32,000 nt of DNA, from contig SHMX01000003.1 in assembly GCA_008080745.1 (NCBI GenBank), positions 330,001 to 362,000 of the forward strand, given 5' to 3'. The notes beneath the pieces are model-generated. The model did no database searches. It worked only from the letters and a program-made list of their open reading frames with translations, and was not told where the DNA came from. Position 1 is the first letter of the stretch; the number at the start of each line of letters is the position of its first letter. Positions 1 to 32,000 of the stretch are shown piece by piece. A program made the translations under genes and the position numbers. The stretch is from Candidatus Thorarchaeota archaeon (GTDB lineage Archaea; Asgardarchaeota; Thorarchaeia; Thorarchaeales; Thorarchaeaceae).

Positions 1-115
1 GCCCTATTGCATATTCACCTAGTTCAATCCATTTATCGATATTAGATGGATCATTCTCTGCGTTTGCTAAGAGTTGCTTAAGTTGATATACGCCCAAACT
101 TATCACTCCCATCAT
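1..115 (-). CDS. Partial CDS running off the left edge; N-terminus of a possible TPR-like protein
   Basis: My translation from ATG at 115: MMGVISLGVYQLKQLLANAENDPSNIDKWIELGEYAIG, open to the edge. DPSNIDKWIELG resembles the TPR linker PxNxxAWxxLG. Not in the ORF track. Confidence 0.4.
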   Translation of the reverse strand, partial: MMGVISLGVYQLKQLLANAENDPSNIDKWIELGEYAIG

Positions 116-151
116 TCTAATTTACTAATTCATATATAATCTCAACGGATT

Positions 152-2251
152 TCAAACCCAAAAATCTTGAGAGGGTAGACAAGCCTCACCCTCATAGGTT
201 CTGATAGCATTAATAACTTTTGATGATTTATCAGACTTCAACTGTTCGATCAGCGGTTCATATTCCGGAATTCTGTAAGTAATCATGGTTCTGCCAGAAG
301 CAATCCTTACTACCGGACTCTCATCATCCAGAGCTGGTTGAATATGGGAAATCATCGCTGGATCTTTGCGACATATGAGCCAAATATAAGCTAATGAACG
401 CTCCAATACTCTCTCTGCTTTGGTCCACAAGATAATCGCCTCATCAGCTTTTGGATGAGCAAATTGACCAATCATTCCAATCTTTGACATTATGAGAGTA
501 GGTTCATCTGATACATCAATCTTAATCAGAGCTTCCAGAGCAGGGAGATCAATTTCTCCAAGTGCCTCTATTGCGTATCTTCTTATTTCGAGGGAACCTG
601 TTTCTGCTAATAATGATAAAGCATCCACCGCTAATGGAGAAAAGGTGAGGCCTAGTGCCCTCGTAGCTGCTTTGATTGCTCCGTCCTTGTCTGCGGTGCT
701 GATATCACGTCGCTCAAACATCTGTTCAATATTACCCGCAAGTTGTTTCTTAAGATAGGTATCAGAGATTCCTGGAAGTTGTTTTCTCAATAGAATAGAT
801 ATGAAATGCAATAATGGTTCTACAGAAATACTTCCTAACTTAGCTAGAGCATCAGTTGTGTTCTCCCGAAAATGATTCACCATTTTTTTCAGCATGTTTT
901 TTTCTTCTTCTCTAGTGACAAACTGCATTAAGGTTGAGAGCAGAGGATTTCCGGACCTTGAAAAGGTAAGTCGGTCTGCTATCAACCTATCAAGTAGAGT
1001 TGGAATGACAAGAGTTGAGTGAGTTAGACCGAGAATATGAGAGAAGAGGCTGAATATCCTGTCTCCAGAACGTTCCTTGGATAATACAATTCTAACTGCT
1101 TCATCAGTTCCCAGATGACATAGGGCGGTGAGTGCTGCTACAACCTCATCCTCCGTTCCACCTCCAAGCATTTTCTCAGCATTTGATAGTGTCGTGTTAG
1201 AGCCAATCTTTCCGAGGCTTACAATTGCCTTTTGACGAACCTTAGATTTATCTGAATCAAATAGACGAAGTAGAGTTTCTTCTGCTCCAGAAATATGCAA
1301 ATCGCCCAATTTTTCTGCGATAATCTCTTGGATTTCTGGATCATCTCTCTTTGATACATTATCCAGAACTCCCAACCAAACCGAATGTGAGTTCCTTTCA
1401 ATCTCATTGAGCCCCCTTCTAACTACCGTAAAATCAGCATCCAGTGCTTGTAGAAGAGAAATCAAAAGTTCTCTTTTACGAGGTTTGAATTTAAGAAAAG
1501 TAGTAGAATAATCAAATGCGTGAGAATATCCCATCTCCACAGTAAAACAATCAATATCGTTTTTTGAAATCAGACCGATATCATGAAAAGTTTCGATAAT
1601 TCGTTCTATCTCGTATCTAGTCACTTTTGAGCCATATCCTGAGGTGATTAGGATTCTAAAAGCTGTAGGATGCATGAACAGTTCAGAGATATCATATAGG
1701 TCGTCCTTACCAATCCCTATACGTGTTCCTTCAAGCGGGGTTAATAGTAAATCCAAGAATTTGGGTAAAGCCTTGGCCAGACGTGTCTGCCGGATTACGG
1801 TTATATCAAATAGAAATACATCATTGAACTCCAGATGTTTTTCAAGTTCAGGCAGGAGGATATCAATAATTGCTTCTCGCCCCTCTTTCCAATTGGTAGA
1901 TTTCTTCCGTAGTAATCGAAGGACTTCAAACCAGTCACAATCAAGTCCTTCAAGGCCCTCTATCTCGAAGGCGTGAAATATAGCATCTTGAAACTTCGCC
2001 CATTCAGAATCAGTGAACCTATACCGATAGACTACCTGAAGGTGAGCTAATGAAGACTCGTAGCCGTATTCAGAAACAAGTTCATCCAGAAGCTGCTCAA
2101 ATCGCATGTAGTTTCTCACTTCAATGGCATGGATTAATTGATGCATCAAAGCTTGATTGATAGGAGAGAAATCAACACTATACACGGCCTCAATACGTGA
2201 AGATAATGCACTATTCTGTAATTTTTCGATTTGTGATGAATGCTCACTCAT
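152..2251 (-). CDS. HEAT-repeat (PBS-lyase-like) helical solenoid protein, ~699 aa
   Basis: Repeated HEAT motifs in the C-terminal half (DSDKSKVRQKAIVSLGKIG, IRRYAIEALGEI, LDDESPVVRIASG, SDKSSKVINA). The ORF extends to 2278; ATG at 2251 (MSEHSS) is preferred. Confidence 0.8.
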   Translation of the reverse strand: MSEHSSQIEKLQNSALSSRIEAVYSVDFSPINQALMHQLIHAIEVRNYMRFEQLLDELVSEYGYESSLAHLQVVYRYRFTDSEWAKFQDAIFHAFEIEGLEGLDCDWFEVLRLLRKKSTNWKEGREAIIDILLPELEKHLEFNDVFLFDITVIRQTRLAKALPKFLDLLLTPLEGTRIGIGKDDLYDISELFMHPTAFRILITSGYGSKVTRYEIERIIETFHDIGLISKNDIDCFTVEMGYSHAFDYSTTFLKFKPRKRELLISLLQALDADFTVVRRGLNEIERNSHSVWLGVLDNVSKRDDPEIQEIIAEKLGDLHISGAEETLLRLFDSDKSKVRQKAIVSLGKIGSNTTLSNAEKMLGGGTEDEVVAALTALCHLGTDEAVRIVLSKERSGDRIFSLFSHILGLTHSTLVIPTLLDRLIADRLTFSRSGNPLLSTLMQFVTREEEKNMLKKMVNHFRENTTDALAKLGSISVEPLLHFISILLRKQLPGISDTYLKKQLAGNIEQMFERRDISTADKDGAIKAATRALGLTFSPLAVDALSLLAETGSLEIRRYAIEALGEIDLPALEALIKIDVSDEPTLIMSKIGMIGQFAHPKADEAIILWTKAERVLERSLAYIWLICRKDPAMISHIQPALDDESPVVRIASGRTMITYRIPEYEPLIEQLKSDKSSKVINAIRTYEGEACLPSQDFWV

Positions 2252-2340
2252 AACCTTCCACCAAGTGAAAGTATACACTGTGAAATATTAATGCACCTAT
2301 AAAAAGAGGAGTGGGTGCAGAAAATGCACCCGATCTCAAT

Positions 2341-3768
2341 CTAATCCTTTTTTTCGCTAAGATATTTGTGAATGCCTTCAGCTGCCGTCTTTCCAGCACC
2401 CATTGCACTAATGACGGTTGCTGCACCAGTGACAATATCACCGCCAGCAAAGATACCAGGAATCGAACTCATACCAGTTTCTTCGTCAATTACAATAGTA
2501 CCCCATTTGGATAGTTCCAGACCAGGAATACTCTCAGTTACAATCGGGTTAGGTGAATTACCAATAGCCACAATGACTGTATCAACATCCATTACAAATT
2601 CCGAGCCCTCGATTGGAACCGGACGTCTGCGGCCTGAAGCATCCTTTTCACCCAGCTCCATTCGAATACATTTCATACCGATGACATTACCTTTCTCATC
2701 ACCTATGACCTCAGTTGGGTTAATCAGTAGTTTGAACTGAACCCCTTCCTCTTCTGCGTGATGAACTTCTTCAAGACGGGCTGGCATCTGTTCACGGGAA
2801 CGACGATATACGATATAGACCTCTTCAGCACCTAATCTCAGTGAAGTTCTTGCAGCATCCATTGCTACATTTCCTCCACCAATCACCGCTACCTTTTGAC
2901 CAATCTTCACGGGTGTATCGTATTCTGGAAAGAGGTAACCCTTCATTAGATTGACTCGCGTAAGAAACTCGTTAGCAGAAAACACATCAACTAAAGTCAT
3001 CCCAGGTATTCGCATGAAGTTTGGTGCTCCTGCCCCTGTACCCAAAAAGACTGCATCGAATCCATCTTCTTCCATGAGTTCTTTTACCTGACGAATCTTT
3101 CCTACAACATAGTTGTAGCGAATCTTCACACCTAGTTTTTCAAGGAATTCAACCTCTGCCTCAACGATATCCTTTGGTAGACGGAACTCGGGAATTCCGT
3201 ACATAAGTACACCACCAGGTTTATGGAATGCCTCGAAGATGGTAACATCGTAACCAAGCTTAATGAGGTCGCCAGCGCAAGTCAGACCAGCAGGACCAGA
3301 TCCAACAACTGCGACTTGCTTGCCAATCTTCTCTGGTAATTCAGGGAGTGGTTCACCCTTTTCTCGGGCAAAGTCAGCAACAAAACGCTCAAGGCGTCCA
3401 ATAGCAATAGCCTCGTTTCGAATTCCATAGATGCATTTAGCTTCACATTGGGTCTCCTGTGGACAGACACGACCACAGATTGCAGGAAGAGTGTTGGTTT
3501 CTTTGATCTTCTCTGCAGCTTCCATAAATTTACCTTCACGTACGAGTGCAATAAATTCCTTAATTGGAACATCAACAGGACAACCCGCTACACACTTGGG
3601 ATTCCTGCACTGCATACATTTTTCCGCTTCTCGTATAGCAGCTTCTGCTGCGTAACCCAATGCAACTTCTTCGAAATTCCCTCTTCGAACACTTGGATCT
3701 TGTTCAGGCATAGGCTCTTTCTTTGTTGGAGGCTTACGTTTCCTCTTCGGTTTCTTTTCATCGGCCAA
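2341..3768 (-). CDS. nfnB: NADH-dependent reduced ferredoxin:NADP+ oxidoreductase large subunit (NfnB / SudA, GltD-like)
   Basis: CMQC..KCVAGCP and CGRVCPQETQCEAKC Fe-S motifs; VVGSGPAGL FAD site; VIGGGNVAMD NADP site; FAGGDIVTG. Probable TTG start at 3768, one base after the nfnA stop, with GGGAGG upstream (the ORF track starts at 3834). Confidence 0.92.
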   Translation of the reverse strand: MADEKKPKRKRKPPTKKEPMPEQDPSVRRGNFEEVALGYAAEAAIREAEKCMQCRNPKCVAGCPVDVPIKEFIALVREGKFMEAAEKIKETNTLPAICGRVCPQETQCEAKCIYGIRNEAIAIGRLERFVADFAREKGEPLPELPEKIGKQVAVVGSGPAGLTCAGDLIKLGYDVTIFEAFHKPGGVLMYGIPEFRLPKDIVEAEVEFLEKLGVKIRYNYVVGKIRQVKELMEEDGFDAVFLGTGAGAPNFMRIPGMTLVDVFSANEFLTRVNLMKGYLFPEYDTPVKIGQKVAVIGGGNVAMDAARTSLRLGAEEVYIVYRRSREQMPARLEEVHHAEEEGVQFKLLINPTEVIGDEKGNVIGMKCIRMELGEKDASGRRRPVPIEGSEFVMDVDTVIVAIGNSPNPIVTESIPGLELSKWGTIVIDEETGMSSIPGIFAGGDIVTGAATVISAMGAGKTAAEGIHKYLSEKKD

Positions 3769-3769
3769 T

Positions 3770-4606
3770 TTAGCTACCTCCCGATTCACTGGCGTATAGC
3801 TCTTCAGATTTTTCTTCTTGTTTAGTATACGCATTTAGTCTGCCCATGAGCTCATCAAAATCAACCTCATGGCCGTCAAACTCGGGTCCATCAACACAAG
3901 CGAATTTCATCTGTCCACCGACAGTAACTCGACAAGCTCCACACATACCCGTTCCATCAACCATAATGCTGTTGAGGCTAACAATGGTCGGAATCTTCTT
4001 GTCCTCGGTAGTCTTTGCAACAAATTTCATCATTGGAACAGGTCCAACAGCAAAGACAAGATCTATCTTACGACCTTGTTGAATAAGGTCGCCAAGGACA
4101 GTGGTCACAAAACCATGTACACCACATGAACCATCATCTGTTGTTTCATAGGCTTCGTCACTAATTTTCTTCATTTCTTCTCTATAGAGAAGGAGACTCA
4201 TGCTTCGAGCACCGTTGATAGTGATCAAATGATTGCCTGCCTCTTTGAAAGCGCGAGCAACGGGATATGCAATGGCACTGCCGCATCCACCACCTATCAC
4301 AACCACAGTGCCGATATCATCGGTGTGTGTTGCCTTTCCAAGAGGACCAACGAAATCCAATATCTCATCGCCAACCTCAAGGCGTCCCAGTAACTGTGTT
4401 GATTTTCCTACCTCTTGGAAAACAATGGTTACGGTGCCTTTTTCACGATCAAAATCAGCTATAGTAAGAGGAAATCTCTCACCCGTTTCATTCACCCTAA
4501 TCATAACAAACTGGCCTGCCTTACAGACCTTTGCTATATCAGGTGCTTGAACTACAAGCATTTTTGTGACCGGATTGAGGACTTGCTTAAACTTAATCTC
4601 ATACAT
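3770..4606 (-). CDS. nfnA: NfnA / SudB small subunit (FNR/PyrK-like flavoprotein with [2Fe-2S])
   Basis: GQFVMIR, ERFPLTIAD, GPLG, MVDGTGMCGACRV...ACVDGPEF (Asp plus 3 Cys cluster ligands); directly upstream of the NfnB homologue. Confidence 0.92.
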   Translation of the reverse strand: MYEIKFKQVLNPVTKMLVVQAPDIAKVCKAGQFVMIRVNETGERFPLTIADFDREKGTVTIVFQEVGKSTQLLGRLEVGDEILDFVGPLGKATHTDDIGTVVVIGGGCGSAIAYPVARAFKEAGNHLITINGARSMSLLLYREEMKKISDEAYETTDDGSCGVHGFVTTVLGDLIQQGRKIDLVFAVGPVPMMKFVAKTTEDKKIPTIVSLNSIMVDGTGMCGACRVTVGGQMKFACVDGPEFDGHEVDFDELMGRLNAYTKQEEKSEELYASESGGS

Positions 4607-4710
4607 TCTGGTTCACTGCCTCGTATCGAAAGGTCCTAGAGCTCTCTAGAACACAAATCGAAGCGATATTGGGGGAGAAATAAGCATTTGGGTCGCAACG
4701 ACAAAAAGTT

Positions 4711-6426
4711 TCAACCTGTAAACACGCCACGAACTTCACGAACTACCATTCCCGGAAGGTCCTCTGCAGATTTCACTGGAATCAAAATTGCTCCAGCTTT
4801 GATTATGGATTTGAAATCTTTACTGGAGAGTTGTTTCGCGTCTGTACCGATACAGAACATAATGAACTTGTGACCTACTCTAGTCATCTGTTTTGCTGAA
4901 GTGACAAGATTCTTCCAATTTGCAATCTCTGCATCAGTTATCATGACAACCATGACATTGGATTCGGCCTCTGAGCAAGCTTGTACAATCTCTTTGATGG
5001 GAGCAACAGTACCTCCACCTTGATAAGACAAGAGCGTCCTTTCAACAGTGTTTCGTTCTCGACTCCATCCGGACATACGTGTACCATCAGAGAAATTGAT
5101 TGATGCTACTCGAGACCCTTTTTGCAGAGCAAAGTCAACAGCTGCAAAGGCCGCAATCAGGGCAGTGTGATATGAACCAGATATGCTTCTTTTTCTCATT
5201 GACCAAGTCATTGAGCCACTTGAGTCGATCACAACTAAAAGGTCAGGAAGTGAATGTGAGATGGCTTCTCCAGACTGAGATATTGTCTGCCATCTTCGAG
5301 TTGATAGGTTTGGAATTAGAACAGGAAATGCCTGCAGAGATTGAACAACATCTAGCTCCTCTATGGGGTCGCCTAACCTCCAGACCTGTGGTGCCAGTGG
5401 TGTTGATGCTGCAGAAGACTTCTCACGAATTTCGAAACGAATAAGTGTACGAGCTTTTGCACGGTACCAGAATCGGGTCCAGGCCCGTCCTCGAGTACCA
5501 ATTCCAGCTATAAAGTAAGCGCCTTTGAGATCGTCCATACCACCCCCTCTCCTTTCTACTTCAGATGCAAGTCGTTCCATCTCTTCTTCAACGTCTGTTG
5601 CCGAGTCGCGGTCATTGCATTTTCGAGCTCTGTCGCCATTACGGGCTTCAACAGGACTGCCCATTATGGAGTCTACATCAATAGGCACAAGAATGACAGT
5701 ACCATCTTCGTTGTCAAGACCGTCATCACCTCCAGGAATGGCACAACCAGCCAGTTTTGTTTCGTCTGGATTCCATTCTTTGATGATTTTTGCTATCTTT
5801 TCCGTTGCTTTTTTCCAACGGTTTTCACGGTGGATGTACCTATTTGTTATCTTCACAATTTTTTGTGCTGCTTGAGCTGTTTCTTCGTCTATTGATACAG
5901 AAGATGGGAGAAGAAATCCCCACATCTCTTTGTAACAGGCTATGATGAGCTTCCATAATGCACTATGTTCACTCACGCGATTAGCAGAATCTTGTATCGA
6001 TTGGTGAATTCTGGAACGTGTCAATTCTGGAAACCGTTTTAGAAGTCCACTATCGACGACCAGATCTGCGAAAAGGTTACAAACGAACATTGCAGTCACG
6101 TCGTTCACATGTTTCCTAGCTCCTGCAAACATCATACCGTTCAATACACCATCAAAGGGGCAGACTAGATAATGCTGCATCTCATGATGGCAGATTGATA
6201 GAGCATAAGAAAACAAGTCCTCACCTGAGAGATGTAGAGGATATCCTGCTGTGTTGAGATGAACGGTCCAAGTTGTTGCATCAATATAGAAGTAGCTGTT
6301 AACATCCTCTTGATATTCAATGGTAGGGTCTGGAAGCGGAGGATTATAGTAATCGGACATAGCTTTCAGCCATGCTTTCATAGAAACCTCTCTCAGATCA
6401 CTAATCCGGTCAGTCGTGAATTCCAC
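4711..6426 (-). CDS. Zincin-like (HExxH) N-terminal domain fused to a C-terminal vWA domain; MoxR partner
   Basis: CHHEMQHY (HExxH); complete MIDAS motif VVIDSSGSM...YQGGGT...MITDAEI. The ORF-track start (6513) overlaps the MoxR gene; GTG at 6426, 10 nt after the MoxR stop, is more plausible. Confidence 0.82.
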   Translation of the reverse strand: MEFTTDRISDLREVSMKAWLKAMSDYYNPPLPDPTIEYQEDVNSYFYIDATTWTVHLNTAGYPLHLSGEDLFSYALSICHHEMQHYLVCPFDGVLNGMMFAGARKHVNDVTAMFVCNLFADLVVDSGLLKRFPELTRSRIHQSIQDSANRVSEHSALWKLIIACYKEMWGFLLPSSVSIDEETAQAAQKIVKITNRYIHRENRWKKATEKIAKIIKEWNPDETKLAGCAIPGGDDGLDNEDGTVILVPIDVDSIMGSPVEARNGDRARKCNDRDSATDVEEEMERLASEVERRGGGMDDLKGAYFIAGIGTRGRAWTRFWYRAKARTLIRFEIREKSSAASTPLAPQVWRLGDPIEELDVVQSLQAFPVLIPNLSTRRWQTISQSGEAISHSLPDLLVVIDSSGSMTWSMRKRSISGSYHTALIAAFAAVDFALQKGSRVASINFSDGTRMSGWSRERNTVERTLLSYQGGGTVAPIKEIVQACSEAESNVMVVMITDAEIANWKNLVTSAKQMTRVGHKFIMFCIGTDAKQLSSKDFKSIIKAGAILIPVKSAEDLPGMVVREVRGVFTG

Positions 6427-6436
6427 GGAAACTAAC

Positions 6437-8152
6437 TTACTCAGCCCCCTTACCAATCTGTTTCTCAATCTCTTTCTTGAGTTCCACTGCATCGCTCCCG
6501 CCCGATATTTCAAGAAAGACCTTGGATTCAGGCGAGTCCCCAGTTACATATATGATAAGGGTCAACCTGTCAGTCCGAATGACTTTTCGTTTCGGTGGTT
6601 CAAGGGTTTCCTTGAGTATGCCGGTCATTCGTGGATGTCTGATGCTAATTACAGTCCAGAGGTCTTGCCAAACATCAAAAGTTGTTGAAAACTGAGAAAG
6701 AGTCAATCTATGCATGGCCTCTGACACTCTATTGAGAAGCATACTACGATTGGGAAAATCAGTCTTATCGATTAGTTCCGCATGAAGCTTTGTGAGCGAA
6801 TCAACATCTTTCTTGTCAATACTCTTCTCAATACTCTTGACCATTGATACATACTTCTTCTTCTTGAGCTCTTTCGCAATAGCAAGATAATCCAATCGAA
6901 CTAGAATGTCACTCTTTCCCATTTCCCTAAGTTCACTAACAACCGAGCTATCAGCTTTTCCATGACGTAGGTTGTGTATCAGCTGCATCGCTGCATCTCT
7001 TTGAGCAAATCGGGTGGCAGCCAATTCTACAAGATTCTCAGTGAAGGCATAACGATTACCATAGAATGGAGTCTTCTCCATCTCGTCCCGGGTATATTTT
7101 GTTCTGTGCCAGAAGACTAGCGGAGCTATTGACTTTACTATCTCGATACTTACCTCTTCAGCACCAATCAACCAAGCAACAGCTTTACAATACCTATTCA
7201 AGTCCTTAGCAGCACGAACACTCAGTGGAATCAGGACCTTGTTGCAAACGCTCTTTGGCGTATTGAAATGGCAGCCATCACACAGACCAGTATCAACAGT
7301 CAAGTCACTCGATTGACTCTTATCCACTCTAACACATGCACCAAACTCACGCACCACGGACCTCATGAATTCTGATGCCTCCTCTGACACAGGCATCTTG
7401 TCTGCGAGATTCCATATCGTTAGAAGATCTTCTTCTGAGAGAATTGCTGGTACTTGCCACAACTCATCATAACCAAATAGTTTCTCGTCGCGCGAAGCCA
7501 GAATCAATTCTAAGTCATTGACAGTGGGCATGGTTATAGGAACAGCCAATCCAAATCTATCCAAAAAGGGTGGAGCCATATCAAATGTTCCTGCATCAGT
7601 AGGATTCATGGTGGCATACAGGCAGAAGTCCTCACATCGCTTAACCTCATCATAGTACTTCAGTTCACCCTCGGCTAGCATCGATAGGAGGATGTTCTGA
7701 GCATGTGGAGTCAGCCTATTAACCTCATCAATCATTTTCCAGAATCCAGTCACGAACCTTCGCCAAACAACTACTTCGACACCGTCTTTCATCAAGGGTC
7801 CCGGTTTCAACGTGGCAACCATCTTCTCTTCTGTCAGTTGGGGATGACCTCGTAAAACACCGTCCTCAATCTCGTTCAAGGTCTTTCCAGTCATCATTCT
7901 ACCTAGGAGTTTGATGAGTGTAGTCTTTCCACCACCATGCCCTCCAACCAGTAACATAGCAGATCGGGGAACAAGTGCATTTAGAACAGTAGAGCCAACT
8001 ATGAGTGGAAGTCTGTATGTCTTTGCTTTTGACCCGCGTGATGGCGTGTGTCTGATGGTAAGGTCTCCAGCATGAACAAAGAGACCTCTACTCTCCACTG
8101 TAGTGATAACACGCCAAATATCTTCTCTTAAACGGTCACTATCGATACTCAT
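6437..8152 (-). CDS. MoxR-family AAA+ ATPase with a Cys-rich insertion and a C-terminal helical extension
   Basis: Walker A GGHGGGKT, Walker B MIDEVNR, sensor-1 ATMNP, PFLDRF arginine finger; adjacent vWA gene. Confidence 0.88.
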   Translation of the reverse strand: MSIDSDRLREDIWRVITTVESRGLFVHAGDLTIRHTPSRGSKAKTYRLPLIVGSTVLNALVPRSAMLLVGGHGGGKTTLIKLLGRMMTGKTLNEIEDGVLRGHPQLTEEKMVATLKPGPLMKDGVEVVVWRRFVTGFWKMIDEVNRLTPHAQNILLSMLAEGELKYYDEVKRCEDFCLYATMNPTDAGTFDMAPPFLDRFGLAVPITMPTVNDLELILASRDEKLFGYDELWQVPAILSEEDLLTIWNLADKMPVSEEASEFMRSVVREFGACVRVDKSQSSDLTVDTGLCDGCHFNTPKSVCNKVLIPLSVRAAKDLNRYCKAVAWLIGAEEVSIEIVKSIAPLVFWHRTKYTRDEMEKTPFYGNRYAFTENLVELAATRFAQRDAAMQLIHNLRHGKADSSVVSELREMGKSDILVRLDYLAIAKELKKKKYVSMVKSIEKSIDKKDVDSLTKLHAELIDKTDFPNRSMLLNRVSEAMHRLTLSQFSTTFDVWQDLWTVISIRHPRMTGILKETLEPPKRKVIRTDRLTLIIYVTGDSPESKVFLEISGGSDAVELKKEIEKQIGKGAE

Positions 8153-8385
8153 TACGACTCACACTGAACATCTACTAGAATAAATCAATCCTTATGGTCT
8201 CATCGGTTACAGCGCGGATTTATGTAGGTATTAGAAATACATGTCTGATCTGATAATGGTGAAATTATTGAGGAAATATATTCTTTGATACGTTTTATAT
8301 TCCTTCATATCTACAGAACAAGTGGTATATCATACTTGATTTCTACAAAAAATCCAAATATTCAGCAACAATAGCTCTAACATTC

Positions 8386-8538
8386 ATGATTGCACTCCTT
8401 TTTGCATTCTTAGGACTTCTATTCAATACACAATCAGGGAGTATATCTGTTCTAAGTGATCTTGTAAAATTCTATGGATTTGCAATTATAATGGCATTGC
8501 TTGGAATTGGGATGATACTTTTTAAAAACAAAGAATGA
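8386..8538 (+). CDS. Putative 50-aa two-TM membrane protein, possibly the 3' part of a longer frameshifted gene
   Basis: My translation: MIALLFAFLGLLFNTQSGSISVLSDLVKFYGFAIIMALLGIGMILFKNKE. The frame is open from 8272 with no upstream ATG. Below the ORF-track length cutoff. Confidence 0.4.
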   Translation: MIALLFAFLGLLFNTQSGSISVLSDLVKFYGFAIIMALLGIGMILFKNKE

Positions 8539-8738
8539 AAATGACCATCATAGCTGGTACAACATCTCCAAAGACACAATTTCATAGATTACAAAGAAAC
8601 CCGCGAAAGTGGGTATTCTATATTGGTGTTTTAAAACACAAGTTGACTCTTATAGAATGAGGAGGAAATCTGCTCTAGCCAAAGCTATAATACGCTTTCG
8701 GGAAAAATCATTCTAGCTTGTAAGGAAGGCGGCTGAAA

Positions 8739-9809
8739 GTGGGTGAAGACGATTCATTTATTGAAATGGTCAGGTTGATAGCGCCTGAAAATCTATCCTT
8801 AGATAGAATAAGTCAGAGAAGTCTCATCAACTATGCAGAACAGTATGCCAGGACATTCAGAAGAGCCATTGAGATGAAGGATCAACTTGAAGAATTGGAT
8901 CTTCAGTTTGGCGGAAGAGTACTGCTGATTGGACCACCAGGTACAGATTTTGAGACCTTCATCACCTATTTGGCAACCGAGATTCCACTCAAAGTAGTAC
9001 AACTACAAATTAAAGAAATTATATCTCAAGAAGAGAGGGTTCCAGAGTTTATCAGATTCATGCGGGAATATGCTGAAAGAAATGCTCCCTGCATACTCTA
9101 CATTGAACGAATCGAGGTTCTTGGAAGTAAGGACACATCAGACGCGGTAATTCTGGAGTCGGAAATAGGACAGCTTAATTGGGATAATGCCGAGGTCATT
9201 GTTGTTGCCTCCACTCATGAACCTCAAAATATGGACACATCAATAAGAACAGTCTTCGACAGAGCATTCATCACAACAATACCGAATTCAGACGACAGAA
9301 TGGCAGCATTAGAGAGTATTCTCAAAGATAGAAAGGATTTGGACCTCACGACCATTTCGGAATTCACTGAGGGGTGGAGCTTTGCAGATATCAAAAAGTT
9401 AGGCATTGCGCTTCTTATGACAGAACCCGCTACAGAAGGGCAAATCGATCCTGAAGAATTAGAAAAAATGATTGGGGATACACACGTACTACCAATTTCA
9501 AATCCAGACACCTTGAAGTATGCACTACGCAGAACCAAACTCAAATCAGAGTCTCGAATCCAGAAGGCTGTCGAGGCATATCCAGATGACTTTCTCGAAC
9601 AATTGTATCTTATGGCTGTAGGTGATAATTATCAAGATACTCAACGCATCATTGAATCACTAAATACAGGACTACCTCTATCTCCAAAAGATCAAGAATT
9701 CTTGGGACGATATCCCTTTCTCCTATCTGGCACACCCGAGGAAAGACTAACACAACTTCTGAAAGCAAAGAAGAGCCATGATCGATTAAGCAGAATAATG
9801 GGAAGATAA
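8739..9809 (+). CDS. Classic-clade (CDC48/Vps4-like) AAA domain protein with degenerate catalytic motifs, probably a pseudo-ATPase
   Basis: VLLIGPPGTDFE (Walker A lacks Lys), APCILYIERIE (Walker B DE replaced by ER), VIVVASTHEP, lid motif TEGWSFADIK. Confidence 0.75.
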   Translation: MGEDDSFIEMVRLIAPENLSLDRISQRSLINYAEQYARTFRRAIEMKDQLEELDLQFGGRVLLIGPPGTDFETFITYLATEIPLKVVQLQIKEIISQEERVPEFIRFMREYAERNAPCILYIERIEVLGSKDTSDAVILESEIGQLNWDNAEVIVVASTHEPQNMDTSIRTVFDRAFITTIPNSDDRMAALESILKDRKDLDLTTISEFTEGWSFADIKKLGIALLMTEPATEGQIDPEELEKMIGDTHVLPISNPDTLKYALRRTKLKSESRIQKAVEAYPDDFLEQLYLMAVGDNYQDTQRIIESLNTGLPLSPKDQEFLGRYPFLLSGTPEERLTQLLKAKKSHDRLSRIMGR

Positions 9810-9816
9810 CTAGGAA

Positions 9817-12800
9817 TTGTTAAAGATGGTTCGAAATACTGTTAGGCTGGTTTCAGTCAAACTCACTAATTTCCTATCCTTTTACAAAGGATTTGTTGAG
9901 TTCGATCCAGGTCTGACGGTCATTTTGGGACCAAATGGTTCTGGAAAGACATCGATTTTTCACGCAGTTAAGTTTGCTCTTGGTTCGAATCAAAGAGAGA
10001 ATAGGTATCGCAAATGGAGTGACTTCATCAGACACGGTGCTTCTACTGCAGAGGTTGAACTCACAGTTGAAACAGGTAATGGGACTAAGACATTTCGTAG
10101 AAGAATAGATCGAGATGGAATTCCCCGAGCCTACATAGATGGAAAAAGGGTGAAAGCATCAGAACACAGACGTCAGGTTGATGCCCTCGGTTTTGATATA
10201 GATAATACCCTTGTATTTATGCCTCAAGAAAGAATCAATGCTCTTCGAGATATGGATCCTATTGAGGTCAGAAAACTTGTTGAAGAGGGTACGGGTCTTG
10301 CAGTGCTTCGAGATAGGATAGCATTGCAGGAAGTGGAGGTACGACAGAGTAGGCAACGACTTGATAGTGCAACTCTGGAGTCACAAATGGTAGAGAAAGA
10401 ACTTGAATTCCTAAAGACAGATTTAGCTAGATTGGCTAAAAAACGCGCACTTCAGCAAGACGAGCAAAAACTGAGAACCGAGCTCAAGTGGGCATCCCTT
10501 GATGATATTGTAGGAAAAATTGACCAAACAAGGTTAGATATCGAAAAGATGGAGTCGGGACTCAGTTCTGTTCTCGAAGAGATAAGCTCACTCAAGACAC
10601 AGCTTGAATCAGAGGAAGAAGAAGCTAGTATCATAGAGAACCAGCTTAATAATATTCAGCAAGAGATAGGTAAAATCGAAGCCAAGATCGATCAAGAGGA
10701 ACGAAGACTGGATAAGATTAAGGATGATTCAAAACAACTAACTCAAGAGATACGTCAGCTTGATACAGATGTCAGAGCTGAGAAACGAAAGAAGAAGAAG
10801 CTCCAAACAGAATTACGTCGAGCGTCTAAGACCGCAGAAGAACTCCTTGACAAACAAGTAACCCTTCGACAAGAGCTGGAAGGAATAGAGGATGAACGGA
10901 TAAAAGTTGAAGATGAACTTGCAGCTTTTTCCGAATGGAACGCGGAACGTGCAGAAGTTCATGGTACCTATAAAGCACTGCAAGCAGAGGTCCAGGGCAA
11001 AGATGTTCTGATTAGAAGCCTACGAGAACGATTACAAATTGAAGAAGCGGAATTACAAGCAATAGAGAGTAAATGGGGTGAATCCTGGGGCATTATTGAA
11101 AAGGCTGATGAGAAAGAATTAGTGAAAAAGAAAGGGGAGATAGAACGTAAATTAGCCTCAGTAAATGAGGAACGCTTTGGCATATCAAGTAGAGTAGCCC
11201 AACTTCAGAAGGAGATTAAAGACATTCAAGTACAACTATCGGAGACCTCCCTCCGAGTACCAGAAACTGTTAGAGGATTGAAGACAACATTAGAAGAACA
11301 TAACCTGACCTCTCTTATGGGTCCGGTTGTAGAAATGGTTGTTGCTCGTGATGAAATCGCAGAGGCACTTGAAGCAGTTTTATCGAATGACCTAGCATTT
11401 GCCTTTATCACACAAGACGAGGCAGAGTATACCCTCATCGAGAAGATCAGAGATGAAAAATCAGCAGCCTCACCAATCATTCTTGTAGAAACCGAGGAAC
11501 TAGAAGAAATCCAACCACCTGATAACAAAGGTGTAATAGGATGGCTCTGGCAATTACTAGAACTAGACCCACATCAAGTTTCCATTATCCGAAAAGCACT
11601 TGGTGACTATCTTGTTGTAGAGAATAATAGTGTCGCAAGAAGGGTTATGCGAAATTTCAGTGCCCGTATTGTTACACTTGAGGGAAAGATAATCGAACCA
11701 AGTGATAAAAGAACAATAAGCTATCCGCCAAAGGAATCAACGGGGATTGTTTCAACAGCACCACTCCAGAAGAGACTCGTTCAGGCTGAAAAAGAACTCA
11801 CTGTTTCCCGAAAGAAACTAACGGATGTGATGTCCCAGATTGAAAAACTATCTCAAGAACGAGAAGAGGTTATGGATATTCTAAGTCAGGTAACACGATG
11901 GGCTGGAACATGGGAGAAACGCAAACAACTAACAGAGAGTATAGCGGAAGTAGAAGAAAGAATAGTTGGTCTCGATGATGAATTAAAGGAACTGCAGGCA
12001 GAGCTTGGTAAACGAGAGCGGGAACTTCGCAGACTGGATCAAAGTCAACCCCCAGAACGAAGTCGGTTAATTGGTAAACGATCAGCCATCAGGTCAAAAT
12101 TACGTGAATTACAGAGGGAATTGTCAAAGACCGATGATATGCTTCGAACTACTGAGAAGAATGAAAATAACAGCCGTAGTGAGCTTAGAAGAACAGATGA
12201 ACTAATTGAAATGCTCTCAAGCCGACTTGTTGAATTGAGGGATGAGGCTTCAGAATCTAAGGATGTGAGCACACAGATTCTAACAGCCTTGGAGGAACTT
12301 CGAGAGAGCAAAAAAACAACCTCTACAAAAAGAACTGAACTGAAGAAGCAATATGATTCAATTCATGCGAGTGTTAAACTCATCAGAGAACAGCTGGTTG
12401 AACGAAATCTCAATGTGCGAGACAGTAAACTTCGGGTGACTCAGACCAAGAGAAAATTAGATATTCTGGAAAATGAACATAGTCGATTACTGAAAGGATT
12501 GGAGGACGAAAAACGTCCAAAAACAATCCGGCCACTTGAAACAGTTCGGGAAAGACTTCTTCGTGTTCAGCACCTCCTTGAGGATTATCAAGACGTGACA
12601 GAATCTGTAGCTGTGACCGAGGTCAAATTAAAGGAACGACTCTCTAAATTAGCAGCAAAAGTCAAGGAGCTACAGTTAGAGCTAGACGAGGCAGAAAATG
12701 CAGTAAAAAGTATCAGACAGCAATATCACAAAGGAATGGATGAGACCCTAGACAAGGTAGAGAAAGCTCTCAATGCGGTCCTTCAGACTGTGAGATATAC

Positions 12801-13191
12801 TGTACAGGTAAGATTTGAACTTGTACGACGTGACGGGGAATATGGTGTAGAATTCAGACCCGTTATCAAGGGTGACGAGTACGATAGTATAAGCGCAGGT
12901 TCGGGTGGAGAGAGGTCTCTAATTGCAATAGGATTAATCATGGCACTTCAGACATTCAACCCTGCCCCGGTGTATGCTCTGGATGAAGTAGATACATTCC
13001 TAGATGCCACCAATACAGAAATGATCAGTATCATTCTGCATGATGCCTCTCGACGAAGCCAGTTCATTATATTCACACCAGCAAAGAGTACCCATCTACT
13101 GAAACATGCGGACAAGAGAATCGGTGTAGTATCTCCGAGTGGGACTGAACCGTCGGTCGTGATTGAGAGCCCCAGATATTCAGGTCAATAG
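9817..13191 (+). CDS. smc: SMC ATPase with hinge, SMC5/6-like, 1124 aa
   Basis: Walker A GPNGSGKT; Q-loop IDNTLVFMPQERI; long coiled coils; hinge (GPVVEMV...ALEAVL...GVIGWL...VTLEG); signature SGGERS; Walker B/D-loop LDEVDTFLD; switch QFIIFTP. Start is TTG 9817 or ATG 9826. Confidence 0.93.
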   Translation: MLKMVRNTVRLVSVKLTNFLSFYKGFVEFDPGLTVILGPNGSGKTSIFHAVKFALGSNQRENRYRKWSDFIRHGASTAEVELTVETGNGTKTFRRRIDRDGIPRAYIDGKRVKASEHRRQVDALGFDIDNTLVFMPQERINALRDMDPIEVRKLVEEGTGLAVLRDRIALQEVEVRQSRQRLDSATLESQMVEKELEFLKTDLARLAKKRALQQDEQKLRTELKWASLDDIVGKIDQTRLDIEKMESGLSSVLEEISSLKTQLESEEEEASIIENQLNNIQQEIGKIEAKIDQEERRLDKIKDDSKQLTQEIRQLDTDVRAEKRKKKKLQTELRRASKTAEELLDKQVTLRQELEGIEDERIKVEDELAAFSEWNAERAEVHGTYKALQAEVQGKDVLIRSLRERLQIEEAELQAIESKWGESWGIIEKADEKELVKKKGEIERKLASVNEERFGISSRVAQLQKEIKDIQVQLSETSLRVPETVRGLKTTLEEHNLTSLMGPVVEMVVARDEIAEALEAVLSNDLAFAFITQDEAEYTLIEKIRDEKSAASPIILVETEELEEIQPPDNKGVIGWLWQLLELDPHQVSIIRKALGDYLVVENNSVARRVMRNFSARIVTLEGKIIEPSDKRTISYPPKESTGIVSTAPLQKRLVQAEKELTVSRKKLTDVMSQIEKLSQEREEVMDILSQVTRWAGTWEKRKQLTESIAEVEERIVGLDDELKELQAELGKRERELRRLDQSQPPERSRLIGKRSAIRSKLRELQRELSKTDDMLRTTEKNENNSRSELRRTDELIEMLSSRLVELRDEASESKDVSTQILTALEELRESKKTTSTKRTELKKQYDSIHASVKLIREQLVERNLNVRDSKLRVTQTKRKLDILENEHSRLLKGLEDEKRPKTIRPLETVRERLLRVQHLLEDYQDVTESVAVTEVKLKERLSKLAAKVKELQLELDEAENAVKSIRQQYHKGMDETLDKVEKALNAVLQTVRYTVQVRFELVRRDGEYGVEFRPVIKGDEYDSISAGSGGERSLIAIGLIMALQTFNPAPVYALDEVDTFLDATNTEMISIILHDASRRSQFIIFTPAKSTHLLKHADKRIGVVSPSGTEPSVVIESPRYSGQ

Positions 13192-13202
13192 GAGACAGGT
13201 AA

Positions 13203-13838
13203 ATGTCACAGGACCACAAGAAACTCGCTAAACAGGTAATGGAGTTAGCAGAATCCGTACGTTCTAGAAAGATTGACCCACTTGACGTTAAGCTCCAAGA
13301 AACCTACAGAGAATTACAAGAAATCATTGCAGATGTCGATGGACGAATCACGGTTGACGAGCTTCTAAATGAGGTTCTATCAAGCAAAGTCACTAGAATA
13401 CAAGACTTGGCTAAAGTTCTAGGAGCTCCAGAACTCTACATCACTCGACTCAGCGAACTGAAACCAATGGAGATTGCAAAACTCATTGTATACAAAAATC
13501 CGGTCGTAGTCACAACACTCCCCTTTGATGCAATGGAGCGAGCTGATGACAGAATCCAACAGATGATAGATAAGACTTCTCGTGAGCCAGAACCCGATGA
13601 TATTCCTGAGATGACTGGCGTTCCTGAGGATTATTTGTTTACATCACAAGATTCAGTATTCCTTGCTGACCTCAAGAAATACTTGAAATCCATTCCAAAG
13701 AAGGCTATCTCGATAGATGAATTGTTAGAAACCGAGGACTTTGATGAGTTTCTCAAGAGATTTCTCTATATTGTCATCCTTGTATCACGGGGAGACTTGG
13801 TTTTTGACAAAGAAACACAGACCGTCTGGAGGAGCTGA
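13203..13838 (+). CDS. Kleisin subunit (ScpA/Nse4-like)
   Basis: N-terminal KIDPLDVKL (cf. ScpA IDPWDIDI); Pro/acidic linker; C-terminal winged helix FLYIVILVSRGDLVF; starts 11 bp after smc. Confidence 0.75.
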   Translation: MSQDHKKLAKQVMELAESVRSRKIDPLDVKLQETYRELQEIIADVDGRITVDELLNEVLSSKVTRIQDLAKVLGAPELYITRLSELKPMEIAKLIVYKNPVVVTTLPFDAMERADDRIQQMIDKTSREPEPDDIPEMTGVPEDYLFTSQDSVFLADLKKYLKSIPKKAISIDELLETEDFDEFLKRFLYIVILVSRGDLVFDKETQTVWRS

Positions 13839-13846
13839 GGTAGGCT

Positions 13847-14353
13847 ATGAACGAATATGCAATCCTCATGAAATTACTCACCCGAGCCGGGAATCCCATA
13901 GGAGCAGGAGTAGAGGATATGCTAGATGCATTAGCCCTTCCCGAGATAGTAGGACGAGGGCCACTCTTTCAGAAGATGGGTGCATTGAATGAGCTGCTGA
14001 GACCCATGGGAATAACTATCAAACATAATCCAATCGATCACGTCTTTTACATCGATACTCTTGCAAAGGAAGATATTGGGGAGGAAACCGTTCTACCCGA
14101 TAGACTCGCCTCCACTTTACTCATTGTCATCACACTAGCATACCAAAATAATGGATGGGTATCTATTGATCAAGTCAAAAAACTGAGACGTAAGAGCTTA
14201 CAGGGAGTAAAAAAGGACCTTCGAGAATTAGCATCGATGAATTATGTGCAGCTGGATAGCAGAAGCAAGCGAGTTAGACCTGGTACTCGTGTTGCCTTCG
14301 AAATCGACTACGAACGCTTCTTCAGAAAATTATCAAAACCAGATACTACTTAG
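13847..14353 (+). CDS. Tandem winged-helix KITE subunit (ScpB/Nse1/Nse3-like)
   Basis: 168 aa with two wH-like halves (LNELLRPMGITIK...FYI; VSIDQVKK...KKDLRELASMNYV...RVRPGTR); starts 8 bp after the kleisin gene. Confidence 0.7.
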   Translation: MNEYAILMKLLTRAGNPIGAGVEDMLDALALPEIVGRGPLFQKMGALNELLRPMGITIKHNPIDHVFYIDTLAKEDIGEETVLPDRLASTLLIVITLAYQNNGWVSIDQVKKLRRKSLQGVKKDLRELASMNYVQLDSRSKRVRPGTRVAFEIDYERFFRKLSKPDTT

Positions 14354-14409
14354 TAGCGCTTTCGTTAGTTTTATCAAGCAACACGAAAAGCCCAACATGG
14401 TCGTTAATT

Positions 14410-14766
14410 ATGTCAAGACGTTCTCTTAGATTTTCAAGAGCAACCTGTCCAATCTGTGGAAGTAAGGAAGTCGCTCGCGACGACCTGAAAGGCGACCTTT
14501 TGTGTACCAATTGTGGAAATGTCGTCACACGCCGTGAAACAAAATCAGTTGGAAAATTCCAGATTGCTCAACAACTCAAACGTGAAGGGCGATTGAGCTT
14601 TTCAAAACTCCGCGATATCACTGGAGCCTCTGATGACAAACTCTTTGGCATCCTTGAGAGTATGGTCCGAATGGGGCTTATACAAGAAATCGGTGGGTCT
14701 TACTCATTGACCAAACGCGGTAGCAAATGGTATCGCCAAAGACTTGGACAGCAATGGGGTTACTAG
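14410..14766 (+). CDS. TFIIB-type zinc ribbon fused to a winged-HTH domain
   Basis: CPICGSKEVARDDLKGDLLCTNCG ribbon; wHTH LSFSKLRDITG...LFGILESMVRMGLIQEIGGSYSLTKRG. Confidence 0.8.
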   Translation: MSRRSLRFSRATCPICGSKEVARDDLKGDLLCTNCGNVVTRRETKSVGKFQIAQQLKREGRLSFSKLRDITGASDDKLFGILESMVRMGLIQEIGGSYSLTKRGSKWYRQRLGQQWGY

Positions 14767-15247
14767 AACCGGAAGGTTCTGATTCCCCGCAGAATTAGTG
14801 GATACTATATCCATCCCCAGTATGATTCGACCTTTCTCTGTATTCTTCTATGAATGTGGTGGTGTTAATATACTACCACAAGGCATTCTATAATGGAAAT
14901 GACCACTACCTGTTGTATCACCGAAGAGTACGATATCAAATTAGCATTCCAATCTTATCTGATCCATCAAGAAACGACTGCTAGTCTTGATGAGATACTA
15001 TCATGGCATAATATGAAGAGGGATTTCTTTCTGAAATTTTTGCAGAATTTTGCATTCTTATTGCACAAATGAATGATTTTCCTCATAATTTTTGCGTAAC
15101 TACTCATTCTTCAGAACATATAATTGTTCTTGCAATGTTTTAATCAAATATCCTTCAATTCCTCTAACCATATACTTAATATAATATCCTTCGCTATGAC
15201 ATACGTGGTTCGGTTCGGATTCCATTACATATATCTCCCCCTCCTAA

Positions 15248-15282
15248 ACCACGCGAATACCTAACTACTTTCTCATCCGGGC
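15248..15282 (+). repeat. 35-bp dispersed direct repeat, copy 1
   Basis: ACCACGCGAATACCTAACTACTTTCTCATCCGGGC, identical to 19010-19044. Confidence 0.95.
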
Positions 15283-15396
15283 TGGACCACACTCTCTCTC
15301 TTTTAGAATGGATGATGACATAGGAGTGCTTGATAGTTACAACGTGTAACAATTTCTGATAAGTAAGCATATGGATACCGATCCAAGACAGACCAT

Positions 15397-15648
15397 CTAG
15401 TGGAAGACAGCAGGGTGGAGCAGTCGCTTGGCGAACCCATAGTCCACGAGCCCCGCCTCGAAGTGTATCTCCTCGTAGGCTTCGGACTTCTTGTCGTACT
15501 GAGGGTTCCAGAGGCTCGTCACCTCGATGTCCAGCATGAAGGGCCACTGGGTACTAACAGTGATACGGTCCGGTCTGGTGGCGATGATCTCCTCAAGGGT
15601 CGGGGTGAGGGTGATGTTGGGACTGTCGGTGATCTTCGAGGGTGACAT
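15397..15648 (-). CDS. 83-aa hypothetical protein or gene fragment with foreign (high-GC3) codon usage
   Basis: By hand count about 68 of 83 codons end in G/C, unlike the flanking genes; ATG start. No family recognised. Confidence 0.55.
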   Translation of the reverse strand: MSPSKITDSPNITLTPTLEEIIATRPDRITVSTQWPFMLDIEVTSLWNPQYDKKSEAYEEIHFEAGLVDYGFAKRLLHPAVFH

Positions 15649-15967
15649 ACGCTATACTCTTGTCGGCAGGTAATAAAAATCGCGTATTATTCAGCCTCAT
15701 GATTGTCTGTTATGTTTATTATGAATCTGATACCCTCTTTGATTTTGAGGATATCTTCCTCTTGTAGCCCCCGTTGGTCATGAACGATTGAATTGCGTAG
15801 ACGCCAAAAATCAGCCACATTCTCATAGTCGGATGTAGGCGTAGGATGACAGAGTGATCTTATCCAACCTGTTTACAAGTAGCAGTGGATTGAAAGCTCA
15901 AAAATATTACGCACTATATAGAATAAGTGCAGTTGGGGGACCAGACACCTCATCAATCTCCTTTCGT

Positions 15968-17041
15968 CTATTTACAGAGCAAGGTCTCACGGATTACCTC
16001 GATGGTCTGATGGATGGTCTGAAGGGCCGTGAGTTGTGAGAGTGATACATCCTCCAGATCCAGAGAGTCGATACATACCTGTCTCTTGAGGACAATGTTC
16101 CGACTGGTCGCACATACTTGATGTGCAATAGACTCGTCAGAAAACAGAAACTCGGTCCTACCTAATCTGCTGAGGGTCCGATAGACCTTGCTGGTCTTGA
16201 TGTCTGTGATGGCATCCACATCTACCTCAGATACGATATCTTGAGCAAGGCGCTCAGTGTCAACAAGAAGGTCCATGATGGTTGGGATATATCGGCTCTC
16301 ATTGATCATGAGGTGGAAACATTCGATTGCACGGTGTTTCCGTTCAAGAGATTCCTCAGACACCCTCCCGTGTATCCCATCATCAAAGTGAAACTTGCCC
16401 CATCGTAGATAGGTCTCATCCTCTGGAAAATCAGCTCGGTTTACATCAGGAGTTATGATACTATCAAGACTCAGTGGTCGTATCCCTAGAAGCGATACAT
16501 TATCGATGGCTTTGGCAGTTCGTAGTGCCCAGTACTTCTGGTCAAAGTCACCCTCTGTCAGCCAGCGGTCTATGGTCAGGGACTGGTGGAAGGATGAGAG
16601 GAGGTATCGTTTAACCCAGCTGACATTGATGACATCAAAACGATCAAGGACACTAAGGGTCTCAAGGATGAGGGCAGTAGTATGGAAATCGGGGTCATCC
16701 ACATAGATATCTCCATCGACAAATCCACCTCTGAAGGGACTATGCATCGATACATACCGTTCGATGATGGAATCTATAGCAGTCCAATATGACCTAGGAA
16801 TAGGTCCAGTGTAGTCTTGCATGAGTCGAACCGCATCCAGCGTGGACTGAAATGTTGAGTCCAGCCCAGGCCTATCCGCAAATCCTTGTCCATCATAACA
16901 TCTCATGATGTACGAGGGAAGTGAAGGCGAGTCCGCCTTGGTATCAACAGCTGCAACAGACTGCATGGATATCATGAATAACACAAAGAACAGGGAAACG
17001 GTAATGATTCGGGTTATCCGACTAGCTCTAAACACGTTCAC
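15968..17041 (-). CDS. Secreted prenyltransferase/squalene-cyclase repeat (alpha/alpha toroid) protein
   Basis: Signal-peptide-like N-terminus (RITRIITVSLFFVLFMISMQSVAA); PFTB-like repeats (GQGFADRPGLDSTFQSTLDAV; RGGFVDG...DFHTTALILETL; DFDQKYWALRTA). GTG start. Confidence 0.65.
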   Translation of the reverse strand: MNVFRASRITRIITVSLFFVLFMISMQSVAAVDTKADSPSLPSYIMRCYDGQGFADRPGLDSTFQSTLDAVRLMQDYTGPIPRSYWTAIDSIIERYVSMHSPFRGGFVDGDIYVDDPDFHTTALILETLSVLDRFDVINVSWVKRYLLSSFHQSLTIDRWLTEGDFDQKYWALRTAKAIDNVSLLGIRPLSLDSIITPDVNRADFPEDETYLRWGKFHFDDGIHGRVSEESLERKHRAIECFHLMINESRYIPTIMDLLVDTERLAQDIVSEVDVDAITDIKTSKVYRTLSRLGRTEFLFSDESIAHQVCATSRNIVLKRQVCIDSLDLEDVSLSQLTALQTIHQTIEVIRETLLCK

Positions 17042-17371
17042 AACCTCAGATAGTTCATATACACAGGAGAGAAATATGCCCCTCTCATACGAGAGGAATC
17101 ACAAGACCAATGCAATATCTTTGGGTCCAACACTGGACCGAGGGATAGGCATCCTGCCAGAGGAAGGGATATGGAAAGAACTCCACAAGCACAAGTAAGG
17201 GATATCCGTGTTTTGCATAGGCTAAACGGACATGATAGACCAGATTCGGAAAACGTATTGCTGAAAGTTAGCGGTTTCCGCTCCTCTTGCGGATATAATT
17301 CTGACATCCATTACTCTCTCTCCCACCAACCAACTATAGCAAAATCTAGTACTCGAAATTACTATTTAAAT

Positions 17372-18919
17372 TTAATGAGCTGTTAGAGGAACTTCGAGAA
17401 TATCAATTGATTCAGGCAACATTGTGATTACTTCACAATCCGATATCTGCTTCTCATCTAGAACAATCTTCACATGCTCATGATACAGAAAGGGAGAGAA
17501 ATCAATAACAGATAGAGGATTATTAGACAGATCAATCTGTCCAACATGAGGAATTGTACCAAGTGGAGTAAGGTCGATATTACGAAGACGATTATCCGAG
17601 AGATTGAGAAGAAGTTGTTCAATCTCTCCCGTAATCATTGAAACGGGAGATAGATGTTTTATCAAATCAGTACGATATCTACAACTCAAAGGGCTGAGAT
17701 CAAGCGAATCAATATTGTTACTGGATAAATCAAGTTCAAGAACTTGGTGTGATTTCAAAGGGCCAAGTTCTATTGAACGGACCTTATTGTGAGAAACATC
17801 GATTTTGTTACTACCATATTTGGGAAGGATGATACATTCAAGTCTATTATGAGACAGATTCAGTTCGGATAGAAGTGTTTGATGTTGTAATGGGGAGAGA
17901 TCAAGAGCAGAGAGAAGGTTGTAAGAGAAGTCAATCTTTTGTATCCGATGACTTGGAGACAACGGGGTCATATCCAAGTGTTGTAGGTTATTGCCCCTCA
18001 AAATTAGAGAAGATAGATCCTTGTTTTTATGGAGAAATGTTAAATCCAGGGAACAAAGCTTTGCACTGGAGATGTCAATGTATTCCACAGAATTCAATCC
18101 TACCTTCTTGGGGATAATCAATTCCGTAAGGGGATTATCAGATAATTTTAATATCCTGAGTGATTGATTTGGACGCAAAAACGAGAGATCGAGACGTGAT
18201 AGACAACATCTGGATAATTCTAAGCTTTCAAGAAGGACACAAGAATCCAGAGGAGTGAGATTAATACCTTGAAGAGGATTTCCACTCAGTGACAGATAAG
18301 AAAGAGATGGACAGGTCTGTAATGGAGTAATATCTACAGAAGATAGATCATTTGAATGAAGATACAGATTAGCGAGATTATAAAGGTTTGAGAGAGGATT
18401 CAGATTTACCTGCTTCAGTCGATTTCGATGAAGATAGAGTCCTACAAGATTTTCCAATTGTGTGAGTGGGGCTAAATCAATACTTGGAATCTGAGAATCA
18501 GAGATATTAAAGACACGTAGATTTTGACACGAACCTAAAGGATCTAAGGCGATAGAAGAAATTTCAGTATTTACAATTTCCAATACTCTAAGGTCTTGAC
18601 AATTCTTGAGAGGCATAAGATCCAGTGTAAGAAGACCTCTGACATCGATAACAATTTTAGATGTGGATGTATTTCTGAGTACAGATAGATCAAGCACACT
18701 AGAAAAACCTGTAACTGTGACTTCTTGAACATTAGAATAATCAGCAACACATGTCAAATCAGACTCATTGTTTAGCGTTATTGATTGTAGAACCGCTTTA
18801 TCTCTCATTGGAAATAACGGGTTCATTGTTTCTTCTAGTTTAATATCTTCATGGCTCATTGTTTTAACACGAATAGACAACTCTGAGTTAACCGATTTCC
18901 CCATTATTACCATAGACAT
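17372..18919 (-). CDS. Leucine-rich repeat protein, ~16-18 repeats of LxxLxLxxNxLxxIDLxPL (24-aa period)
   Basis: For example LVGLYLHRNRLKQVNLNPLSNLYN / LANLYLHSNDLSSVDITPLQTCPS. No signal peptide. The true start may be a downstream Met (MSHEDIK). Confidence 0.92.
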   Translation of the reverse strand: MSMVIMGKSVNSELSIRVKTMSHEDIKLEETMNPLFPMRDKAVLQSITLNNESDLTCVADYSNVQEVTVTGFSSVLDLSVLRNTSTSKIVIDVRGLLTLDLMPLKNCQDLRVLEIVNTEISSIALDPLGSCQNLRVFNISDSQIPSIDLAPLTQLENLVGLYLHRNRLKQVNLNPLSNLYNLANLYLHSNDLSSVDITPLQTCPSLSYLSLSGNPLQGINLTPLDSCVLLESLELSRCCLSRLDLSFLRPNQSLRILKLSDNPLTELIIPKKVGLNSVEYIDISSAKLCSLDLTFLHKNKDLSSLILRGNNLQHLDMTPLSPSHRIQKIDFSYNLLSALDLSPLQHQTLLSELNLSHNRLECIILPKYGSNKIDVSHNKVRSIELGPLKSHQVLELDLSSNNIDSLDLSPLSCRYRTDLIKHLSPVSMITGEIEQLLLNLSDNRLRNIDLTPLGTIPHVGQIDLSNNPLSVIDFSPFLYHEHVKIVLDEKQISDCEVITMLPESIDILEVPLTAH

Positions 18920-18976
18920 ATCTTTCCAGAGATATTTAAAGTCATACTTTTATGTTCCAAATCGGACTGCCGGGAG

Positions 18977-19003
18977 AAAACACCACATCATTCCGATGTG
19001 ATG
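18977..19003 (-). terminator. Terminator-like hairpin with U-tract, between repeat copy 2 and the LRR gene
   Basis: Minus-strand RNA CAUCACAUC-GGAAU-GAUGUGGUG (9 bp, one G.U) followed by UUUU. The wobble pairs only on the minus strand. Confidence 0.4.
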
Positions 19004-19009
19004 GGGAAG

Positions 19010-19044
19010 ACCACGCGAATACCTAACTACTTTCTCATCCGGGC
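19010..19044 (+). repeat. 35-bp dispersed direct repeat, copy 2
   Basis: Exact match to 15248-15282. Confidence 0.95.
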
Positions 19045-19249
19045 CGAACCCAATATATCTTTTTTTCCAAATATCTCGACTGATTCTATTCACTGATAGC
19101 TGACGCTGCACGACTCAGGTAACATGCTGAGACCCTTGACCTGGTGCGTGTCCTTGAGATGAGGTGATATTCTCATCACTCGAAGAGAAGAATAGATAGC
19201 ACGCAATACACTGACATCTAGTAAAAAGGAGGGCTCCAGTGAGATGATT

Positions 19250-19281
19250 ACGCGAATACCCAACTACTTTCTCATCGGGGC
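19250..19281 (+). repeat. Dispersed direct repeat, copy 3 (32 bp, 2 mismatches)
   Basis: ACGCGAATACCCAACTACTTTCTCATCGGGGC, 30/32 identical. Followed by CCAATATAT, as copy 2 is a few nt later. A further 10-nt piece AACTACTTTC lies at ~19291. Confidence 0.9.
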
Positions 19282-19424
19282 CCAATATATGCACTAATTA
19301 AACTACTTTCAATACAATTAAAGAAAATGAAAGCTATTAAATTATCCGACTGAGAAAATAATACGAAATCTCTTAATAGTAGAAAAACAGTTGAAATACA
19401 AATTTACTATAGTTGTGTAAAAAA

Positions 19425-19874
19425 ATGGAAAGTAGGAACCCGCTCGCTGAGTTTTTCGAAGGAATTGTGAGTTGGTTAGGTCTATCTGAAGGAGCAGCGG
19501 CGGTTCTATCAGAGATGTATCTTGAAAAATATTCAAGCAACGAATTTCTGGGAACTGAAGAGATAGCAGAGCGCACTGGATACTCTAGAACCAATGTAAA
19601 TTTGATAGTGACACAATTAGAAAAACTTGGCATAATCAGATCTGAGAGAGACCTCTCAAAGACAGGGAGAGGTAGAAAAAGAATGATCTACACAGTGGTC
19701 AAAGATATTGAATCATTGGTCCACATAGGAAAAGAATATGCAAAAGAACAATTGCAGTTTCTTAGCGGAATTATAGATTCAATCCTTGCTGAAGAGGTAG
19801 AGAACACCATCAGTGATGCCCTTACAAAGACTAAGAAGGAGATCAAAAAGATAGTCAATCGTCTAGAAAACTAA
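19425..19874 (+). CDS. GbsR/MarR-family winged-helix transcriptional regulator
   Basis: GLSEGAAAVLSEMYL...EEIAERTGYSRTNVNLIVTQLEKLGII...GRGRKRMIY. ATG at 19425 preferred over TTG 19413. Confidence 0.85.
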   Translation: MESRNPLAEFFEGIVSWLGLSEGAAAVLSEMYLEKYSSNEFLGTEEIAERTGYSRTNVNLIVTQLEKLGIIRSERDLSKTGRGRKRMIYTVVKDIESLVHIGKEYAKEQLQFLSGIIDSILAEEVENTISDALTKTKKEIKKIVNRLEN

Positions 19875-19931
19875 CATTCAGACGAGAAAACAAAAAGAAA
19901 ATGAGAGGTGGCGAAGAGCCACCATCTTATT

Positions 19932-22319
19932 CTAATGACTTGATGTTACAACACCAGGTTCTTCCATTCCAAAGTCTGCCTCAGCACGACTCTTCCGGAT
20001 AGCCCAGAAGGTTATTAGTGTGAGAATGAGCAGAGCACCAATGAGGACCCACTCAAGACCTGGAATTGTTGCCGCAGTTGCAAAGTTGTATTGTACCAAG
20101 AGAGGTGCAATAATAAGTGCCAGAATGTTGACGACCTTGATAGCGGGGTTCAAGGCTGGACCAGCAGTATCCTTCAGAGGGTCACCGATAGTATCACCAA
20201 CAACACCACATTTGTGTCGTTCGGATCCTTTACCAGTGTTTGCCTCAGCATCTGCAGGTTCATCCTCAATGCACTTCTTAGCGTTATCCCAAGCTCCACC
20301 ACTGTTAGACATGAATACAGCCAACAGCTGACCGGAGATGATGATTCCACCAAGGAATCCTCCAAGCGCTGCGACACCCATAGCAATACCAACTATAATC
20401 GGAATTGACACCATGATGATAGACAGTGCGACAAGCTCTTTCTGAGCTGCAGTTGTGGAGATATCCACAGCACGGTCATAGTCTGGCTCCTTGGTACCTT
20501 CTAGAATACCAGGAATCTTGAACTGTCTTCTGACCTCTTGCACCATCTCACCAGCAGCTCGCGATACAGCTTTTATGTTCAGAGCTGCAAAGAGCCAGGG
20601 TAGAGCAGATCCGAGGAGGACACCAGAGAATACCATTGGGTCATCAAGATAGATGTGATCAAGACCAATGGGAGCAAGAGCAACGACAATATAGCTGTAA
20701 AATAGGGCCACGGCAGCAATGACTGCAGAAGCAATAGCTACACCTTTTGTGATTGCTTTAGTTGTGTTACCGACTGCATCAAGTTCAGCCATTGTCTTCA
20801 TGGAGCTTTCATCAAAGTCACCAGGTGAAAGTTCACCAATACCAGCAGCATTATCGCTGATTGGACCAAAGGAATCCATTGCAACGTTGTTACCAGTGTG
20901 TGAGAGCATTCCAATACCAATCAATGCGATACCATAGAGGGTCCAGAGGTTTCCACTGATAGCGGTAATGAAAAATGGAGTAGCTGCTGCTACAGCTGGT
21001 AGGAATAGAATCCATGACATGACAAAGGTTGATACGATGACAACAACTGCTGCGACTGCAGACTCATATCCGGCAACAAGACCAGATAGAATGAATGTAG
21101 CAGTCCCAGTGTCTGCGGATTTAACTATCTCTTGTACAGGTGGTTTCTTCAGCGATGTAAAGTAGCTGGTAATCGGGTTGAAGGATACAGCTAGAAATAC
21201 ACCTATTGCGATGAGTAATCCAAATCGTAAATCACCAACATACAACCAGGACAAGAGTAATGATAGGATGATAGTGAAACCACTAGAAGCCTCATAGGAG
21301 AGGAACATTGCCTTCTCAGCGAACACTTTGCGCTTCTTCAAAATCCTTGGCCAGACTGGTACCATAAAGGTTCCAATCATCGAAGAGATAACACCGATAG
21401 CACGAACAAAGAGTGGGAATACCACAACAGCAAATGGGAACAACAAGAGTGTCGGATTATCCAAGTATAGAACAATTGCCAGAATCAGAGCTGAAACAAT
21501 AGTGACCTCATATGACTCGAAGATGTCTGCTGCCATACCAGCACAGTCACCTACATTGTCACCCACAAGGTCTGCTACTACAGCTGCATTTCGGGGATCG
21601 TCTTCAGGGAGCCCTTGTTCAACTTTACCCACAAGATCAGCACCAACATCAGCAGCCTTTGTGTATATACCACCACCGACTCTCATGAAGAGAGCAAGAA
21701 GAGTACCTCCAAGGCCGAATCCTAGTAGTGCGTCAGGTGCGGCGATTCCATAGATGATGAAGATAAGGGTACCACCAATAAGCCCCAGACCATCTGTCAG
21801 CATTCCAGTAAAAGTACCTCCGCGGTAAGAGATAGTAAGAGCGCGGTTGTATCTGTCTTCACCCTCACGTGTAGCCTGTGCCACTCTGATATTGGACTCG
21901 ACTGCTATTCGCATTCCGAGTTGCCCGACAATCAATGAGAAGCCTGCACCCAAAATGAACGCGACTGATCGACCAATACCGACCATGTATTGAGCTGTGG
22001 CGATACCTGTTGGGTCGTCACCAAAGAGCTCGAGTGTTCCTCGTTCAGGATGAGTGATATAAACTGTAAAGAAGAGAAGAATGGACAAGACAAAAAGGAT
22101 GGGGATTATCGTCTTCAACTGTCTGTCAAGATACGATAATGCGCCTTCCCTGATACCGTTCCAGACCTTCTGCATCTGTTCAGTTCCTTTAGGGAGCTCA
22201 AGAACACCTTTCCTGAGCCACCAGGCATACACGAGACTTGCTATCGCAGCAAGGATGACTGTAAATATCATCACTTGCTCGACGAGTTGCATACCAATAA
22301 ACGTCTCGAATAGTTGCAT
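19932..22319 (-). CDS. hppA: Membrane-bound H+-translocating pyrophosphatase, K+-independent type
   Basis: GGGIYTKAADVGADLVGKVE, EDDPRN, DNVGD, DSFGPISDNA, GDTIGDPLKD. GNTTKA has Lys at the Ala/Lys K+-dependence position. ATG 22319 with GGTGA upstream preferred over TTG 22421. Confidence 0.96.
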   Translation of the reverse strand: MQLFETFIGMQLVEQVMIFTVILAAIASLVYAWWLRKGVLELPKGTEQMQKVWNGIREGALSYLDRQLKTIIPILFVLSILLFFTVYITHPERGTLELFGDDPTGIATAQYMVGIGRSVAFILGAGFSLIVGQLGMRIAVESNIRVAQATREGEDRYNRALTISYRGGTFTGMLTDGLGLIGGTLIFIIYGIAAPDALLGFGLGGTLLALFMRVGGGIYTKAADVGADLVGKVEQGLPEDDPRNAAVVADLVGDNVGDCAGMAADIFESYEVTIVSALILAIVLYLDNPTLLLFPFAVVVFPLFVRAIGVISSMIGTFMVPVWPRILKKRKVFAEKAMFLSYEASSGFTIILSLLLSWLYVGDLRFGLLIAIGVFLAVSFNPITSYFTSLKKPPVQEIVKSADTGTATFILSGLVAGYESAVAAVVVIVSTFVMSWILFLPAVAAATPFFITAISGNLWTLYGIALIGIGMLSHTGNNVAMDSFGPISDNAAGIGELSPGDFDESSMKTMAELDAVGNTTKAITKGVAIASAVIAAVALFYSYIVVALAPIGLDHIYLDDPMVFSGVLLGSALPWLFAALNIKAVSRAAGEMVQEVRRQFKIPGILEGTKEPDYDRAVDISTTAAQKELVALSIIMVSIPIIVGIAMGVAALGGFLGGIIISGQLLAVFMSNSGGAWDNAKKCIEDEPADAEANTGKGSERHKCGVVGDTIGDPLKDTAGPALNPAIKVVNILALIIAPLLVQYNFATAATIPGLEWVLIGALLILTLITFWAIRKSRAEADFGMEEPGVVTSSH

Positions 22320-22430
22320 CGTTTTTTCACCGTCACTTTTTAGGGCTCTTGACTCGACTGTACCGTGATTTTGAGTCCCGGAACGTGCAAGAGTCCAAGT
22401 GCGACTTACACCATGCGGCAATTATGGTGC

Positions 22431-22448
22431 CCTTTAAGGATTTTCTTT
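22431..22448 (-). promoter_or_regulatory. Putative BRE/TATA promoter of hppA
   Basis: Minus strand AAAGAAAATCCTTAAAGG: purine-rich BRE followed by a TTAAA box, about 115 nt upstream of the preferred start. Confidence 0.45.
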
Positions 22449-22484
22449 AGCCCCACATTTGATACTTGACAGACTGTGACCATG

Positions 22485-23846
22485 TTATTTTGGACATTCT
22501 ACAGCATACCCAAGAGGTGCCAGTTCTCGATTGATGACCTCGATCGCGTCCTTGCAGGTCCAGCCTTTACCAAACAAAATACTGATCAGAATCTGCTCGT
22601 AAGGAGGGATGAAAGAAAGGCCACTTGTTTCAAGGATTCGTTCGTACATATAGCGAATCTGCTCATCCTTGAGATATTTCTCCATCTGTTTGATACTCAC
22701 GTCATATTTGTTAAGGAATTGAATGGTTCGTTTGATGAATGGATCTTGAGGTACTTTTGCCCCGGGTCCAAAGAATTCGCGAGTGTTTTGTTTATACCAC
22801 TCCAACATCTCATCAAAGGCGTAAACGGGTTTCACAACAGGGGGCCTTTTCCCTTGATCAACGATACGGACGAGGTCTCGGCTCTCTGCAGCTCTTGCGA
22901 AATCGCCAAACTTGGAATACCCTAATGCATTATAGTTGATTTTCTCTTTTCTAACACGTTGAACAACTGATTCCATTCCAGTATGTTCACCCTCCGCATG
23001 CATATCTCGAACAATCTGGGCAAAACGTTCCAATGCTGCATCCAAGGAATCGGTCTGAGCTTTTGTGATTTTTGCAACTTTATCAGTAAGAACCAACTCT
23101 GCAAAGGGTTCTCCGCCCTCAACACGAACAAGGTCTTCTGCTATCGCCTGTTGGATAATCTGATCCCACCCATCAAAATGTTCGATACCTACTCTGAACT
23201 CGGGATTGAGATGTTCCACTACTGCTCGAACATAACGTATGGGTGTTGATCTGCCCAATTTGTTTAGTTTAGAGATAGACTCCTGCAATCTACGAAAGGC
23301 GGTATTCCGTACAACTTCGGGACTTGTCTTTGTAGCCCTGTCAATTTTCCATCCTTCTGTATCGGTAGGTGGAGGACGAAACGAATCAATGTCAAGATAG
23401 ATATCTGATCTCAGCACTGTTTCGGGACGTGTTATCATGGGATTACTGATTATCACAGCTAACTTGTTCTGTTTTTGAATTCCTCGAACAAAGGGTTCGA
23501 AGACTGCATCCCCAGATACAATGATGTAATATTGTGTTTCTGGAGAATGAATAAGCCAATCGATCATATAGGCCGCCATTTGGCAATCAGCACTATCTTT
23601 CAGTTCATCGGGTACGTGAATGAGGTCAAAACCAATCTTATACAAGAGTCGTCCTAGAGGACGATAAGGTCCATTCCAATCTGCAAAAGCAAGCATGGCT
23701 CCCACTGTAAAATTGTCTTTCAGCCACTTTCTGAATTCTTCGGATAATCGTGGTTCATCTTTAAACGTTACATTTTCGGCGTCCCAAAAAACTGCTGCTA
23801 CCGGTCTCTTAGTGCCTTCTACTATTCTTTCTCGTTCTGGCGTCAT
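22485..23846 (-). CDS. NYN (PIN-fold, LabA/DUF88) domain protein with OST-HTH/LOTUS domains
   Basis: VFWDAENV, KDSADCQM, IIVSGD; LOTUS-like motifs (FDGWDQIIQQA; NALGYSKFGDFARA). Confidence 0.85.
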   Translation of the reverse strand: MTPERERIVEGTKRPVAAVFWDAENVTFKDEPRLSEEFRKWLKDNFTVGAMLAFADWNGPYRPLGRLLYKIGFDLIHVPDELKDSADCQMAAYMIDWLIHSPETQYYIIVSGDAVFEPFVRGIQKQNKLAVIISNPMITRPETVLRSDIYLDIDSFRPPPTDTEGWKIDRATKTSPEVVRNTAFRRLQESISKLNKLGRSTPIRYVRAVVEHLNPEFRVGIEHFDGWDQIIQQAIAEDLVRVEGGEPFAELVLTDKVAKITKAQTDSLDAALERFAQIVRDMHAEGEHTGMESVVQRVRKEKINYNALGYSKFGDFARAAESRDLVRIVDQGKRPPVVKPVYAFDEMLEWYKQNTREFFGPGAKVPQDPFIKRTIQFLNKYDVSIKQMEKYLKDEQIRYMYERILETSGLSFIPPYEQILISILFGKGWTCKDAIEVINRELAPLGYAVECPK

Positions 23847-23975
23847 TAGAAATTAGACCTACCGTGAAATAACATATGTGAAGTGTCTAGATTCTTAGAG
23901 CCCTTCATACCCTATTAGGTTTCGGATGACGTACAGACATTAGAATTTATGAGATACGGCCCCTAAGAATTGTGA

Positions 23976-24082
23976 TGGTGGACCGGGCGTGATTTGAACA
24001 CGCGACCTTCTGGATTCTTGAAGTTCTGGGGAATCCAGTGGCTATGCAAACCAGACGATCTGCCGGGCTAATCTACCGGCCC
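23976..24082 (-). tRNA. tRNA-Ala: tRNA-Ala(UGC) with a 30-nt intron at 37/38 (intron 24015-24044) and encoded CCA
   Basis: Acceptor stem GGGCCGG/CCGGUCC with the G3:U70 Ala determinant; D stem GAUU/GAUC; anticodon stem UCUGG/CCAGA; T arm GCGUG-UUCAAAU-CACGC; BHB helix UUUG/CAAG with 3-nt bulges CAU and AAU. Confidence 0.95.
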
Positions 24083-24141
24083 ATGTGAGTATAAAGTATT
24101 AACCCGAATACTTCTACTTCAGCCTGACTGAGGGAGGGGTT

Positions 24142-24747
24142 TTAACCCTTACGCTCTTGCACTTCTTCACGGATGTTGTCAACCCACATTGGAGCACCTT
24201 TAAGCTGAGCGGCCTCCTCGGGAGGGATGATTTCTCGTTTGACAAGAGTCATGTCTTCAGGAAGAATCCCGCTCACTCCTGCAGGGTCCTCAATGATCAG
24301 GGTGAATTCCAACTCGCCCCTTATTGCAGAGATGATTTGTTCGAGAATCGCCTTACCTCGCTGTTTTTCTTCTTCCTCATCAGCAAAACGAATAGCACTC
24401 TCTACAACAGGTCTCACTCGATAAAGGAGTCCTTCAACGTTAGATATGAAAGACTCAGCTGCTGGACCAGGTTCCACATCGATACCAAACTCTGGAAAAC
24501 GTATTGTGCCAGAACTTGATCTGACAACACGAATGTTGAGCATACGAGGTTTGGATACATGAAGAGTCCATCTGGTTGGTTCATAGCTCTCTGCAGAGAA
24601 GATATCATTGTGTGTGAAATTGCAGCTGGAACAGGTCATTATGAACATTGCCAGCTCGTTGAAATAGGGCACACTGTATAGCATAGATTTCACATTAAGA
24701 GTACCCTGTGAACATATAGGACAACGAGGGGTTAATTCTGAGGACAT
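24142..24747 (-). CDS. zpr1: Archaeal ZPR1-related zinc-finger protein
   Basis: CPIC...VPYFNELAMFIMTCSSC, VVRSSSGTIRFPEFGIDVEPGPAAESFISNVEG, FTLIIEDPAG. Confidence 0.92.
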   Translation of the reverse strand: MSSELTPRCPICSQGTLNVKSMLYSVPYFNELAMFIMTCSSCNFTHNDIFSAESYEPTRWTLHVSKPRMLNIRVVRSSSGTIRFPEFGIDVEPGPAAESFISNVEGLLYRVRPVVESAIRFADEEEEKQRGKAILEQIISAIRGELEFTLIIEDPAGVSGILPEDMTLVKREIIPPEEAAQLKGAPMWVDNIREEVQERKG

Positions 24748-24908
24748 AGAGATAGAAGTTCAAAGAATGCTTATAGGATTTGGTGAATAGTACGAAAGGG
24801 ATATTCGTCCAGACAAGTTCTAAATGCGAGTTTTCCAAAATCTACTACAAGAGGAGATGCCGTCTACGTCTCTGTTTGTCACACCACAATTCGATTGAGG
24901 ATTAGAGC

Positions 24909-26108
24909 ATGGAAGTAAAGAGTCTATACATTATCAAACGAGATACTGGCGTTTGTATGTATCATCACGACTTTACTCAGACGATTTTTGACCCTCAATT
25001 GATCTCATCCTTTATTGTGGCTATGACATCCTTTTTTGATGAAGCAACACATTCTCTGACCTCTCAAGCACGGGCTTTTGAAGGGACTGATTACAAGATT
25101 ATTGTGGAATTTGGTGAATGGACCCTTGGAGCATTAGCCGTGCTGGAAGACACTGCAGAGATGCGGGCGAAGCTGAAGAGAATCATCGATAAGTTCGAAA
25201 AACAATTCAACATTCTTCAGTGGGTAGACCTCGACCTTGCCATATACAAACGATTTGAGAAGGTGGTAATTGAGGAGTTTATTCGAGAGCTTATTACGCC
25301 AGAAAGCGTGATATACGTCAATAGAGATTGGGATATATTCTCTAAGAATGCAGATGTTCGAAGCATGCTTCGTCTTATCCCGGATTTATGTACCGTTAAG
25401 GATGCTGCAGAGTTTCTTGAGATGCCTCTGGCATTGGTAATGAATCTGACAGCTGAAGCAATCTGGGAAAAGAGCATTAGTATTAGAAGTCAGGTAAGAC
25501 CTGACGACATTTTTCAGACAACATCACGATTCCATATGGGAGATGGGCTGGCGGATGTATCTCCTGTTGCTTCGAAGGCTCTTGGTGCACTCGACGGGGA
25601 GACCCCGTTGATTATCGCTGCAGAACGAACAAAGACATCCGACATGAAAGAATTTCTCAAAGAGATCGAACTCCTAGCAAGAAGAAGAGCAATAGAGCGG
25701 GTTTCACCAGCCCAGGCAATGTTGATTCTTCATTGTTCAACACTTGAGTCAATCTTAGAGATGGGGGCAAAAATTCTAGGTTATCGTCTAATCCGAGCCA
25801 TGTTTTATACAGTAAGAAAATCTCTTCTATCACAGTACCCATGGGTCAGCTACATAGTATTGGAAGATCGGGTGGATGTGGAGATCAAGGGTTCTCTAAT
25901 GGCCGCATCTATCAGAGGGCAGATTTCACCTGACACTTTGAAACAAGGTCTCATTCAACTGTTACAAAGAATTGCAAAGGAATTTGCATGTTGTATAGGC
26001 AACGCTCCCACCAATACATCGGTTATTCGAGCAAAGCGCCTTGCACAAAAACGATTTCCAAGCATGGCTTTCGAAATTGAATGGGAGAAACTCTTTGTTT
26101 ATGGATAA
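24909..26108 (+). CDS. Longin-domain protein with two wHTH-like segments and a duplicated C-terminal helical module (NPRL2/3-like architecture)
   Basis: N-terminal longin pattern (LYIIKRDTGVCMYHHDF...DPQLISSFIVAMTSFFDE...YKIIVE...LKRIIDKFEKQF); two HTH-like segments at aa ~140-190 and ~205-260. Confidence 0.7.
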   Translation: MEVKSLYIIKRDTGVCMYHHDFTQTIFDPQLISSFIVAMTSFFDEATHSLTSQARAFEGTDYKIIVEFGEWTLGALAVLEDTAEMRAKLKRIIDKFEKQFNILQWVDLDLAIYKRFEKVVIEEFIRELITPESVIYVNRDWDIFSKNADVRSMLRLIPDLCTVKDAAEFLEMPLALVMNLTAEAIWEKSISIRSQVRPDDIFQTTSRFHMGDGLADVSPVASKALGALDGETPLIIAAERTKTSDMKEFLKEIELLARRRAIERVSPAQAMLILHCSTLESILEMGAKILGYRLIRAMFYTVRKSLLSQYPWVSYIVLEDRVDVEIKGSLMAASIRGQISPDTLKQGLIQLLQRIAKEFACCIGNAPTNTSVIRAKRLAQKRFPSMAFEIEWEKLFVYG

Positions 26109-26168
26109 AGAACGAGATAAACAGGAAAACACACAAATCATAGAATTCAAACAAGAGATTGGTATACA

Positions 26169-26975
26169 ATGACAGATAGTGACAGAAAATCGTTAGGTTC
26201 GTCATTGGCTATAGTAACTACTATTGTTGCTATCATAATTCTTGGATTTACTCTTACATCTATCTCTTTGGGCCCTACAGCATATTCAACAGCAACATTA
26301 GCAGGGTTCAGTGCCTGTTTAGCCACTATTCTCGGTTTCTGGAGTCTATACGTAATTTCTCAGGAGGGGCTACTTCGAGAAGATCCCTATCATATCATGA
26401 CTCTTTCTCTTAGTATAGGACTACTCTTGTTTGCTATGGTAGATGTTGCTCGTACAGGAGCCATACTCAACCCTACCAGTGAGATATACAGCTATACAAT
26501 AAGCAGCACGATGATTGCAATCCTTGTCATATTGGTCATTGGTATCGTAGGTTATGCGAGATCAGTCAACAGCGTACTGAATTACATGAAACAGAACGAA
26601 CGAATTCTGCTCATGGTAATATCGCTGGCTTCTGCTTTTGTGGGTCTGTCATTTGTGGGTGTAGCAGGAGAACAAACAATTACTCGAACATTTAGAATGT
26701 TGATTACAACTGGGGGCTTTGCGTCTCTGTGTATCACATTGGCATATGTTGTTAATGTTCTCAGAGATGGTAGTCTTTCAAAACAGCTTGCCCATATCTT
26801 CATTGGACTAGTATTAATTTTTGTTCAGACGCTGTTAGCATGGTGGGCAACAGACTTGACAGCCAATACTATCTCTTCAGTACTTGGAGCAGAAGCTTAC
26901 CTTCTAATTAGTCTCGGAATACATCGGGGATGCGAAGAATGCGTTTTTCTTGAGGCCGGAGTAGATATAGAATAA
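26169..26975 (+). CDS. Polytopic membrane protein (~8 TM helices), function unknown
   Basis: Eight hydrophobic stretches of ~20 aa; no recognisable catalytic motif. Confidence 0.75.
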   Translation: MTDSDRKSLGSSLAIVTTIVAIIILGFTLTSISLGPTAYSTATLAGFSACLATILGFWSLYVISQEGLLREDPYHIMTLSLSIGLLLFAMVDVARTGAILNPTSEIYSYTISSTMIAILVILVIGIVGYARSVNSVLNYMKQNERILLMVISLASAFVGLSFVGVAGEQTITRTFRMLITTGGFASLCITLAYVVNVLRDGSLSKQLAHIFIGLVLIFVQTLLAWWATDLTANTISSVLGAEAYLLISLGIHRGCEECVFLEAGVDIE

Positions 26976-27005
26976 TCTAAGGAGAATGTTTCTCCTCAGA
27001 AAATT

Positions 27006-28991
27006 TTACTTTCGTGAACTCATCCTTTCTCGAATCTTCTCCATCATCTCAGGAGGAATATCCTCAGGATCCATGCCCATTGCTCTCATTTTTTCTATTG
27101 CTTCAGGTGGTATTTCCATGGAACCACCGCCCGATGCAGAAACGGTTCTTGATACCTCAAGTGAGGCTACGCTCGCGATATCTTCTGTTATTTCTGTAAT
27201 CCCTTGATGTGCATAATATGTATCATAGAGATTCTTGAAGACTCCACCATAAGCGAGTAGTTCTTCATGGGTGCCTCTTTCAATTAGTTCACCCTGTTCA
27301 AAGACAAACACACGGGACGCATTCGCAATAGTAGTCAGTCGATGAGCAATAACAATAGTAGTCCGACCTGCAAAGAGCTTTTCCTGAGCCTCTTGAACCA
27401 GTGACTCGCTGTAAGCGTCTAACCTACTGGTCGCTTCATCAAGAATCAGGATTTTTGGGTCCGCCAACATGGTTCGAGCGATAGTGATCATCTGTTTCTG
27501 ACCTGCACTAAGATTCTTTCCGTCCTCTATGATATAGGTATCATAACCATCAGCGAGTACATCAATGAAATCATCAGCTCCAATTAATCGACATAGTTCC
27601 TTAATCTCTTCGTTCGTTGCAGAAGCATTCCCATAACGAATATTCTCGATAATCGTTCCATCAAAGAGATACGGAATCTGAGGAATCAAGGATAGATTAT
27701 CATGAAGGGACTCCAGCTTAATATTTCGTAAGTCCTGATCACCTATCTTGATACAACCCGAATCAGGGTCATAGAACCTATTGATGAGAGCAGCAACCGT
27801 TGTTTTCCCTGCTCCAGTATGACCGACTAAGGCGACGGTTTCCCCTGGTTTAATATGAAAATCAATATTTTTCAAGACAAGAGTGCCTTCAACATATGAA
27901 AAAGTGACATCACGAAAGGTAATTCCATCACTCTCTTCGTGCAATGGTTCTGATTCAGGGGTATCTGCAATTGCAGGTTCCGCCTCTATAACATCAGAGA
28001 TTCGGTCCATAGCAGCTAATGATGCCTGAACTTGGGATGCCATCATTGCAAGATGAAGCAAGGGCCACATAAAATTGCTCACCAGAATAACACCTAGGAA
28101 AAGATCAGCAGTAGTGAGAATCGCTGCAGTTCCTGCTACCAATGATCCTCCAACAAACAATATTGCAGCGATAGCGAAAATACCAATCGAACGCACCATA
28201 GGTTGTAGAGCACTCATCAATATCATAAAACGGAAACCATGCTTGTATGCTTTCTCATTTAATTCAAGCATTTTTTCTGCGATTTCATCCTCACGATTGA
28301 AGGCCTTTGCAATGTGAACACCTGAGAGATTCTCAGCAATCTGTCCAGAAACCTTCCCATAAGCACGACGGCTGGCAAGCATTATCTTTTGACCAACTGT
28401 ACCAAATAAGACAGCAATGAATACAACACCAGGTACTACAACTAATGATGTAAGAGCGATTGTTGGAGAGATTAATACTAGGACGATGAATGTACCAATA
28501 AGTAGAGTCATCTGACTAGCTACATCAATGAAAATTTGGATACCAATTCCAAGACTCTCTGTATCAGAAGTTACTCGTGAAGTGACATCACCAGATTGTT
28601 CAGATTTATGATACGAAAGATCTGTGTCAATAAGATGATTATAGACATCTTGCTGAATCTTTTGGACAAATCCAGCTTGTGCTCCAGATAATACCCAGGT
28701 GTATCCTCCATTGAGAAGCCAGCCAAGTATTCTCAGAATCAGATAGAAAACTACTAAGAATAAGACAGCTTCGATTGTGCTTCCTTCAAGACCCAAAACC
28801 GTGAGCCCTTCTCGTAGAACTAGAGGGTTAATCAGATTAACAACCGTTCCAATAAGAGAGAGAATTGCACCAATTGCAACTAGTTTTCTAAATTTACCAA
28901 GATAACCAAACATTCGTCTGAGTAAAGTACCAACAGGACGGCTGCGCTTTTCTTTATGTCCAAGTAGGCCTCTGGGTCCTCTATGTGCCAT
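27006..28991 (-). CDS. Heterodimeric type IV ABC exporter subunit (TM288/MdlB-like)
   Basis: TMD plus NBD: GHTGAGKTT, LSAGQKQ (deviant signature), ILDEATS, IAHRL; extra Met-rich C-terminal tail. Confidence 0.93.
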   Translation of the reverse strand: MAHRGPRGLLGHKEKRSRPVGTLLRRMFGYLGKFRKLVAIGAILSLIGTVVNLINPLVLREGLTVLGLEGSTIEAVLFLVVFYLILRILGWLLNGGYTWVLSGAQAGFVQKIQQDVYNHLIDTDLSYHKSEQSGDVTSRVTSDTESLGIGIQIFIDVASQMTLLIGTFIVLVLISPTIALTSLVVVPGVVFIAVLFGTVGQKIMLASRRAYGKVSGQIAENLSGVHIAKAFNREDEIAEKMLELNEKAYKHGFRFMILMSALQPMVRSIGIFAIAAILFVGGSLVAGTAAILTTADLFLGVILVSNFMWPLLHLAMMASQVQASLAAMDRISDVIEAEPAIADTPESEPLHEESDGITFRDVTFSYVEGTLVLKNIDFHIKPGETVALVGHTGAGKTTVAALINRFYDPDSGCIKIGDQDLRNIKLESLHDNLSLIPQIPYLFDGTIIENIRYGNASATNEEIKELCRLIGADDFIDVLADGYDTYIIEDGKNLSAGQKQMITIARTMLADPKILILDEATSRLDAYSESLVQEAQEKLFAGRTTIVIAHRLTTIANASRVFVFEQGELIERGTHEELLAYGGVFKNLYDTYYAHQGITEITEDIASVASLEVSRTVSASGGGSMEIPPEAIEKMRAMGMDPEDIPPEMMEKIRERMSSRK

Positions 28992-30835
28992 TATGCAATA
29001 TCTCCTTCATAAGCGACGGTCTCCAGAACTTGTTCAGCACCAGGTAATCTTCGGAATATCTGTCGATAATGCTTTGATGTGCGTAGGAGGTCCTCATGAC
29101 ATCCAGATGCAATCAGCTTTCCCTTATCCACAATTATCACGAGGTCAGACTCCAATAGAGTTCGTAACCGTTGAGTTACAGTGATACTTGTTCGCCCCAT
29201 CATAACCTCCGAGAGTGCCTTTCTCATCATGAATTCAGTCTGGGCGTCAACTGCACTAACTGAATCATCCAATAGTAGAATCTTAGGGTCTTGAATCAAT
29301 GCTCTCGCAATAGCCAACCTCTGACGTTGACCACCACTTAATGTCATTCCTCGTTCGCCAATCCTTGCGTCATATTCCTCCTCTAAATCAAGAATGAATT
29401 CTTCAGCTTGTGCTCTCTGAGCTGCTAGAGCTATCTCCTCATCCGTAGCCTCTTCTCGTCCAAAAGCTATATTGTCCTTGATAGACATTCTGAATAGGAA
29501 GATATCCTGTTCAACCAGACCTACATTATCCCTTACCGTTTCTGTTCTAATTTGCCGTATGTCAGTTCCTCCCACACTTACACAACCTTCCGTGGGATCA
29601 TAGAAACGAAGTAGGAGTTTGAGTATAGTGCTTTTGCCGCCACCTGGGCCTCCAATCAAGGCTACACGGGAACCGCCAGGGATTCTGATGCTAAAATCTT
29701 TGAGCGCATAATGAACATTGTCGCCCCCATTATTATAGGTGAAGCTTACATTATCAAAAACAATTTCACCAGTCCAATCAATTTGTTCAGATTCTTTCTT
29801 GGGCTCTACAAGTGGGTCTTCCCAGTTCAAAATATCCACAATTCTTCTAGCATTGACATATCCACCCCTAAGAACAAGAAGCATTCGGGGTAACATGAAA
29901 TTGAATCCTGAAATTGTAATGAGGAGAGATAACACCTCGATCATCTTTCCTACCGTGATATAGCCCTCTAGAACTGCATAACTACCATAGAAGAAAGCAA
30001 CTGTTGTCATGCCAATGAGAATTAGAGCAGGAATATAGAAGGCTGCCAATCTACCCTCCTTTGCAACCAGTTTTTCATATGTTTTGCTAACATCTTCAAA
30101 TCTCTTTTTCTCCACATCTTCAGCACCAAAGGCTCGTACAACTTCAATCCCACGAAACACTCCCTGTGAAACTGATGTTAGTTCCTCCATCTGTTCTGAT
30201 TTCTCTCTTCTTACTGGCTCGATTGTATTTGCATAACGGTATGCAAAGTATAGATATATCGGAGACCCGAGAAGCATGGTTAAGCTGAATACATGAAGTG
30301 GAAAGCCCAATATGGTGAAGGGAGGATTGACAATGATGGTGAAATCAATCTGAATCAGAAGAATGCTTGTTATCCCGAATGAAGCAAGAGCAAAGACAAG
30401 ATTTCGTAGGGCCGGATTTAGAGAGAAACGGACCCAATTTATATCCTGCATAGCTACAGAGAGTAATTTCTTACTATCTATCTCATCATGGAAAGCCATG
30501 CTATTATCTTGAAGGATTTCAAAGAACTCCTGACGAGCATCTCGTTCCCATCTTAGGGTTACTACAGCCCAAGAGTAACCGACTATGAAGTACATTACTA
30601 GGTAAGTAACACCGATTACAAATATGGTTAGGATAATAGTATTGAATTCTTCGCCCAAACCAACTGTATCTAAAACATCAATTGCTTCACCCAATAGAAC
30701 GTTGGGAAACAGAACTAGAACTGAAGAAATCACTGTGAGAACAAGAGCTCCAAATATTACACCTGGCGACTTTGCCAGGCCAGAAAACATATAGTTAGAT
30801 GCACTTTTGTATTTTTTACGACGTTTATCTGCCAC
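28991..30835 (-). CDS. Heterodimeric type IV ABC exporter subunit (TM287/MdlA-like, degenerate site)
   Basis: GGPGGGKST, LSGGQRQR, Walker B LLLDDS (no Glu), switch VTQR (no His); stop overlaps the partner ATG. Confidence 0.93.
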   Translation of the reverse strand: MADKRRKKYKSASNYMFSGLAKSPGVIFGALVLTVISSVLVLFPNVLLGEAIDVLDTVGLGEEFNTIILTIFVIGVTYLVMYFIVGYSWAVVTLRWERDARQEFFEILQDNSMAFHDEIDSKKLLSVAMQDINWVRFSLNPALRNLVFALASFGITSILLIQIDFTIIVNPPFTILGFPLHVFSLTMLLGSPIYLYFAYRYANTIEPVRREKSEQMEELTSVSQGVFRGIEVVRAFGAEDVEKKRFEDVSKTYEKLVAKEGRLAAFYIPALILIGMTTVAFFYGSYAVLEGYITVGKMIEVLSLLITISGFNFMLPRMLLVLRGGYVNARRIVDILNWEDPLVEPKKESEQIDWTGEIVFDNVSFTYNNGGDNVHYALKDFSIRIPGGSRVALIGGPGGGKSTILKLLLRFYDPTEGCVSVGGTDIRQIRTETVRDNVGLVEQDIFLFRMSIKDNIAFGREEATDEEIALAAQRAQAEEFILDLEEEYDARIGERGMTLSGGQRQRLAIARALIQDPKILLLDDSVSAVDAQTEFMMRKALSEVMMGRTSITVTQRLRTLLESDLVIIVDKGKLIASGCHEDLLRTSKHYRQIFRRLPGAEQVLETVAYEGDIA

Positions 30836-31366
30836 TTAGTATTCCTCCATTCTCTCCTTTATTTTTTCGATCTTATCAGATAACAAATCCAACTGTTTAC
30901 GAAGGAACTTGAGTTTAGGTTCGTCTAACTCGGAGATTTCTTCAAGTAGGATATCCAACCCAAAATGCATTGCTTGCAGATGTAGATCTATTCTATCATT
31001 CACATCAATGAGTATATTCCAGATAACTCGACCAATTCGTACACGATGGTCGACATCAACCTTCTGTTCAAGCATTGTCCGCAACTTGTCAGCCCCAAGC
31101 TCCGAGGTCTTGTAGATTCGGCTTCGTCCCTCTGTTCTCACCTCGTGTATCAGACCGTCCTCTTCCATTGAGGAGAGGAGGGGGTAGATTGACCCGGGAC
31201 TTGGAGTCCATTTTCCATCGCTATGCGCACTTAAGGTCTGCATTACATCCGCACCAGACATCTCATCATCCATCATCATTCGTAGAATGGCAAAACGAAG
31301 AAGACCTCTAGGTACTGATTGAGGCATTCGAATGTGATCACAGTCATGCTCTGAGTGGGGGTTCAT
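30836..31366 (-). CDS. PadR-family transcriptional regulator
   Basis: PRGLLRFAIL...EMSGADVM...WTPSPGSIYPLLSSMEEDGLI...SRIYKTSELG; abuts the ABC genes. Confidence 0.92.
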   Translation of the reverse strand: MNPHSEHDCDHIRMPQSVPRGLLRFAILRMMMDDEMSGADVMQTLSAHSDGKWTPSPGSIYPLLSSMEEDGLIHEVRTEGRSRIYKTSELGADKLRTMLEQKVDVDHRVRIGRVIWNILIDVNDRIDLHLQAMHFGLDILLEEISELDEPKLKFLRKQLDLLSDKIEKIKERMEEY

Positions 31367-31385
31367 TCTTCGCTACATCCGTAAT

Positions 31386-31424
31386 ATCGTATCCGATTAT
31401 CGGATGTGATTATCGAATGCGATA
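31386..31424. promoter_or_regulatory. Three tandem ATCG-N4-(C/T)GAT palindromes at a 13-bp period; candidate PadR operator next to a TATA box
   Basis: Units at 31386 (ATCGTATCCGAT), 31399 (ATCGGATGTGAT) and 31412 (ATCGAATGCGAT); minus-strand TTTATATC at 31421-31428. Confidence 0.6.
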
Positions 31425-31512
31425 TAAAGATATGGATTTCTGCCATTTCTGTCAGGTGGGAAGTTTGATAAGAGAAAGGCTAATGAGAGTAACAGATTGC
31501 GGAGGAAAGAAG

Positions 31513-32000
31513 ATGGCGGAGAAGGCAAAGGTCAAGGAAACCGTTGGCCTATATTCAAAAATCTGGCAATTGCCCTCATTCAAGGGAATTGCGGGTCTGC
31601 TGATTGTGAGCGTCTTAGTGTTGGCATTAGGTCTCGGTACTCTGAAAGCACTAAGCTATCCTACCACGGAACTCTCAGAGATTTATCTGATATATCTGGC
31701 CCTTTTTGCAATTCCAATCTTTTTAGGTACCGCAATGCTTTATCTTCTCGTACGAAAGGAGGGCTCACCTCTAGATCTCAGGAGAACTCTAGGTGCTGTA
31801 CTCTTTGGTATTTTTGCATGGGTTGCTTTTGGAATAATTGGAGGATTGATTGATTTTGTTTTTAATTTGCAGTTTTATGAAGGGCGATTTCTCCTAATTG
31901 GTCTAGGCGTTGCTTATGCATTGTTTTCATTTCTGGTCATTGGAATGAGTGATTATCATCCTGTTAGAAATATTATAGCTGCTTTATTCCTTCCACTCCT
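31513..32000 (+). CDS. Partial DUF2070-like archaeal membrane protein running off the right edge
   Basis: GGAGGA then ATG 31513. My translation MAEKAKVKETVGLYSKIWQLPSFKGIAGLLIVSVLVLALG...PLDLRRTLGAVLFG... is open to the edge with several TM helices. Absent from the ORF track because there is no stop. Confidence 0.7.
   Translation, partial: MAEKAKVKETVGLYSKIWQLPSFKGIAGLLIVSVLVLALGLGTLKALSYPTTELSEIYLIYLALFAIPIFLGTAMLYLLVRKEGSPLDLRRTLGAVLFGIFAWVAFGIIGGLIDFVFNLQFYEGRFLLIGLGVAYALFSFLVIGMSDYHPVRNIIAALFLPL

Follow-up and report, generated by a model that had tools for sequence, protein, structure and literature searches.

A 32,000-nucleotide stretch of a Thorarchaeial genome (the window) carries an SMC gene that had been likened to eukaryotic SMC5/6, and it raises the question of which neighbouring genes, if any, belong to one complex with it. 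As the original prediction described, five co-oriented ORFs occupy the plus strand between positions 8739 and 14766 with gaps of 7, 11, 8 and 56 nt; coordinates, strands and gaps all match the ORFs. On record the SMC begins at the ATG at 9826 (1121 aa), which makes the first gap, between the AAA-like gene and the SMC, 16 nt. The predicted cluster was drawn too narrowly, missing two upstream genes (4711-8152) that travel with the module. The seven genes are:

4711..6513, minus strand: vWA partner of MoxR, 600 aa, with HExxH and a vWA domain
6437..8152, minus strand: MoxR-type AAA+ ATPase, 571 aa, with AAA_5 and AAA_lid_2
8739..9809, plus strand: AAA-like protein, 356 aa, PF00004
9817..13191, plus strand: SMC ATPase, 1124 aa, likely start at ATG 9826
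13203..13838, plus strand: kleisin candidate, 211 aa, from position and hhalign
13847..14353, plus strand: kite with tandem winged helix, 168 aa, from AF2 model and Foldseek
14410..14766, plus strand: Zn-ribbon/winged-helix protein (ZNR), 118 aa, PF08271

This gene arrangement recurs in 38 other Asgard loci and is thus far from chance. A canonical smc-scpA-scpB operon is present on another contig of the same genome, where an SMC scoring 907 bits against TIGR02169 is followed by ScpA (PF02616) and ScpB (PF04079, E 7e-33); the window genes therefore represent a second, distinct SMC-kleisin-kite set, as had been supposed. The earlier suspicion that such a core may not be new was also right, since archaeal "SMC5/6-related" SMC-kleisin-kite operons have been published for TACK and Asgard archaea (Yoshinaga & Inagaki 2021, 10.1101/2021.05.15.444277; van Hooff, Raas, Tromer & Eme 2024/25, 10.1101/2024.01.07.573240). 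As in the window, a dedicated kleisin and kite accompany a second SMC in these operons, apart from the canonical operon, and the presence of just one SMC gene and one kite gene points to homodimers; the homodimer predicted for the window fits this proposal, already made by van Hooff et al. While the published operons consist of three genes, the window adds AAA-like, MoxR, vWA and zinc-ribbon neighbours, which go unmentioned in the main text and supplement of van Hooff et al. For a Thorarchaeaceae genome these authors list SMC5/6-related SMCs and a kite related to Nse1/3 but no detected Nse4-related kleisin, whereas in the window a kleisin-like gene lies between SMC and kite. We think it probable that this genome's second SMC complex, of the published SMC5/6-related type, is encoded in the window together with AAA-like and MoxR/vWA partners.

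The AAA-like protein matches PF00004 (E 6e-10) and has a classical-clade AAA fold without the catalytic motifs (Walker A GPPGTDFE, Walker B YIERIE, sensor 1 THE). Its AF2 model (pLDDT 88.8) gave PAN, FtsH, p97, Vps4 and Msp1 as top Foldseek matches, and its most conserved residues fall in a conserved C-terminal helical domain (about residues 256-356). The expectation that this flanking gene is conserved beside the SMC across Asgard lineages was borne out: it lies directly 5' of this SMC type in 38/38 loci (families f1, f2, f7, f8, f9 and f24), each time with the Walker A lysine missing, and it was absent from the four canonical smc loci examined. Two relatives share the C-terminal domain and the place before the SMC while retaining catalytic motifs, namely Walker A, Walker B and sensor 1 in P0356 (an Odin-labelled MAG) and Walker A only in P0291 (Helarchaeales). 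From synteny and conservation, the AAA-like protein is probably an undescribed fourth subunit of the SMC complex; no description of AAA-like or MoxR partners of this SMC was found in the literature searched. Its role as an extra non-kite accessory factor may be comparable to that of Nse5/6, the loader/regulator of SMC5/6, although its AAA fold is unrelated to Nse5/6.

The MoxR protein (AAA_5 E 4e-13, AAA_lid_2) has intact Walker A and B motifs (GK[ST] and DE). Its partner combines an N-terminal HExxH (HHEMQH, residues 109-113) with a C-terminal vWA domain, weakly matched (VWA_2 E 0.0014), that bears a MIDAS DxSxS at residue 429. Among orthologues, DxSxS is retained in 31/31 and HExxH in 25/31, and those without HExxH come exactly from the families in which AAA-like is absent from the SMC operon. 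The pairing of an AAA_5/AAA_lid_2 ATPase with a MIDAS-bearing vWA protein resembles RavA-ViaA, NorQ-NorD and CbbQ-CbbO, MoxR AAA+ proteins with vWA adaptors; it differs from them in the conserved HExxH and in the link to an SMC module, a combination for which the literature searched holds no description. Divergently transcribed from the AAA-like/SMC module, MoxR adjoins it in 20/20 Thor-like loci and the vWA gene in 19/20, and in four Jord/Baldr loci both adjoin it co-directionally.

Genus g5 offers a case of apparent loss. A genome-wide search of its three genomes (88-96% complete) for three of the module genes, namely MoxR, the kite and the second SMC, found none of them. In these genomes ZNR is the immediate neighbour of orthologues of the window genes at 2341-4606, and none of the six module genes lies between. 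More speculatively, the linkage in Thor, Jord and Baldr, together with the apparent joint loss in g5, suggests that the MoxR and HExxH-vWA pair forms one unit with the SMC module. Across Asgard this linkage is not universal. The pair sits away from the SMC module in Loki-type families, and in family f24 and genus g39 it adjoins canonical smc. MoxR-vWA also occurs in families f17 and f20, where a third SMC type is present without an AAA-like gene in front of it; the short SMC of family f19 resembles the window clade, but that family gave no MoxR match.

Alternatively, the AAA-like gene may simply be a conserved neighbour, its position reflecting inherited order or shared transcription and its product serving MoxR-vWA or unrelated clients. 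What ties AAA-like, MoxR and vWA to the SMC ring is their gene order and joint loss in genomes that are related and so do not count as independent samples. The AAA-like gene lies between the MoxR pair and smc in the Thor, Jord and Baldr loci, so that its linkage could be to either side, and the loss of HExxH coincides with families lacking AAA-like at the SMC operon. However, where the MoxR pair is on other contigs or far off (Loki-type families and f24), the AAA-like gene still stands immediately before the SMC, their ends often overlapping or near-touching, and the gene order survives SMC identities of 20-27% between classes. We regard a mere neighbour as unlikely, though not negligibly so.

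If the AAA-like protein is instead a dedicated accessory of the second SMC complex, as synteny and conservation suggest, a working model can be outlined. By analogy with the family, the SMC would form a homodimer whose heads are bridged by the kleisin, with a kite dimer sitting on the kleisin, and the ring would entrap or extrude DNA under ATP control alongside canonical Smc-ScpAB. The AAA-like protein may descend from an active classical AAA ATPase that turned into a nucleotide-dead scaffold in most Asgard lineages, its conserved C-terminal helical domain being a likely docking surface. More speculatively, the dead AAA protein could couple the ring to MoxR/vWA, an ATP-driven remodeller that would load, release or dismantle it.

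The kleisin and kite have no Pfam match. A gene of 180-240 aa occupies the kleisin position in 36 loci, and an hhalign comparison of its family with this genome's ScpA (probability 67%, E 5e-5) gave a colinear alignment of 113 columns that takes in the C-terminal winged helix; the profile also weakly matches the C-terminal domain of P. furiosus ScpA (4i99_C, E 0.018). On position and this alignment, 13203..13838 is a candidate kleisin, and the original identification holds to that extent. The kite fold of 13847..14353 is confirmed at the level of its predicted structure (pLDDT 89.6), for which all top Foldseek matches are kites (ScpB, Nse1/Nse3, MAGE-G1, JetB, MukE). Its supposed likeness to Nse1/3 in particular is not supported: ScpB and Nse1/Nse3 tie in fold searches (by VIA, Z 11.7 for ScpB and 10.3 for Nse1-Nse3-Nse4), and the RPGTRVAFE string at residues 144-152 is not conserved outside Thor-like kites. 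The Pfam ScpB model gave no match to the window kite.

Another possibility is that the genes form a defence or plasmid-restriction system that has no nuclease, that is, a Wadjet- or Smc5/6-like sensor of extrachromosomal DNA with AAA-like and MoxR-vWA effectors. In eukaryotes, SMC5/6 acts as a silencer of episomal DNA, and conflict systems include MoxR-vWA modules. Wadjet (JetABCD) and MukBEF share with the window module an SMC-kleisin-kite set with an extra dedicated operon partner; the kite model aligns to MukE and to JetB (8dk1_E, 8as8_C), one kite homologue weakly matches DUF4194, and in NCBIfam/PADLOC the AAA-like protein comes closest to the anti-phage ATPase IteA/IetA (46 and 45 bits). 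Yet the IteA cut-off is 510 bits, the JetC match (31 bits) is confined to the P-loop, and PADLOC gives no match for kleisin, kite, MoxR or vWA. No Toprim/JetD-like nuclease gene occurs among the neighbours scanned, in agreement with the first reading of the locus. Composition is ordinary, and the module has descended vertically, at a fixed chromosomal site among housekeeping genes family-wide and with a tree that tracks lineages, unlike a mobile defence island. A defence role thus seems quite improbable.

As to the SMC itself, Pfam SMC_N (E 1e-38) and SMC_hinge (E 4e-10) both match, and Walker A, Q-loop, signature, Walker B and hinge were all found. The motifs quoted in the original prediction are present: the Q-loop string IDNTLVFMPQER with Q137, SGGERS at residues 1029-1034, the switch FTPAKS with P1088 invariant in the family, and a hinge without the paired glycine motif that is invariant in canonical Asgard SMC (G671 G672). 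In a head-domain tree built without eukaryotic sequences, the window SMC falls within an Asgard-wide clade (support 97/93, 23 rows) apart from the canonical SMC clade (100/99, 17 rows). By sequence, it belongs to the Asgard "SMC5/6-related" clade.

In a reciprocal profile test, solved SMC structures were scored with the clade profile and with a canonical Asgard profile. Each SMC1-4 chain scored about twofold lower with the clade profile (SMC2 274 against 535 bits, SMC3 270 against 540, SMC4 245 against 559, SMC1 204 against 468), while each Smc5/Smc6 chain scored about 1.5-fold higher (yeast Smc6 177 against 123 bits; Smc5, human SMC5 and human SMC6 178-183 against below 111). In these relative scores the window clade is nearer Smc5/Smc6 than canonical SMC is, and this part of the predicted SMC5/6 likeness stands; the part read from the switch does not, as a search with that region matched Pyrococcus Smc and not Smc5/6. 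That the SMC is just a fast-evolving archaeal Smc-ScpAB paralogue with no special relation to eukaryotic SMC5/6 is the least probable reading, since the relative scores and the published phylogenies, in which archaeal SMCs and kites of this type group with SMC5/6 and Nse1/3, stand against its best single-sequence PDB matches being Pyrococcus Smc heads (88 bits), its clade profile scoring SMC2 and SMC3 (~270 bits) above Smc5 and Smc6 (~180 bits) in absolute terms, and ScpB being the best structural match of the kite.

The second SMC complex has features in common with two further known systems. Eukaryotic SMC5/6 (Smc5-Smc6, Nse4, Nse1/Nse3, Nse2, Nse5/Nse6) has the same SMC-kleisin-kite architecture, but the window has one SMC and one kite in place of pairs, its kite is without a RING, and there is neither an Nse2-like gene nor an alpha-solenoid Nse5/6. 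With canonical Smc-ScpA-ScpB it shares overall architecture and kite fold; however, its SMC is far under the TIGR02169 cut-off (302-307 bits against 729) and neither its kleisin nor its kite is matched by the Pfam models for ScpA and ScpB.

ZNR was proposed as a possible further subunit or loader, which is unlikely. It combines a TFB/TFIIB-type zinc ribbon (PF08271, 33.2 bits, cut-off 29) with a winged helix, and its C-terminal tail, RWYRQRLGQxWGY, is conserved; mean identity is 56% over 21 orthologues. Full-length matches are limited to the Thor-like families f1 (43/43) and f2 (1/1). Because ZNR is retained in genus g5, which lost the SMC set, it is not an obligate subunit, and it is probably just a neighbour of the kite gene. 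A TATA-like TTTTATCA lies ~33 nt upstream of its ATG, and ZNR may be a small protein specific to Thorarchaeia with a DNA-binding or transcription-related role, probably expressed from a promoter of its own.

Five co-oriented open reading frames make up the gene cluster, with intergenic gaps of 7, 11, 8 and 56 nt, and both this arrangement and every motif string quoted in the original prediction were found in the window. These genes and the pair upstream of them are as follows.

8739-9809, forward strand: AAA-like gene, co-oriented with the other four (PF00004, E 6e-10)
9817-13191, forward strand: SMC gene, co-oriented, with SMC_N and SMC_hinge
13203-13838, forward strand: kleisin candidate, co-oriented, without a Pfam or NCBIfam match
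13847-14353, forward strand: kite gene, co-oriented, without a Pfam or NCBIfam match
14410-14766, forward strand: zinc-ribbon gene (ZNR), co-oriented, with a TFIIB-type zinc ribbon followed by weak winged-helix matches
6437-8152, reverse strand: MoxR-type ATPase (AAA_5) with intact Walker motifs
4711-6513, reverse strand: 600-aa vWA protein with a conserved HExxH and a vWA MIDAS motif

The SMC (recorded start ATG 9826, 1121 aa) is a full SMC with Walker A, Q-loop, signature, Walker B, hinge and long coiled coils, and the invariant motifs are present. Its closest homologues are more than 100 proteins of 43-56% identity labelled Thorarchaeota or Promethearchaeota. The source genome (3.16 Mb, 98% complete) encodes a canonical SMC on another contig, which scores over the cut-off of the archaeal SMC model (907 bits) and is followed by ScpA (PF02616) and ScpB (PF04079, E 7e-33); a BLASTP alignment between the two SMCs spans only 100 residues. 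The window cluster is therefore a second SMC-kleisin-kite set. Canonical Smc-ScpAB identity was rejected for the cluster itself, as its SMC reaches 307 bits against the TIGR02169 cut-off of 729 and PF02616 and PF04079 are unmatched by the two downstream genes and their homologues. Identity with the eukaryotic SMC5/6 holo-complex was rejected too. That complex is built on a heterodimer of Smc5 and Smc6, has paired kites, Nse1 among them bearing a RING, and includes the SUMO ligase Nse2 as well as Nse5/6; the cluster has a single SMC gene and a single RING-less kite of 168 aa, and no further candidate genes for such a complex were found within the window.

'SMC5/6-related' archaeal SMCs were defined by Yoshinaga & Inagaki 2021 (10.1101/2021.05.15.444277). 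Two operons in many TACK and Asgard archaea were described by van Hooff et al. (bioRxiv 2024, v2 2025; 10.1101/2024.01.07.573240), the first condensin/cohesin-related with a ScpB-like kite, the second SMC5/6-related with an Nse4-related kleisin and an Nse1/3-related kite, and separate homodimeric complexes were proposed for the two. The core complex studied here belongs to this already published kind. A maximum-likelihood tree was built from the head domains of 23 SMCs of this type, 17 canonical Asgard SMCs and three from families f17 and f20, with no eukaryotic sequences. The window SMC fell inside an Asgard-wide clade of Thor, Loki-type, Jord, Baldr and Odin-labelled members (97/93 support) and the canonical SMCs formed a separate group (100/99), which agrees with the predicted separation from canonical Smc.

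Profiles of the clade and of canonical Asgard SMC were each compared with all PDB sequences in a reciprocal test. SMC2, SMC3, SMC4 and SMC1 scored 274, 270, 245 and 204 bits with the clade profile versus 535, 540, 559 and 468 with the canonical one, whereas yeast Smc6 scored 177 versus 123 bits, and yeast Smc5, human SMC5 and human SMC6 scored 178-183 versus less than 111; in absolute scores of the clade profile SMC2 and SMC3 are still on top. That the same targets favour opposite profiles agrees with the published SMC5/6 grouping. On these sequence comparisons, the window SMC is not a member of the canonical archaeal clade and appears nearer to Smc5/Smc6. A single-sequence PDB search with the window SMC gave no discrimination among SMC types. 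The switch region alone as a query matched only Pyrococcus Smc, and marginally, so the suggested likeness of its 'TP switch' to SMC5/6, and the motif argument with it, is unverified.

A gene of 180-240 aa lies between SMC and kite at 36 loci. Its family could be aligned with the genome's own ScpA (hhalign 67%, E 5e-5), colinearly, over the middle and the C-terminal winged helix. A Pfam scan of 24 kleisins and 25 kites gave no ScpA, ScpB, Nse1, MAGE or Nse4 family match. HMM profiles of both families found neither Nse nor ScpB among PDB sequences, their sole notable match being the ScpA C-terminal region, at marginal score. The kite model (pLDDT 89.6) had only kites as top Foldseek matches, namely ScpB, Nse1/Nse3, MAGE-G1, JetB and MukE. 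Structure comparison ended in a tie between ScpB (Z 11.7 and 11.4) and the Nse1-Nse3-Nse4 complex (Z 10.3), and by sequence comparison the kite is unrelated to ScpB. The RPGTRVAFE ending, likened earlier to the Nse1/Nse3 wing, is kept only among Thor-like kites. At one locus (L025, genome G167) the 1.3 kb from kleisin to ZNR contain ORFs of 72 and 99 aa but no intact kite ORF, for which a pseudogene or an assembly error may be the cause.

Forty Asgard SMC loci were fetched, two of which turned out to hold canonical SMC. An AAA-like gene lies directly upstream of the SMC at all 38 loci of this SMC type (families f1 and f2, both Thor-like, and f7, f8, f9 and f24) and at neither of the two canonical loci. 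The window protein scores 40 bits with PF00004 (cut-off 21), and its model (pLDDT 88.8) has a classical-clade AAA fold with a C-terminal helical domain, for which Foldseek returned PAN, FtsH, p97 and Vps4 (E about 1e-12) and also Msp1; the alpha/beta fold and lid of a classical AAA ATPase are present. Near-invariant residues of the family fall mostly within the C-terminal helical domain. The window motifs are GPPGTDFE for Walker A and YIERIE for Walker B, not the GxxGxGK[ST] and hhhhDE that ATP binding and hydrolysis require, and identity with a catalytic classical AAA ATPase was rejected for this gene. The Walker A lysine is missing from all 38 orthologues (GPPGTDF in Thor-like, xPGTDI in Loki-type genomes), and Walker B is degenerate too.

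A profile search of 1.84 billion representatives yielded about 44 family-specific clusters, and the named ones are all Asgard (Thor, Loki/Promethearchaeia, Helarchaeales, Odin-labelled, Baldrarchaeia and Jordarchaeales). Intact catalytic motifs are confined to rare relatives. One protein from an Odin-labelled MAG (P0356) keeps Walker A, Walker B and sensor 1, and one from Helarchaeales (P0291) keeps Walker A; both have the family C-terminal domain and directly precede an SMC, which is followed by kleisin- and kite-sized genes in the former (locus L050) and within which the contig stops in the latter. These retained motifs suggest that the AAA-like partner was probably an active ATPase at its origin and lost catalysis later. 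When a Walker-A-intact relative was used as a query beyond Asgard archaea, generic AAA proteins dominated at 50-78% query cover. A 199-aa partial sequence (P0401) of at least 90% identity belongs to the Jordarchaeales cluster of P0283 and bears the source label Nitrososphaerota; its contig is 3.6 kb long, so the label probably stems from binning and does not mark a TACK occurrence. Complex prediction for the SMC head halves, kleisin and AAA-like protein scored 0.00, which counts neither for nor against a complex, and ESM Atlas feature searches with the AAA-like C-terminal domain and the ZNR protein scored below 0.9, too low to be informative. As a candidate subunit the AAA-like gene has good support.

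Upstream, the unit probably takes in the MoxR-vWA pair as well. All 20 Thor-like loci have MoxR adjoining the AAA-like gene in divergent orientation, and at 19 of them the vWA gene is next to MoxR; the remaining locus continues past the end of the fetched sequence. In the window the MoxR and vWA ORFs overlap by 77 nt in different frames (6437-6513), and the 586-nt spacer between MoxR and the AAA-like gene contains a possible small ORF of less than 60 aa at about 8323-8538, hydrophobic by eye. Jord and Baldr loci have the co-directional order MoxR, vWA, AAA-like, SMC, kleisin, kite. This linkage has exceptions: the pair is found away from the module in Loki-type genomes, and its neighbour in genus g39 and family f24 is canonical smc. 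In g39 (L065 9965-17660; also G040:C25 and G089:C3) the pair is convergent to that smc, which encodes 1195 aa, 30% identical to the canonical SMC of the window genome, and precedes a ScpB-like gene.

In f17 and f20 the MoxR-vWA pair is without HExxH. These families have a third, long-branch SMC type of 1056-1088 aa (L084 5835-10402, L085 6680-12492, L086 4420-10197), with genes of about 229 aa, 193 aa (a weak kite match) and 457 aa downstream and, at these three loci, no AAA-like gene upstream. A complete genome of family f19 has a short SMC with open frames of 851 and 889 aa (G038:C1:1916069-1918516), which matches the clade profile in three pieces of 156, 134 and 105 bits, together more than the canonical SMC of that genome (283 bits). 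This SMC may be a variant with short arms, or its gene may be frameshifted. Across genomes, MoxR and this SMC type co-occur in a suggestive but imperfect way; the SMC search first used for this overlooked divergent forms, and the pattern serves at most as a secondary argument.

Which neighbours form part of the unit can be told from a natural loss in the Thorarchaeial genus g5, represented by three genomes of 88-96% completeness. There, ZNR is intact and lies directly beside the orthologues of window genes 2341-3834 and 3770-4606, which are inverted relative to the window (L053 7593-10366, L054 9659-12402), and between these landmarks the six genes that run from vWA to kite are all absent. In genome-wide searches of all three genomes, with positive controls matched in the same runs, neither a second SMC nor a kite nor a MoxR orthologue came up; the absence of vWA, AAA-like gene and kleisin was read from the locus. 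The six-gene loss indicates that a cell which keeps canonical Smc-ScpAB can do without the module.

It is conceivable, and we think rather unlikely, that the Asgard SMC5/6-related ring is a six-protein machine in which the dead AAA subunit, itself attached to SMC, kleisin and kite, would recruit MoxR with its HExxH-vWA adaptor, and these would load, extract or proteolytically open the ring. If true, ATP-driven SMC loading and unloading, or kleisin cleavage, would have a prokaryotic forerunner here, in the lineage behind eukaryotes. A defence role for the cluster rates low: PADLOC matches amount to nothing beyond P-loops and far sub-threshold IetA/IteA similarity, no nuclease gene was found, and the module sits at a fixed chromosomal site. 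Identity with Wadjet JetABCD was rejected, with JetC matched at the P-loop only (31 bits, PADLOC) and JetA, JetB and JetD not at all, in line with the lack of a JetD/Toprim nuclease noticed earlier. Neither the text nor the supplement of van Hooff et al. (10.1101/2024.01.07.573240) mentions an AAA, MoxR or zinc-ribbon neighbour. A literature search found no paper on AAA-like or MoxR-vWA partners. Of the eukaryotic SMC complexes SMC5/6 is understood least, and no better model of its ancestral form is available than its archaeal relatives. A conserved accessory protein, and perhaps a linked motor that remodels proteins, would give four to six small proteins to reconstitute, a minimal set for studying the loading, regulation or removal of a homodimeric SMC5/6-type ring.

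The expectation that both flanking genes matter is supported for the AAA-like gene, as a candidate subunit with synteny at 38 of 38 loci, and fails for ZNR. Since ZNR is kept in g5 where the six module genes are absent from the locus, it is not an obligate subunit. Its ribbon matches PF08271 (33.2 bits, cut-off 29), and full-length ZNR was found only in f1 (43/43) and f2 (1/1); elsewhere TFB ribbons alone match. Identity with TFB/TFIIB was rejected, as ZNR has 118 aa and ends in a winged helix without the two cyclin-fold domains; true TFB genes of the same genomes, of about 320 aa, match it over the ribbon only. A TATA-like box about 33 nt upstream of the ZNR ATG fits an independent promoter. 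Within Thor-like genomes ZNR is the most conserved of the five genes (mean 56% identity), with an invariant C-terminal tail, and it still adjoins the kite where unrelated genes split kite from kleisin or where the pair is inverted. In genus g9 (L009, L010, L024, L026, L027, L028) unrelated genes interrupt the cluster: kleisin and kite are separated by an opposite-strand MFS transporter and a kelch-repeat protein, and MoxR is parted from the AAA-like gene by a TauE exporter.
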